A DNA stretch of 62,587 bases, counting the filler. It is 5 parts of 5 records of this genome, joined end to end, with 100 filler letters (N's around TTAATTAATTAA, not from the genome) between each part and the next. Parts side by side here need not be neighbours in the genome. Positions count along the whole stretch, not along the records: positions 1 to 19,573 come from SRR20825010_4939; 4 more parts are not named here. One strand, written 5' to 3'. The stretch's first letter is position 1; each line of letters begins with the position of its first letter. Of this stretch, positions 1-62,587 are shown piece by piece. The position numbers and the translations under genes were made by a program. The notes under the pieces were generated by a model that made no database searches, was not told where the DNA came from, and saw nothing but the letters and a program-made list of their open reading frames with translations.

Positions 1-29
1 TGAAGCCCTCTATTATTGGGGGTATTACC

Positions 30-45
30 CTACCTTTTTAGGTGG
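30..45. promoter_or_regulatory. Candidate operator CTAC-N8-GTGG upstream of the hydantoinase operon
   Basis: CTACCTTTTTAGGTGG is a near-palindrome; a matching CTAC-N8-GTAG lies upstream of the MalT-like regulator (9086-9101). Function is inferred. Confidence 0.35.
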
Positions 46-196
46 GTAGGTAAAATAAAGCCATAATTGGATGCCTACCAGTTTAACCGGGAAAACTACC
101 GGCCGATCACATTGCGAATTTCTTTCAATGAACGCCAACCTTAAGTGGCGCGGTAAGGGCCGCGTTTGGTGAGGGTTTATTTGAAAGAGGTTATGT

Positions 197-1756
197 ATGC
201 GGATCGGTGTGGATGTGGGAGGCACGAACACAGATGCGGTTCTTCTTGACGGGGATCGCGTTTTATCTTGGTGCAAGAAGCCCACAACACCAGATGTGGA
301 GGCGGGCATCGTTGCGGCCCTGCGGCATGTGCTTGACGAGGGTGCAATCGGCCCGGAGGCCATCCAGTGTGTGATGATCGGCACAACGCATTTCACCAAT
401 GCATTTGTGGAACGAAGGCACTTGTTACCTGTCGGAGTGCTGCGTATAGCCCTGCCTGCCGCGCGCGCGCTGCCACCACTCCTGGACTGGCCCGCTGACA
501 TCGCAGAAGCTATTGGCGAGCATGTGCACCTTGTGCGAGGTGGATACCAGTATGATGGCCGGCTGAATGCGGCGCTTGATGAACAGGGTGTGCGAGACGT
601 TGCCGCAAGGCTTCGGTCTGACGGCATTCGTACGGTGGCGATCACTGGTCTTTTTTCCTCTGTCAACAGTGACATGGAGAACCGCGCGGCGGAGATCGTG
701 CGCGAGGTTATGGGCGAGGTGAGCATTTCATTGTCGCATACCATTGGACGGATCGGCATTCTTGAGCGTGAGAATGCGACAATTATGAACGCTTCGCTCG
801 CTGATTTGGCAACCTCAGTTGTCCGATCATTTGGCAAGGCGCTTGAGAAGCTTCAAATCAATGCACCGTTTTATATCAGCCAGAACGACGGCACCCTGAT
901 GAGTGCGGAGTTCGTTGAACGTTACCCTGTTTTGACTTTTGCGAGCGGACCAACCAACAGCATGCGGGGCGCGGCCTATCTTTCCGGCGTGAAGGATGCG
1001 CTGGTGGCCGACATCGGCGGCACCACCACCGATATCGGCATGCTGGTGAACGGTTATCCGCGCGAGTCATCCGTTACCGTCGATATTGGCGGTGTGCGTA
1101 CCAACTTCCGTATGCCTGATGTGTTAGCAGTTGGCCTTGGTGGCGGTAGCCTTGTGGCGAGCGATGGTGAGGAGGTGACGGTAGGGCCCAAGTCTGTCGG
1201 CTACAGGTTGCTTGAAGATGGTCGGGTGTTTGGCGGTGATACGCTGACCGCGACCGATATCGCCGTGGCCGACGGTTATGCAGACATTGGTGAACGGGCA
1301 AAGGTTGCTGACCTCGCACCTACATTGGTGAGGAAGGCCGTCGAGAAAATTCACGCCATTGTGGCGGAAGGTGTCGACCGCATGAAAACAAGCGGGAAGC
1401 CGGTGCCCCTTATTCTTGTGGGTGGCGGCGCGGTGTTGATCAAGGACGAAATTAGCGGGATAAGCCAGACCATCGTACCGGACCACGCTGGGGTGGCCAA
1501 CGCTATCGGCGCCGCTATTGCCCAGATCGGGGCGGAGATCGACAAGGTTGTCTCCTACGATGAACAGGGCCGCGATGCCGCGTTGTCAATCGCGAAGAAT
1601 GAAGCCGTAGCGAAGGCTATTGAAGCGGGAGCTGAAGCTGGCAGCGTGGAAATTATCGATATCGAAGAAGTGCCACTTGCTTATGTGCCGGGCGGTGCCG
1701 TTCGCGTGCGGGTAAAGGCTGCCGGACGGCTTAACTTCACCAAAGAAACGACATGA
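197..1756 (+). CDS. Hydantoinase/oxoprolinase family protein (hydantoinase A-like, ATP-dependent)
   Basis: 519 aa; N-terminal IGVDVGGTNTD, SGPTNS and DIGGTTTDIG motifs typical of the family; GAGG RBS upstream. Confidence 0.93.
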   Translation: MRIGVDVGGTNTDAVLLDGDRVLSWCKKPTTPDVEAGIVAALRHVLDEGAIGPEAIQCVMIGTTHFTNAFVERRHLLPVGVLRIALPAARALPPLLDWPADIAEAIGEHVHLVRGGYQYDGRLNAALDEQGVRDVAARLRSDGIRTVAITGLFSSVNSDMENRAAEIVREVMGEVSISLSHTIGRIGILERENATIMNASLADLATSVVRSFGKALEKLQINAPFYISQNDGTLMSAEFVERYPVLTFASGPTNSMRGAAYLSGVKDALVADIGGTTTDIGMLVNGYPRESSVTVDIGGVRTNFRMPDVLAVGLGGGSLVASDGEEVTVGPKSVGYRLLEDGRVFGGDTLTATDIAVADGYADIGERAKVADLAPTLVRKAVEKIHAIVAEGVDRMKTSGKPVPLILVGGGAVLIKDEISGISQTIVPDHAGVANAIGAAIAQIGAEIDKVVSYDEQGRDAALSIAKNEAVAKAIEAGAEAGSVEIIDIEEVPLAYVPGGAVRVRVKAAGRLNFTKETT

Positions 1757-1772
1757 GGGGCAAGACTGTATA

Positions 1773-2870
1773 ATGACGAAGATCAGTATAACACCTGAGA
1801 ATTTGGAAGATTTTGCCCGTGGCGCTGCTTTTCTTGGCACCGGTGGCGGCGGCGACCCCTATATCGGACGCATGCTTGCGCACCATGCCATGCAGGAATT
1901 TGGGGTTCCCGAGATTATCACCGCGGAGGAACTCGGAGACAACGACCTTGTGCTAACGGCTGCTATGCTTGGTTCCCCGCCTGTCTTGCTTGAAAAGGCT
2001 TGTTGCGGCGAGGATATGGATCTTGCAATCCATAAACTTGAAGAGCACCTTGGTCGGAAAGCGAAAGCTATTCTGCCGATTGAGATTGGCGGTGTGAATT
2101 CCACCTTGCCTATCTTGGCGGCTGCCCGCCTTGGTTTGCCCGTCATCGATGCGGATGGCATGGGGAGAGCCTTCCCCGAACTGCAGATGGTGACATTCAA
2201 TGTCTACGGCTGCTCCGCCACTCCGCTCGTGGTAACAGACGAGCATATGAATTCGGTCCTGATCGAGGCGGATAGTGGCCCCCGTGCCGAAGGGCTTGTG
2301 CGCGCTACAGCCATCCAGATGGGGTTGAGTGTGATGATCTCATCCTTCCCACTTGTTGGGAGGCAGGTAAAGGATTTTGCTGTTCACGGTACCCTGAGTT
2401 TGGCGCTTGGGATTGGGGAAGCAATCAGGAAAGGTCGTCTTCAAGGGGACCCGATATCGGCCCTCGTCTCCTATCTCAGGACAACGCCTTACTACAATCA
2501 TGCCAAAATGCTCTTCGACGGCAAGGTCGCTGACCTCAAGCGAGAAACAACGCGCGGATTTTCCATTGGCCATTGTCACCTTGAGGCGCTGGACGGCTCT
2601 GCCCGGCGCATGGAAGTGACTTTCCAGAACGAACATCTGGTCGCGCGGGAGAACGGTGTGACACGCGCCATCGTGCCGGACCTTATCTGCATGGTGGACC
2701 GCGAGACGGGAGAGCCAATCCCGGCTGAACACCTGCGATATGGCCAGCGCATCAAGGTTATTGCGACCTCGGCTGCACCGATCATGCGGACGCCGGAGGC
2801 TCTTGAGGTCTTTGGGCCGCGACAATTTGGCTTTGATGAAGATTTTGTACCAATCGAAGAAATGCAATAA
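1773..2870 (+). CDS. DUF917 family protein (thiohydantoin desulfurase-like fold)
   Basis: 365 aa; GAAFLGTGGGGDP, EIGGVN, DADGMGRAFPELQM, FQNE and VPDLI motifs characteristic of DUF917. Confidence 0.92.
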   Translation: MTKISITPENLEDFARGAAFLGTGGGGDPYIGRMLAHHAMQEFGVPEIITAEELGDNDLVLTAAMLGSPPVLLEKACCGEDMDLAIHKLEEHLGRKAKAILPIEIGGVNSTLPILAAARLGLPVIDADGMGRAFPELQMVTFNVYGCSATPLVVTDEHMNSVLIEADSGPRAEGLVRATAIQMGLSVMISSFPLVGRQVKDFAVHGTLSLALGIGEAIRKGRLQGDPISALVSYLRTTPYYNHAKMLFDGKVADLKRETTRGFSIGHCHLEALDGSARRMEVTFQNEHLVARENGVTRAIVPDLICMVDRETGEPIPAEHLRYGQRIKVIATSAAPIMRTPEALEVFGPRQFGFDEDFVPIEEMQ

Positions 2871-2895
2871 GCGAGCATCCATGGGAGGAAGCATC

Positions 2896-5022
2896 ATGAA
2901 ACCACGGACCAGAAATGCCATTGTGGCTTGTACCGCACTAGCTACTATTCTGCCAGCACCGATAGCCAATGCAGCCGACGAGCAAGCGGTTGAAACAATG
3001 GTGCTGGAGGAGATTGTTGTAACGTCAAGGCGGCGGGCCGAGAACCTGCAGTCTGTGCCGGATTCTGTGACAGCCTTTGGTTCTCAGGCGATTGAGCGCG
3101 CGGGCATTGATGACGTGCAGGACTTTGTTGATCTTACACCTAACATCAGCATGCGGGAGACATTTCGTGCCGGTGTGACCTTCATTACCATTCGCGGTAT
3201 TACCACCGGCCAGCAGGGCTGGGCGCCGGTTACCTATGTTGTCGACGGGGTGCAGGCCGGATCGCTAGATGCCATCAACCAGGGTGCCCTCACCGATATT
3301 GAGCGGATCGAGGTTCTGAAGGGTCCGCAGGGTGCCCTCTATGGTGCTGGCGCCATAGCCGGTGCGATCAATATTGTTACTAAAAAGCCGACCAATGAAA
3401 TGGAATATAAGGCGCAGGCCTCTTACGGTAGTGGCAACGATATGAAGCTATCTGGCGTAGTGTCGGGCCCTCTTGTTGAAGACCGTGTATTGTTTCGTCT
3501 TGGCGCCTACTACCGTAACACGGACGGAGTCATTGAAAGTACAGATGGAGACGGGTTGGACTATGAAGAACAGATCAGCCTGAAAGGGCGTCTGTTGTTT
3601 GACTTTGATGCTCTGACAATTGATGTGCGTGGTGCCTATAGTGATGTGACCGCGGGCGCTGCAGCCCAGGAAATCGTGGCAAGCCCAGATTTGATCGACA
3701 ACTTTGACACACCGGGGCCAGCGCGTGGGGTGCGCGGCGAAGAAAAACGGGAGTTCAAGGAATTTTCGGCAAAAATCGATTGGGATATGGGTGGGGGTAC
3801 GCTCACGTCAGTTACCGGGTATAGTGATATCGAGCAGGACCTTTTTGGTTCGGCATCATGGCAAAAGGGGCCAGGCGTTGGGCTTTTTGGGCCGTTCGGG
3901 GGACCGACTGATGCGTTCAATGATTTTTTCCAAGACCTTGCGGATAACTTTGAAACATTCACCCAGGATGTTCGTTTCGCCTCCAACTCTGACCAGCGCG
4001 TTCGCTGGCTTGTCGGTCTGTCGTACATGGACCGTAGGGTTGACAACTTGTTGAGTGTCGGCGGGTTGTTGCAGGGGCTAGAGAAGGACGAGGGCGATAT
4101 GGTACGTCTTCTCTATCGGCCAGACGTACGAAAGGACGAGATCTGGGGCGGCTATGGTCAGGTCAGTGTCGATGTCACCGACCGCCTGGAGCTGACAGGC
4201 GCCGTTCGGTACGACACCAACAACTATAATGCGATCCAATACACGGACCTGAGCTATACTACGCCGGTACCAACACCTGATGGCATCATCACCCAGAAGG
4301 CAAAAAATAGTCGCTGGCAACCAAAGATCCAGTTGTCTTACGACTGGAGCGATGACGTAATGACCTATGTGACCTACGCGGAGGGGTTCCGCTTTGGATT
4401 CTTCAATACCGGTAACCTGACAGCGCCGGAAGACACGAAAAACTATGAGCTTGGTCTCAAGACCACCTTGGCCGATGGTCGTGTCAGATTGAATGGTGCA
4501 CTGTTTCACATCGACTATTCGGACCAGCAGTTTACCTCGGTAATTGGTGAAGCGCCGTTTCGCCTGACAACCAATGTGCCGCAAGCCAATATCAATGGCG
4601 GTGAGTTGGAAGTCAGCGCACTTCTGACCGAAGAGCTTGAATTTTCAGGCGGTCTTGGCGTCACAGACGCAAAGATTAAAGGCGGGCAGCGCTCACCGGG
4701 AACGCCTGAGTATAGTGTGAATCTATCACTGACTTACACGCGTGAGCTTGGTGATGGCTGGGACCTGATCTCCCGCGCCGATTACCGTCGCCAGGGCACG
4801 ATGATGCTGTGGGACGGAGCAGGTGGAGTGTTTGAAGTGGAAGAAAAGGATTTCCTAAACCTGCGGCTCAAACTTCGTCACGACAATTGGTTCATTGGTG
4901 CGTTTGCCGACAACCTGACCAATGAACAGCAGGCCAATGATTTTGGCTCGGTCGGCTTTGGGTATCTTCGAGCCAACAGCTTGCCACGTGTCATTGGGGT
5001 TGAGGCGGGGTTTAGCTTCTAA
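2896..5022 (+). CDS. TonB-dependent outer membrane receptor
   Basis: Start moved to the ATG at 2896 (GGAGG RBS at 2884-2888); signal peptide; LEEIVVTSRRRAENLQ TonB-box/plug start; IERIEVLKGPQGALYG; C-terminal Phe. Confidence 0.95.
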   Translation: MKPRTRNAIVACTALATILPAPIANAADEQAVETMVLEEIVVTSRRRAENLQSVPDSVTAFGSQAIERAGIDDVQDFVDLTPNISMRETFRAGVTFITIRGITTGQQGWAPVTYVVDGVQAGSLDAINQGALTDIERIEVLKGPQGALYGAGAIAGAINIVTKKPTNEMEYKAQASYGSGNDMKLSGVVSGPLVEDRVLFRLGAYYRNTDGVIESTDGDGLDYEEQISLKGRLLFDFDALTIDVRGAYSDVTAGAAAQEIVASPDLIDNFDTPGPARGVRGEEKREFKEFSAKIDWDMGGGTLTSVTGYSDIEQDLFGSASWQKGPGVGLFGPFGGPTDAFNDFFQDLADNFETFTQDVRFASNSDQRVRWLVGLSYMDRRVDNLLSVGGLLQGLEKDEGDMVRLLYRPDVRKDEIWGGYGQVSVDVTDRLELTGAVRYDTNNYNAIQYTDLSYTTPVPTPDGIITQKAKNSRWQPKIQLSYDWSDDVMTYVTYAEGFRFGFFNTGNLTAPEDTKNYELGLKTTLADGRVRLNGALFHIDYSDQQFTSVIGEAPFRLTTNVPQANINGGELEVSALLTEELEFSGGLGVTDAKIKGGQRSPGTPEYSVNLSLTYTRELGDGWDLISRADYRRQGTMMLWDGAGGVFEVEEKDFLNLRLKLRHDNWFIGAFADNLTNEQQANDFGSVGFGYLRANSLPRVIGVEAGFSF

Positions 5023-5050
5023 ATGTATGCCCATTGCAACAACCATGACT

Positions 5051-5082
5051 GGGATCGGGGTGTGCTTGCCCCGGTCCCTTTT
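5051..5082 (+). terminator. Intra-operon stem-loop (attenuator or mRNA stabiliser)
   Basis: GGGATCGGGG/CCCCGGTCCC 10-bp stem followed by TTTT, between the receptor and permease genes. Confidence 0.5.
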
Positions 5083-5108
5083 CCATCTCCGGGGACCCGA
5101 CAGACATC

Positions 5109-6353
5109 ATGACAAACCTACTCACTGAACAACCCAGGGCAGACGAACTAGTATCTGGCTTACGTATTGCCTTGGTTGTTGTTGGCACTGCGATCACGTT
5201 GCCAGCCTTCCTGGTGGGGACCGAAATCCTGACAACATTGGGTGTTGTCAGCGGCGGCCTTGCTGTACTGATGGGTGGAGTTATCCTCGCGCTTCTCGCC
5301 TGTGCCTCCATGTTGGTGGCTGTGCGGTCGCGGCTTACTACATACCAACTTCTTGACCACGCTTTTGGACTGGCCGCCAGCCGTATTGCGAGCTTCATAG
5401 TCGCAGCTACGCTGCTTGGCTGGTTTGGCGTAACCGCTGCACTTTTCGGGCAGTCACTTTCGGCATCCTTGCATGAGGTGTTGGGTGTCGTGGTGCCGGA
5501 ATGGGCCTGCACAGTAGCCGGGTGTTTGCTAATGACAGTTACCACGCTTTACGGTTTTTCAGCGTTGGAAAAGCTCAGCAAAATTGCCGTTCCCGTCATG
5601 TTCTTTATCTTGATTTATGCGGTTGTAAAGGTTGTGCACGATGTTTCCCTCACCGATATCCTGGCCGCTGGGCCAGTTGAGGGTGCGAGGCCACTGGCTT
5701 TTGGCGCGGCGGTGTCCATCATCGTGGGGTCGTTCATGGTAGGGGTTTGCATCTTGCCTGATATTTCCCGCTTTATCCGGCGTCCGAGGCAGGTTTTGCA
5801 TGCGTCGTTCGGCAGTTTTGGATCTTTTTTCCCTCTAATCCTGATCGTGGCAGGGCTTCCGGGGGTTCTCGTTGGTGAAAAAGATCTCGTTATGAGCATG
5901 GTATCGTCCGGCCTCGGCTTGCCGGCACTTGTCATGATGGTTCTGGCAAGCTGGACGACCAATGTCAGCAATCTCTATTCTTCCTCCCTAGGGCTTGGAC
6001 AGGCGTTTCCGCGCCTCGGACGGGCGCAAGTTGTGTGGGTGGCTGGACTTGTCGGGCTCCTCATCTCGCTTGCGGGGATACGAGACCATTTTGTCGATTT
6101 CCTGATATTTCTGGGCGTGCTAATCCCACCGATCGCAGGTGTATATATTGCCCACTCGTTCGCGGGCCTGCCGTCCCGTGGTTCGGCTCTCTCGCTGCTG
6201 GCTATTGGGGCGTGGCTGGGTGGCACCTGTCTCGCTTTAGTGACCTCGATGGGTTATATAAACCTGACCTTCGTGCCTGCGCTTGACAGCTTTTTCGCGG
6301 CTGTGGCCCTCTATCTCATCTTCACAAGAGGCCGCGCTTCGACGCCTCGTTGA
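5109..6353 (+). CDS. Cytosine/purine permease (NCS1, CodB-like)
   Basis: 414 aa with about 12 hydrophobic segments; GWFGV, PDISRF and WTTNVSNLYS motifs. Confidence 0.88.
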   Translation: MTNLLTEQPRADELVSGLRIALVVVGTAITLPAFLVGTEILTTLGVVSGGLAVLMGGVILALLACASMLVAVRSRLTTYQLLDHAFGLAASRIASFIVAATLLGWFGVTAALFGQSLSASLHEVLGVVVPEWACTVAGCLLMTVTTLYGFSALEKLSKIAVPVMFFILIYAVVKVVHDVSLTDILAAGPVEGARPLAFGAAVSIIVGSFMVGVCILPDISRFIRRPRQVLHASFGSFGSFFPLILIVAGLPGVLVGEKDLVMSMVSSGLGLPALVMMVLASWTTNVSNLYSSSLGLGQAFPRLGRAQVVWVAGLVGLLISLAGIRDHFVDFLIFLGVLIPPIAGVYIAHSFAGLPSRGSALSLLAIGAWLGGTCLALVTSMGYINLTFVPALDSFFAAVALYLIFTRGRASTPR

Positions 6354-9003
6354 CCGCCATCAACCGATTGCCGACGCCAAGTTTGCTATATATATTCTTG
6401 AGGTGAAACCGCACCGTGTTCTCAGAGACATCCAGCTGGCGGGCGATCACCTTGTCGGCATGACCTTCCGATAGTTGTCCCAATACTTCCTGCTCGCGCT
6501 TGCTCAGCTTCGGGGCGGTACCTCCGTCCCTGCTTTCATGTAGGTGGTTCAAAAGATAGGATACGTGGTCCTGTTCCTTTTTTTTGTCTGATACGGCATA
6601 TGCCTCAAGGATTGGGGTGATAAAGGGCATTTCGTCCAGAACAAAGCGCAACAGGCCCTGCTTGCGGACAAATGCGATCACCGGTTCGAGCTTTTCAAAC
6701 GCGGCTTCAAGGTCGCCGGTCTGGAAGATAGCGGCGGCGGTTAATAGTTCATACTTATTGACAGCGCGGCCTTCCCCGCGCTCGGTTGCGGCTGCAATAA
6801 AATACTCGAGCTGTTCGACGACCTCGCCGGTGCGGCCTTCGGCTAGACAAAGAACCGCAAGCGCGCGCACAACAGCATATACCTCCCTAACAGAGTGCGG
6901 GACGTTGGTGTTCTCGCGATAGCCGGTGAAGGATAGGTTGTGGGCCTGTGCCAGTTTCCGGGCCCTGGCGGTCTTGCCTTCCTGGCACAGATAGGCAACC
7001 TGGTTTGCCATCACCAGCCGGTTCAGCCGCTTGAGACCTTCCCGGCGGATATAAGTGCATGCCTCGTCCCCAAGCGCAAGGCATGCCGCAAGACCTCGGG
7101 TGCGATAAGTAATGGCGGTCGAAAGTGTGTAGCCTGTGGCATAAATCTCATACCAGGCTTCGCCGGTTTCCAGGCGTCGGTTGATATTACCTAATAGTCG
7201 CTCCGCCGTTGCTAGTTCGTCTTTTTCATAGTGCCATTCCGCGAGAAGGATATTCAACACAAGACGGAGGTCCTTGTCGTCTATGAAATGGCGTCGTTGG
7301 CTGTCCTGTACCTTTGTATAACAGTCGTGTGCTTGGTCATACTTGCCTTGCGCCGTGGCAATAACGCCTAGGTGCACATGAATGTATGTCTCGCCAAAGA
7401 CAGAACTCTGTTCCTGAAAGTGGCTGATTGCCAGTTCGGCAACCCGCCTAGCTTCGTCATAGAACCCTTTCTGCAGGTTAAATACGCATAAAATGGTGTA
7501 AACAAAGCCTACCTGTTGTTTGTCTTCCTGCTCAAAGCGGTTGAGCGCATCGACAAGGTTTGTGCTTACCGCCTCACTAAGGGGCGTGCCTTCATAAACA
7601 GCCAGGGTAGCGGCAATGACTGCTAGGTCATAGTCCAGCAACGGGGTGGGGGCGAACTCACCCTTTTCTTTCTGTCGTAATATGCGTGAATAAATGTGCC
7701 GCGCGTCATTTAGGTGGCCGTCCTTCAGGAAAATAAGTGCACGAAGCAGTCCGATACGTGGGCGCTTTGCAACAATCGCGTCGGGCAGCAATTCATGCGC
7801 TTTACGGATGCGAGACATTCCCTCTCGGTTCCAAAGCAAAATACCACCAGCCTGTTCAAGAATGTCAGCCGCTGTTTCCGGTGCATTTGCGTCAAGGGCG
7901 TGGCGTATTGCCCGAATGATATGACCATCATGCATGAAGTGCCGTGCCGCAGCGTGGTTGATCTCAGCAAGCCGTTTTGGCGCGCGCGCGGAAAGAAGGC
8001 GATGTAGTGCCTCACGGAACATGGGGTGCAGCCGGTACCAGCCTTCCCGGTCTTCCATTGGCCTGACAAGTGGGGTCAGGTGTCCCAACTCCTGCAGGAG
8101 CTGCGCGCTTCCACTTGCTCCACGGATGGCGTCAGCTGTTATGCAGTCAAATTCGGGTAAAACGCTGGCGTCCAGCAGGAATTCCCGGTGGTGGGAGGGC
8201 AGGCGGCCAATAATATGTTCGTCAATATAATCCCGAATGTCGCGGTTTGTGCCGCTAAACATCGCCAGCACCTTTGCGGGTTCACGGTGGTCGGTGATGG
8301 CGCTCTTGATAAGCTGCACCGCAACGGGCCAGCCCTGGGTATGCTGCCCCACCTCTTTCATGAGCGCTTTGTTCAGGTCGGCTTTAAGGAGGGAGGCTTG
8401 TTCAAACGGGGTAAACTTCAGCGCGTCTGCGTTCATTTCATAAAGTTCGCCCTGTGCACGTAGAGAGGACAGGCTCATTGTCTCTGCCGACCGGGTGGCT
8501 AGTGCAACGTGCATATTGTGTGGGGCATAGCGAAAGAGGGGTGTCAGCACCTGCTCTATAACTTCTTCTGTCAGACTGTTGGCGTTGTCGAGGATCAGTA
8601 TCACTTTTTTCTCGTGCGCCGTGACGGAGGCCAAAAACACGCCGGTTAGCGTTTTAGGAGGCATTTCTGCGGACCAGCCATTGACTGGTATGGCTGAATG
8701 GCCAAGGGAAAGGCCGGCCTGTTCTGCGGCATACAGTAGATAGAGCGCTATCAGGGCGGGATCGTCGTCATCCCGGTCAAGCGTAAGCCACACGATCGTG
8801 CTGTCGCCTCGCGCCTTACGGTACTCCTGCCATGCCGTCAGAAGGGTGGATTTACCGTATCCGGCGGGGGCAGCAAGGACAGTCAGCTTGAGCTTCAGGT
8901 GAAGCTCAAGCTGACGCAGCAACTCTTCTCTGTGCAGCACGCTGACCTGTTGGCGTGGCGGGCTGGCTTTCGTCGGTGTTAGCCAAGCTGGAAAGTCGGG
9001 CAT
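6322..9003 (-). CDS. MalT-like large ATP-binding LuxR family transcriptional regulator
   Basis: Walker A APAGYGKST, TQGWPVA, YRLHPMFRE, TPR-like middle, C-terminal LuxR HTH (LSKREQEVL...TVRFHLKNIYSKLGV); likely start is the ATG at 9003. Confidence 0.93.
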   Translation of the reverse strand: MPDFPAWLTPTKASPPRQQVSVLHREELLRQLELHLKLKLTVLAAPAGYGKSTLLTAWQEYRKARGDSTIVWLTLDRDDDDPALIALYLLYAAEQAGLSLGHSAIPVNGWSAEMPPKTLTGVFLASVTAHEKKVILILDNANSLTEEVIEQVLTPLFRYAPHNMHVALATRSAETMSLSSLRAQGELYEMNADALKFTPFEQASLLKADLNKALMKEVGQHTQGWPVAVQLIKSAITDHREPAKVLAMFSGTNRDIRDYIDEHIIGRLPSHHREFLLDASVLPEFDCITADAIRGASGSAQLLQELGHLTPLVRPMEDREGWYRLHPMFREALHRLLSARAPKRLAEINHAAARHFMHDGHIIRAIRHALDANAPETAADILEQAGGILLWNREGMSRIRKAHELLPDAIVAKRPRIGLLRALIFLKDGHLNDARHIYSRILRQKEKGEFAPTPLLDYDLAVIAATLAVYEGTPLSEAVSTNLVDALNRFEQEDKQQVGFVYTILCVFNLQKGFYDEARRVAELAISHFQEQSSVFGETYIHVHLGVIATAQGKYDQAHDCYTKVQDSQRRHFIDDKDLRLVLNILLAEWHYEKDELATAERLLGNINRRLETGEAWYEIYATGYTLSTAITYRTRGLAACLALGDEACTYIRREGLKRLNRLVMANQVAYLCQEGKTARARKLAQAHNLSFTGYRENTNVPHSVREVYAVVRALAVLCLAEGRTGEVVEQLEYFIAAATERGEGRAVNKYELLTAAAIFQTGDLEAAFEKLEPVIAFVRKQGLLRFVLDEMPFITPILEAYAVSDKKKEQDHVSYLLNHLHESRDGGTAPKLSKREQEVLGQLSEGHADKVIARQLDVSENTVRFHLKNIYSKLGVGNRLMAVNEASKRGLL

Positions 9004-9085
9004 GGGTGTCCTTTTTCTTGACGGCCGTGCAGGTGTGTCCATCAAGCGGGGTCCGCAGCGACACTAATTTAGCCTACTATAATAG

Positions 9086-9101
9086 CTACCGAAATAAGTA
9101 G
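9086..9101. promoter_or_regulatory. Candidate autoregulatory operator CTAC-N8-GTAG
   Basis: CTACCGAAATAAGTAG about 80 nt upstream of the regulator start; resembles the site at 30-45. Confidence 0.35.
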
Positions 9102-9630
9102 GAAAGTAAAGTTTCCAACACCTCCACCGATGCAATATTCTTGAGAAATTGATTAGGTTAAACTTGGAGCTGCTTCAGCGAGGACGTTCGAGCCCTATCA
9201 TCCGTTCATAGCTGAAACAGGCGGTTAGAATGCTATGTTAATTTAGGACGATCTATTGTTCCTAGCGGTGTTATCTATCGCAGGGCTATTTACTATAGTA
9301 ACGATATGGAGCAGGGCGTGATTAGCAGGTGAGGTGAAATTCACTCGCTAAGACGAGATCGGGACCATGCCCCAATTACCCCAAAAAACTTCGTAGAACC
9401 GGTCGGAGGGAAACTGACGCTCTCGGCCGAATACTTAGGAGGATGTTTGACTCTCCGGCTTGGCTGGAGCCCCACGCTGACGATCAACGACCGGATACGT
9501 AACCGTGTTGGTTCAGCTTGCATAATCATGTTTTGTGCAATTTTTTAGTATCTCTGAGAATATGCAAAATTTTCTCATCTCAGAAATAGCTGAACACCAA
9601 TTCGAGGAAGCCTCTGTTGAGGCCTTCTGG

Positions 9631-11712
9631 TTAACGGCTGCTGTTTGTTGTTTGTGGCATATTTGAAACCTTCCCGGCTCTGTTTGCTTCTTCCAGAAAC
9701 GGGGTGGGGTTTACCCTTAGGAGCCAGGCTTCAACAAGCGCGAGGAACTGTTCGTCATCCTCGTTCGCGTCATAGAGGTTTGCGCCTTTTGCTTGCTCTA
9801 CTTCAAGATAGTCAACAGGCTTTTTGGCTTTAACGAGGGATTTTACGAACTTCCGAGTCTGCCGGACCTCATAATAAGCATCTTCGCGATGGTACAAAAG
9901 CACAGGGCTGTTGATATTTTCGATCAAGTCGGCAGGAGAAATACTGTTTAGCTCTTTCTTCTTCAGGTCCCCCGCGACTTCCAAATATCTTTCATCATCT
10001 TCGTCCAGAGACCGTTCAGCTTTGAGCATCATTTTGATATCCACTGGCGCATCGCGACCGATGGCGCAGGAAAATAAGTTGCCATCCCTGGCGACGCCCA
10101 TCAGCGCTGCGTATCCAGCATAGCCCCGGCCCATGATGCATATCCGGCCTTGTTCCGCATGCCCATTTTCTATGATCCACTCAACACCATCCACTAGGTC
10201 ATTCTGCATGTCACGACCCCACTCGCCGCGTCCCAATGCCCGAAAACGCTGACCGAAGCCCGAAGATCCGCGGTAGTTCGGCTGGAGGACGCCATACCCG
10301 CGGTTTGCTAGGAACTGTACGGTGCGATCCCATTCTACCGAATCGCGGCTGTTTGGATTTGTGTGCGGCAAAACAATAAAAGGAAGCGGCTTTCCGTCAT
10401 TCAGGCGCGGTTTGGTCATGACCGCGTCAATCGTCAAACCATCCCTTGTCTCATAGGAGACGCTCTCCATTTTCGCCATTTGATCCGGGTTCAGGTTGGG
10501 GATTCGGGAGCCCAGATAGTTCAATTTCCTACCGATTGCGTCATAGTAGTAGTAGGAACCGGCATCCCGCTCATCGCCCTGCAGCACAATCATGTTCTGG
10601 TCATCGTCGCTAGTTGACCATAGAGAGAAACCGGTTTTGAGCGCTCGTGCGATACCGTCGCGCAGTTTCCCATATTCTTCATCCAGATACTGCAGTTTGG
10701 GCCCGCCTTCGTTATATTCCGCGGCCACGACCTTGCCCTTGTCGAAGGAGTAAATAATGCCAGTGACATCCACCCGGCCATGGGCGAAAACCTGTTCACC
10801 CAAGGTGCCAGTTGCAATATCGAAGCGGTAAACCGCCATGCGGCCCGTCGCGAGTGAAGACAGGACGTAAAATTCGTTGTCACCGGCCCCGAACTGGAGC
10901 GGCAGGAACTTGCCTTCTTCAAACAGTTCATTATCGTTCAGGACTTTCCAGTCGTCATCGCCGCGGCCACGAATGATCATGACGCTGTTGTCCTTGCGGT
11001 CATAGCCGTAGCCGAACCGGATGTGACCTTTCTGGTCTGCATACCAATCGTGGAATTTGAAGCTACTGATCTTTGGCCCCTTCATATAGAGGGACATTTC
11101 GCCAGTTTTGATGTTTAGTTTGTGCACATCATCGATAGCACCGTCATAATACTCCTGCACCCAGTTGCGGCGCCTTGATTTACCAACCAGAATATGGTCT
11201 GGATCATCACGCAGAAGGCTGATGACATCGGCGTTGTCAATATGTTTGAGGCCGCGACTGCCGCCCCCGTCAGTCCGTAACAGTTGCAGGTCGGAACCAT
11301 CAGCATTTACGCTCATCAATACTTCCGACCACGCATAATACTTCGATCTGGCGACTTTGGTTTTCCGTCGTAGCGTGAACACAAGCCGTTCATCAGTGGC
11401 CCACCGTATGTTGATCGGGAAATTGTCTTCACCAAACGGGATATCGGTGAGGCCGTGAAGCTCCGACCCTTTAATATCAACGGCGCTAAGGTAAGTCTTG
11501 TCTTCGTAAGATCTTGAAAAAGCTAATCTTTTTCCGTTATGGGAGAGTTGCATACCCTTTACGCTCCACTCACCCACGAAATCGCTGACTCTGTATATGG
11601 TCTGCTTCTCGGCTTCTGTTATGGTGTCCGCGGCTGTGACGATGGGTGCTGCTGCGTTGATGCTCCAGGCAAGCAACATGGACATGGTCAGGTATTTTTC
11701 CCGGTTAAACAT
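9631..11712 (-). CDS. S9 (prolyl oligopeptidase family) homologue with degenerate catalytic residues, probable pseudopeptidase
   Basis: 693 aa, signal peptide, propeller plus hydrolase domain (QFLANRGYGVLQPNYRGSSGFG); the nucleophile elbow reads GRGYAG instead of GxSYGG. Confidence 0.88.
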   Translation of the reverse strand: MFNREKYLTMSMLLAWSINAAAPIVTAADTITEAEKQTIYRVSDFVGEWSVKGMQLSHNGKRLAFSRSYEDKTYLSAVDIKGSELHGLTDIPFGEDNFPINIRWATDERLVFTLRRKTKVARSKYYAWSEVLMSVNADGSDLQLLRTDGGGSRGLKHIDNADVISLLRDDPDHILVGKSRRRNWVQEYYDGAIDDVHKLNIKTGEMSLYMKGPKISSFKFHDWYADQKGHIRFGYGYDRKDNSVMIIRGRGDDDWKVLNDNELFEEGKFLPLQFGAGDNEFYVLSSLATGRMAVYRFDIATGTLGEQVFAHGRVDVTGIIYSFDKGKVVAAEYNEGGPKLQYLDEEYGKLRDGIARALKTGFSLWSTSDDDQNMIVLQGDERDAGSYYYYDAIGRKLNYLGSRIPNLNPDQMAKMESVSYETRDGLTIDAVMTKPRLNDGKPLPFIVLPHTNPNSRDSVEWDRTVQFLANRGYGVLQPNYRGSSGFGQRFRALGRGEWGRDMQNDLVDGVEWIIENGHAEQGRICIMGRGYAGYAALMGVARDGNLFSCAIGRDAPVDIKMMLKAERSLDEDDERYLEVAGDLKKKELNSISPADLIENINSPVLLYHREDAYYEVRQTRKFVKSLVKAKKPVDYLEVEQAKGANLYDANEDDEQFLALVEAWLLRVNPTPFLEEANRAGKVSNMPQTTNSSR

Positions 11713-11714
11713 GG

Positions 11715-13790
11715 TTATTTTTCTCCCCCATCATTTGCGGCAATATTTGTACTTTTTGGTTGTTCCGACGGGTTGTGTTGCAGCAGAAAACTTTCCACCG
11801 TCCGCAGGAATTTCGCTCTGGCGTTTTCTGTCTCGATCTGGTGCCCTAGGCCCGGAAACTCCAGATATTGGAATGGGGCCGGGTTCTTGCGCTTTTTCAT
11901 GGCCTTGTTCAGAATACGGGATTGGTCGATAAATACGATATCGTCCTGGTCCCCGTGCATCAGTAACAAGGGCCGTGTGATTTTTCGCGCCAGATAGGCC
12001 GGTGATATTGCTTTGAGTTCCTTGCTCGAGCGTCCGCCTGTTACCCGCCAATACCAGGCGTAGTCCTTATCCCAGGCATTATCCTGCAACAGTATTTTCT
12101 TGAGATCTGTAACGGGCGCCCAGGCAATGCCGCAGCGAAAGAGATCGCTATCCTGAACCAGGCCCATCAGAGCTGCGTAGCCGCCGTAACTACCGCCTAC
12201 AATGCATATACGCTTTGGGTCAGAGATGCCTTGCTCTATGAGCCATTTTGCACCGTCAGCAATGTCTTGCTGCATATCGTCGCCCCATTGCCCGAAACCC
12301 ATGGCGGTATAGCGATGACCGTATCCCGATGAGCCCCTGAAGTTGGGTTGCAATACGGCGTAGCCGCGATTTGCGAGGAACTGAGCCCAATAATCCCAGC
12401 TTTTATAATCACGCACATAGGGGCCACCATGTGGCATAAGGATAGCCGGCAGGTTTTGGTCACGTTCTGTGTTTTTCGGCAATGTCAAGTAGGCGGGGAT
12501 TTCAAGGCCATCCCGCGCTCGATAGCGGACGCTTGTCATTGGCGCGGCTGTCTCTGGGTCAAGCCATGGCGCGGGGTTGGGCAGAGGAAGTGCCTTGCCT
12601 GAGGCTTCGAAATAGAGCCAAGGCTGTCCCATGGAGCGTTCATCGCCAACCCACACAAGCTGGCGGGTAAACGTCTCGTCCGTTTCGCCAAGGTAGACTT
12701 TATCAGTACCAATTGCTTTTGCGATCTTGCCCCTGCGCTTTTGGAAGTCCTCGTCCAGAATTTCCAACCGGTATTCGTCGTCATAATAGGAAACAGCAAC
12801 CACCCGTTTATAGTCGTTTGAGAAGAACAACTGCTCAGCATCGACCTCTGGGTGTGCAAAGATTTTACCCTTCAGTCGTCCTTGCTTGATGCTGAAGCGG
12901 TAGATGGCATCTCGCCCTGTGGCGAGGGAAGACGAGACATAGAGGATGTCAGGGTCGGCACCGAAGGCAATCGGGGAAAATTTTTCTCGCCCAAATAAGT
13001 CATTGTCATGCAGGCGGGTCCAGTCGCTGTTGGCGTCCTTGCGAACGAGCAGCACGGGCTCGTCGTCTTCGCCTACTTCACCATATCCCATTCGTATGCT
13101 GCCTGTGTGGTCAGGCACCCATTTGAACATTCGGGCACCCTCAATCCCGTGATTGGGTGTCACAAGTTTCATCTCACCAGTGGCGGTATTCATCCGGAAG
13201 ATATCGCTCACAACATCCAGTTCGGTGTCATCTCGTTTTTCGGGTGTCTCTTCAATACGGTTCAGGAGCACATAATCGGGCTCTTTCGGCAGTGAATGCA
13301 GTAGACCAAATGTAACCTTGTGTGTTGGTTTGCGTTTGCGCCCCTTCCTCCGCTGCTTCTTTTGGGGTGAGGGCTTTTCCTGCCACAAAACTTTCCTGTT
13401 GTTGCCGTTCGCGTTCATGACCCATGCTGTGACCTGCGGCTCTTCCTCACGCGCGGGCAGCTCACCTTTGTAGCGCGCGTCATAACCAAACAGCTTGTCG
13501 TTGCTAATCCAGAAAGCACCGCTCGCGTATATGTCATCGGCGATAGGCTGTTTCAGAGCTGTCGTCAGGCCGTCCTCTGCAATACGGGCGATCACAAGGA
13601 AGCGTTTGTTCCCGATGCGCTCTTGATAGTGCAATTGCTGTCCATCAGGTGAGATTGAAAAACTAAGGAAACGAGGAGCTCGAGCGAAATCTTCAATGCT
13701 GGTCTTGTCGGCGCGTGCGCCTGTCGATATTGCCAGAGTGGACCATAGAACGATCACAATCGCGCTCAAGCCGATTCTTAGAAACCCCAT
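11715..13790 (-). CDS. S9 family peptidase (secreted, intact catalytic triad)
   Basis: Signal peptide from the ATG at 13790; PHGGP, GGSYGG (Ser), HGDQDDIV (Asp), GLGH (His). Confidence 0.92.
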   Translation of the reverse strand: MGFLRIGLSAIVIVLWSTLAISTGARADKTSIEDFARAPRFLSFSISPDGQQLHYQERIGNKRFLVIARIAEDGLTTALKQPIADDIYASGAFWISNDKLFGYDARYKGELPAREEEPQVTAWVMNANGNNRKVLWQEKPSPQKKQRRKGRKRKPTHKVTFGLLHSLPKEPDYVLLNRIEETPEKRDDTELDVVSDIFRMNTATGEMKLVTPNHGIEGARMFKWVPDHTGSIRMGYGEVGEDDEPVLLVRKDANSDWTRLHDNDLFGREKFSPIAFGADPDILYVSSSLATGRDAIYRFSIKQGRLKGKIFAHPEVDAEQLFFSNDYKRVVAVSYYDDEYRLEILDEDFQKRRGKIAKAIGTDKVYLGETDETFTRQLVWVGDERSMGQPWLYFEASGKALPLPNPAPWLDPETAAPMTSVRYRARDGLEIPAYLTLPKNTERDQNLPAILMPHGGPYVRDYKSWDYWAQFLANRGYAVLQPNFRGSSGYGHRYTAMGFGQWGDDMQQDIADGAKWLIEQGISDPKRICIVGGSYGGYAALMGLVQDSDLFRCGIAWAPVTDLKKILLQDNAWDKDYAWYWRVTGGRSSKELKAISPAYLARKITRPLLLMHGDQDDIVFIDQSRILNKAMKKRKNPAPFQYLEFPGLGHQIETENARAKFLRTVESFLLQHNPSEQPKSTNIAANDGGEK

Positions 13791-13980
13791 ACTCACTGCC
13801 CCCAAACAGTCTTAACAAGCCCATAAAGACTGTATTAGTGTTTAGAATAACATATGGCAATATCAATTATCGTAATACTTGCACTATACAATTCAGTGTG
13901 GGCTCGCAGGGTTGTGTGCAAAGAAAGCTGGTTCAACCTCAGCACATTAGCACACCCTCGGTTATAGTTTGGTATATACC

Positions 13981-14006
13981 CATTCTTGACTATAGGGTCA
14001 GGAATG
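13981..14006. promoter_or_regulatory. RutR/PydR-like operator
   Basis: CATTCTTGAC-TATAGG-GTCAGGAATG inverted repeat (9/10); core TTGACTATAGGGTCAG resembles the RutR box TTGACCAnnTGGTCAA and precedes pyrimidine catabolic genes. Confidence 0.6.
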
Positions 14007-14043
14007 GGTAGCGTAGTTTCGGGAGAAATTGGCGGGGGCGTTT

Positions 14044-15402
14044 ATGGCGCACAAGCTATGCGGGGCAGCACCCGGACGCTGTTTGGAAGCGGGCGAGATT
14101 GCTGCCAACTTCGAAGACCTGCACAAACCCCTGAACCAGCTTCAGGCGATGGCGGCGGCTGATCATTGTATCTACTGTTATGACGCGCCATGCATAACAG
14201 CGTGTCCGACCTCCATTGATATCCCGACGTTCATTCACCAGATCCGCACCAGGAATGTGGAGGGCGCGGCGAAAACTATCCTCAGCCAGAATATCATGGG
14301 CGGCACTTGTGCACGTGCGTGCCCCACAGAGGTACTGTGCGAAGAAGCGTGCGTGCGCAACCACAGCGGAGAAGAGCCGGTTGAGATCGGCCTCCTGCAG
14401 CGCTTCGCGGTGGATCACCTGATGGCACAGGGCGGCAAACACCCGTTTGAGCGCAAGCCGGAGAGCGGCAAATGTATTGCTGTCGTTGGCGCGGGGCCAG
14501 CCGGGCTGTCGTGTGCCCACCGGGCTGCCATGCTCGGGCACGGGGTGACGGTATTTGACGCCAGACCAAAAGCCGGTGGGCTGAACGAATATGGCTTGGC
14601 GGCCTATAAGATGGTTGATGATTTTGCCCAGAAGGAAATTGAATTCCTGATGGGGATTGGCGGTATCGAGATCAAACATGGGCAAACGCTCGGCGGTAAT
14701 GTCTCGCTGCCTGTGTTGCGAGAGACGTTTGACGCCGTGTTTGTCGCTGTTGGCCTTGGTGGCAGCAATAGGCTGGGCCTGGACGGCGAAGACATGGCGG
14801 GTGTCCAAGACGCGATCGATTTTATTGAGGAGCTACGCCAGACCGAACCCAAGGCCACCATGCAGGTAGGCAAACGTGTGGTGGTAATTGGTGGTGGCAA
14901 TACGGCGATAGACGCTGCCGTGCAGGCCCGTGCGCTGGGGGCGGAAGAGGTGACGCTGGTATATCGCCGCGACGAAGATGCCATGAGCGCCACAGGCTTT
15001 GAGGTTGAACTGGCGCGCCAAAGCGGCGTTACCGTATGCCTGTGGGCGCGGCCCACCAGCATTAATGGTGTGGGTCAGGTAAATTCTGTTACGTTCGAGC
15101 GCACGAAGGTGGGCGCGAATGGAAAGCTTGAAGGCAGTGGTGAATACTTCGATATAGCCGCCGACCATGTGTTGAAAGCTATTGGTCAGAAGCTTGACGA
15201 AAACATGCTCGATGGGCTCGAAGTGCAGGACGGAAAGCTCAAGGTGGGCGGCGATTTCATGACGTCACTGGATGGCGTATTTGCAGGTGGTGATTGCGTG
15301 AAATCGGGTGAAGACCTTACCGTTCAGGCTGTTGAAGATGGTAAACGCGCGGCGCATGCCATCGACAGGTTTTTTGAAAGCGCAGGAGGTGAGTATGGCT
15401 GA
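14044..15402 (+). CDS. preT: Dihydropyrimidine dehydrogenase subunit A (GltD-like, NAD(P)-dependent)
   Basis: CIYCYDAPCITACP Fe-S motif; GAGPAG and GGGNTA dinucleotide motifs; overlaps preA. Confidence 0.9.
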   Translation: MAHKLCGAAPGRCLEAGEIAANFEDLHKPLNQLQAMAAADHCIYCYDAPCITACPTSIDIPTFIHQIRTRNVEGAAKTILSQNIMGGTCARACPTEVLCEEACVRNHSGEEPVEIGLLQRFAVDHLMAQGGKHPFERKPESGKCIAVVGAGPAGLSCAHRAAMLGHGVTVFDARPKAGGLNEYGLAAYKMVDDFAQKEIEFLMGIGGIEIKHGQTLGGNVSLPVLRETFDAVFVAVGLGGSNRLGLDGEDMAGVQDAIDFIEELRQTEPKATMQVGKRVVVIGGGNTAIDAAVQARALGAEEVTLVYRRDEDAMSATGFEVELARQSGVTVCLWARPTSINGVGQVNSVTFERTKVGANGKLEGSGEYFDIAADHVLKAIGQKLDENMLDGLEVQDGKLKVGGDFMTSLDGVFAGGDCVKSGEDLTVQAVEDGKRAAHAIDRFFESAGGEYG

Positions 15403-16669
15403 CCTGAGATGCACTATCGCGGGCATTGAAAGCATCAATCCCTTCTGGCTGGCATCTGCGCCGCCAACCGACAAATATTATAATGTTGTGCGGGCTTTTG
15501 AAGCGGGCTGGGGTGGTGTTGTTTGGAAAACGTTGGGGGAAGACCCGCCGGTGGTGAATGTTTCCAGCCGTTACGGTGTGCACCATAACGCAGGCCGCGG
15601 CATTATCGGCATCAATAATATCGAGTTGATTTCAGACCGCCCGCTTGAGGTGAACCTCAGGGAAATTGAGCAGACACGCAAAGAGTGGCCGGACCGGATC
15701 ATTATAGGCTCAATGATGGCACCGATTGATGAGCAGGCCTGGAAAGAACTTGCGATCAAGATTGCCAACTCAGGCGTGCACGGTATTGAGTTGAACCTCG
15801 GGTGTCCTCACGGCATGTGCGAACGCGGTATGGGTTCCGCCATCGGGCAGGTGCCTGAGATGGTGGAGCAAACCACGCGCTGGATACGGGAAGCGGTTGA
15901 CCTGCCGGTTTTCACCAAACTGACTCCAAATATCACCAATATCCTGTGGTCGGCAGAGGCTGCAAAAAAGGGCGGTGCACATGCTGTATCGCTCATCAAT
16001 ACGGTTAATTCCATCGTATCCGTTGACCTTGACGCGATGGCACCAACACCCGTGGTGGGCGGCAAAGGCACTCACGGTGGTTACTGTGGTGCGGCGGTGA
16101 AGCCTATTGCGTTGAACATGGTAGCGGAAATCGCGCGGTCAGCAGACACGCAGGGGCTGGATATCTCGGCCATCGGCGGCATTGAAAACTGGCGCGACGC
16201 AGCTGAGTTTATCTCGCTTGGGGCCAATGCCCTGCAGGTCTGCACTGCGGCCATGCTTTATGGTTTCCGTATTGTCGATGACATGATCGACGGGCTTTCC
16301 GCCTTTATGGACCAGAAGGGTTACCGGACGATTGTGGATTTTCGTGGGTTGGCGGTGAAAAACACTGTCGACTGGAACGCGCTTGATATGAATTTCGATA
16401 CCAAGGCGTTTATTGACCCTGACAAATGCATCGAGTGTGGGCGGTGCCATATTGCCTGTGAAGATACAAGCCATCAGGCGATTGACTATAAGGTGGGGAA
16501 AGACGGCAGGCGCAGCTTCACTGTGGTTGATGAGGACTGTGTGGGCTGCAACCTCTGCGCCATGATTTGCCCGGTACCGGACTGCATTGAAATGCGCCCG
16601 GTTGACAATGGTAAACCGTATGTCAGTTGGCCGGAACACCCGCTGAATCCAATGAAAGCGGCTCAATGA
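15395..16669 (+). CDS. preA: Dihydropyrimidine dehydrogenase subunit B
   Basis: NPFWLASAPPT, ELNLGCPHGM, KLTPN and a C-terminal 2x[4Fe-4S] ferredoxin; start at the ATG at 15395 after AGGAGG. Confidence 0.95.
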   Translation: MADLRCTIAGIESINPFWLASAPPTDKYYNVVRAFEAGWGGVVWKTLGEDPPVVNVSSRYGVHHNAGRGIIGINNIELISDRPLEVNLREIEQTRKEWPDRIIIGSMMAPIDEQAWKELAIKIANSGVHGIELNLGCPHGMCERGMGSAIGQVPEMVEQTTRWIREAVDLPVFTKLTPNITNILWSAEAAKKGGAHAVSLINTVNSIVSVDLDAMAPTPVVGGKGTHGGYCGAAVKPIALNMVAEIARSADTQGLDISAIGGIENWRDAAEFISLGANALQVCTAAMLYGFRIVDDMIDGLSAFMDQKGYRTIVDFRGLAVKNTVDWNALDMNFDTKAFIDPDKCIECGRCHIACEDTSHQAIDYKVGKDGRRSFTVVDEDCVGCNLCAMICPVPDCIEMRPVDNGKPYVSWPEHPLNPMKAAQ

Positions 16670-16722
16670 ACCTAATCTAGATCGGCGATTTCACCCGCAT
16701 GCGGGATTATGAGGGGGACCAA

Positions 16723-17607
16723 ATGGCAAGTAATACCACGGCAATACTCAGGGGCGGCCTCATCCAGATGGCGCTCAAGGCTTCGACCGACAATGAACCG
16801 GAAGTTATTCGCAAGGCGATGATTGACGCGCATATCCCGCTTATCGAAGAGGCTGGCGAAAAGGGCGTGCAGGTTCTGTGCTTTCAGGAGGTTTTCACCC
16901 AGCCGTATTTCTGTCCAAGCCAGGACGCGAAATGGTATGAAAGCGCGGAACCGATCCCAGACGGCCCGACCACCAAGCTGATGCAGGAATATGCCGCCAA
17001 ATACAGGATGGTGATTGTTGTGCCCATTTATGAGCGCGATGATGTGACCGGTATTTATTATAATACCGCCGCTGTGATTGATGCTGACGGAAGCTACCTG
17101 GGCAAATACCGCAAAACCCACATCCCGCAGGTTGCCGGGTTTTGGGAGAAGTTTTTCTTCAAGCCGGGCTCATCGGGCTGGCCGGTGTTCCAGACGCAAT
17201 ATTGCAAACTCGGTGTTTATATCTGTTATGATCGGCACTTTCCGGAAGGTTGGCGTGCGCTGGCCCTTAATGGGGCTGAATATATCGTCAACCCGTCTGC
17301 CACTGTGGCGGGCCTGTCAGAGTATCTGTGGAAACTGGAACAACCGGCATCGGCTGCGGCTAATGGATGCTGGATTGGGGCGATTAACCGGGTGGGGCAT
17401 GAGCACCCCTGGGATATCGGCGAGTTTTACGGCCAGAGCTACTTTGTGAACCCACGCGGCCAGATTGAAGCATGCGCCAGCCGTGACAAGGATGAGCTGA
17501 TTGTCCACGATATGGACATGAGCCTTGTGCCAGAAGTTCGCAACGGTTGGCAATTCTTCCGGGACAGGCGCCCAAGTACATACGGAAGGCTCACTGACGG
17601 CGAATAG
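16723..17607 (+). CDS. Nitrilase-superfamily amidohydrolase, probable beta-ureidopropionase
   Basis: Glu-Lys-Cys triad (FQEVF, YRKTHIP, YICYDRHF) and DRRP C-terminus; lies within the preTA-hydA operon. Confidence 0.85.
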   Translation: MASNTTAILRGGLIQMALKASTDNEPEVIRKAMIDAHIPLIEEAGEKGVQVLCFQEVFTQPYFCPSQDAKWYESAEPIPDGPTTKLMQEYAAKYRMVIVVPIYERDDVTGIYYNTAAVIDADGSYLGKYRKTHIPQVAGFWEKFFFKPGSSGWPVFQTQYCKLGVYICYDRHFPEGWRALALNGAEYIVNPSATVAGLSEYLWKLEQPASAAANGCWIGAINRVGHEHPWDIGEFYGQSYFVNPRGQIEACASRDKDELIVHDMDMSLVPEVRNGWQFFRDRRPSTYGRLTDGE

Positions 17608-17660
17608 TATCAAGCTCCGGGCCTTGGGGGAGGTCCGAGTTTAGCTTTTTGGAGGGGACA

Positions 17661-19085
17661 ATGAGCAAATTTGACGCTGACCTTTGGAATGAGGATCTGG
17701 CGCCCACAGCAAGTGCTGCACGCACGTGGGACTGGAAGGCCTTCGCAGCTCTTTGGGTTGCGATGGTGGTGTGTGTTCCCACTTATATGCTGGCGGCGGG
17801 ACTCGTCTCTGAAGGCATGGCTTGGTGGCAGGCTGTGCTCACGGTGTTGCTGGGTAACGCGATTGTACTTATTCCCATGATCCTGATTGGCCATGCAGGG
17901 GCAAAACATGGTGTGCCGTTTCCTGTGCTCTTGCGGTCTGCGTTTGGCACCAAAGGTGCGCGCATCCCTGCAATGGCGCGGGGTCTGGTGGCCTGTGGCT
18001 GGTTTGGCATCAACACATGGGTAGGCGGCTCTGCCATCTATGTGATTATAAATGCCCTGACGGATGGCGCTATTATGGGCGACGCGCTTCCGTTTTTGGG
18101 AATCAGCTTTGGGCAGTTTATCTGTTTCATGGCTTTCTGGGCGATGCACCTCTATTTTATTAAACACGGTACGGAATCGATCCGTTGGCTTGAGACTTAT
18201 GCGGCCCCCTTCCTGCTCGCGGCAGGGCTGGCTTTGCTTATATGGGCCTACCAAAACGCGGGTGGGTTTGGTGTGATGCTGTCTTCGCCCTCCCAGTTTA
18301 TTGAAGGAGGGGCGAAAGAAGGGCAGTTCCTTGGTACCTTCATCGCGGGCCTGACGGCCATGGTAGGTTTTTGGGCCACAATGGCGCTCAATATCCCGGA
18401 TTTTACCCGGTTTGCCAAATCACAGCGGGACCAGATTATCGGCCAGGCGCTTGGCTTGCCGCTGCCGATGGCGCTTTTTGCCTTTATCAGTGTGGCGGTG
18501 ACTTCGGCGACAGTGACGATTTATGGCGAAGCGATCTGGGACCCGGTGGCCCTTGCTGGCCGCATGGGAGGCTTGGGCGTCGTGGTTGCGCTGGCCGCGC
18601 TGGTTGTGGCGACCCTGACAACCAATCTGGCAGCCAATGTGGTTGCGCCTGCTTATGGGTTTTCAAATCTGAGTCCATCAAAAATAAGTTTCAAAACAGG
18701 CGGTTACATTACCGCAGGCATTGGCATAGCAATCTTTCCCTGGAAATTGCTGGCGACAGCCGGAGGGTATTTGTTCGTTTGGCTTGTGGGATATTCCGCG
18801 CTCCTTGGCCCTATAGCAGGCATACTGATCGCGGATTATTTCCTGATCCGGAAATGTGAGCTGGATAGGGACGCACTGTTTTCTCACGCAGGCCAGTATG
18901 GCGCATGGAACGTGGCGGGGCTGGTTGCGCTTGTTGTGGGCATAGCCCCCAATCTTCCCGGCTTCCTGCATGCGGCCGGGGCGCTTGAGAGCGTGCCCGT
19001 AATTTTCGATACACTCTATAGCTATGCATGGTTTGTGGGGCTGTTTGTTGCCGGTGGCCTCTATCTCATCATGGCAAAAAAGTAA
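17661..19085 (+). CDS. NCS1 nucleobase:cation symporter (uracil/dihydropyrimidine permease)
   Basis: NEDLAP, ACGWFGI, NIPDFTRF and TNLAANVV motifs; about 12 TM segments. Confidence 0.92.
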   Translation: MSKFDADLWNEDLAPTASAARTWDWKAFAALWVAMVVCVPTYMLAAGLVSEGMAWWQAVLTVLLGNAIVLIPMILIGHAGAKHGVPFPVLLRSAFGTKGARIPAMARGLVACGWFGINTWVGGSAIYVIINALTDGAIMGDALPFLGISFGQFICFMAFWAMHLYFIKHGTESIRWLETYAAPFLLAAGLALLIWAYQNAGGFGVMLSSPSQFIEGGAKEGQFLGTFIAGLTAMVGFWATMALNIPDFTRFAKSQRDQIIGQALGLPLPMALFAFISVAVTSATVTIYGEAIWDPVALAGRMGGLGVVVALAALVVATLTTNLAANVVAPAYGFSNLSPSKISFKTGGYITAGIGIAIFPWKLLATAGGYLFVWLVGYSALLGPIAGILIADYFLIRKCELDRDALFSHAGQYGAWNVAGLVALVVGIAPNLPGFLHAAGALESVPVIFDTLYSYAWFVGLFVAGGLYLIMAKK

Positions 19086-19573
<488 letters not shown>

Positions 19574-19673
19574 NNNNNNNNNNNNNNNNNNNNNNNNNNN
19601 NNNNNNNNNNNNNNNNNTTAATTAATTAANNNNNNNNNNNNNNNNNNNNNNNNNNNNNNNNNNNNNNNNNNNN
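19574..19673. other. Assembly spacer (N run with TTAATTAATTAA stop linker)
   Basis: 100-nt spacer; gene content and composition change across it. Confidence 0.98.
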
Positions 19674-19788
19674 ACGGAACTACGTGCGTTACTCCGCTAC
19701 GCTCCGTTCCGACAGCGGCTTCGTAGAAATGCCGAGGTCTTGAGAACTTTCTAACCTTTCTCTATCCAACGAGCGTAGCTCGTAGGAT
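19674..19788. repeat. REP-like palindromic elements at contig edge
   Basis: CGGAAC...GTTCCG and ATCCAACGAGC-GTA-GCTCGTAGGAT hairpins with GTAG tetranucleotides. Confidence 0.45.
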
Positions 19789-19864
19789 TGGCACAAATTG
19801 CCACCCACCAATGGCAACATTCTGCTAGCCTGTTCGTCTTCTTTTTTGTCGGGCCAGAACAACA

Positions 19865-20716
19865 ATGAGCGAACCACGGGACACGTCATCCATCAGCTTT
19901 ACCGCCCTCTACACCGGGCATGTCTGGGCGAAGGACGGGCTCTCAGCCCCTTTCTTCCGCACTCGCGGTGGCGCTTTCCTGTATGGCGCCCTGGCCCCGT
20001 TCGAATATGTGGGCCGGAAGATTGCCGGCGGCAACATTCGCACCTTTCTGCTGCAGCGCCACCTGCTGATTGATCATCGTCTGCATCAGCTTATTGAGGA
20101 TGGCGTCACCCAGGTCGTTGAGATTGCCTGCGGCCTGTCCCCCCGTGGGCACCGTTTCTGCCAGCAATACCCACAACTGACCTACATCGAAACCGACCTG
20201 CCAGACATGGCCCGGCGCAAGCAGCAACTGCTCACCGAACACCATGTTCTCAGCGAACGTCACAAGGTCATGCCAATCAATATTTTTGCGGACGACGGCG
20301 ACCTGAGCCTGGCTCACGTGCTCGGGCAGCTGGACAGCAGCAAGCCGGTGGTCGTGATCACCGAGGGGCTGGTGAATTATTTTCCGTTAGCCGTGATTTC
20401 CGAGTTCTGGCGCAAACTGGCTACCGCCCTGCAACGCTTCCCGCAAGGCACTTACCTGACCGACAATTACCCGCTTTACCATGGCATGCCGTTCTACCAC
20501 ACCCTCAAAAATCTGGGGCGTCTGCTCGGCGCCATATCGCGCAGCCAGGTGGGTTTTCATTTTCATTCCGATGAGCAAACCGTCAGCCACTTCCTGCAGC
20601 TGGGCTTCGACGATCTCACCGTACACAACCCCGCTGATTTCTATAGCCAGCTTCCCATCCCGCAAACCCGGGGCAATCCCATGGTGCGAATTCTGGAAGG
20701 CGTCGTATCGGCGTGA
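19865..20716 (+). CDS. Class I SAM-dependent methyltransferase (leucine carboxyl methyltransferase-like)
   Basis: QVVEIACGLSPRG motif I, ETDLP, ITEGLVNYF. Confidence 0.85.
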   Translation: MSEPRDTSSISFTALYTGHVWAKDGLSAPFFRTRGGAFLYGALAPFEYVGRKIAGGNIRTFLLQRHLLIDHRLHQLIEDGVTQVVEIACGLSPRGHRFCQQYPQLTYIETDLPDMARRKQQLLTEHHVLSERHKVMPINIFADDGDLSLAHVLGQLDSSKPVVVITEGLVNYFPLAVISEFWRKLATALQRFPQGTYLTDNYPLYHGMPFYHTLKNLGRLLGAISRSQVGFHFHSDEQTVSHFLQLGFDDLTVHNPADFYSQLPIPQTRGNPMVRILEGVVSA

Positions 20717-20729
20717 GACGCAAAGCGCT

Positions 20730-20770
20730 TCCATAAAAAAAACCGGCGCAAATGCCGGTTTTTTTATGGA
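20730..20770. terminator. Bidirectional rho-independent terminator
   Basis: TCCATAAAAAAAACCGGC-loop-GCCGGTTTTTTTATGGA between convergent genes. Confidence 0.9.
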
Positions 20771-20790
20771 TACTGCTAACGTTTTAAGAA

Positions 20791-22080
20791 CTACCCATAG
20801 ATACGCCGCACTTTTTCATCCTTGTCCCGACGCAGAAAATATTCACCCTGCTTCAGTAACTGGGTAAACCGCTCCGCCGCCTGAATGTTGCCGTGTTTGA
20901 ACAGGCAACGCAGGTAACCCTCGCCGTCGTAATCAAACACCAGCAACTCCAGCGTCAGCTCCGGGCTGTCCATATACAGGGTACAATCACGGGCGTGATC
21001 CGCCAGGGAAAAACCCGGCTCGTCCAGTTTCAACAGACAACCAAAGAAATTGATATCCACGACAGTCACTGGCTTATTGAAACGAAAGCGGTCACCCACC
21101 CGGGATTCGCTGGTGACATGCCCGTGGTTGTTACAGGGTACCAGGCGTTCAGCCCGGCGGCGCTCGATCTGGCCGTATTCCCCTTTGCTGAAACGGCGGA
21201 TACCCTCCACGTTTTCCAGAGTTTCACCGCGCAGGAAAGTCGAAAACAGGTCGAGAGACACTTCACGTTTCTCCAGCTGCGGCAGGTGATCTGCCCCCCT
21301 GATCAAGGTGAACTGGGCATTGGGGCAATTTTCCGCAAAGGAGGCATTTTCCCAGGGCAAGGTAAAACTGTCGAACTCACCGGTGGTAACCAGGGTGTCG
21401 CATTCCGGGTAGCCAAGCAGCCCCTCCACCGACAGCAAACGCCGACCGTTGATTTTGTAACGCTCGCACTCATTATCCGACAAGCGCTTCATCTGGCGGT
21501 AGAACAACTTGCGGGCCGTGGGGCTGATACCGGTGTCGTCCATGCGGTCGTAGTTGACCAGATACAGCACCACCGCCTGGCTGAACTCATCCATGCGCCC
21601 CTGCTCCAGAACCCGTACGGATTCTTCCACCAACATTCGCCAGCTCTTGCGCGGGCGGGTCACGATCCCCGCCACAATCAGCTTGTCGGTGGCTTGCGGG
21701 TATTTGTAGGCAAAAGTGCTGGCAATCGCCGAGCCCAGCGACAACCCCATCAGATGGACCTTTTTCAGACCGGATTGCAGGCTGAACTCATAGAGCAGAT
21801 CGGCCAGATCCTCCATACTCAAATCCGGCGCGATCTGGGTGTTGTTACCCAGCGATGGCAAGTCCACCAGAATGACGGGAAAGTCTTCGTAAATGCGTTC
21901 TACACAATACTTGTAGGAAGTGAAGTTCTGGAAGGCCCCGCCTACCACCAACAATGGCGGCTTATGTGCGTTGGCAGGACTGGAAAATGCCAGGTAATCG
22001 ATGCGCCACTTGCCGACCCACAGCTGGATAGCATCGGCCTTGATCGCAGAACGGGTATATTCCTGATACTGAAAGCCCAT
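20791..22080 (-). CDS. Alpha/beta hydrolase with C-terminal PilZ-like domain
   Basis: VDLPSLG, GLSLG nucleophile elbow, GEFD, GADH; C-terminal ERRRAER...DINFFG PilZ-like motifs; alternative starts at 22095 and 22104. Confidence 0.8.
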   Translation of the reverse strand: MGFQYQEYTRSAIKADAIQLWVGKWRIDYLAFSSPANAHKPPLLVVGGAFQNFTSYKYCVERIYEDFPVILVDLPSLGNNTQIAPDLSMEDLADLLYEFSLQSGLKKVHLMGLSLGSAIASTFAYKYPQATDKLIVAGIVTRPRKSWRMLVEESVRVLEQGRMDEFSQAVVLYLVNYDRMDDTGISPTARKLFYRQMKRLSDNECERYKINGRRLLSVEGLLGYPECDTLVTTGEFDSFTLPWENASFAENCPNAQFTLIRGADHLPQLEKREVSLDLFSTFLRGETLENVEGIRRFSKGEYGQIERRRAERLVPCNNHGHVTSESRVGDRFRFNKPVTVVDINFFGCLLKLDEPGFSLADHARDCTLYMDSPELTLELLVFDYDGEGYLRCLFKHGNIQAAERFTQLLKQGEYFLRRDKDEKVRRIYG

Positions 22081-22493
22081 AGTGATTGGCTCCATTTGGC
22101 CCACGTTGTTCTTGTTTTATGTAGCGCCTGTACCCTGCGCCGATCTTTCTTTTTACTTATGACAATATTGTTTTTGCCATCAACTGCACTACACCTAATG
22201 GCACAAACGTACCAATGAAATCAGCCATTTAACGGCATTTGTGTAGCAAAGGATTTCAATTCTTCACCATTTGTGAGCAAGCGTAAAGCACCAGTTATCG
22301 CTATAATGCCGCCTTTCGCGGGCGGAAAAATCAGTCCAGGCTGGCCGCTGATCCAGCCGATGAAGCCAGCGGCCCCTGATCACCGGATTTCCCCTACCTG
22401 CCCGGCGGGGTTATGCCGCACAATGGCCAGGCAACGCTTCACCGCTCGCAAGACACCAACAGATCGAACGCAGAGAACTGAACGCAGACAATT

Positions 22494-23765
22494 ATGGATA
22501 TCCAGCAATACATGCAACGCCTGGGTGAGCAGGCCCGCCAGGCTTCCCGAGCCATGGCCCGCGCCAGCTCCGGCGACAAAGACAAGGCACTGGCTGCCAT
22601 CGCCAACGCCCTGCGCAACCACCGCGACGCCATTTTGCGCGCCAACGAAAAAGACCTGGAGGCCGGCCGCAGCAATGGCCTGGACGCCGCCCTGCTGGAC
22701 CGTCTGGCACTGACACCCGAACGTTTCGACGGGATGGTAGAAGGCCTGGAGCAAATTATTGGTCTGGCTGACCCGATCGGTGTGATCACCGACCTGGCCT
22801 ACCGCCCATCAGGCATCCAGGTCGGCAAAATGCGTGTACCACTGGGTGTCATCGGCATTATTTACGAATCACGCCCGAACGTGACCATCGATGCCGCCGC
22901 CCTGTGCCTGAAATCCGGTAACGCGGCCATTCTGCGTGGCGGTTCCGAGGCCATCAACGCCAACCAGGCCATCGCTGAATGCATCCGCGAAGGCCTGCGC
23001 GCCGCCGGCCTGCCGGAAGCAGCCGTCCAGGTGGTGGAAACCACCGACCGCGCGGCCGTTGGCGAGCTGATCACCCACCCCGAATACGTGGACGTGATCG
23101 TGCCCCGTGGCGGCAAGGGCCTGATCGAGCGCATCAGTAACGACGCCCGGGTACCGGTCATCAAGCACCTGGATGGCAACTGCCACACGTACATTGATGA
23201 GCAGGCCGATATCGCCAAGGCGATCAACGTGGCGTTTAACGCCAAGACCCAGCGATACGGCACCTGCAACACCACCGAAACCCTGTTGGTGGCCAATGCC
23301 ATCGCCCAGCAGGTACTGCCAGAGCTGGCCGCTCAATACCAGCAGGCGGGCGTAGAGCTGCGCGGCTGTGAGCAAACTCGCCATCTTCTGGAGGGAATGG
23401 GCGTGTCCGACATACAGTCAGCCTCAGAAGCTGACTGGGAAGAGGAATACCTGGCACCGGTACTGGCGGTGAAAATCGTCAAGGATATCGATGAAGCCAT
23501 CGAACACATCAACCGCTACAGCTCGGGCCACACCGAAGCCATCATCACCGAAAACTACACCCTGGCCCGCCGCTTCCTTACCGAAGTGGATTCCAGCTCG
23601 GTCATGGTCAATGCCTCCACCCGCTTCGCCGACGGTTTCGAATACGGCCTGGGTGCGGAAATCGGTATCTCCACCGACAAGATCCATGCCCGCGGCCCTG
23701 TGGGCCTGGAAGGGTTGACCAGCCAGAAGTGGGTGGTATTGGGTGATGGGCATATACGGCAGTAA
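22494..23765 (+). CDS. proA: Glutamate-5-semialdehyde dehydrogenase
   Basis: [41 protein letters not shown]. Confidence 0.98.
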
Positions 23766-23771
23766 CGCTGA

Positions 23772-23831
23772 CACGCTCCACGCACCACGCTGGCACGCGG
23801 AGCCCCTGGCCAGCGTGTTGCGTGTAGCGTG
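23772..23831. repeat. Inverted repeat built from CACGCnn heptamers
   Basis: 23-bp arms (21/23 complementary) around a 14-nt loop; fills the proA-nadD gap. Confidence 0.8.
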
Positions 23832-24488
23832 ATGCGTGCCAGCGTTCCCTTAGTCCTCTTCGGCGGCACCTTTGATCCGGTTCACCGGGCACATATCAGT
23901 GCCGCCCGAGCCGTGTCCAGAGTGCTCGATGGCGCCCCGGTGCACCTGCTTCCCAATGCAGTGCCGCCGCACCGGCCGCAACCGCTGGCCAGCGGCGAGC
24001 AGCGCCTGCGCATGCTGGAACTAGCCTGTGCCGAGCACCCGCACCTGCACCCGGATGGCTGGGAACTGGCCCAACCAGGCCCCAGCTACAGCCTGGCCAC
24101 CCTGCAGCATTTTCGCCAACAACACCCCCAGCGGCCGCTGGTCTTCATGATTGGCGCCGACAGTTTTGCCAGCCTGCACCAGTGGCACCAGTGGCGCGAC
24201 TACACCACCTTGTGCCACCTGGCCGTGGTGCCACGCCCGGACAGCCCGCTGGCGGACGATGCCGTACTCAGCGCCTTCCCGGAAACCGACGCCGCGGGTC
24301 TGACGCAACAAGCCAGTGGTTTGCGGCTGATGCTCAAACGCCCCTTTCTGGACGTGTCTGCCACCGCCATCCGTCAGGCCCTGGCGGAAAAAGGGCGTTG
24401 TCCGGCACTGGATGACGCCGTGATTACCCATATTCATCGCCACGACCTGTATAATGTGGCGAAACTCACTCCCTTTAACGAATCATGA
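23832..24488 (+). CDS. nadD: Nicotinate-nucleotide adenylyltransferase
   Basis: FGGTFDPVH, PPHR, IGADS, VSATAIR; canonical position before rsfS. Confidence 0.95.
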   Translation: MRASVPLVLFGGTFDPVHRAHISAARAVSRVLDGAPVHLLPNAVPPHRPQPLASGEQRLRMLELACAEHPHLHPDGWELAQPGPSYSLATLQHFRQQHPQRPLVFMIGADSFASLHQWHQWRDYTTLCHLAVVPRPDSPLADDAVLSAFPETDAAGLTQQASGLRLMLKRPFLDVSATAIRQALAEKGRCPALDDAVITHIHRHDLYNVAKLTPFNES

Positions 24489-24494
24489 GGCCCC

Positions 24495-24857
24495 ATGAGC
24501 GCTGACACTCCGCTACTGCAACTGGTCATCGACGCCCTGGAAGAAGTCAAAGCCCAAAACATCACTCCGCTGGATGTGCGTGAAATTACCAGTGTCGCGG
24601 ACAATATGGTTATTGCCAGTGGCACCTCCAACCGCCATGTGAAAGCGCTGGCCGACAGCGTCGCCGATGCCGCCAAGACCGCTGGCTACCCGCCCATTGG
24701 CACCGAAGGGGAAAACACCGGCGAGTGGATTCTCGTGGACCTGGGTGATGTCATCGTTCACCTGATGCTGCCCGCTACCCGAGAGTTCTACGACCTGGAA
24801 CGGCTGTGGAAAAACCCCCAGCACCACCCGGACCGCGACCAACAGCAAGATCACTGA
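24495..24857 (+). CDS. rsfS: Ribosome silencing factor
   Basis: [35 protein letters not shown]. Confidence 0.97.
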
Positions 24858-24860
24858 TCC

Positions 24861-25331
24861 ATGCGCATTGTTCTGCTGGCCGTCGGCACCCGCATGCCAG
24901 CCTGGGTGACCGAGGGCTTCAGCGAATACCAAAAGCGCATGCCCCCGGACATGCGCATGGTGCTGGAGGAAATCCCTATGCCCAAACGCGGCAAGGGAGA
25001 CAGCGCAAACCAAATTCGCACAGAAGCCGATGCCCTGCGCAAACGTCTGGATAAATACCCAAGCGCTAAAACCGTGGCACTGGAAGTCAATGGCCGCGCG
25101 CTGGACACTCACGCCCTCAGCCGTAAACTGGGCGAGCTAAAAGACGTGGGGCAGGATCTGATACTGCTGGTAGGCGGGCCCGATGGCCTGTGCCCGCAAC
25201 TATCGGCCAGCGCCCAGGAACGCTGGAGCCTCTCGAACCTGACGTTGCCCCACCCGCTGGTTCGGGTATTGCTGGCCGAGCAGCTTTACCGGGGCTGGAC
25301 GCTACTGACCGGGCACCCCTATCATCGCTGA
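24861..25331 (+). CDS. rlmH: 23S rRNA (pseudouridine1915-N3)-methyltransferase
   Basis: VGGPDG, LTLPHPLVRV, EQLYR, GHPYHR. Confidence 0.97.
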   Translation: MRIVLLAVGTRMPAWVTEGFSEYQKRMPPDMRMVLEEIPMPKRGKGDSANQIRTEADALRKRLDKYPSAKTVALEVNGRALDTHALSRKLGELKDVGQDLILLVGGPDGLCPQLSASAQERWSLSNLTLPHPLVRVLLAEQLYRGWTLLTGHPYHR

Positions 25332-25358
25332 TCGTTATCGCCTCACACAGACGCCAAC

Positions 25359-27275
25359 ATGCGCCGACCATTAACGCTGAAAGACCATCACCACGAGCAG
25401 CGCATTTTCAGCGTGCGTCTCGTCGTGGGCGTTATTCTGGTGCTACTACTCACCGGCGTACTGGTCGGTCGCATGATCTGGCTGCAAGTCATCGAGCACA
25501 ACCGCTACACGACCCTCAGTGACAACAACCGGGTGCAAACCCAGGCGGTCGCCCCACCCCGTGGGCTGATTACCGACCGCCACGGCGAAATCCTTGCAGA
25601 TAACCGCCCTGACTTTTCCCTGGAAGTGATCATTGAACAGGCTGGTGATCTCGACCAGCTGCTGCTGGAACTGGGCAAACTGATCGAACTGGATGAAGGA
25701 GACCGGGAGCGTTTTGAAAAACGCCGTCGCACCGCTCGTCGTCCCTGGGAGCCGGTCCCCCTGCGCGGCCGGCTCACGGAAGAGGAAATCGCTCGCCTGG
25801 TAGTCAACCAGCATCGGCTGGCCGGGATCCGTATTTCCGCCGACCCGATTCGCCACTATCCCCACGGCATTCTGTTTTCCCACGTGCTGGGTTACGTCAA
25901 CCGGATCAATGTGCAGGATCTGGACGCCATGACCCTGGATCAACAGCGTAACTACGCGGGCACGCATTTCTACGGACGCAGCGGCATCGAGCGTTTCTAT
26001 GAAAACACCCTGCACGGTGAAGTCGGCTATCGACAGGTGGAAACCAATGCCCGCGGGCGAATTCTGCGCGTGCTGGAAGAGCAGGCTCCCGTGCCAGGCC
26101 AACCACTGCGCCTGCGCCTGTCCATGCGGGTGCAGCAGGCCGCTTACGATGCCCTCGGCGAGCGCCGCGGCGCCGTCGTGGCCATTGATCCCCGTGATGG
26201 CAGCGTGCTGGCGTTCGTCAGCCGCCCGGGTTTCAACCCCAACCTGTTCGTCACCGGGATTTCCTACAAAGACTACTCCGCCTACCGCAACGATCACGAC
26301 AATCCGTTGTTCAACCGGGCCTTGCAGGGCCGCTATCCCCCGGGCTCCACCATCAAGCCCATGTACGGGCTTGCCGGGCTGGATGCTGGAGTCACCAACT
26401 GGGAACGCACCATTTTCGACCCCGGCTACTATCAACTGGAAAACGATCCACACCGCTACCGGGACTGGAAGCGCTGGGGCCATGGCCGAGTCGATTTGCG
26501 CGACGCCGTGGTGCAATCCTGCGACACCTACTTCTACGACATGGGCTTTAAACTGGGCATTGAGCGCATGCACCGCTACATGAACCAGTTTTCCCTGGGC
26601 CAACCCACCGGTATCGATTTGTACAACGAATCCAGTGGCATCATGCCGTCCAAGCAATGGAAAAAGGCCGCCCGCGGTCGCCCCTGGTTCCACGGCGACA
26701 CCATCAACGCCAGCATCGGCCAGGGATTTGTCCTTGCCACACCGCTGCAACTGGCCAACGCTACAGCCATCATGGCCAGCCACGGCAAACAGATCATTCC
26801 TACCCTGGCAGGCGAACGCCAGCCGGTGGAGCGAACCGACATCGTTCTGAATGATCAGGACAATTGGGAAAAAATGACCGAGGCCATGGTCGGTGTCACC
26901 GAGCTCGGCGGTACCGCACGGGCCATGGCCTCAGGGGCAAAATACGAAATTGCGGCAAAATCCGGCACCGCCCAGGTTTTTTCGGTGGGCCAGGACGAAA
27001 CCTATAACGAGGACGAGCTGGCAGAACGCCTGCTGGACCACGCCCTGCTGGTCTCCTTTGCGCCCGCGGAAAAACCGGCCATTGCCGTGGCCGTGCTGGT
27101 AGAAAACGGCCGCCATGGCGGTTCTACCGCCGGGCCCGTAGCCCGCCAGGTCATGGACGCCTGGCTGCTAGATCAACAGGGCGAGCTGAATGTACCGCCG
27201 GTTTTCGCCAACACACCAGTCACCCCACCGTCCAATGCTCCCGCCGACGGTGCGGATAACGAGGACCGCCCATGA
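25359..27275 (+). CDS. mrdA: Penicillin-binding protein 2
   Basis: N-terminal TM segment; STIK (SxxK), SCD and KSGTAQ motifs. Confidence 0.97.
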   Translation: MRRPLTLKDHHHEQRIFSVRLVVGVILVLLLTGVLVGRMIWLQVIEHNRYTTLSDNNRVQTQAVAPPRGLITDRHGEILADNRPDFSLEVIIEQAGDLDQLLLELGKLIELDEGDRERFEKRRRTARRPWEPVPLRGRLTEEEIARLVVNQHRLAGIRISADPIRHYPHGILFSHVLGYVNRINVQDLDAMTLDQQRNYAGTHFYGRSGIERFYENTLHGEVGYRQVETNARGRILRVLEEQAPVPGQPLRLRLSMRVQQAAYDALGERRGAVVAIDPRDGSVLAFVSRPGFNPNLFVTGISYKDYSAYRNDHDNPLFNRALQGRYPPGSTIKPMYGLAGLDAGVTNWERTIFDPGYYQLENDPHRYRDWKRWGHGRVDLRDAVVQSCDTYFYDMGFKLGIERMHRYMNQFSLGQPTGIDLYNESSGIMPSKQWKKAARGRPWFHGDTINASIGQGFVLATPLQLANATAIMASHGKQIIPTLAGERQPVERTDIVLNDQDNWEKMTEAMVGVTELGGTARAMASGAKYEIAAKSGTAQVFSVGQDETYNEDELAERLLDHALLVSFAPAEKPAIAVAVLVENGRHGGSTAGPVARQVMDAWLLDQQGELNVPPVFANTPVTPPSNAPADGADNEDRP

Positions 27276-28417
27276 GCCAGCGCGAATTTATCCGCCAGAT
27301 GCCTGGCCAGACCGGCGCCTCGCTATCCCCCGGGCTGGCGTTACGTTTGCACCTGGACCCACCGCTACTGGTGGGCCTATTGCTGCTTATGTTCGGCGGT
27401 CTCAGCGTTCTTTACAGCGCCGGCGGCGAAAGCATGGATCTGGTGGTGCGCCAGTGCATCCGTTTTGGTGCCGGCCTTACCGTGCTATTTCTATTGGCTC
27501 AGATTCCACCCCGCAGTTATCGTTTCTGGGCACCGGTGATTTATTCCATCGGCTTGGTATTGCTGGTGTTGGTGCTGGTCATCGGTACAGAAGCGAAAGG
27601 GGCGCAACGCTGGCTGTCCATCCCCGGGGCAGGACGCTTTCAACCGGCAGAGGTGATGAAACTGGCGGTACCCGCCATGGTGGCCTGGTATTTCAGCGAA
27701 CGCACCCTGCCGCCCAAGCTCACGGATGTAATCGCCGCCCTGCTATTGCTCGGGGTGCCTGCCATGCTGATCGGCTTGCAGCCAGACCTGGGCACCGCCA
27801 TTCTCATCGCGGCCAGCGGGCTGGTAGTACTGTTCATGGCCGGGCTCTCCTGGCGGCTGATCGCCGTGGCGGTCATCATTGTGGTTACCGCCGCACCGTT
27901 GATGTATTTCTTCGTGATGCACGATTACCAGCGCAACCGGGTCGACACCTTCCTCAATCCAGAAGCCGATCCCCGTGGCACCGGCTGGAACATCATCCAG
28001 TCGAAAACCGCCATCGGCTCCGGCGGTGTCAACGGCAAGGGCTGGCTCGACGGCACCCAGTCGCGGCTGGATTTCCTGCCGGAATCGTCCACCGATTTCA
28101 TTCTCGCGGTACTCAGTGAGGAATTCGGCCTGGTGGGTGTCGTCATTTTATTGATGATGTACCTGGTGATCGTCGGCCGCGGCTTCTTTATCAGCTGGCA
28201 GGCCCAGGACACCTTCGCCCGACTCCTTGCCGCCAGCCTGGTGATGACATTTTTTATTTATGTTTTCGTGAACATTGGGATGGTGTCAGGACTCTTACCT
28301 GTCGTAGGGGTGCCTTTGCCCTTGATCAGCTATGGCGGCACGTCGGTCGTAACACTGCTGGCCAGTTTCGGCATGTTGATGTCGATTCACACCCATCGAC
28401 GGCTGATGAGTTACTGA
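27272..28417 (+). CDS. rodA: Rod shape-determining protein (SEDS glycosyltransferase)
   Basis: GAQRW, QPAEVMK, QPDLGT, PLISYGG. Confidence 0.97.
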   Translation: MSQREFIRQMPGQTGASLSPGLALRLHLDPPLLVGLLLLMFGGLSVLYSAGGESMDLVVRQCIRFGAGLTVLFLLAQIPPRSYRFWAPVIYSIGLVLLVLVLVIGTEAKGAQRWLSIPGAGRFQPAEVMKLAVPAMVAWYFSERTLPPKLTDVIAALLLLGVPAMLIGLQPDLGTAILIAASGLVVLFMAGLSWRLIAVAVIIVVTAAPLMYFFVMHDYQRNRVDTFLNPEADPRGTGWNIIQSKTAIGSGGVNGKGWLDGTQSRLDFLPESSTDFILAVLSEEFGLVGVVILLMMYLVIVGRGFFISWQAQDTFARLLAASLVMTFFIYVFVNIGMVSGLLPVVGVPLPLISYGGTSVVTLLASFGMLMSIHTHRRLMSY

Positions 28418-28471
28418 ACGCGTGGCGAGAAAACCCGTTGTTGCGGGCACCTCACCGCAACAACGCGGTCC

Positions 28472-29587
28472 ATGGAAATAATGAAAACAGGAGATACCCC
28501 TTTGCGTCGTTTCTATCCGTGCATTCCCGGCATTGTTTGCTCCGGCACTTTTTACTCAACCCTTGTGGCCGCTGCTCTGACCTTCACCTCCCTGCCGGCC
28601 CAGGCCGAACACACCTGCCCGGAAAACAACGATTACCTGCAACGTGAACCGGCCCAGACCCTGATTCGCGAACTGGTTGCGCAAGGGCAAGATGAGACGC
28701 GAGTGCGAGAAGTGCTAGGCAGCGCAGAATGTCAGCCCAAGATTCTCGAATCCATTGCCCGTCCGGCGGAGCACACCCATACCTGGGCCACCTATCAGAA
28801 AATTTTCCTGCAGGAGAGCCGGGTACAGAAAGGCGTGGAATTTGCCCATACCCACGCCGACACCCTGACCCGTGCAGAACAGACCTACGGCATCCCCCGG
28901 GAAATCATTCTCGCCATCATTGGTGTGGAAACCCGCTACGGGGATTACATGGGCACCTACCGAGCGGTTGATGCCCTGACCACCCTGGGCTACGACTACC
29001 CGCCCCGGGGCAGCTTCTTCCGCAAGCAGCTCAAAGCCTTGTTCGAACTGGAACATAACGCCCACATCGATGCCAAAACCATCACCGGCTCCTACGCCGG
29101 CGCCATGGGCTACGGCCAGTTCATCCCTACCAGCTATCAAGCTTACGCGGTGGATTTCGACAACGACGGCGTGACCGATCTGGTCAACAACCCGGTGGAT
29201 GCCATCGGGTCCGTGGCCAACTATTTCAGCGAGCACAACTGGAAACCCGGGTTGCCCGTAGCCGCCAGAGCACACCTGGATGGCACCGGTTACCTGCCGC
29301 TGGCCAAAAAAGGGTACAAGCCATCCTTTACCCTGTCACAGGCCAACAACGCCGGGGTCTCCGCGCTCAGCTGCAACGATGATCGACTGGTCAGTGAATA
29401 CTGCTTTGATCTGCCCGCCAGCACCCGGGTTGCCCTGCTTGACCTGGAAGGCACCGACGGCGCGGAATTCTGGCTGGCCACCGACAACTTTTATGTGATT
29501 ACCCGCTACAACCACAGTCGCCTGTACGCCATGGCCGTGTTACAACTATCACGACAACTGGCTACCGCCCTGGAGGATAATCAATGA
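28472..29587 (+). CDS. mltB: Lytic murein transglycosylase B
   Basis: IIGVETRYG, GSYAGAMGYGQFIP, EF-hand-like DFDNDG, ITRYNHS; exact start uncertain. Confidence 0.93.
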   Translation: MEIMKTGDTPLRRFYPCIPGIVCSGTFYSTLVAAALTFTSLPAQAEHTCPENNDYLQREPAQTLIRELVAQGQDETRVREVLGSAECQPKILESIARPAEHTHTWATYQKIFLQESRVQKGVEFAHTHADTLTRAEQTYGIPREIILAIIGVETRYGDYMGTYRAVDALTTLGYDYPPRGSFFRKQLKALFELEHNAHIDAKTITGSYAGAMGYGQFIPTSYQAYAVDFDNDGVTDLVNNPVDAIGSVANYFSEHNWKPGLPVAARAHLDGTGYLPLAKKGYKPSFTLSQANNAGVSALSCNDDRLVSEYCFDLPASTRVALLDLEGTDGAEFWLATDNFYVITRYNHSRLYAMAVLQLSRQLATALEDNQ

Positions 29588-30513
29588 AACGTCTGGCTTG
29601 TGCCGTGATTACCTCAGCCTTCCTCGGCGCTTGTGCCACGGCACCCGGGCCCGCTGGCGACAGCGCCCCCCCTGCTGCCAATAATGGCGCACCGGGCTCG
29701 GATCGCTACAGTATCCACCAGGACACCGCGCCAGAAGAGCGTCGGGATATCTCCCGGCTGCCGGAGCCGGTACCCAAAAAAGAACCCCGCAGCCGCTACG
29801 GTAATCCAGAGTCTTACAGCGTGTGGGGCAAGACCTATCAGGTATTGCCCCAGGCGGACGGCTACGTGGCCGAAGGCAAGGCCTCCTGGTATGGCCAGAA
29901 ATTCCATGGCCACCGCACCTCCAGTGGCGAGTCGTTCGACATGTACCAGTTCACCGCCGCCCACCGCAGCCTGCCCTTGCCCACCTATGCCCGGGTCACC
30001 AACCTGGATAACGGCAAAAGCCTGGTAGTGCGCGTCAACGATCGCGGCCCCTTTCACGAAGATCGCATAATTGATCTGTCCTGGGCCGCCGCTGTGCGCC
30101 TGGGCATCGAGCAGGCTGGCACCGGGCGGGTGCGGGTCGAAGCGATCAGTAGTCAGCAACAGCCAGACGGCCCCAGCAGCACCGTGCCCACCGCCGTGCG
30201 CGCCGCTGTGGACAGCCCACCCCCTGCAGACACGAACAGCAACACCAGCACCCAAACAGACACTGCCGACAATAACGAAGCCAGCAAAGGCGGCAACCTG
30301 TTCCTGCAGGCCGGCGCTTTTTCGGACCAAACCAGCGCACAACGACTGCAACAGGAGCTGATCAACCAACTGGGCGTAGACACCCGAATACAGCACTCGG
30401 GTGACCTTTTCCGGGTCTGGATCGGCCCCTACGAGAGTAACCAGCAGCGCCAGCAAGTGCGCGAGACGGTGGCCAATGCCGGTTTTGACCGGCCCATGCC
30501 CGTCAGCCCCTGA
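29584..30513 (+). CDS. rlpA: Septal ring lytic transglycosylase lipoprotein with SPOR domain
   Basis: Lipobox LGAC, ASWYG, TAAHRSLP, VNDRGPF, C-terminal LQAGAF SPOR domain. Confidence 0.95.
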   Translation: MKRLACAVITSAFLGACATAPGPAGDSAPPAANNGAPGSDRYSIHQDTAPEERRDISRLPEPVPKKEPRSRYGNPESYSVWGKTYQVLPQADGYVAEGKASWYGQKFHGHRTSSGESFDMYQFTAAHRSLPLPTYARVTNLDNGKSLVVRVNDRGPFHEDRIIDLSWAAAVRLGIEQAGTGRVRVEAISSQQQPDGPSSTVPTAVRAAVDSPPPADTNSNTSTQTDTADNNEASKGGNLFLQAGAFSDQTSAQRLQQELINQLGVDTRIQHSGDLFRVWIGPYESNQQRQQVRETVANAGFDRPMPVSP

Positions 30514-30736
30514 AAACGCCCATATCAGCCGTTTCTCCGGTTAACAGACCTTCGCCAGTCCTCTAGAATGCAGCCATCAAGTAATGGCACAACGCATCTT
30601 TATGGTCTTTATGGAATTTTTTGCCTTTTTCGTGTCCAACTACCCCTTCGGGCTCTTTCCCGGGCGGCGCCACGACACGACCGGCGCATTACTGATTCCC
30701 TGAACCATCCAAGGACAACCAACAGGCAGGATACCC

Positions 30737-30941
30737 ATGCGTCCCCAGTCTTTCCGCTTTACCGTTTTTGCTCTCTGTGCCTTGCTCGGCACCGCCCTTT
30801 CCTTGCAAGCCCAGGCACAAATGGTCCCCCGTGCGCCGCAGATCGAAGCCAAGGGGTACCTGCTGATGGATGCCGCCAGCGGCCAGATCATCGTCGAACA
30901 CAATGCGGAACAGCGTCTGCCCCCGGCCAGCCTGACCAAAA
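30737..30941 (+). CDS. D-alanyl-D-alanine carboxypeptidase (PBP5/6 type), 5' fragment
   Basis: Signal peptide, YLLMDAASG, PPASLTK (SxxK); follows rlpA; truncated by contig end. Confidence 0.88.
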
Positions 30942-31041
30942 NNNNNNNNNNNNNNNNNNNNNNNNNNNNNNNNNNNNNNNNNNNNTTAATTAATTAANNN
31001 NNNNNNNNNNNNNNNNNNNNNNNNNNNNNNNNNNNNNNNNN
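30942..31041. other. Assembly spacer
   Basis: N run with TTAATTAATTAA. Confidence 0.98.
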
Positions 31042-31042
31042 C

Positions 31043-31375
31043 ATGGAAGGCATCCCGGTTTCCGGTCAGGATGGCGACCACGCTGCCCTGAACCGCGTTG
31101 CCAAGGGTACGCAGACCGTGAGCGTCTGGAAGGACGCCCGCGCGCTCGGCAAGGCTGCCGGCGAAATCGCCGCCAAGCTGGCTGGCGGCACCGCAATGGC
31201 CGACATCGAGGGTTCGGTTGAGTGGACCTCGCCTGCCGGCACCACGATGACCGCGATGTTCCTGGCGCCCGTTCCAATCACCAAGGACAATCTGGCCACG
31301 GTCGTCGACGCCGGCTGGATCAGCAAGGAAGACCTGTGCCAGGGCGTTTCCGGCGGTCCGGCCCCCTGTAACTAA
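31043..31375 (+). CDS. xylF: Sugar (D-xylose-type) ABC transporter substrate-binding protein, 3' fragment
   Basis: VSGQDGDHAALNRVAKGTQTVSVWKD, a XylF-type C-terminal half; upstream of the permease and ATPase. Confidence 0.8.
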   Translation: MEGIPVSGQDGDHAALNRVAKGTQTVSVWKDARALGKAAGEIAAKLAGGTAMADIEGSVEWTSPAGTTMTAMFLAPVPITKDNLATVVDAGWISKEDLCQGVSGGPAPCN

Positions 31376-31406
31376 GACGTCACCTTTGTTACAAAACATG
31401 CAAGAA

Positions 31407-31434
31407 GTGTCTCCACCCTTCGGGGTGGGGGCAC
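31407..31434 (+). terminator. Stem-loop with UUCG tetraloop after the binding-protein gene
   Basis: GTGTCTCCACCC-TTCG-GGGTGGGGGCAC. Confidence 0.6.
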
Positions 31435-31461
31435 CTGTTTGCATCTATTCGGAAGACGGCC

Positions 31462-32763
31462 ATGACCGATACGCCAACTGCTGCGAGCGCGCCGCCTAAG
31501 CCGCGAACTTTTTTCTCCGCACTTGAAATTGATACGCGCCTGCTGGGCATGATCGGCGCCTTTGTCGTGATCTGCCTGATCTTCAATTTCCTCACCGACG
31601 GGCGTTTCATGACGCCGCGCAACCTTTTCAACCTGACGATCCAGACCGCCTCCGTCGCCATCATGGCGACAGGCATGGTGTTCGTCATCGTCACGCGCAA
31701 TATCGACCTGTCGGTGGGCTCGCTGCTGGCGACCTGCTCGGCCATGATGGCGATGACGCAGACCTGGTTCATGCCGGACCTGCTGGGCCTCGGGCTCAAC
31801 AATCCGGCGACCATGCCGGTTGCCGTCGTCGTCGGCATCCTGACCGGCCTGCTCATCGGCGCCTTCCATGGTTGGCTGATCGGCTATCTGGCCATCCCGG
31901 CCTTCATCGTCACGCTTGGTGGTTTCCTCGTCTGGCGCAACGTTGCCTGGCATTTGACCAAGGGCCAGACCATCGGCCCGCTCGACGAGAATTTCCAGCT
32001 TTTCGGTGGCATCAACGGCACGCTCGGCCAGACCTGGAGCTGGATCTTCGCCGCCCTTGCCATCGCAGGCTCGTTCTACGCCCTGGTCCAGTCGCGCCGC
32101 ACGAAGTTGGCGCACGAGTTTCCGGTCAAGCCGGTGTGGGCCGAGGCTCTCATCGGCGCGATCATCGCGGCAACCATTGTCGGTTTTGTCGCGATCCTCA
32201 ATGCCTATGAAATCCCCACGGCGCGCCTCCAGCGTATTTATGAAGCACGCGGTGAGATCTTGCCCGAAGGCACGATTGAAGGTTACGGCATCCCGATCTC
32301 CGTGCTGCTGCTGATCCTGATCGTCATTGCCATGACCATTGTTGCGCGGCGCACCCGGCTCGGACGCTATATCTTTGCCACCGGCGGCAATCCGGAAGCC
32401 GCGGCTCTGGCGGGCATCAACACTCGTCTGCTGACGGTCAAGGTCTTCGCCATCATGGGCATGCTCTGCGCCGTCGCAGCCATTGTCGCCTCATCCCGCC
32501 AGACCTTTCACTCCAACGATATCGGAACGCTGGACGAATTGCGGGTGATTGCAGCGGCGGTGATCGGCGGCACGGCGCTTGCCGGTGGCATGGGCACAAT
32601 CTACGGAGCGGTTCTCGGCGCATTGATCATGCAGAGCCTGCAGTCGGGCATGGCGATGGTCGGCGTCGACGCACCCTACCAGAACATGGTGGTCGGCTCC
32701 GTGCTTGTTCTCGCCGTCTTCATCGATATCCTCTACCGCCGACGGACGGGAGACAAGACATGA
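31462..32763 (+). CDS. xylH: Sugar ABC transporter permease (XylH-like)
   Basis: IDLSVGS, IPAFIVTLGG, GGNPEAAALAGI, IAAAVIGGT. Confidence 0.85.
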   Translation: MTDTPTAASAPPKPRTFFSALEIDTRLLGMIGAFVVICLIFNFLTDGRFMTPRNLFNLTIQTASVAIMATGMVFVIVTRNIDLSVGSLLATCSAMMAMTQTWFMPDLLGLGLNNPATMPVAVVVGILTGLLIGAFHGWLIGYLAIPAFIVTLGGFLVWRNVAWHLTKGQTIGPLDENFQLFGGINGTLGQTWSWIFAALAIAGSFYALVQSRRTKLAHEFPVKPVWAEALIGAIIAATIVGFVAILNAYEIPTARLQRIYEARGEILPEGTIEGYGIPISVLLLILIVIAMTIVARRTRLGRYIFATGGNPEAAALAGINTRLLTVKVFAIMGMLCAVAAIVASSRQTFHSNDIGTLDELRVIAAAVIGGTALAGGMGTIYGAVLGALIMQSLQSGMAMVGVDAPYQNMVVGSVLVLAVFIDILYRRRTGDKT

Positions 32764-33536
32764 CCGCACCGCTAGTTGAAATGCGTGACATGGTGAAGTC
32801 CTTCGGCGGCATCAAGGCTGTCGATCACGTCACCATCGATCTGTATCCGGGTGAAGTGGTTGGCGTTCTCGGCCACAATGGCGCCGGCAAATCGGTGCTG
32901 ATGAAGATGCTGTCGGGCGCCCTGCAGCGCGATGGCGGCGAGATCTACATCAATGGCGAGAAGGCAACGATCAACAATCCGCGCGACGCGCGCAATTACA
33001 AGATCGAGACCATCTACCAGTATCTCGCCCTTGCCGACAATCTGGATGCGGCCTCCAACCTGTTCCTCGGACGCGAGTTGATAGGCCCGACCGGTTTTGT
33101 CGACGACGCCCAGATGGAAGCCGAGACCCGCAAGATCCTTGCCCGTCTCAATCCCAACTTCCGGCGCTTCCACACGCCGGTGGCAGGCTTGTCGGGTGGA
33201 CAAAGGCAATCGGTGGCGATCGCCCGCGCGGTCTACTTCAACGCCAAGATCCTGATCATGGACGAACCGACGGCGGCTCTTGGCGTTCAGGAAACGCAGA
33301 TGGTGGCCGAACTGATCGAACAGTTGAAGTCGGAAGGCATCGGCATCTTCCTGATCGACCACGACATTCACCAGGTCAAGTTGTTGTGCGACCGGGCGAA
33401 TGTGATGAAGAACGGCCAGCTCGTGGGCACTGTCAAGGTCGACGAGGTCAGCGAGGATGACATGCTGGGCATGATCATCGCCGGCAAATGTCCGCCGGGC
33501 GCGATACCGGGGCCAGGGGCCCTGCAGACCGCCTGA
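32760..33536 (+). CDS. Sugar ABC transporter ATP-binding protein
   Basis: GHNGAGKS, LSGGQRQ, IMDEPT. Confidence 0.93.
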   Translation: MTAPLVEMRDMVKSFGGIKAVDHVTIDLYPGEVVGVLGHNGAGKSVLMKMLSGALQRDGGEIYINGEKATINNPRDARNYKIETIYQYLALADNLDAASNLFLGRELIGPTGFVDDAQMEAETRKILARLNPNFRRFHTPVAGLSGGQRQSVAIARAVYFNAKILIMDEPTAALGVQETQMVAELIEQLKSEGIGIFLIDHDIHQVKLLCDRANVMKNGQLVGTVKVDEVSEDDMLGMIIAGKCPPGAIPGPGALQTA

Positions 33537-33545
33537 CACAAGGAG

Positions 33546-33575
33546 AACCGGGGCCTGGCGCCCCGGTTTTTTGTT
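33546..33575 (+). terminator. Rho-independent terminator
   Basis: AACCGGGGC-CTGGC-GCCCCGGTT followed by a T run. Confidence 0.85.
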
Positions 33576-33694
33576 GCGCTGCCACATCGTTTCGAACGCT
33601 TTGGTTTTCGCCGAGAACGTGCGCGAGAAAAACACGAAACATTACAAAGAGTTCAGTAAGTTTATCAGATGATAAATTTTTTCGAATTTTCCTA

Positions 33695-33723
33695 TTGCAA
33701 TGCAGCATAAACTGTTCCATATA
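33695..33723 (+). promoter_or_regulatory. Sigma70-type promoter of the sRNA
   Basis: TTGCAA-N17-CATATA; overlapping TGC-N3-GCA; TTTATCA-GA-TGATAAA palindrome at 33661-33676. Confidence 0.55.
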
Positions 33724-33729
33724 TCAATC

Positions 33730-33879
33730 AACGCTACGCCGAACTCCTCCTCCTCCCAATTCGGCATGGCAGTAGTCGGGGCGATAAAGGCCGGGATCCT
33801 CCTCCCAAGCACCGGTCCGAACGTCACGACGAAGTACAAGCGCCTGTCAGGCTTTGCCTGGCAGGCGTTTTGTTTTTTT
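33730..33879 (+). ncRNA. Alphaproteobacterial sRNA with CCUCCUCCC anti-Shine-Dalgarno loops (cuckoo/alpha-r14-like)
   Basis: Hairpins at 33733-33770 and 33789-33817 each display CCTCCTCCC in the loop; terminator at 33838-33879; no credible ORF. Confidence 0.75.
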
Positions 33880-33926
33880 GCTGATGCAATCCGGATTTCC
33901 GCGGCTTGGCGGGTGACCTGGAATTC

Positions 33927-34820
33927 TCAGCCCCGCTCTGGAAAGAAGTGAGCCTTGTGCTCCTGCGCCACCGTCGAGATGAAATCGGCGACGGTGCGCA
34001 CCCGTGCCAGATCGCGCGCCGATTCATGGTAGACCATGAAATAGGACCGCCCGATGCAATGGTCGGGCAGCACCCGGATCAGCTCGGGATCGAGACCGGC
34101 GATGTAATCATGCAGCACGGCAATGCCCGCGCCCGAACGCACGGCTTCAGTCTGCCCGGTGGCGCTCGAGATCTCGAACTGGGCCGTCCAGTTGCGCAGG
34201 ATCTCGCGGGTGAATTGCAGCGAAGGCGAGAAGATCAGATCCTCGACATAGCTGATCAAACGATGCTGCTTGAGATCGTCGGCGGTCTCGGGCGTCCCGT
34301 GTTCGTCCAGATAGGATCGGGACGCATAGAGCGACAGCGAGTAGTCGACCAGCTTGCGCGCCACCAGCCGCCCTTCCGCCGGAGGTTCAACGGTGATCGC
34401 GATGTCGGCTTCGCGCTGCGGCAGCGAGAAGCTGCGCGGCACCGGCACCAGCTGCAGTCTGAGGTCGGGGTGTCTGGCAATCAGCGCGCCGAGACGGGGC
34501 GCCAGGAAGGAGACCCCGAAACCATCCGGTGCGCCGATCCGCACCGTGCCCGAGATGGCGCTGTCGGTGCGCCCCAGATTGGCCTGCGCCGCCAGCATTT
34601 CCGCTTCCATGCGCTCGGCGTGAGCAAGGAAGGCCTCGCCTTCGCCGGTCAGCCCGCAGCCATTGGTGCGGCGGACCACCAGTTGCGCCCCGAGCGCTGT
34701 CTCAAGTGAGGTGATCCGCCGCGCGGCGGTGGCGTGGTTGATCCCCAGCCGCCGTGCCGCGGCAAGGATCTGGCCGGAGCGGGCGACAGCAAGAAAGACC
34801 CTGATGTCGTCCCAGTTCAT
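33927..34820 (-). CDS. LysR family transcriptional regulator
   Basis: MNWDDIRVFLAVARSG HTH, LTGEGE, EADIAI; ATG at 34820. Confidence 0.95.
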   Translation of the reverse strand: MNWDDIRVFLAVARSGQILAAARRLGINHATAARRITSLETALGAQLVVRRTNGCGLTGEGEAFLAHAERMEAEMLAAQANLGRTDSAISGTVRIGAPDGFGVSFLAPRLGALIARHPDLRLQLVPVPRSFSLPQREADIAITVEPPAEGRLVARKLVDYSLSLYASRSYLDEHGTPETADDLKQHRLISYVEDLIFSPSLQFTREILRNWTAQFEISSATGQTEAVRSGAGIAVLHDYIAGLDPELIRVLPDHCIGRSYFMVYHESARDLARVRTVADFISTVAQEHKAHFFPERG

Positions 34821-34826
34821 CGGCAA

Positions 34827-35681
34827 TTACCCGAAGACCACTGTCTTGTGGCCATTGAGCATGACCCGCGATTCAAGATGCAGCTTTACCGCCCGCGCCA
34901 GCACACGCGCCTCGATGTCGCGGCCTGCGGCGACGAAATCGTCCGCCGTCATGGCGTGGGTCACGCGCTCGGTTTCCTGTTCGATGATCGGACCTTCATC
35001 GAGGTCGGCGGTGACATAGTGGGCGGTCGCACCGATCAGCTTGACGCCGCGTTCATGCGCCTGGTGATAGGGCTTGGCGCCCTTGAAGCTCGGCAGGAAC
35101 GAATGGTGGATGTTGATCACCTTGCCGAACAGGCGGCGCGACAGGGTGTCGGACAAGACCTGCATGTAGCGCGCCAGGATCACCAGGTCCGCGCCGCTCT
35201 TGCTGGCGAGATCGAGCAGCTTGTCTTCCTGTGCGCTCTTGGTTTCCCTGGTCACCGGCCAGTAGTGGAAGGGGATCCCCTCGATCTCCGCGGTTTTGCG
35301 GCTGTCCTCGTGGTTGGAAACGATGGCGACCACCTCGGCATCCAGCCATCCGACCCGGATCTGGTAGATGAGATGCAGCATCGCATGGTCGAATTTCGAC
35401 ACCATGATGATGATCTTCGGCCGCCTGGCGACGGTGTTGATATCGAGCCGCATCTCGAACCGCGCGACAGGCGCCTGCAGCGCCCGCTTGACGGCCTCGG
35501 CATCGACCCCGTCCGGCGTCTCGATGGCGATCCGCATGAAGAAGCGGTTGGTCTGGCGATCCCAGAACTGGCTGGATTCAGCAATATTGGCGCCAATCGC
35601 CGCAAGTTCGGTGGTGATCGCCGCGACGATGCCGGGCTGGTCGGCACAGGCGATGGTGATGACAAAATGCGGATGCGCCAT
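34827..35681 (-). CDS. purU: Formyltetrahydrofolate deformylase
   Basis: ACT domain CADQPGIV, LARYMQ, INIHHSFLPSFKGAKPY, DEGPIIEQ; ATG at 35681 after GGAG. Confidence 0.96.
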   Translation of the reverse strand: MAHPHFVITIACADQPGIVAAITTELAAIGANIAESSQFWDRQTNRFFMRIAIETPDGVDAEAVKRALQAPVARFEMRLDINTVARRPKIIIMVSKFDHAMLHLIYQIRVGWLDAEVVAIVSNHEDSRKTAEIEGIPFHYWPVTRETKSAQEDKLLDLASKSGADLVILARYMQVLSDTLSRRLFGKVINIHHSFLPSFKGAKPYHQAHERGVKLIGATAHYVTADLDEGPIIEQETERVTHAMTADDFVAAGRDIEARVLARAVKLHLESRVMLNGHKTVVFG

Positions 35682-35787
35682 GACAGTCTCCGGTTTCGAG
35701 TGGCCCCGGATTCCGGCCACTCTGCGGAGGCTTTGCAGCATCCTCCCGGGACGGTCAAGCCCGTCCCGGGGTAGGGTGTCCGGCCGT

Positions 35788-37215
35788 TCAGCCGTGGGCG
35801 ATCATTACATGACGCACTGCAGTATAATCCTCAAGGGCATAAAGCGACATGTCCTTGCCATAGCCCGACTGCTTGATGCCGCCATGCGGCATCTCGTTGA
35901 CCAGCATGAAGTGGGTGTTGATCCAGGTGCAGCCGTACTGCAGCCGCGCCGCACAGGTCATCGCCTTGGAGATGTCCTTGGTCCAGACCGACGAGGCGAG
36001 GCCGTACTCGGAATCATTGGCCCAGGTCACGGCTTCTTCCGCGTCCGAGAAGCGGGTGACGGACACCACCGGGCCGAACACCTCGCGGCGGACGATCTCG
36101 TCTGACTGCAGCGCGCCGGCGATCAGCGTCGGCTGGTAGTAGAAGCCGTTGCCGTCGCCCGGCTTGCCGCCGGTGGTGATCTCCATGTGCTTCATTTCGG
36201 AGGCGCGTTCGACGAAACTCGCCACCCGGTCACGCTGCCGCTTCGAGATCAGCGGCCCGATCTCGTTTTCGGCGTCGTCGCCCTGGTCGTACTTGATTGT
36301 CGACACCGCGCTCGACAGGCTGGCCACCAGCTTGTCGTAGATCTTCGGCCCGGCATAGATCCGGCAGGCGGCGGTGCAGTCCTGTCCGGCATTGTAATAG
36401 CCGAACGCCCGCAACCCGTTGACAACGGCATCAAGATCCGCGTCGTCGAAGACGATCACCGGCGCCTTGCCGCCCAGCTCCAGGTGCGTGCGCTTGACCG
36501 ACTTCGCCGCTGCCTGCAGCACCTTTTTGCCGGTGGCGACGTCACCGGTGATCGAGACCATGTTGATCTTCGGGTGATTGATCAGCGCGTTACCGACGCT
36601 CTCGCCACGCCCGAGAATGACGTTGACGACGCCTTCAGGCAGGATGTCGGCGAGGATCTTGGCGAATTTCAGCGCTGTCAGCGGCGTCTGCTCGGAGGGC
36701 TTGAAGACCACCGTGTTGCCGCCGCCGATCGCCGGCGCCAGCTTCCACGCCATCATCATCAGCGGGTAGTTCCAGGGCGCGATCGAGGCGATGATGCCGA
36801 CGGGATCGCGGCGGATCATCGAGGTATGGCCTTCCATGTACTCGCCGGCGGCATTGCCGGGCATGCAGCGCACGGCGCCGGCGAAGAACCGGTAGCAGTC
36901 GACGATGGCCGGGATTTCGTCGTTCCTGACCGCATTGATCGGCTTGCCGCAATTGAGCGCTTCGAGCGCGGCGAACCCGTCAGCCTCCGCTTCGATCCGG
37001 TCGGCGATCTTCAACAGATAGGCAGAGCGTTGCGCCGGCGTGGTGCGCGACCAGGTGGCAAACGCCTTCTCGGCTGCGTTGACCGCGGCCTCGATCTGGA
37101 TCGAGGAGGCTTCGGGAAGATTGAGGATGGTCTCTCCGGTGCGCGGATTGAAGATCTTCTCTTCCGCCTCCGTGCCGGCCTCGAAGCGGTTGCCGATCAG
37201 CATTTGGGTGTCCAT
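35788..37215 (-). CDS. patD: Gamma-aminobutyraldehyde dehydrogenase (PatD/YdcW-like)
   Basis: PWNYP, LELGGK, GQDCTA, EVFGPV, EMPHGG; downstream of a polyamine ABC transporter. Confidence 0.88.
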
Positions 37216-37232
37216 GGCGTTTCTCCCGTAGG

Positions 37233-38048
37233 TTATTTGCCCTGTCCGGAAATCTGGTCTCCGTCCCGGGTCAGGTAATAGGCGGCAAGGATGGGCAGGA
37301 AAGTCACCAGCACCACGACCATCGCCACCACGTTGGTGACGGGGCGCTGGCGCGGCCTGACCAGTTCCTCAAGCATCCAGATGGGCAGCGTGGCCTGCTG
37401 CCCGGCGGTAAAGGTGGTGACGATCACCTCGTCGAAGCTGAGCGCGAAGGCCAGCATGCCACCGGCCAGCAGCGCCGTGCCGATATTGGGCAGGATGACG
37501 TGCCGGAAGGTCTGGAACCCGTCGGCGCCGAGATCCATCGAGGCCTCGATCAGCGAGCCTGAGACCCGCCGGAACCGCGCCACAGCGTTGTTGTAGACCA
37601 CGACCACGCAGAAGGTCGCGTGGCCAAGCACGATGGTCCAGAACGAAAACGGGATCTCGGCGAGGTTGAAAGCGGACCTCAGCGAGATGCCGGTGATGAT
37701 GCCGGGCAGGGCGATCGGCAGGATCACCAGCAGCGAAATCGCCTCGCGCCCGAAAAACCTTGTCTGCGAGATGGCGGCTGCGCAGAGCGTGCCGAGCACC
37801 AGCGCCACAACGGTCGAAATCGAGGCGACGCGGACCGAGAGGCTGAGCGCCTCCCAGACATCGGGCCGTTTCCAGGTCACCGCAAACCATTTGAGCGTAA
37901 GGCCGGGGGGCGGGAACTGGTAGCTCTTGTCCTCGGTGGTGAAGGCGTAAAGAAAGATCAGCAGGATCGGCAGATGCAGGAAGGCGAGCCCAGCGCCTGC
38001 CGCGATCTTCAGTCCCATCGGCGTGCGGCTTTGCTTGTCAGAGCGCAT
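37233..38048 (-). CDS. Polyamine ABC transporter permease (PotC/YdcV-like)
   Basis: EASMDLGA loop, FALSFDE. Confidence 0.92.
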
Positions 38049-38067
38049 CGGAGCCTCCGGTATGATG

Positions 38068-38147
38068 TCGGGGACAGTTTACTTTTCCGCCTACCGCATT
38101 CGCGCGGAGCGGCATGTACTCATTGCGCAAAAGTAAACTGTCCCCGA
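38068..38147. repeat. Perfect 19-bp inverted repeat element (MITE/REP-like)
   Basis: TCGGGGACAGTTTACTTTT (38068-38086) and AAAAGTAAACTGTCCCCGA (38129-38147). Confidence 0.85.
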
Positions 38148-38164
38148 ACTTCGGCGATCCTGTC

Positions 38165-39127
38165 TCACAGCGCATTGAAAGCTCCCGCGCGTTTGGCGAG
38201 CCACAGATAGATCCCCATGATCACCACCGGCACCACGGTGAAGGCGGCGGCGAGCGGAATGTTGCCCGCTGTTCCCTGATGCGCGTAGACCGCCATGCCG
38301 ATGAAACGGTGCGATGTGCCGATGATCTGCGGGATGATGTAATCGCCCAGCGTCAGCGAGAAGGTGAAGATCGAACCGGCGATGATGCCCGGCAGCGCCA
38401 GCGGCAGCAGCACGTTGACGAAGGTCTGGCGCGGCGAAGCGCCAAGATCGGCTGAGGCTTCAAGCAGGTTGCCGGGCACCCGCTCGAGTGCTGCCTGCAC
38501 AGGCAGGATCATGAACGGCAACCAGACATAGACGAAGACCAGAAACGTACCTGTCAGGCTGAGCGAGAGCGAGTTGCCGCCAACCACCGGCAGGGTAAGC
38601 CAGGCATCGATCAGGAAGGTCAGGTGCAGCTTGTCGAAGATCCAGCTGAGGATGCCCTCCTTGGCCAGGATCAGCTTCCAGGCATAGACCTTGACCAGAT
38701 AGCTCGACCACAAGGGCAGCATCACGCCGAGATAGAACACCGCCTTCCAGCGCCCTTTCGCATAGCGGGCGGCGAAATAGGCGATCGGAAAGGCGATGAT
38801 CGCGGAGGCGATGGTCACCAGCCCCGCCATGGTGACGGTGCGGACGATGATGTCGAGATTGGAGGGGCGCAGCAGTTCGCCATAGGTCTTGAGCGTAAAC
38901 TCGCGCACCACAAGACCGGAGAATTCGTCGATCGAAAAGAAGCTCTGGATGAGGAGCGCGAACAGGCTGCCGAGATAGATGATGCCGAGCCACAGGAGCG
39001 GCGGCGTCAGCATCACGAACAGCAGCAGTTTCGGATTGCGCCAGAAGGCGTCCGACAGCGCGCCGCCCACGCCGCCCCGTCCGGGCAGGATGGCGCCGGT
39101 GCCGGTCCGGAGCGTTGTCGCGCTCAT
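38165..39127 (-). CDS. Polyamine ABC transporter permease (PotB/YdcU-like)
   Basis: [23 protein letters not shown]. Confidence 0.92.
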
Positions 39128-39642
39128 GCCTGAGGTCCCATCAGGTGCAGGGCGCTGGTGTCCCAGGAAAAGCGGACGCTTTCCCCCTGTTCCGGGACGC
39201 GCGCACCCGATGGCAGCAGCACACTGATCTTCTCACCGGTCACATCGAGGCTCAGGCGTGTCGCGCTGCCGAGAAAACTGGTCCCGGTGACGCTGGCTTC
39301 ATGTCCGCCTTCGGAGCCAAGCCGGATGTCTTCCGGCCTGAGGCTCGACCATTCGGCCACGCCTGCCAGCCTCTCGGTGAGCTGCGGCGAAAGCACATTG
39401 GAGGATCCGACGAAGTCGGCGACAAAACGGGTTTTCGGGCGACGGTAGATCTCTTCGGGTGTGCCGGTCTGCATGATCCGGCCTTCGTTGAACACCGCGA
39501 TCCGGTCAGCCATCGACAGCGCTTCGCCCTGGTCATGGGTGACGAAGACGAAGGTGATGCCCAGCGCTTTCTGTAGGACTTTCAATTCTTCCTGCATCTG
39601 CTCGCGCAGCTTGAGGTCCAGCGCGCCGAGCGGCTCGTCGAG
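39124..39642 (-). CDS. Polyamine ABC transporter ATP-binding protein, 3' fragment
   Basis: [27 protein letters not shown]-terminal TOBE-like region; truncated by contig end. Confidence 0.92.
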
Positions 39643-39643
39643 C

Positions 39644-39743
39644 NNNNNNNNNNNNNNNNNNNNNNNNNNNNNNNNNNNNNNNNNNNNTTAATTAATTAAN
39701 NNNNNNNNNNNNNNNNNNNNNNNNNNNNNNNNNNNNNNNNNNN
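39644..39743. other. Assembly spacer
   Basis: N run with TTAATTAATTAA. Confidence 0.98.
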
Positions 39744-39744
39744 G

Positions 39745-39975
39745 GATCAGATCGACGCGAGCGTTGAGGATGAGGTGCAACGCGCACGCAGCCAGTTAGC
39801 GCGCGGCGAAAGCGCCACCCATTGTGACGAGTGTGACAGCCCAATTCCGGAAGCCCGCCGCAAGGCGATACCCGGGGTTCGGCTTTGCGTTGCGTGTCAG
39901 TCTAGTCTTGAAAAACACGAAACGTCTCATGGTGGTATCAATCGCCGTGGCAGCAAGGATAGTCAACTCCGCTAG
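39745..39975 (+). CDS. DksA/TraR C4 zinc-finger protein (YbiI-like), 5'-truncated
   Basis: DQIDASVEDEV...CDEC...IPEARRKAIPGVRLCVAC...INRRGSKDSQLR. Confidence 0.9.
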   Translation, partial: DQIDASVEDEVQRARSQLARGESATHCDECDSPIPEARRKAIPGVRLCVACQSSLEKHETSHGGINRRGSKDSQLR

Positions 39976-40089
39976 TTCATGAAATACGGCATCCGTAAAC
40001 ATGAAGCTGGCGTGCTTTTCCCGCTTGAAAGGGACTCTTCAAAGAACCCGCGTAGTGATGAAAAGTGAGCCTGTTCTCAGGCAACGTGG

Positions 40090-41268
40090 TTACAGCACCA
40101 ACGAGGTTGCAAGGAACAGCATCAGGCCCATACCGATAATGTCGGTAAAGGTCGTCAGAAAGATACTGCTGGCGGTAGCCGGGTCGGCACCGAAGCGTTT
40201 CAGCATCAATGGCACCGCTACCCCGAAGATCCCGCTGCCCATGCAGGCGCCGACCATGGCAATGAAGATAACGAGGCCGAGCATGGCTGGGTTGGCGGAA
40301 TCGGTGGACAAGGCGTAAGCAAACATGGCGATGCCGGCAATGACGCCTACCGCAGCACCATTGAGCGCGCCCAGCAGAATTTCCTTGCGCAGTAATCGCC
40401 TGATTGGATAGTCATTGATTTGCCCCAGGGTGATCCCCCGCAGAGTAATCGCCAGCGCCTGACAGCCGGTGTTGCCACTTTGCCCGGCAAGAACCGGCAG
40501 GAAGGCGGCCAATGCAACAATCTGGGCAATAGTGCTCTCGAACATGCCGACCACAAAGGCGGCGGCGAACGCGGTGATCAGATTCACCTGCAGCCAGGGA
40601 TGGCGCATGCGGAAGGCCGCCAGCACCGGTGTGTTGATCTGTTCCTCCTTCGCCACACCGTATTGGGAGCCAGCCTGGGCACTCAATTCCGACGCGATTC
40701 GTTCGTAGAGTTTCCAGCCCCGCACCTCGCCCACAACATGTTGCTGCTCGTCCACCACCGGGTACATGCGGTAGTGTCGGTAAAGCACCTCGCTGACCGC
40801 TTCTTTCACCGGTGTGTCTTCCTGAAAAGCGAAGGGCTCAAGCACCATGATGGAGGACAACGTATCAGAGGGCTTGGCCAGAATCAGGTCCCGCATGCCC
40901 ACCACGCCCACCAGGCGATCACTTTCAGTCACGAAAATGTAACTGATTTCGGAAACGTCAGCGCTTTTTACCATGAAGGTCAGCGCCTCGGCGACGGTAT
41001 TGCTGGCCGGTAGCGTTGCTATTACCGGCGTCATCAGTTCACCAACGGTTTCTTCCATGCCGGAAAGCACTGCGCGGGTCGCCGCTTCTTCCGGCGCTGA
41101 CAGATCTCCCAGGTGTGAAGCAATGATCCTTGCCTGTTCCGCAGGCAACCGCGAAAGGATGAACTGAATATCGTCCACGGGAGACTGCATCAGCTCTTCA
41201 GCGGCATCCAGCGGATTGAGATCGCGCATACGCTCAATCCGCTCGATCAATTCCATATTCTGGGTCAT
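40090..41268 (-). CDS. mgtE: Magnesium transporter (MgtE family)
   Basis: CBS pair, RHPWL, GQSGNTGCQA, DPATAS, TTFTD. Confidence 0.9.
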   Translation of the reverse strand: MTQNMELIERIERMRDLNPLDAAEELMQSPVDDIQFILSRLPAEQARIIASHLGDLSAPEEAATRAVLSGMEETVGELMTPVIATLPASNTVAEALTFMVKSADVSEISYIFVTESDRLVGVVGMRDLILAKPSDTLSSIMVLEPFAFQEDTPVKEAVSEVLYRHYRMYPVVDEQQHVVGEVRGWKLYERIASELSAQAGSQYGVAKEEQINTPVLAAFRMRHPWLQVNLITAFAAAFVVGMFESTIAQIVALAAFLPVLAGQSGNTGCQALAITLRGITLGQINDYPIRRLLRKEILLGALNGAAVGVIAGIAMFAYALSTDSANPAMLGLVIFIAMVGACMGSGIFGVAVPLMLKRFGADPATASSIFLTTFTDIIGMGLMLFLATSLVL

Positions 41269-41368
41269 TTCGCGCTCCGGTATCAGTGCCTGCTATATCA
41301 CTATAGCAACACTGAATGACCAGCACCGGTTGGCATGCCGCAGCCAGAGCGTTTTTTATCACCCCGGT

Positions 41369-41599
41369 TTAGTGCAGACGCCGCATCCGGTTCAGGCCCC
41401 GTATCATCGACCGCACGACGTCTCGCCGCGCCCGATGCTGATCCCGCTTCACTTGCTCAAGATTGATGCCTCCCATCCCATCGCGATATCTGAGCGGTAT
41501 GCTGCTCCGGTGCGACTCTTTTGCACTACGGTCTGCATGCTCGCGGAAAGCCAGCGGATGGCCGCCGCGAAGGTAGGTCTTTTCTGCTGAAATCAACAT
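41369..41599 (-). CDS. Small hypothetical protein (76 aa) divergent from LysR
   Basis: GGAGG RBS before the ATG at 41599; basic amphipathic C-terminus. Confidence 0.55.
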   Translation of the reverse strand: MLISAEKTYLRGGHPLAFREHADRSAKESHRSSIPLRYRDGMGGINLEQVKRDQHRARRDVVRSMIRGLNRMRRLH

Positions 41600-41717
41600 A
41601 TCTCTGTCCTCCCTGGCGCCGCACCTTTTAGCGGAGCGCACTGGTTGTCGTATGAGTTCAGGTACATGCTAAACTTGTTCTAAACTGCAAACTATTCCCT
41701 AGAATCGAGAACAGACT

Positions 41718-42677
41718 TTGCAAAAACGAACAGGAAAACAACCCGACAAATCGCCCACTGCGTCCGCGAGAACACGGAGCAATCTGGCGTGGAATGACTT
41801 TGAGCTGGTGCTCGCCATTGCTACTTCTGGCTCGCTCTCAGGCGCGTCGCGGGCGTTGGGCGTGAGCCACGCTACGGTGTTCCGGCGGCTGGGCGATGTT
41901 GAGCAGCGCCTTGGGGTGATTCTCTTTGAGAGAGGCCGCACAGGTTATCGGCCAACACTGGCAGGGGAAGAACTCGCAGACACGGCAAAGGTCATGGACG
42001 AGGCCGCCCTGGCCGCCGAGCGCAAGGTGGCCGGCCGTGACCTGGAGCCCAGTGGCGAGATCTGGACCACCACAACGGACTCTCTGCTGATGGGCGTGCT
42101 GGCACCGTTGTTCACGCAGTTCCGGCACAAATACCCAGGCATTGTGTTGGATGTTGCGGTGTCCAATCAGTTGTTCAATCTCACACGTCGGGAGGCGGAC
42201 GTGGCTATACGCCCCTCCAACCGTCCACCGGAAAACCTGATTGGCCGGCCACTGACCACCCTCGGCCAGGCGGTCTATGCTCACAAAGACCTCGGCCTGA
42301 CGCCGGGAACCTCCATAGAGGCCCTTGCCAGTGAGCCCTGGATTGGCGCCGGGCCGAGGCTTCAGGATTCTTCCGTGGACCAGTGGATGGATAACCACGC
42401 GCTGAAGCAGGCCTGTGTTTACCGTGTAGATACCCTGGTGAGCATCCTCAGCGCCATTCGCTCCCGCATGGGGCTGGCCGTGATGCCCTGCTATCTCGCG
42501 GACGAGGACCCGGACATCGTTCAACTCACCGACCCCATTCCAGAGCTGGAATACGGCCTGTGGTTTCTGATGCATCCGGACCTGCGAGGCGTGGTGAGGA
42601 TTCATGCGCTGATGGATTTTCTGACAGAGGCCGTCCGCGCCCAGAAAAATCGCCTGGCCGGGCGTCGTTTGCGATAA
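41718..42677 (+). CDS. LysR family transcriptional regulator
   Basis: WNDFELVLAIATSGSLSGASRALG HTH, EADVAIR. Confidence 0.95.
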   Translation: MQKRTGKQPDKSPTASARTRSNLAWNDFELVLAIATSGSLSGASRALGVSHATVFRRLGDVEQRLGVILFERGRTGYRPTLAGEELADTAKVMDEAALAAERKVAGRDLEPSGEIWTTTTDSLLMGVLAPLFTQFRHKYPGIVLDVAVSNQLFNLTRREADVAIRPSNRPPENLIGRPLTTLGQAVYAHKDLGLTPGTSIEALASEPWIGAGPRLQDSSVDQWMDNHALKQACVYRVDTLVSILSAIRSRMGLAVMPCYLADEDPDIVQLTDPIPELEYGLWFLMHPDLRGVVRIHALMDFLTEAVRAQKNRLAGRRLR

Positions 42678-42720
42678 CCGGCTACGCTGATGTCATCCAT
42701 GGGAAGAAGGCAAAAAGACA

Positions 42721-43545
42721 ATGCAATGCGCTCTGATCTATGACTTCGACGGCACCCTCGCCAAAGGCAACTGCGCCGAACACGGCCTGATGCCGGCCTT
42801 GGGTTTGAACGAGCATTCCGACTTCTGGCCGGAAGTGAATCGCAAGAACCGTGAGCGGGACGGCGATGAGATACTCACCTACCTCGGCGAACTGGCCAAG
42901 CGCGCCCGCGATGAGGGCAAGCAGGATGAGCTGAAACCGGAGAGGCTACAGGCCTACGGAAAGTCCATCCCCCTGTTCCCCGGGGTCGTGGACTGGTTTG
43001 ACGCCATCAACCGCTTCGCCAGCGACCAGGGTATTGCCCTGAGCCATTACATTGTCTCCAGCGGGCTGGAGGAGATGATTCGCGGCACGCCGGTGGCAAA
43101 GCATTTCAAGAAAATTTTCGGGTGCCGTTATCACTATGATGAGGCCACCGGGCATGCAAAATGGCCTGCCGTAGCCATCGACTACACCACTAAAACCCAG
43201 TACCTGTTCCGCATCAACAAGGGCATCGAGAACAGCTGGGACAACGTCACCATTAACGAATACATCGAACCCGGTGAACGCCCTGTCCCCTTCGACCACA
43301 TGATCTATTTCGGCGACGGTGACACCGATATCCCGGCAATGAAAATGGTGAAGGCGCAGGGCGGGTGCAGTCTTGCGGTGTTCGACGGTGACAAATGGGG
43401 CGACGGCAATATCCAGAATAAGATCGAAAAGCTTATCTCCGAAGAGCGGGCCAACTACGTGGTACGGGGCGATTACACATCCGGCAGCCAGCTGGATGTC
43501 ACGGTACGGGGAATACTCAGGCTGTATAAGCGGAAGCATGGCTGA
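42721..43545 (+). CDS. HAD superfamily hydrolase
   Basis: YDFDGT motif I, IVSSG motif II, KTQ motif III, GDGDTD motif IV. Confidence 0.9.
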   Translation: MQCALIYDFDGTLAKGNCAEHGLMPALGLNEHSDFWPEVNRKNRERDGDEILTYLGELAKRARDEGKQDELKPERLQAYGKSIPLFPGVVDWFDAINRFASDQGIALSHYIVSSGLEEMIRGTPVAKHFKKIFGCRYHYDEATGHAKWPAVAIDYTTKTQYLFRINKGIENSWDNVTINEYIEPGERPVPFDHMIYFGDGDTDIPAMKMVKAQGGCSLAVFDGDKWGDGNIQNKIEKLISEERANYVVRGDYTSGSQLDVTVRGILRLYKRKHG

Positions 43546-43547
43546 CC

Positions 43548-44192
43548 ATGGCTCCAACCGCAGACCACCCGCTCGCCACCCAGACCATCGTATTGGCTTC
43601 CGGCGAGCAGCTTTATCACCAGGGTCAATGGGATAACAGCGTTTACATCGTCGAGTCCGGGCACCTCAAGCTTGAACACGTCGCGGCCTCTGGCACCGCC
43701 AGTATTGCCGCCGTGCTCGGGGCCGGAGAAATACTTGGAGCCGGACTGGGGAGCACCGAAACCGCGACCCAGACCGCATCTGCCAAAGGCGCTACCCGTG
43801 TTGTTCGCTACACCGCTGAACGCTTCCAGGCCAGCATGGATGCCGAACCTGCATTGGCAGGCCATGTGATCAGGATGCTTGCCCGGCGCCAGGAAATCAC
43901 CGAGCGGCGCCTGTACGCCCTCATGACACTCGATGTGCGCGGTCGGGTTGCAGTGACACTGCTTGACCTTGTAGGCCAGGCTGGCGGCCATTGTGCCCAT
44001 GGGCACGAGGTGGATGTGCCACTGACCCAGCAAGAGCTGGCCGAATTGATCGGTGCCAGCCGGCCGGTGGTCAGCGCTGAACTCAATGAACTGCGTCGGG
44101 AAGGGCTGCTGGATTATACCCGTGGACACATTTGCGTAGTTGATCTCGACAGGTTGTCGGCGTTTGCCAATCGTCGACTCGATGAGTGTTAG
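43548..44192 (+). CDS. Crp/Fnr family transcriptional regulator
   Basis: cNMP-binding-type domain (LYHQG, YIVESG, GEILG) and HTH LTQQELAELIGASRPVVS. Confidence 0.93.
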   Translation: MAPTADHPLATQTIVLASGEQLYHQGQWDNSVYIVESGHLKLEHVAASGTASIAAVLGAGEILGAGLGSTETATQTASAKGATRVVRYTAERFQASMDAEPALAGHVIRMLARRQEITERRLYALMTLDVRGRVAVTLLDLVGQAGGHCAHGHEVDVPLTQQELAELIGASRPVVSAELNELRREGLLDYTRGHICVVDLDRLSAFANRRLDEC

Positions 44193-44202
44193 CTATCTGA
44201 CA
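44187..44202. promoter_or_regulatory. Crp/Fnr-type binding site upstream of cytochrome P460
   Basis: TGTTAG-CTAT-CTGACA; TAGCCT -10-like hexamer at 44224-44229, consistent with class II spacing. Confidence 0.6.
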
Positions 44203-44260
44203 GACGTATTTCCCCATAGGGAATAGCCTTCAGTTCTATTCACCAAACGGAGGCTATACC

Positions 44261-44887
44261 ATGCGAATTAAGACTTCCCTTGCAGCGACCATTGTTATCC
44301 TGGCGCTGAGTTGGGCGCCAGGGGCGGCAGCGGAGCAACAGAGCACATCCGGTGACGCCACGGCGTCAAAAAATCAGTCGTTCTCGCCTTTCGTCGACGC
44401 CAAGGGCAACATTACCCGGCCACAATCGTTCCGTGAGGATTGGGTACACATCGGCAGTTGGTTTGTAGGCAAGGACGATCAGGCCAGTGGGCCCGGCGTT
44501 CATGATGTTTATGCCGATCCATCAGCGGTCAAGGCATTTCAGGCCGACGGCAAATGGCCTGATGGTGCAGTGCTGGTCAAGGAAATCAGGAGCATCGAAG
44601 AAGGCCCCAAAACCACTGGTCACGCCCAATGGGCCGGGGACATTGGTGTCTGGTTTGTGATGGTACGAGACCGTCACAACCGCTTCCCCGACAACACCGC
44701 CTGGGGTGAAGGCTGGGGATGGGCATTGTTTACGACAGACAGCCCCAACACCAGCACCACCGACAACTGGAAAGGCGAAGGCTTCAATAATTGCTTCGGC
44801 TGCCATGTGCCGGCCAAGAACACCGAGTGGGTATTCATCGAAGGCTATCCAACCGTAAGGGACGCAGCGAAGTACGACGCTCAATAA
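44261..44887 (+). CDS. Cytochrome P460 family protein
   Basis: Signal peptide, P..FREDW..IG, VYADP, WPDGAVLVKE (cross-link Lys), GWGWALF, CFGCH haem motif, DWVF-like EWVF..YP. Confidence 0.9.
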   Translation: MRIKTSLAATIVILALSWAPGAAAEQQSTSGDATASKNQSFSPFVDAKGNITRPQSFREDWVHIGSWFVGKDDQASGPGVHDVYADPSAVKAFQADGKWPDGAVLVKEIRSIEEGPKTTGHAQWAGDIGVWFVMVRDRHNRFPDNTAWGEGWGWALFTTDSPNTSTTDNWKGEGFNNCFGCHVPAKNTEWVFIEGYPTVRDAAKYDAQ

Positions 44888-44968
44888 CCACCCAGTCCGC
44901 CATCGATACCGGGTTTTCGGTGGCGGCCAACCCTTCCCATAACCTCAGCAACACTCTGCATCTGGTTG

Positions 44969-45034
44969 AATACCATCTCCCCCACCCTTATGATCGCTGA
45001 GAAAGCCGCCGACTGGATACTGAACGGGAAATAG
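44969..45034 (+). pseudogene. 3'-terminal remnant of a GMC oxidoreductase gene
   Basis: Translates as [21 protein letters not shown], matching the GMC C-terminal signature (NTNxPTxMIAEKAAD); the rest of the gene is absent. Confidence 0.75.
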
Positions 45035-45041
45035 CAGCGTG

Positions 45042-45374
45042 ATGCCAGAACTGAAAACCGTCGGCCTCTTTTTAGTGACCGCCCTGGCCGAGATCGTCGG
45101 CTGCTACCTGCCCTATCTGTGGCTGCGGGAAGGCAAGACCATCTGGCTGCTGATCCCCGGCGCCCTGAGCCTGGCCGCGTTCGCCTGGTTGTTATCGCTG
45201 CACCCGACGGCGGCTGGCCGGGTGTACGCAGCCTATGGTGGTGTTTATATCTTTATGGCGATTCTTTGGCTATGGGCCGTGGATGGCGTTCGGCCAACGG
45301 TCTGGGATCTGGTGGGCACGGCTGTGGCTTTAACGGGCATGGCCATCATTATGTTTGCGCCCAGGGGCACGTAA
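45042..45374 (+). CDS. YnfA (UPF0060) small membrane protein
   Basis: [19 protein letters not shown], four TM segments. Confidence 0.93.
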
Positions 45375-45390
45375 ACTCACTGAGGATATG

Positions 45391-46266
45391 ATGGCGGGCA
45401 TGACCAACACCACCGTGAGTAAACCCATTTTCTGGCGCGATGCCCGACTGCCCCATGTGGAATTACGCAAGGTCAGCGACGGACGCCAAGTCTGTTATGC
45501 CCCTCACAGCCATACGCAATGGTCCATTGGCGCTATTACCGGCGGCGAAAGCACCTATCAGTATCGGGAGGATCTTTTCCATGTTCGCGCTGGTGATCTG
45601 GTACTGATGAACCCGGAGTGGGTTCATTCCTGCAATCCCATCGATAACCAGCCCTGGGCCTACCTGATGCTGTATGTGGATACCGGATGGCTGACGGATC
45701 TGCGGTTTCGGGCCGGGCTGCTGCCCACCCCACACTGGCAGGACATTGCCACTGCAACCCTCTCGGAGCCCACCTGGTATGAGCGCTACTGCCGCATGGC
45801 AGAGTGTCTTCTGGATGCTCAGCGTGACCTTCTCGACAAGCAGACCGAAGTGGTGGAGTTCCTGTCAGACCTGATGCATGAGTTGGCCCGGCAACCGGTG
45901 ATTCAGCAACCAAAGGCGCCGGATACCCTGACTGAGTTGGCGCGCTATCTGGACAACCACATGGCAGAAGACGTATCGCTGGATACGCTCTGTGAAATTT
46001 CCGGTTACAGCGCTGGCCACCTGATCCGGGCGTTCCGGCAATATTTCGGGCTTACGCCCCACGCCTATCTTCTCAACCGCCGCATCCAGCTAGGGCGCCT
46101 TGAGCTCGCCAACGGCACCCCTATCGCCGAGGCGGCACTGAACGCAGGCTTCGCCGACCAGCCTCATTTCCAGCGCACGTTCAAACGGCTGATGGCGGCA
46201 ACGCCGAATCAGTATCGACAGTCCTCAACCAGTCACCAGATACAGGCAACTGATCGCAAGCAATAA
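45391..46266 (+). CDS. AraC family transcriptional regulator
   Basis: Cupin PHSH...HSCNP; GFADQPHFQRTFK; start uncertain (45388, 45391 or 45400). Confidence 0.92.
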   Translation: MAGMTNTTVSKPIFWRDARLPHVELRKVSDGRQVCYAPHSHTQWSIGAITGGESTYQYREDLFHVRAGDLVLMNPEWVHSCNPIDNQPWAYLMLYVDTGWLTDLRFRAGLLPTPHWQDIATATLSEPTWYERYCRMAECLLDAQRDLLDKQTEVVEFLSDLMHELARQPVIQQPKAPDTLTELARYLDNHMAEDVSLDTLCEISGYSAGHLIRAFRQYFGLTPHAYLLNRRIQLGRLELANGTPIAEAALNAGFADQPHFQRTFKRLMAATPNQYRQSSTSHQIQATDRKQ

Positions 46267-46818
46267 AGCCAAAGTCCGGTTGATGGTCACCAGCACCGCA
46301 GGCCGCTGCACGTATCGCCGCAGGAAAGCCCCCGCATACACCCAGCACGCCAGGGACAACCAACAAATCGGCAGGTAGAGCGACGCAAACAACAGGATCT
46401 GGTTCAAGTCGTTGGCGCTGGTATAGGCGCCGATGCCAGACGCCGAGGCCAGCCAGGCTTTGGGGTTCAGCCACTGCATGATTGCCCCGGTACCGAAGCC
46501 CGGCGCCTTATCAACACCTGTTTCCGGTAGCTGACCGCTGTCCATGGCCAGTTTTATACTCAGATAAAGCAGGAATGCGACACCGCCCCATCGCAACAAC
46601 GTCTCCAGCATCGGCACCATGGTCAGCAGCGAATAGAGCCCCAGCCCCACGGCAACGAACAGTGCGATGAAGCCTAAGGTTGCCCCGGTTACGAAGATCA
46701 GCCCCCGGGAAACCGGATAGCGGGTGCCACTGCTCAGACAAACAAGATTGACCGGCCCCGGGGAAATGGACGCCGCCAACGCAAACGCGGACATGGGCAG
46801 AATCAGGAAAAGGCTCAT
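46225..46818 (-). CDS. LysE/RhtB family translocator
   Basis: ISPGPVN, FLLYL, QWLNPKAW. Confidence 0.92.
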   Translation of the reverse strand: MSLFLILPMSAFALAASISPGPVNLVCLSSGTRYPVSRGLIFVTGATLGFIALFVAVGLGLYSLLTMVPMLETLLRWGGVAFLLYLSIKLAMDSGQLPETGVDKAPGFGTGAIMQWLNPKAWLASASGIGAYTSANDLNQILLFASLYLPICWLSLACWVYAGAFLRRYVQRPAVLVTINRTLALLLAISCLYLVTG

Positions 46819-46943
46819 GGATGGTATTCTCCGTTCAGGTTATGAGCGGAGTTTGCCCCGAACACCGAAGCGGGTATTGAACAAAATTGCGGTTCGCGAA
46901 GAGGTTCCAGGCGATATTTCCCCTGGAACCTCATGCACCGAGT

Positions 46944-48017
46944 TCAGGCGCGCGCTTCCAGAACAATGTTGAACGGAGTTTCCGCCGCTCTGCGGACCTT
47001 GCGGAAACCGCCTTCTTTGATTACTTCTGTCAGCTTTCGCTCTCCCGCCTGAGCGCCGAGCGCGAGACCAGTCTTCTGTGCCAGGGCTGTGGGCACACAG
47101 ATACTGGTGGATGCTGCGTAGAACAGCCGTCCAACCGGGTTGAAGTTATCACTGAGTTCGTCGGCGGCCATTGGTTCAACCACCATCCAGGTGCCATCCG
47201 GTTTGAGTTTTTCGAACACATGGGCGGCCGTACCCGCTGGGTCTCCCATGTCGTGCAGGGCATCAAAACAGGTTACCAGATCGAAATCGCCTTCCTCGAA
47301 ATCACTCGCCGTCGCCTGCTCAAAGCGCACCCGGCCGGGGTCAAGGCCGTGTTCTTCACGATGTGCATTGGCAGCGTCAATGGAGCCCCCATGGAAGTCG
47401 AACCCCACAAACGTCGAGTTGGGAAACGCCGCTGCCATCAACAGAGTGGAGTGGCCATGGCCGCAGCCAAGATCGGCAACCCTGGCTCCGCGCTGCAATT
47501 TCTCTACCACACCGTCCAGGGCGGGCAACCAGCTCTGAACCAGGTTGTGCACGTAGCCTGGGCGAAAGAACTTGGCGACGGCGCAGAACATACATTGAGC
47601 CTGGTCACCCCAGGCAACGCCTTCACCTGTGCGGAACGCAGCGCGCACCTTTGGTTCGTTCTCGAACGTAGTAAAGGCATTTTCGAAGCCCCCAATCATA
47701 TAAACCGGGCTGTTCTCATCTGCGAATACCATCGCCTGCTCCGGAGGCAATCGGAAACGCCTGGTTGCCTGGTTGTAGTCCAGGTAAGTCGAGGCCGCCT
47801 GATGGGCCAGCCATTCCCGTAGATAGCGCTCGGAATAGCCGGTTCTCTCGGCGAGCTCAGACGAGGTTGCCGGCCCGCCACTTTGTAGCTCCCGATACAG
47901 GCCTAGCCGATCACCCATCTTGACCAGGGCGGCGCTGTAGGCGCCACCAAGGTCTCCAAGAACCTGCCCGACAAAGGCATTGAGTTTGTTTTCATCAAAA
48001 ACTTGAGTTGCTTCCAT
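46944..48017 (-). CDS. Class I SAM-dependent methyltransferase with N-terminal winged helix (Rv2258c-like)
   Basis: GDRLGLY, ERYLREWL, VADLGCGHG, FDALHDMGDP, LGAQAG. Confidence 0.9.
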   Translation of the reverse strand: MEATQVFDENKLNAFVGQVLGDLGGAYSAALVKMGDRLGLYRELQSGGPATSSELAERTGYSERYLREWLAHQAASTYLDYNQATRRFRLPPEQAMVFADENSPVYMIGGFENAFTTFENEPKVRAAFRTGEGVAWGDQAQCMFCAVAKFFRPGYVHNLVQSWLPALDGVVEKLQRGARVADLGCGHGHSTLLMAAAFPNSTFVGFDFHGGSIDAANAHREEHGLDPGRVRFEQATASDFEEGDFDLVTCFDALHDMGDPAGTAAHVFEKLKPDGTWMVVEPMAADELSDNFNPVGRLFYAASTSICVPTALAQKTGLALGAQAGERKLTEVIKEGGFRKVRRAAETPFNIVLEARA

Positions 48018-48170
48018 GATCGTTCTCCCGGATTTCGTGGAGGTATGAGGTTGTCGTGGCGACGAACCTACTCTCTTCCCTGAGGAAAACCGGGCACGCA
48101 GCTCACATGACCATAGTGGAGGTATTCCGGTTCGGGCAAAATGATCATCCGCCCGGCAAGCATGACTGAT

Positions 48171-49202
48171 CTACCGGAGTTCATGGAACGACCTCTCCCG
48201 GCGCCAGGTCGCCGGGGCTTGTCCAACGGCACGCTTGAACGAGCGACTGAACGCTTCTTCCGACTCGTAACCCACTTTATGGGCGATGGTGGCCAGCTTG
48301 GCGTTACTTTCAACCAATAGGTTCGACGCCACCTGCATCCGCCAGCATCGAAGATACTGCATGGGTGGCCGCCCAATCAGTTCAACGAAACGCTCCTGCA
48401 GCGCCGAGCGCGAAAGGCCGGCATGACTCGAGAGCTTTTCCAGGGTCCAGGCTTCCGCCGGCTGGCTGTGCATCAGGCTGAGAACCCGGCTCAGGTGCCG
48501 ATCCTTCAAGGCCGCGAGCCATCCGGTCTGCGTTTTCGGCATCGTGCTCAGGTAAAGCCGGATAAGATCCACAAACATCATTTCACTCATCCGTTCCAGA
48601 ACGGCTTCACCACCAGGCCGTCTCGCGCCAGATTCGGCTTGCGCAAGCCTGGCCAACTGGCCGGTCCAGCTGTTTTCAGACAACTCGCTGGCCCGAGCAT
48701 GGATAATCCGTGGTAATGACGTGAGCAAAGGATTGAAGGGGCCGAGATCGCATCCCAGAAAGCCGCACAACAGCGTGGCAACTGGCTGGGACATGTCGGT
48801 TTCGTCATGAGGAGTGGCCGAGCGCACGCGTTTGTTGTCCTGCTGGTGCACCATAAACGGTAAGCCGGCACGCCGTTTGAGATTTGCAATCAGGAATGGA
48901 AGGTCGGGCTCCGCCCTGAGTCCGGGAGCACAGGACATCACATGGGCATCACCATGGGGAAAGAGAATGACATCCCCGGCGTTCATTTCAAACGATGGCT
49001 CCCCCGTTATGCCTGCCCAACAGGTCCCATGCAGCACAACATGGTATTCCATCAGATGCTCAGAGGCCGGCAGGACGGCGCCAGAAATCAAGACCGAGGC
49101 GGGCGCCTCGATCACCCAGGTACCTGCACATTCAACGTGAAAGAACAGTGCTCCGCGCAGGCGAATACGACGAAGCAATCCGGAAAGCACATCCTCGCTC
49201 AT
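48171..49202 (-). CDS. AraC family regulator with cupin_6 domain (RclR-like)
   Basis: DVLSGLL, YHVVLHG, FPHGDAH, WTLEKL, VGYESEEAFSRSFKR. Confidence 0.92.
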   Translation of the reverse strand: MSEDVLSGLLRRIRLRGALFFHVECAGTWVIEAPASVLISGAVLPASEHLMEYHVVLHGTCWAGITGEPSFEMNAGDVILFPHGDAHVMSCAPGLRAEPDLPFLIANLKRRAGLPFMVHQQDNKRVRSATPHDETDMSQPVATLLCGFLGCDLGPFNPLLTSLPRIIHARASELSENSWTGQLARLAQAESGARRPGGEAVLERMSEMMFVDLIRLYLSTMPKTQTGWLAALKDRHLSRVLSLMHSQPAEAWTLEKLSSHAGLSRSALQERFVELIGRPPMQYLRCWRMQVASNLLVESNAKLATIAHKVGYESEEAFSRSFKRAVGQAPATWRRERSFHELR

Positions 49203-49294
49203 GACAGTTGCTCCGACCGCAATCCTGTTTCACAGACACGCGACTGCCTATCTGATCAAATTCCATTCAACCATAACCCGAACAGGAAAGCGCT

Positions 49295-50209
49295 TTATTC
49301 GTAAGGAATGAACTCCGCCTCATCCCCAACCACCTTATCAAACCGCCCTGCCCGCCAATCGTCCTTGGCTTGTTCGATTCGTTCTTTCCGGGACGATACA
49401 AAGTTCCATTCGATAAACCGGCGGCCTACCGGTTCACCGCCGATCACCGCGATGCGGGTGTCTTCCGTAGCGGTGACGGATACACCCGGTTCACGAGCAA
49501 ACACAGTCATACTGTGCGCTGGCAATTCGGAGCCGTGGGCCGTCAGGCCGCCCTGGGCCACGTAAACAGCACGTTCGGGGGCATCGGGCAGCTCGAGTGT
49601 CTGCCCGGCCTTGAGGGAGGCTTCCAGATATAGGGTGTCGCTGAATTGTCGCACCGGCGAAACCACACCATAGGCGCTACCGATCATAACCCGTACCGGG
49701 ACATCCTGGATGGTGATCGCTGGGATGTCGTCACTTGGATAATGATGGAAAGCTGGCTCTGTCTCCTCGTGGTCTTCCGGCAGCGCCAGCCAAAGCTGCA
49801 GGCCATGCAGCCGGTGATCCTCTACTGTGATGCTGGGGCGTTCACGTTCAGAATGGGTGATGCCACGACCGGCCACCATCAGGTTAATGTCGCCGGGGCG
49901 GATGGGCTGGAGGCTGCCGATGGAATCCCGATGGAGAATCTCGCCCTCGAACAGGTAGGTCACGGTTGCTATGCCAATGTGCGGATGCGGGCGCACATTG
50001 ATGCCCTGCCCCGCCGGAAAATCCGCCGGCCCCATTTCATCAAAAAAGATCCAGGGGCCAACCATTTTCTGTTTTGCAGTCGGTAGCAGGCGGCGCACGG
50101 AGAAACCACCCAGATCCGTGATGCGAGGGCTCAGTATGGTTTGAATTGCACTGCAGGGTGCCTCGATAGCGTCGCAACGTTGTTCGGCAGACTCCAATAC
50201 ATTACTCAC
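49295..50209 (-). CDS. Pirin family protein
   Basis: VRPHPHIG, HRDS, GITHSE, LQLW; GTG start at 50209 after AGGAG. Confidence 0.95.
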   Translation of the reverse strand: MSNVLESAEQRCDAIEAPCSAIQTILSPRITDLGGFSVRRLLPTAKQKMVGPWIFFDEMGPADFPAGQGINVRPHPHIGIATVTYLFEGEILHRDSIGSLQPIRPGDINLMVAGRGITHSERERPSITVEDHRLHGLQLWLALPEDHEETEPAFHHYPSDDIPAITIQDVPVRVMIGSAYGVVSPVRQFSDTLYLEASLKAGQTLELPDAPERAVYVAQGGLTAHGSELPAHSMTVFAREPGVSVTATEDTRIAVIGGEPVGRRFIEWNFVSSRKERIEQAKDDWRAGRFDKVVGDEAEFIPYE

Positions 50210-50343
50210 GGCACCGCTCCTATGCGTATGTTCAGGAAGTTCCACATTGCCCCGAATACCTGAGATGTTCAACTATCCAATACAGCTACGGACGTATTTG
50301 TTAGTCTCATCGTGTCTACCATTGTTAGAACAGGGAGCGTTTT

Positions 50344-51039
50344 ATGAAAACCATTGGCCTTCTTGGCGGCATGAGTTGGGAATCCACTCAAACCTATTAC
50401 CGGCTGATCAATGAGGGCGTGAAATCACGTCTGGGCGGATTGCATTCCGCAAAGCTGGTGCTCTACAGCGTGGACTTCGCGGAAATTGAAGCGCTTCAAC
50501 ACCAGGGAGACTGGCCGGCAACCGCCAGAATTCTTTCCGGCGCAGCGCTTTCCCTGGAGAACGCCGGAGCGGATTTTCTGATGATCGGCACCAACACCAT
50601 GCACAAAGTAGCGCCGGAGATTGAAGAGGCTATCAACATCCCCCTGCTTCACATTGCCGATGCCACAGCGAACGTGCTGACACAGGACAATATCCAGCGC
50701 GTGGGGCTCTTGGGCACACGGTTTACCATGGAGCAGGCCTTCTACCGCGAGCGCCTGGAAGCGGCTGGCATTGAGGTGGTCACACCCGATGCCCCCCAGC
50801 GGGCGGAGGTTCATCGGGTCATCTACGAAGAACTCTGCCAGGGCGAGATCCAGGCGGCTTCCCGGGAGGCGTATCTGGCCGTCATCAACTCACTGGCCGA
50901 GCAAGGTGTGCAAGCGGTCATCCTGGGATGCACGGAAATCGGCCTGCTGATCAAGCAGACCGATACCCCCGTCCCGCTGTATGACACAACGGCGATCCAT
51001 GCGGCGCAGGCCGTGAATCAGGCCCTCACGGGGGACTGA
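50344..51039 (+). CDS. Aspartate/glutamate racemase family protein (YgeA/RacX-like)
   Basis: GLLGGMSWEST, TNTMH, LGCTEI. Confidence 0.95.
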   Translation: MKTIGLLGGMSWESTQTYYRLINEGVKSRLGGLHSAKLVLYSVDFAEIEALQHQGDWPATARILSGAALSLENAGADFLMIGTNTMHKVAPEIEEAINIPLLHIADATANVLTQDNIQRVGLLGTRFTMEQAFYRERLEAAGIEVVTPDAPQRAEVHRVIYEELCQGEIQAASREAYLAVINSLAEQGVQAVILGCTEIGLLIKQTDTPVPLYDTTAIHAAQAVNQALTGD

Positions 51040-51056
51040 ATTCAGCAGGGGCCATG

Positions 51057-52202
51057 CTAGCGCTCGGTCAATGAGGCAGCACGCTCAATCATTGGGCGCC
51101 AGTCCGGTTGCACCGGCAGTTGGAATGTATCCGCCAGCACCCGTTCTATACCACCTGCCTCCAGGACCTCCCGGTGAGTACGGCCATCGGAGTAACGGAC
51201 CGTATAGCGGCCGTTCAGCAGTGTGTAGCGGGCCTCCGTGCTGGTGCGAGCCACCATCAGGTTTTTCCGGAAGTGTGAATCCGGGTGCTCAGCGGTGTAC
51301 CAGTTGGCAACCTCGTAGTCACCTTCCAGACGGGGTTCGCCAGACAACTCGTAGACGGGCTTCCATTGCTCGTCTATCCACATCTGTAGCAGCATTCCCG
51401 GCCCGAACGGGATCAGCCGGAAAGTCTCGTGGGAAGTGGCCTGGGGTTCTATCGTGTCCATGCGGAGCGGCGTCGTGAGTACGCAGCCTCCAAAACCCAC
51501 GTCCACCAGCCACGGCACGTTGTCCACAACAACCCTTAGCGCCATGTGAGAGTATGGCTGCGGGGCCGTGCCGGGTGCTGCATTCCAGCGTACGCGGGCA
51601 GAAAGGCCTTCCACGTGGAAACCGATGGCCTCAAGCACTCTCTTGAACAGGCCATTGTGCTCAAAGCAGTAACCACCGCGCCTGCCATGGACCAGCTTGT
51701 CTTCTACGGCATCCGGGGCGATATTCACGCCGCGCTCCAGCAGTACATCAATGGCCTCGAACGGGATGGCGTCCGGATGGCGCTCATGGAGTTCTTTGAG
51801 AGTCTCCAGGGTCGGTGCCATGGGCCCCTCACTACCGATGCGTGCCAGGTAAGGCTCCAGGTCCACATTCGGTGGGTACGAGCACTCCAGAGCCGTGGCA
51901 ATCTCATAGACCGCAAAGGGGGCGTAGGTATCCAGGAAGCGCACATCGGCGTTGCGCTCCCGGAACTGTGCTTTGAGGGACTGGCCGGCTTCACCAAGAA
52001 AACCTCGCCCAAGAGCAATGAGATCATAATCCCGGGCGTCGTAACGTTCCGTTGCCTTCTCAGGCTCAGCCGTGCCCTGGGCATCGATACCCAGGGCCGT
52101 GAGTTCACCCAGCACCGCTTCCAGGACCGCATCGGAACGCCCCAACACCAGAACACGTGCTCCGTTCAGGGAAATAGAGTCTTCCTTAACCGCTGTATTC
52201 AT
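51057..52202 (-). CDS. Arylamine N-acetyltransferase with an extra ~110-aa N-terminal domain
   Basis: IPFE; RRGGYCFEHN (Cys), HMAL (His) and VDVGFG (Asp) triad. Confidence 0.9.
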   Translation of the reverse strand: MNTAVKEDSISLNGARVLVLGRSDAVLEAVLGELTALGIDAQGTAEPEKATERYDARDYDLIALGRGFLGEAGQSLKAQFRERNADVRFLDTYAPFAVYEIATALECSYPPNVDLEPYLARIGSEGPMAPTLETLKELHERHPDAIPFEAIDVLLERGVNIAPDAVEDKLVHGRRGGYCFEHNGLFKRVLEAIGFHVEGLSARVRWNAAPGTAPQPYSHMALRVVVDNVPWLVDVGFGGCVLTTPLRMDTIEPQATSHETFRLIPFGPGMLLQMWIDEQWKPVYELSGEPRLEGDYEVANWYTAEHPDSHFRKNLMVARTSTEARYTLLNGRYTVRYSDGRTHREVLEAGGIERVLADTFQLPVQPDWRPMIERAASLTER

Positions 52203-52285
52203 GCCGTTACCTCCCCATAAGGATTGTTACGCCGGGCCTCACGGATGCTGCCATAGATAACGCCCACCTCAATGTCCTGGCTCAT
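52199..52285 (-). pseudogene. Internally deleted NADPH-dependent FMN reductase remnant (28 aa)
   Basis: MSQDIEVGVIYGSIREARRNNPYGEVTA*; GAGGAG RBS; N-terminus matches the VIxGSxRxxR FMN-binding start; stop overlaps the NAT start (ATGA). Confidence 0.65.
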
Positions 52286-52324
52286 GATATTGGTCTCCTC
52301 GCTGTATTGTGGATGTGGTTATGG

Positions 52325-52355
52325 ACGATAAGACCTAAACCTTAGTTTAGGTCAA
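52325..52355 (-). promoter_or_regulatory. MerR-family (SoxR-like) promoter/operator
   Basis: -35 TTGACC, 19-bp spacer, -10 TATCGT; dyad GACCTAAAC-TAAG-GTTTAGGTC across the spacer. Confidence 0.85.
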
Positions 52356-52512
52356 GCCCCCGATTCACCGATACCCGCGGCCGCATCGGTAATTACTGAA
52401 CCGTATAGGAAACTCGGGGCTTTCCGCTGGCAGAATTCCGGATAAGAGCGCATCGTTAGGAATCTCGATTACCGCGAGGCCTTTACTTCACCACTCTCTT
52501 ACTGAGTTACCT

Positions 52513-53805
52513 ATGACCACTGCTACCTGGTTTCTATTACTGGGCGCCCTTCTTCTGTTAGTGGGCTTTACGGCGTCCTATATCAAAAACGGGCCTGCCA
52601 CGTCAGCCATTGTGTACCTGCTGGTCGGTTTTGTTGTCGGCCCGATGGGCTTTGGACTGTTCCACTTCAACCCACTTGAAGAATCCGCACTGCTGGAACT
52701 ACTGACCGAAATAGCCGTGTTGATTTCGCTGTACTGCGCGGGCGTTAAAATGCCCGCCCCGGTGACCTTCAGGCGCTGGCGCAACCCCCTGAGACTGGCG
52801 GTTGTGTCAATGTCGCTGACCGTGGGTATTGTGGCGCTGTTTGGATACTTCTGGCTGGCCCTGCCCCTAGGCGCAGCCGTACTGCTTGGTGCCGTAGTGG
52901 CGCCCACCGATCCGGTGCTTGCCACCGAAGTACAGGTTCGGCATGCCGATGATCCTGACCGGCTGCGGTTTGCGCTAACCAGTGAAGCCGGAATGAACGA
53001 CGGCAGCGCCTTTCCTTTCGTGATGCTGGGGCTCGGACTGTTAGGTTTGCATGATCTGGGAGACGTCGGGTGGCGATGGTTCGCGGTTGATGTTGTCTGG
53101 GCCAGCGGCGCGGGAATCGTCATCGGCATTGTGGCCGGCTGCCTGGTCGGCTGGCTGGTTCAGAAACTGCGCACCACGTTCACCCACTCCGAGTTTCTGG
53201 AAAGTTTCCTTGGGCTGGGCCTGATTGCGTTTGCCTATGGCATCAGTCTGCTGGTCAATGCCTGGGGATTTCTGGCGGTATTCAGCGCGGCAGTGGCATT
53301 GCGGCATACCGAACTGAAGCTGGCCGGTCTTAAGCAGTCCTATTCAGATGCAACGTCCGGAGAAACCTATCCGGGCGAGGCGCCGCTGGCCATCGCCCAT
53401 GTGCATCAGAGCTCTCTGATATTCAACGAACATCTGGAGAGGCTGGCAGAAATCGTTCTGGTCCTGCTGATTGGCGGTTCCCTGTTCTGGGATTCATGGA
53501 GCTGGCGCGCGGTTGGTTTCGCCGCCTTTCTGTTCTTCGTCGCCCGCCCCATCAGTGTTCACCTTGGCCTGCTCGGCAGCAAGGCGCCGATCCGGTTGAG
53601 AAATCTCGCAGGTTGGTTCGGTGTGCGGGGCATTGGTTCTCTCTACTATCTGATGTACGCCATCCAACATGGGCTACCGGAAAACATTGCCCTGGAGTTG
53701 ATTCACCTGACCCTGGTGGTGGTCGCCCTGTCGATCCTGGTTCATGGCGTAAGCGTTAAACCGACCATCGCTCGATTCTGGCGGGCGCGAAAATCGGCGC
53801 ACTGA
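52513..53805 (+). CDS. Cation:proton antiporter (CPA1/NhaP family)
   Basis: APTDPVLA, SEAGMND, WFGVRGIGS. Confidence 0.93.
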   Translation: MTTATWFLLLGALLLLVGFTASYIKNGPATSAIVYLLVGFVVGPMGFGLFHFNPLEESALLELLTEIAVLISLYCAGVKMPAPVTFRRWRNPLRLAVVSMSLTVGIVALFGYFWLALPLGAAVLLGAVVAPTDPVLATEVQVRHADDPDRLRFALTSEAGMNDGSAFPFVMLGLGLLGLHDLGDVGWRWFAVDVVWASGAGIVIGIVAGCLVGWLVQKLRTTFTHSEFLESFLGLGLIAFAYGISLLVNAWGFLAVFSAAVALRHTELKLAGLKQSYSDATSGETYPGEAPLAIAHVHQSSLIFNEHLERLAEIVLVLLIGGSLFWDSWSWRAVGFAAFLFFVARPISVHLGLLGSKAPIRLRNLAGWFGVRGIGSLYYLMYAIQHGLPENIALELIHLTLVVVALSILVHGVSVKPTIARFWRARKSAH

Positions 53806-53835
53806 AGCGCCCGCCAGAGTGAACATTCTGCCCGA

Positions 53836-54714
53836 TCAACGAAGCAGTGGCAGCAACGTGTTTTGCCAGATCGACGTTTCATATTGCTCGCGGAACCACC
53901 CAAGATGGCCAATGCGACTTTCGCCAACCTCCTTCGGATTAACTCGGTGCATGGTGACAGCCGCGTGAGTGTAGAAACTGTGCAGTGAATCAACATTCCG
54001 CCGGGACATCATTTCGTCATCAGAGAAGGCGACGGCGGAAATGGGTACCTTTACCGCAGCGAACTGATCGCGCAGTGCCCGGCCTTCTTTCCCCACCGCG
54101 TATTCGGGGTCGAGGCACCATTGCCGCCACTGGCGTATCACATTGGGCGGTAAGTCACCCACGATGTTCAGGCGCTTTCCGGGAAAATAGCCAAACATCC
54201 GCACACTGACAGGTGCCATGAAATACCACAAAAACCAGGCAATGCGTTTGGTGGGCGGTGAGTTCTCACGCCAATAACCGCTGCCACAGGCGACGGTGAC
54301 GGCGTGATCCAGCTCGTTTACATTGGGTGTCATACCCAGCAACTGCCCACCAACGCTGTGACCAATCCATTGAAGGCGCTGCCCGGGATAGTGCTGCCGG
54401 GCGAAGTCTATAACCGCCTGGCAATCCTCGCTCCCCCACTCCGTCACCTTGACCGGGCAGTCCCGAAGATGGCTGTTCTGGGAGGCGCCCATACCGAAAT
54501 AATCGAAGGTTATCGCGGTAAAGCCCTGGCTGCTCAGATAGCGTGCGAATTTCTCGTAGCAATGCTGCCCCACACCCATAGCGCCAGCTACGATGACGAC
54601 CGAACTGGACTGAGCCGCAGGAAATACCCGAAGCTGGATTCGATGACCACCCGGCGTTGTGACGGGCACATCCTTTCTATTGGTTGGGGGTAATGAAGAC
54701 TCCCTGGCACTCAT
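53836..54714 (-). CDS. Predicted alpha/beta hydrolase
   Basis: FDYFGMG, IGHSVGG, DDE, IGHLGWF. Confidence 0.88.
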   Translation of the reverse strand: MSARESSLPPTNRKDVPVTTPGGHRIQLRVFPAAQSSSVVIVAGAMGVGQHCYEKFARYLSSQGFTAITFDYFGMGASQNSHLRDCPVKVTEWGSEDCQAVIDFARQHYPGQRLQWIGHSVGGQLLGMTPNVNELDHAVTVACGSGYWRENSPPTKRIAWFLWYFMAPVSVRMFGYFPGKRLNIVGDLPPNVIRQWRQWCLDPEYAVGKEGRALRDQFAAVKVPISAVAFSDDEMMSRRNVDSLHSFYTHAAVTMHRVNPKEVGESRIGHLGWFREQYETSIWQNTLLPLLR

Positions 54715-54754
54715 GATAGTTCTCCTGATACTTGCCGAATACCTTGCCCTGGTG

Positions 54755-55168
54755 TCAGAAATCGTTGGCGAGATGGTTGAGGAACTTGAGGATGACGGTC
54801 ACTTCTTCATCACTGAAACCGTCGGTCATGCGGTTGTTCAATTCCGTGATCAGCGGTTTGGCGCTCTCGATCTTCTCGCGCCCGACATCGGTGAGATACA
54901 AACGGGATGCGCGGCCATCCCTGTCGCAGGTGCGCTTCTCCAACAGGCCCTTGCTCTCCATCCGCCCAGCCAGCCCCGTCAACGCGGAACTGTTCAAATG
55001 AAGGCTGTGGGCGAGATCTTTCAACAGACATCCCTCGTCGCCGGCAACCAACAACAGCGCCCCCACCTGGGTTACCGAAATTCCCAGCGCTTCTTCGCTG
55101 CGCTGGTCAGCGTGTTTGTATACCCGATGGCGGGCCTTGTTAAGCAGATAGAAAAAACGTTTGTCCAT
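54755..55168 (-). CDS. MarR family transcriptional regulator
   Basis: Winged helix, DRDGRASRLYLT. Confidence 0.93.
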   Translation of the reverse strand: MDKRFFYLLNKARHRVYKHADQRSEEALGISVTQVGALLLVAGDEGCLLKDLAHSLHLNSSALTGLAGRMESKGLLEKRTCDRDGRASRLYLTDVGREKIESAKPLITELNNRMTDGFSDEEVTVILKFLNHLANDF

Positions 55169-55179
55169 AAGCCTGCCAT

Positions 55180-55221
55180 TTATTTCACATGTGAACCAAA
55201 TATACTACGCATGTGAAATAA
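55180..55221. promoter_or_regulatory. Probable MarR operator pair
   Basis: Perfect 12-bp inverted repeat TTATTTCACATG / CATGTGAAATAA just upstream of marR. Confidence 0.7.
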
Positions 55222-55304
55222 CTGGCAAGCCGCCCATGCGACGTTGGACATCCGGCGCGATCAATTCCTATACTCAGGGTCCATTCCGCTGGAAGACTTT
55301 CTTT

Positions 55305-56270
55305 ATGCGCGTTTTCGCCAACCCCGTCGGTTCCGGCGCTCTCTGGTTTGACAACCTTGCCACGGCTGATGGTACCCCGGTGGCCTACGACCCCCAGGCG
55401 CGAGCTTTTTTGCCGATGCCGCCGTTCTGCGCTAACAGGGACGTGATTGGCTGCAACTGGATCGCACCAGAGCAAGGTGCCTTCTGCCGCGCCTGTGCCA
55501 TGACGGCGCTGGCACCAGACCCGTCCATCGCCAACGCCATCCCCAACTGGGCGCAAACCGAGGCCGCCAAACGCTGGGTGATCGACAATCTTGGGCGCTG
55601 GCATTGGTTTCGCCCGGAAGACCCCGGCGCAAGGCCGGTGTTCCATATGCTCGCCGAGGGCCCTACTCCGGTGCCAATGGGCCACGCCCAGGGCGTCGTC
55701 ACCATCAGTGTCGCAGAGGCAGACCCGGTGCTGCGCACCACCCGCAGGGAGGCGCTGGAAGAGCCCTACAGAACGATGATTGGCCACATGCGCCACGAGA
55801 TTGCCCACATGCTCTGGTGGCGCCTGAGCCTGCGTGAGGACTTCCTGGATGCCTTCCGCGCAATGTTTGGTGACGAGCGCATCAGCTACCCGGGTGCACT
55901 TCAGCACCACTATGAGAACGGCCCGCCGCAAGACTGGAAAAAGTTCTACCTCACCAGCTATGCCTCAGCCCATCCCCATGAAGACTGGGCGGAAACCGCG
56001 GCGCATCTGTTACACCTGACGGACCTGACCGACAGCTTTGTGGCCTCTGGTTTAACCTCTCCGGAAGTGCCAGGTCCGAACTGGGATCCCTATTCAGAAC
56101 CAGACGCCCAGCGTTTGATCCATATCGCCGCGTCCATCGCCATGGGCGTGAACCATGTAAACCGATCAATGGGTCTGTCTGACCTGTACCCCTTTGTTCT
56201 GTCGGATTTCGCGCGCCACAAGCTGGCGTTTGTGCATGACTGGCTTCGCAGGGGGGCCCAGGGGCTCTGA
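55305..56270 (+). CDS. Putative zinc-binding metallopeptidase
   Basis: CNW/CRAC zinc-ribbon part, EPYRT..GH.RHEIAH (HExxH), YASAHPHEDWAET, DLYPFVL; ATG at 55305. Confidence 0.88.
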   Translation: MRVFANPVGSGALWFDNLATADGTPVAYDPQARAFLPMPPFCANRDVIGCNWIAPEQGAFCRACAMTALAPDPSIANAIPNWAQTEAAKRWVIDNLGRWHWFRPEDPGARPVFHMLAEGPTPVPMGHAQGVVTISVAEADPVLRTTRREALEEPYRTMIGHMRHEIAHMLWWRLSLREDFLDAFRAMFGDERISYPGALQHHYENGPPQDWKKFYLTSYASAHPHEDWAETAAHLLHLTDLTDSFVASGLTSPEVPGPNWDPYSEPDAQRLIHIAASIAMGVNHVNRSMGLSDLYPFVLSDFARHKLAFVHDWLRRGAQGL

Positions 56271-56286
56271 ATAGCAGAACTTGCAT

Positions 56287-56326
56287 AAAAAAACGGCGTT
56301 TCAACTTTCATTGAAACGCCGTTTTA
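56287..56326. terminator. Bidirectional terminator
   Basis: AAAACGGCGTTTCAA-loop-TTGAAACGCCGTTTT between convergent genes. Confidence 0.88.
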
Positions 56327-56362
56327 CTATCGAAATGCCCGCACTTTGGTGCGGGCATTCAA

Positions 56363-58078
<1,716 letters not shown>

Positions 58079-58079
58079 C

Positions 58080-58179
58080 NNNNNNNNNNNNNNNNNNNNN
58101 NNNNNNNNNNNNNNNNNNNNNNNTTAATTAATTAANNNNNNNNNNNNNNNNNNNNNNNNNNNNNNNNNNNNNNNNNNNN
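58080..58179. other. Assembly spacer
   Basis: N run with TTAATTAATTAA. Confidence 0.98.
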
Positions 58180-58204
58180 TGCCCACGAAGCGTGGGCATG
58201 CCAC
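58180..58204. repeat. REP-like hairpin at contig edge
   Basis: TGCCCACG-AAG-CGTGGGCA with a GTGG tag on the minus strand. Confidence 0.5.
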
Positions 58205-58236
58205 ACGGGCCCCGGCACCGTCCGTCCCCACCGGGC

Positions 58237-58764
58237 TCACTCCCGCGGCAGTGTGTTGATGTAGTCCCGCCAGGGCCCAACCAGCTCCCGCGACTGATGC
58301 GCCAACGCCCGGCACACCTGCCGGATGTGGTGCACATCGTGCGTCGCCCACGCCGCGAGGAGCTGCGCGAGCGTGACCTCGCCCAGCCCGGGGTGCATAC
58401 CCCGAAGCGTCCAATGCGCCTCGGTCAGCTGCATTGCCGCGAGGATGTCCAGATTCCCCGCCCGCGCACCCGCAAACTCCTCGAGCAGGTCGTCGAGGGA
58501 ACGGCCCGAGGCGGGTGAGAGGGTCGCATCGTGCGGGAAGGGGTCGAACGGCCGTGCCGTCCCCTGGTCCAGGATGATCCGCAGCCGCGGGATCCAGTCG
58601 TCGTACTCACCGATCAGGAGGTGCCCGACCACCTCGTAGGCCGACCACGTGCCTTCGCCGTAGTTGTGGTGTGTGAGTTGGTCATCGAGCTCGGCGAGCA
58701 GTGCCGTAAGGACCGCGGGCGTGCGCTCCAGCATCGAGACAGTCCGCGACAGCGAGAATTCCAT
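58237..58764 (-). CDS. DinB/YfiT family protein
   Basis: LERTP, WSAYEVVGHL, HDVHH metal-binding His triad; ATG at 58764. Confidence 0.9.
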   Translation of the reverse strand: MEFSLSRTVSMLERTPAVLTALLAELDDQLTHHNYGEGTWSAYEVVGHLLIGEYDDWIPRLRIILDQGTARPFDPFPHDATLSPASGRSLDDLLEEFAGARAGNLDILAAMQLTEAHWTLRGMHPGLGEVTLAQLLAAWATHDVHHIRQVCRALAHQSRELVGPWRDYINTLPRE

Positions 58765-58804
58765 GTCGCGACATACCGCGGCGGGGGGAGCGTGCCCCAT
58801 CGCC

Positions 58805-59404
58805 TCACCCGCCGAGAAAGTCACGCACGTTCGCGACTTTGTCGAATCCCTCACCACACTCCGGGCAGGTACCGACACGAGGCATGCCGTCGAGGCTGTA
58901 CCGGCATGTCGGGCACAGCAGCATCATCCGTTCAATCATCGCCGACTCCACCGAGGACTCCTCCCGTGGGTAGCAGCCGTCCAACGCCTCCGGCCCGTGC
59001 CGCTGCACGATCAGGTCCACCACATCGACCGCCGATCGGCACGCCGGGCACGACCCGAGCCCGGCGTCGAGCGGCAGCCTGACGCCGCACGCCGGGCAGA
59101 GCGGCGCCTTGTCCGGCCCGAGTTGCGTGAGATCGGGCTGCCAGCCGCCGTCCTCGTGGTCCGCGTCCTGGTCCGTGCTCCCGCCGCTCTTGGCGGCATG
59201 GCCGGGGGAGTCGTCCGTCTGCGCGAGGACCGCCCTCGCCTCGTCGTACTGCACGCCGTAGCAGAGCATCACGTCGTAGGACCGGGCGGCGCCGAACCAC
59301 ACGTTCGATCGATCGACGACCGCCGCGAGGATGCCGCGCTCGAGCAACCGGTCGCGGACCTCCTGCGCGCGCAACGGGTCGTGATGAGTGAAGACGACAT
59401 TCAT
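58805..59404 (-). CDS. Hypothetical protein with two zinc ribbons
   Basis: CPAC..CPAC and CPTCRYSLDG..CPECG; start uncertain. Confidence 0.7.
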   Translation of the reverse strand: MNVVFTHHDPLRAQEVRDRLLERGILAAVVDRSNVWFGAARSYDVMLCYGVQYDEARAVLAQTDDSPGHAAKSGGSTDQDADHEDGGWQPDLTQLGPDKAPLCPACGVRLPLDAGLGSCPACRSAVDVVDLIVQRHGPEALDGCYPREESSVESAMIERMMLLCPTCRYSLDGMPRVGTCPECGEGFDKVANVRDFLGG

Positions 59405-59477
59405 CGCAACGCGGCTGGCCGCCCCCCCTTCGCCGTAGTGTTCATCCCCCGCGCCGGTGTGCACGCTTCAACCGGTA

Positions 59478-61301
59478 TCACGCGGTGAGTGTTGGCATCG
59501 CCTCGCCCGCGCTGGCCCGCATGAACAAGGCCGGGCCCTTGGTGATCCGCTGCCCCGGCTTAAGCGACCACTCGCCGCCCCACGCGGCTAGCTCTTCGAG
59601 CGGGGCCTTGAAGCCGGAGTTGGGGTCGTCCGGGTCGTTCAGCGGCGAGCAGTTCCACGCACGCCAGAGTTCGGCCATTTTGTTGGGGAGGGCGGGGAAG
59701 AGGAGGAGGGAGGCGATACGGATCGATTCAGCGCAGGCGTAGAGGATCGCGCTCAGCGCTGCAAAACCATCTGGCTCCTCATCCAGACGCTTGGCCAATG
59801 TAAATGGTGCCGTGTAGCTGATGAACTCGTCGACAAAATCTACCAGACGACTGCCCGCACCCAGCACGCCTACAAGATCGAAGTTCTCGAATGACTGCTT
59901 TGCCTCAGGAACGAAGAGCCGCTGAGTTCTTTGGATGAAATCAAACCCTTGCTCATGTACCACCGGATTGCCGGCGGCCGCTCGAGCACGCGAAGCCACA
60001 TCGAGCGGAGCATCACCCTCGCCTCGATGGAAGAATTCGCAACGCGATTCTGTGGCAGGAATCTTGCCCTCGAAGTACTTTTCCAGCATATTTGCGACTC
60101 GGCTCGCGCTATTGCCGATGCTGTTCGCCAGATCTGCGTTGTACACCTCCACAAACTTCGCGTGCGCAAAGTCCGCGTCGTTGGCACCCAGCGGCCCGTT
60201 GGTCGCGAGGAACCACCGCACCGCGTCGATCCCCATCGGCCGCGGCTCGCGCCCTTCCTTCTCGGCCTGCTTCCGCTCCGCGTCGAGCACCCAGTTGCTG
60301 TACGCCTCCAACTGATCGATCTCGATGAAGTTGCCCAGGCTCTTGGACATCTTCGTGCCCTCGGCGACGAAGTAGGCGTGCGCGTAGACCACCTCGGGCA
60401 GCTTCTTGTCCATCGCCATCAGCATCGCCGGCCACACGACGGCGTGGAACCACAGGATGTCTTTAGCCATCACGTGCACCGCAGCGGGCCAGTACCTCTC
60501 GCGGCTGCCGCCCTCGGCGGCCGCCGTGCTCGGCTCGCGCTCGTTGTCCACCGCGCTCAGATAATTGCACAGCGCCTCGATCCACACATACACCCGGTGC
60601 GACGGATCGCCCGGCATCAGAATGCCCCAGTCGGCGTCGCCCTCCTTGACCGCGCGGCTCACCGGCACGTCGTTAAGCCCCTGCTTGAGCCGACCGAGCA
60701 CCTCGTTCTTACGCGCCTCGGGCAGGATGCGGTAGCCGCCCGGCTCGCCGGCCTCGCCCTTCCGCAGCGCTTCGTGCAGCCGCTCCTCGTACTTGCTCAA
60801 CCGGAAGAAGTAGTTCTTCTCGATCCGCTCCTCCAGCGGCTTGCCCGTCACCGGACTCTTGAACCCCGCTTCCTTGGCGACCGTCTCGGTCAAATACTCC
60901 TCCTGCGAGGGGTCGTACCAGCCCTTGTAGTCGCCGAGGTAGATATCGCCTGAGTCCATCAGTTGCTTGATGTAGGCGCTGGCCCGGGCCTTGTGCCGCT
61001 CCTGGCTGGTCCGCATGAAGTCGTCGGCATGGATCGACATCAGGTCGAAGGCCTTCACGAACTCGGCGGCGTTGATGTCCGCCCACTCCTGCGGCGAGTG
61101 CCCCCGCTCCCGGGCCGTCGTCACCACCTTCTCGGCGTGCTCGTCGGTCCCTGTCAGGAAGAAGACATCCCGCCCCAGCAGCCGGGCAAATCGGGCCGCC
61201 ACATCGGCCACGGTGGTGGTGTAGCAGTGCCCGATGTGCGGCCGGTCGTTGACGTAGTAGATAGGCGTCGTGATGTAGTACGGTGTCTTCTCGGTGGACA
61301 T
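59478..61301 (-). CDS. metG: Methionine--tRNA ligase
   Basis: YITTPIYYVN..PHIGH, LTGTDEH, YVWIEAL, KDIL.FH, KMSKS. Confidence 0.97.
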   Translation of the reverse strand: MSTEKTPYYITTPIYYVNDRPHIGHCYTTTVADVAARFARLLGRDVFFLTGTDEHAEKVVTTARERGHSPQEWADINAAEFVKAFDLMSIHADDFMRTSQERHKARASAYIKQLMDSGDIYLGDYKGWYDPSQEEYLTETVAKEAGFKSPVTGKPLEERIEKNYFFRLSKYEERLHEALRKGEAGEPGGYRILPEARKNEVLGRLKQGLNDVPVSRAVKEGDADWGILMPGDPSHRVYVWIEALCNYLSAVDNEREPSTAAAEGGSRERYWPAAVHVMAKDILWFHAVVWPAMLMAMDKKLPEVVYAHAYFVAEGTKMSKSLGNFIEIDQLEAYSNWVLDAERKQAEKEGREPRPMGIDAVRWFLATNGPLGANDADFAHAKFVEVYNADLANSIGNSASRVANMLEKYFEGKIPATESRCEFFHRGEGDAPLDVASRARAAAGNPVVHEQGFDFIQRTQRLFVPEAKQSFENFDLVGVLGAGSRLVDFVDEFISYTAPFTLAKRLDEEPDGFAALSAILYACAESIRIASLLLFPALPNKMAELWRAWNCSPLNDPDDPNSGFKAPLEELAAWGGEWSLKPGQRITKGPALFMRASAGEAMPTLTA

Positions 61302-61389
61302 GGCGGGAGTGTAGGAGCGGGCCGTACCTTCGCCGAGAGTTCACGCAGGGCCCGTTGCCCCGGCACAGGCGGCGCGGTAGAACGCTCTC

Positions 61390-62370
61390 ATGGACACCGC
61401 CACCTCCCGCCGCTCTCTGCTGGCCGCCGGCTCGCTCGCCCTCATGCCGGGATTGGTCCCCGGCCTGGCCGGCTCCCGGGCGGCCGCGGACACCCTCGCC
61501 GGCCGCTCGCTCACCGGGCGGGGCCGGGCCGCGGAGCCCGCCATCCGCCTGGCCACGCTCACCGACATCCATTACGCCGACGCCGACCCCCGCGGCAACC
61601 GCTACTACCGCGACTCGATCCCCAAGGTCGCCAAGGCCATCGAAGCGATCAACGAGTCTGCCGTCGCCTCGCCGCTGGCCTTCACCGCCGTGCTCGGCGA
61701 CCTCATTGACTCCCGCGACACCCCCATCGAGGAGGGCGGGCTTGAGCAGGAGATCGGCTATCTCAAGACCATCGAGTCCCACCTGGCCACGCTCAACACC
61801 GACCGCCACTACGTCTTCGGCAACCACTGCATCCACACGCTGACCAAGGACGAGTTCGCCGAGCACTCGGCCGCGAGGGCCTCGTTCTACTCCTTCGACC
61901 GCCCCTTCACCCGCGGCACCGGCTCGCTGCACGTCGTCGTGCTGGACGCGTGCTTTACCTCCGACGGCACGCCCTACGGCCGGCGCAACTTCCACTGGAC
62001 CGACGCCAACATCCCCGACCACGAGCTCCGCTGGCTCAAGGCCGACCTCGAGGCCACCAACTCCCCCACGATCGTCCTCACCCACCAACGCCTCGACGGC
62101 GAGGGAAACACGACTATCCGCAACGCCCCGGCCGCCCGGGAAATCCTGCAGGAGTCCGGCAAGGTGCTCGGGGTGGTCCAGGGCCACCACCACGAGAACA
62201 GCCTCAGCGTGATCGAGGGCATCCCGTATCTCGTGATGCGGGCGGTGGTTGAGGGTCCGGGCGTCGAGAATCACGCCTTCGGGCTCATCGAGGTCCACGC
62301 CGACCACTCGCTGCTGGTGCACGGCTTCGGGACGCAGGCAAACCACGAGTTTGCGCGGGCCAGCAGGTAG
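61390..62370 (+). CDS. Tat-exported calcineurin-like metallophosphoesterase
   Basis: SRRSLL twin-arginine signal; DIH, GDLID, GNH and GHHH metal motifs. Confidence 0.9.
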   Translation: MDTATSRRSLLAAGSLALMPGLVPGLAGSRAAADTLAGRSLTGRGRAAEPAIRLATLTDIHYADADPRGNRYYRDSIPKVAKAIEAINESAVASPLAFTAVLGDLIDSRDTPIEEGGLEQEIGYLKTIESHLATLNTDRHYVFGNHCIHTLTKDEFAEHSAARASFYSFDRPFTRGTGSLHVVVLDACFTSDGTPYGRRNFHWTDANIPDHELRWLKADLEATNSPTIVLTHQRLDGEGNTTIRNAPAAREILQESGKVLGVVQGHHHENSLSVIEGIPYLVMRAVVEGPGVENHAFGLIEVHADHSLLVHGFGTQANHEFARASR

Positions 62371-62503
62371 CAGCAGGCGGCGAACCTCACGCCGCGGTTT
62401 GGCCCCGGGCCCCGGCCCCGATACCCTACCGGTCTGCCCACGAAGAGGAACCGGGGCCCGCGGCGGCTGTTGGTCCTCCGATGCACCCCGGAATCCGCCT
62501 CCT

Positions 62504-62587
62504 ATGGAGAGAGCCGAGTTCGAGACACTCGCCCTGGAACACCTCGACTCGGTGTACCGGCTCGCCCTGCGCCTCACCCGGAACGGC
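62504..62587 (+). CDS. ECF sigma-70 factor, 5' fragment (runs off window)
   Basis: MERAEFETLALEHLDSVYRLALRLTRNG resembles the start of ECF region 2. Confidence 0.75.
   Translation, partial: MERAEFETLALEHLDSVYRLALRLTRNG

Follow-up and report, generated by a model that had tools for sequence, protein, structure and literature searches.

The gene pair described here belongs to a marine bacterium, and was read in a window of 62,587 nucleotides (the whole stretch of DNA analysed, filler included) from a Kordiimonas genome. Gene A (11715..13790, minus strand) encodes a canonical S9 serine peptidase of the acylaminoacyl-peptidase-like kind, predicted to be exported and 691 residues long when read from the ATG at 13790. 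Its longest open reading frame (11715..13805, minus strand) opens with a TTG at 13805 and gives 696 residues (P0001), but the ATG at 13790, which has GGGGG..GAG 5' of it, appears from the sequence to be the likelier start and agrees with the end coordinate of an earlier note on this DNA. Gene B (9631..11712, minus strand) starts with an ATG and encodes a full-length S9 paralogue of 693 residues (P0002), also predicted to be exported, that has no nucleophile, His or HGG loop and is thus a pseudopeptidase. A and B can be aligned over their full lengths, with 35% identity (E = 4e-119). At the A-B junction (11713..11729, minus strand), the TAA of A (11715-11717) is followed by a two-nucleotide spacer (11713-11714) and by the ATG of B from 11712, with a GGGGGAG stretch (11723-11729) within the 3' end of A, 10 nt ahead of that ATG. 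The original description of two genes of ~690 residues lying 2 nt apart, the second free of stops, is borne out by the sequence (691 and 693 residues; the stop of A ends at 11715 and B begins at 11712), and A likewise contains no internal stop. The terminator scan found no terminator-like site between A and B, nor did scanning find a promoter or terminator signal above chance that would delimit an operon. Directly 3' of the B stop lies a short GC hairpin, GCCTC-loop-GAGGC (9610..9623, minus strand), with no U-run after it on the coding strand; the scan called this hairpin on the plus strand and returned one site against 5.4 expected, so the call is no evidence by itself, and as an end-of-operon signal the hairpin is at best weak.

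Both proteins start with a Sec signal-peptide-like N-terminus. In A it comprises 27 residues ending in ARA (13710..13790, minus strand), with a hydropathy of 3.01 against at most 1.48 elsewhere in the protein; in B it comprises 27 residues ending in VTA (11632..11712, minus strand), with a hydrophobic core weaker than that of its orthologues. Across nine loci, each of the 18 A and B proteins shows the same K/R residues, hydrophobic stretch and A-x-A motif by a hydropathy script, as distinct from a signal-peptide predictor, and the B protein of the window has the weakest core of the 18 (1.46). The signal peptides first proposed for both genes are supported at this level, as predicted export. 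In the models, only ~20 residues lie between signal peptide and propeller in either protein. Having a signal peptide of its own, B could act alone.

The Pfam profile of the S9 or prolyl oligopeptidase family (PF00326, Peptidase_S9), which describes its C-terminal alpha/beta-hydrolase domain, scores 156.5 bits for A and 100.4 bits for B, both above the gathering score of 22.6, and none of the NCBIfam equivalog cut-offs was reached (the best was Dpp5, at 74 bits against 900). The AF2 model of A (pLDDT 90.1, pTM 0.89) consists of a beta-propeller and an alpha/beta-hydrolase domain, and that of B reaches pLDDT 91.8 and pTM 0.90; the N-terminal halves of both models are all-beta, as fits the propeller that covers the active site in S9 proteins, and the fold of B is modelled as intact. 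A Foldseek search, run for B only, returned the S9 peptidases 8wt1 and 5l8s as top matches (E about 1e-34), the first of them an S9 carboxypeptidase, and aligned ~660-720 columns to the S9 structures 8wt1, 5l8s and 7c72. The best PDB sequence matches are acylaminoacyl peptidases (5l8s, 1ve6, 4hxe), and on sequence grounds B is placed in the acylaminoacyl-peptidase-like part of S9, outside the DPP4 branch.

This placement bears on the comparison originally drawn with DPP6 and DPP10 of animals, which stands for the inactive S9 homologue as such and not for the branch, B being acylaminoacyl-peptidase-like rather than DPP4-like. Like B, these membrane-anchored proteins are full-length, two-domain S9 proteins without enzyme activity; unlike B, they sit in the DPP4 branch, carry that anchor and have Kv4 as partner rather than an active peptidase paralogue, whereas B is bacterial, has a cleavable-looking signal peptide and shares an operon with an active sister. 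The cited passages describe DPP6 (DPPX) and DPP10 (DPPY) as inactive S9B homologues that act as non-catalytic partners of Kv4 channels (PMC4350108, PMC4873792). Among the matches was PDB 4wjl ('Inactive dipeptidyl peptidase 10'), at E = 7e-8 against E = 3e-38 for 5l8s. An identity of B as a DPP6/DPP10-type S9B protein was rejected, since 4wjl matches far more weakly than the acylaminoacyl peptidases, A and B are closest to each other, and the N-terminus is signal peptide-like. B arose independently of DPP6 and DPP10.

An active S9 peptidase was defined by a Ser-Asp-His triad in that order, a Ser within GxSxGG and an HGGP oxyanion loop. A has all of these (PHGGP, GGSYGG, HGDQDDIV, GLGH), whereas B reads PHTNP, GRGYAG, HREDAYYE and AKGANL, with Ser changed to Gly, HGG to HTN, no His, and only the Asp kept. 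Without triad and HGG, B is an S9 homologue and not an S9 peptidase, a 'non-peptidase homologue' in MEROPS wording. Every motif quoted in the earlier note was found in the sequence, including the scaffold motifs of B (QFLANRGY, QPNYRGSSG, MQND), and reading the codons confirmed its statement that B has lost the nucleophile, the His and the oxyanion loop. The nucleophile of A is encoded by AGT within the GGSYGG motif (12189..12191, minus strand), and all 98 rows of alignment A4 have this Ser; in B the position is read as a GGC Gly codon in GRGYAG (10123..10125, minus strand). In the alignment, HTN replaces the HGG motif (10357..10365, minus strand), and the two residues that follow its His vary freely across the B clade. 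The His loop, GLGH in A, is replaced in B by AKGANL (9775..9792, minus strand), with a two-residue insertion and no His. The acid motif of B had been called degenerate, which holds for the loop, where HRED (9880..9891, minus strand) replaces HGxxD and is one residue shorter, and not for the Asp itself: D611 aligns with the invariant catalytic Asp of A and is at least 90% conserved, so the acid residue is probably kept. The strand before the His loop is retained in both proteins, as FQYLEF in A, VDYLEV in B of the window and mostly FDYLEIE in the B clade.

Loss of the catalytic residues extends over the whole B clade, which comprises 23 protein clusters at 52-100% identity. Ser was found in 0 of 23 and HGG in 0 of 23, while His was found in 0 of the 22 rows with data; the nucleophile position is occupied by Gly in 21 rows and by Asn in two. 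All orthologues of A are canonical, including those in all 18 further clusters, of which one is cut before the His. A full HGG/GxSxG/D/H set is present in 205 of 260 sampled family members, so that loss is the exception in the family and clade-wide in B. Across the broader B lineage, the HGG loop is lost in all members, with different degrees of loss elsewhere in the site: a distant sub-clade, C1 (P0026-P0029, L007), keeps Ser, Asp and His, another has Ser replaced by Leu and keeps His, one sequence has Ser changed to Asp and His to Arg, and the Kordiimonas clade has neither Ser nor His. C1 and the Ser-to-Leu sub-clade show that the triad decayed stepwise. Retention of Ser/Asp/His in close relatives had been proposed as the mark of recent decay; close relatives all lack Ser and His, and it is the distant C1 that keeps the three residues, without HGG. 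The lineage shows stepwise, ancient decay and not recent decay. Residues that survive could still make B an enzyme, working through non-canonical residues or on a different reaction: D611 and the PH-motif His, H450, are kept, H608, E610 and D611 form a conserved His/Glu/Asp cluster, and C1, judged by its residues, may retain weak activity. Such an enzyme is nonetheless quite improbable, given the clade-wide absence of nucleophile, general base and oxyanion loop, the Gly or Asn at the nucleophile position with no new Ser, Cys or Thr fixed at the elbow, and replacements that differ by sub-clade (Gly/Asn, Leu, Asp), which look like release from catalytic constraint and not like a new mechanism.

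A and B are sister paralogues that arose by tandem duplication in a Kordiimonadaceae-like alphaproteobacterial ancestor. The A clade and the B+C clade are sisters with SH-aLRT values of 98 (LG+G4) and 98.8 (LG+C20 PMSF), the internal topologies of the two clades mirror each other, and the post-duplication stem measures 0.92 substitutions per site for A against 0.45 for B+C. The orthologous pairs that the earlier note suggested looking for were found: a genome scan returned 11 loci, nine of which encode a B-type protein, and in every one of these A lies immediately 5' of B in the same orientation. With gene starts set mechanically as the longest open reading frame, the A-B gaps over the nine loci range from -4 to +45 nt, being -4 (an ATGA overlap) in L003 and L006, 2 in L002 of Kordiimonas gwangyangensis DSM 19435, 6 in L004 and 25-45 in L005, L007, L008 and L009; because four of nine gaps are 25-45 nt, translational coupling is not universal. 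The flanking genes vary among the seven loci scanned. In 16 of the 23 B-clade clusters the longest contig equals in size that of an A-clade cluster, which is only a proxy for pairing. A and B have been passed on together, as one two-gene cassette. No fused A-B (Rosetta-stone) protein was found in a search restricted to longer proteins, which is weak evidence, and the sole double-S9 protein among the best 150 matches of an unrestricted search, P0123, is only distantly related and joins two active units.

Purifying selection acts as strongly on the sequence and two-domain fold of B as on those of A. Each of the 72 pairwise comparisons gave a saturated pS (0.70-0.89), with pN at 0.08-0.39; the proposed selection below neutrality on B is seen as a pN/pS of about 0.10-0.27 inside the B clade, to be read with synonymous sites saturated. 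The pN of B lies below that of A in 14 of 15 species pairs, with means of 0.159 (B) and 0.160 (A) in the catalytic domain and of 0.175 (B) and 0.214 (A) in the propeller, compared with 0.50-0.54 in the signal peptides, an internal relaxed control. The greater conservation of the B propeller is equally consistent with B binding a ligand or protein in its own right. These data also dispose of the idea that B is a functionless remnant being lost, for which the missing catalytic residues could speak, together with one database protein, P0127, an A/B chimera without either catalytic core, which indicates that the locus can suffer deletions. The reading frame of B is intact in eight of eight complete genes (that of L008 runs off its contig), pN stays at the low level seen in A while synonymous sites are saturated, the clusters span 52-100% identity and the fold is predicted with high confidence; a remnant has next to no probability and is ruled out by the conservation data. 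Since fold and sequence are under purifying selection despite the loss of HGG, Ser and His, B is a true pseudopeptidase rather than a gene in decay, and the earlier proposal of a selected bacterial pseudopeptidase as opposed to recent decay is strongly supported (loss in 23 of 23 clusters, pairing in nine of nine loci, pN of B no higher than that of A).

With the catalytic residues lost long ago and selection still holding the shape, B is most likely a non-enzymatic helper of A, and we are highly confident that selection maintains B as a protein without catalysis whose function is linked to A. The roles that the earlier note suggested for B, as hetero-oligomer partner, peptide-binding protein or regulator of the active enzyme, are putative. 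Precedents exist in other enzyme families. In trypanosomatid 'prozymes' (AdoMetDC, deoxyhypusine synthase, PRMT1), the cited passages describe a dead paralogue that activates its live partner in a hetero-oligomer (PMC5201418, PMC3663545, 10.1101/776112). As portrayed there, they resemble B in being dead paralogues kept by selection beside live ones; they differ in belonging to unrelated enzyme families and in being eukaryotic and not operon-encoded. B likewise is catalytically dead, is under selection and occurs together with an active paralogue, and by analogy a prozyme mechanism is the most likely candidate for it. Bacterial serine-protease paralogues that have lost catalysis and stand alongside an active family member, as B does, are reported in the cited extracts for CspA/CspC with active CspB in Clostridioides difficile and for MamO with MamE in magnetotactic bacteria, with regulatory, sensing or binding roles (PMC7200643, PMC6636752, PMC4794232); unlike B, these are subtilisin (S8) and trypsin-like (S1) proteins from intracellular, spore or magnetosome contexts, with no S9 homology. 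The nearest solved relatives of A and B, sharing propeller and hydrolase, are the oligomeric acylaminoacyl peptidases and S9 carboxypeptidases (Sporosarcina 5l8s, Aeropyrum 1ve6, Pyrococcus 4hxe, Geobacillus 8wt1, mammalian 7px8). S9 peptidases range from monomers to hexamers, and oligomerisation via the hydrolase beta-edge controls substrate access, according to the portion of the literature cited (PMC9214879). In the same portion those relatives are described as homo-oligomers, and we take every subunit of them to be active, whereas A-B encodes a second, putatively inert subunit type. The beta-edge logic equally permits A2 and B2 homo-oligomers.

In the mechanism that we propose, A and B would be co-transcribed and, in several species, translationally coupled, and as a result both proteins would be exported by Sec in similar amounts. 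B would then assemble with A into a hetero-oligomer by way of the edge strand that the hydrolase-domain beta-sheet exposes just ahead of the His loop; this would be the same strand that serves as the oligomerisation hot-spot of non-monomeric S9 peptidases. As the non-catalytic subunit, B might stabilise the active-site loops of A and/or shape a gated, substrate-selecting entrance, an arrangement that would be 'prozyme'-like, or a half-dead version of the homo-oligomers of related acylaminoacyl peptidases. That the tie between A and B is such a putative physical hetero-oligomer falls slightly short of an even chance. B might instead work by itself in the periplasm, as a non-catalytic binding protein (receptor, buffer or hand-over factor) whose emptied S9 cavity and propeller bind peptides or another ligand in the pathway of A with no stable A-B complex; this is possible though unlikely. 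Such a role would suit the propeller pN, lower in B than in A, and the nucleophile elbow, which is remodelled but fixed as G-[RH]-[GN]-Y-A-G-Y, with a basic residue (K/R/H) in place of the Gly of A beside the former nucleophile in 30 of 32 B+C rows (the exceptions being P0032, with Glu, and P0034). Residues invariant in B that differ from those invariant in A also lie near pocket-forming loops (Y614, H618, E511 and a DAPV motif), B has its own signal peptide by hydropathy, and operon partners often serve one pathway without binding each other. The B clade, however, shows free variation in the oxyanion loop and in part of the His loop, which would not be expected of a precisely tuned pocket at the old active site; strict pairing with A in nine of nine loci, in changing neighbourhoods, is explained no better by a binding protein than by a complex, and no transporter or receptor gene is a constant neighbour at the loci scanned.

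The propeller of A carries a polybasic insertion, QKKQRRKGRKRKP (13326..13364, minus strand), that is specific to the paired A clade: all 14 paired A-clade rows have an insertion of this type, none of the 29 B/C rows has one, and the outgroup P0036 lacks it. Together with the longer stem of A, this clade-specific loop is compatible with A having become partner-dependent, and with the tight gene coupling it would suit a B that assists the folding, export or stability of A, being needed transiently in the envelope while A matures or has to be protected, and not as a permanent subunit. A two-domain protein of 690 residues, conserved as strongly as the enzyme, would be an expensive chaperone, and the literature searched held no precedent for such a factor among S9 peptidases, so this role is improbable; we know of no S9 peptidase with such a full-length chaperone-type paralogue. 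For the hetero-oligomer, the furthest-reaching version is a tentative one: a periplasmic S9 peptidase would be a hetero-oligomer with B as its obligate, non-catalytic subunit, the B lineage would keep living intermediates of the birth of a pseudoenzyme, and any dependence of A on B may come about through the polybasic propeller loop, as gate or contact. If true, B would have no precedent as a bacterial S9 'prozyme' in the literature searched. In the AF2 model of A, the QKKQRRKGRKRKP insertion is predicted as coil, with a pLDDT of about 64-80.

The gene for the canonical, putatively exported S9 peptidase A occupies 11715..13805 on the minus strand when read from a TTG codon (696 aa), and a better-placed ATG start at 13790 on the same strand gives a product of 691 aa. 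Its downstream paralogue B is encoded at 9631..11712, also on the minus strand (693 aa). The TAA codon of A ends at 11715 and the ATG of B starts at 11712, which leaves a 2-base spacer between the genes, and a GGGGGAG lies inside the 3' end of A, 10 nt ahead of the B start. All motifs quoted for the pair in the earlier note were found in the two sequences, with AGT as the Ser codon of A at 12189-12191 and GGC as the corresponding Gly codon of B at 10123-10125. A carries the complete motif set (HGGP, GGSYGG, HGxxD and GH). The catalytic losses attributed to B held for the nucleophile (Ser to Gly), for the oxyanion-loop motif (HGG to HTN) and for the His, which is gone from a loop with a two-residue insertion; the acid loop, described as degenerate, is one residue shorter yet keeps its Asp. 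The two proteins align over their full length (35% identity, E = 4e-119), and both score above the Pfam gathering score for Peptidase_S9. Signal-peptide-like N-termini are predicted, by a hydropathy script rather than a dedicated predictor, for A and B of the window, as for every one of the 18 proteins A and B encoded at nine loci. A scan of 9000-14100 gave nothing usable on transcription: promoter-like sites numbered 3 (4.9 expected) and terminator-like sites 1 (5.4 expected).

The AlphaFold2 models of B (pLDDT 91.8, pTM 0.90) and A (pLDDT 90.1, pTM 0.89) both consist of a beta-propeller followed by an alpha/beta-hydrolase domain. Among solved structures, the closest by sequence are the acylaminoacyl peptidases of Sporosarcina (5l8s), Aeropyrum (1ve6) and Pyrococcus (4hxe), no NCBIfam equivalog cut-off was approached, and Foldseek searches with the B model returned the S9 peptidases 8wt1, 5l8s, 7c72 and 2ecf, with E from 1e-34 to 1e-29. 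On its predicted structure, B is an S9 homologue that folds well but lacks the chemistry. The source names shown for proteins of this lineage all read 'S9 family peptidase', a warning for annotation. According to PMC4350108 and PMC4873792, the inactive S9 proteins DPP6 and DPP10 (PDB 4wjl for the latter) serve ion channels. Orthology of B to these proteins was ruled out by sequence matches and by the tree: DPP6 and DPP10 belong to the DPP4 branch and partner ion channels, whereas B falls outside that branch and is therefore an independent invention.

Relatives were collected by a word-indexed protein search with B, which yielded three groups, and by a second search with A. The B clade comprises 23 clusters (52-100% identity), in which the nucleophile position is occupied by Gly (21) or Asn (2) and never by Ser (0/23); GG after the oxyanion-loop His is likewise found in 0/23, and the catalytic His in 0/22 clusters with a complete C-terminus. 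The nucleophile elbow of B is fixed as G-[RH]-[GN]-Y-A-G-Y, and the two residues that follow the oxyanion-loop His vary freely. In the C clade, the second group of the B lineage (9 clusters, 43-48% identity), HGG is missing in 9/9, and the triad is found in different states: four clusters (P0026-P0029) keep Ser, Asp and His, four others (P0030-P0033) have Leu for Ser and keep His, and in P0034 Ser is replaced by Asp and His by Arg. Orthologues of A recovered by the search with B were all canonical; the search with A added 18 A-clade clusters, with HGGP, GGSYGG and Asp in 18/18 and His in 17, the other one being truncated. A residual or alternative catalysis in B, which could draw on the retained Asp and would have to proceed with neither Ser, His nor HGG, is very unlikely. 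In a library clustered at 50% identity, the B lineage collapses to P0024 as the sole representative near the query, which marks it as a narrow, lineage-specific family.

Two unusual database proteins were encountered in these searches. P0127 (564 aa, on a 15.4-kb contig) is a chimera that joins A residues 1-435 (60% identity) to the B C-terminus 557-692 (64% identity) and is devoid of both catalytic cores; it is either a recombination deletion between tandem paralogues or an assembly artefact. P0123 (1351 aa), a distant relative and the only double-S9 protein among the best 150 hits of the unrestricted search, is built from two full-length canonical S9 units separated by a signal-peptide-like stretch; both units look active, and the protein probably arose from a different tandem pair by fusion or read-through. 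A search restricted to longer proteins returned no fused A-B protein, which is weak evidence.

A and B+C were recovered as sister clades, with an SH-aLRT of 98 in a 63-row tree (LG+G4) and 98.8 in a 31-row tree (LG+C20 PMSF mixture); each of the two clades had an SH-aLRT of 99-100 in both trees, and the internal branching orders were the same. Accordingly, a single tandem duplication took place before these bacteria radiated. The A stem exceeds the B+C stem in length (0.92 vs 0.45 in the 31-row tree, 0.60 vs 0.36 in the 63-row tree). Since HGG is missing in all B+C members, its loss is basal. The nucleophile was replaced branch by branch, by Gly/Asn, Leu or Asp, and kept in one branch, and the His disappeared from the B clade and from P0034; this distribution suggests that the triad eroded stepwise after a first inactivating change. 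Ser-state changes on the 63-row tree number at least 6. In a sample of 260 family proteins, 205 were fully canonical, and outside the B lineage about 20 of some 225 sampled members also lacked canonical residues. These include independent losses in the wider S9 group, with Ser replaced by Asn (P0043/P0044/P0131/P0160) or Tyr (P0109/P0126), and the His has also been lost among other triad-less S9 lineages.

A scan of GTDB species representatives with two peptide patterns, in which a Kordiimonas species without a match is not necessarily free of the pair, identified 11 loci. The window matches L001, part of a Kordiimonas chromosome, at 100%. A B- or C-type protein is encoded at L001-L009, which come from Kordiimonas, Kordiimonadaceae and unclassified alphaproteobacterial MAGs; L010 and L011, the latter from K. 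marina, encode only a distant S9 peptidase (28-29% identity). The coupling proposed for the two genes was borne out, in that an A orthologue lies directly upstream on the same strand in 9/9 loci with a B- or C-type protein, including the type strain K. gwangyangensis DSM 19435 (L002). With start codons set mechanically as the longest ORF, the gap between A and B is -4 nt (an ATGA overlap) in L003 and L006, 2 nt in L001 (the window) and L002, 6 nt in L004, and 25-45 nt in L005, L007, L008 and L009. Beyond the GTDB representatives the pair was traced through protein clusters, with the exact size of the longest contig as a proxy for adjacency in unassembled data: by this measure 16/23 B-clade clusters match an A-clade cluster. 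The remaining 7 either derive from contigs 2.8-18 kb in size or represent the protein of K. gwangyangensis, whose pairing is seen directly in L002. The genes around the pair differ across the seven loci scanned with Pfam and include TonB receptors, a sulfotransferase, MarR, OYE-type reductases, malate synthase, N-formylglutamate amidohydrolase, an RTX protein and ABC transporter parts, so a conserved neighbourhood was discarded as a clue to function. TonB-dependent receptors occur near the pair only in the window, L002 and L003 among these seven.

Selection was assessed by Nei-Gojobori counts on codon alignments of nine loci (72 comparisons). Uncorrected synonymous divergence (pS) was 0.70-0.89 in all 72 comparisons and non-synonymous divergence (pN) 0.08-0.39, with an uncorrected pN/pS of ~0.10-0.27 within the B clade. 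A dN/dS below 1, which the earlier note had named as a check, was not computable, since nearly all pairs have a saturated dS and a numeric ratio is meaningless at saturated synonymous sites; bounds from pN vs pS and a paired comparison of A and B were used instead, with the active neighbour A over the same species pairs as a control. B had a lower pN than A in 14/15 pairs from the six complete B-clade loci. The mean pN by domain was 0.214 (A propeller), 0.160 (A catalytic), 0.175 (B propeller) and 0.159 (B catalytic), and 0.50 and 0.54 in the two signal peptides. The near-identical values for the two catalytic domains (0.159 in B vs 0.160 in A) indicate equal constraint on the dead and the live domain. 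For B, both recent decay and pseudogene status were ruled out by the saturated pS, the low pN and the comparison with A, and a B without any function is hardly credible. The analysis thus shows B to be non-catalytic, under selection and co-inherited with A.

How B may work can be considered in the light of S9 assembly. PMC9214879 describes monomeric, dimeric, tetrameric and hexameric S9 peptidases; their subunits associate at a preserved locus, the outermost beta-edge of the hydrolase sheet, which is covered in monomeric members by long N-terminal extensions; and the His loop follows directly after this association hot-spot, multimerisation building the substrate-selection apparatus. The models of A and B have only ~20 residues ahead of the propeller, the strand before the His loop is kept in both proteins, and the two are each other's closest relatives. 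We tentatively favour, as the simplest, a scheme in which duplication turned a homo-oligomeric ancestor into an A-B hetero-oligomer, with B as the dead subunit. One subunit type would then have lost catalysis and been retained for assembly, His-loop stabilisation or gating. A complex prediction limited to the catalytic domains (A 410-690 and B 400-685, with alignments) returned a score of 0.01 (mark 0.32), which by the rule of the method speaks neither for nor against binding. A stand-alone binding protein is a possible, if less likely, reading of B, and a maturation or stability factor is an unlikely one.

The propeller of A has a feature of its own, a polybasic insertion (QKKQRRKGRKRKP) in a loop encoded at 13326-13364 on the minus strand (A residues 143-155, ATG numbering). 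Its consensus is roughly [KR]KK[RK]KKGRKRKP; it is present in 14/14 paired A orthologues and missing from 29/29 B/C rows and from the outgroup P0036. In the predicted structure the insertion is a flexible coil, which could serve as a gate, as a membrane or LPS tether, or as a contact for B. The median net charge is -13 for B and -7 for A; these ranges are wide, and charge complementarity between the polybasic loop and an acidic B was not convincing.

The regulation of live paralogues by pseudoenzymes is amply documented, both for eukaryotes and for a few families of bacterial proteases. The hetero-oligomer model of A and B shares the logic of the trypanosomatid prozymes, dead paralogues that activate a live partner, known for AdoMetDC, DHS and PRMT1 from portions of PMC5201418, PMC3663545 and 10.1101/776112. 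Bacterial pseudoproteases of other families include CspA/CspC and MamO, as excerpts of PMC7200643, PMC6636752 and PMC4794232 describe. In literature searches, no account emerged of S9 pseudopeptidases in bacteria or of S9 enzymes that have a dead subunit dedicated to them, and a term search of PMC4522959, a survey of prokaryotic S9 peptidases, found no occurrence of 'inactive', 'pseudo' or 'tandem'. The evolutionary evidence for a dead paralogue coupled to a live enzyme is solid. The locus provides a compact two-gene system in a cultivable and harmless marine genus, and could shed light on whether oligomerisation-gated S9 peptidases can work with half of their sites dead, on what the dead subunit contributes and, as natural intermediates exist, on the order in which catalytic residues are lost once a paralogue is no longer an enzyme.

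In the window, a MalT-like TPR and LuxR/GerE regulator of 907 aa (6322-9045, minus) follows B on the same strand after 585 nt; this regulator was not beside the pair in the other loci scanned. N runs are located at 19574-19673, 30942-31041, 39644-39743 and 58080-58179, none overlapping A or B; they form four pairs of 44-N runs (eight runs in all), 12 bases apart within each pair, and are masked stretches or gaps. Divergent from A, a reductive pyrimidine-catabolism cluster (14029-19622, plus) encodes PreT/PreA-like dihydropyrimidine dehydrogenase subunits, a carbon-nitrogen hydrolase (beta-ureidopropionase-like) and a cytosine/uracil-type permease, and ends with the start of a dihydropyrimidinase-like amidohydrolase, an ORF that runs into N runs. 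The segment 197-5019 (plus) carries hydantoinase/oxoprolinase-like and S-Me-THD-like (DUF917) genes and, after them, a TonB-dependent receptor.
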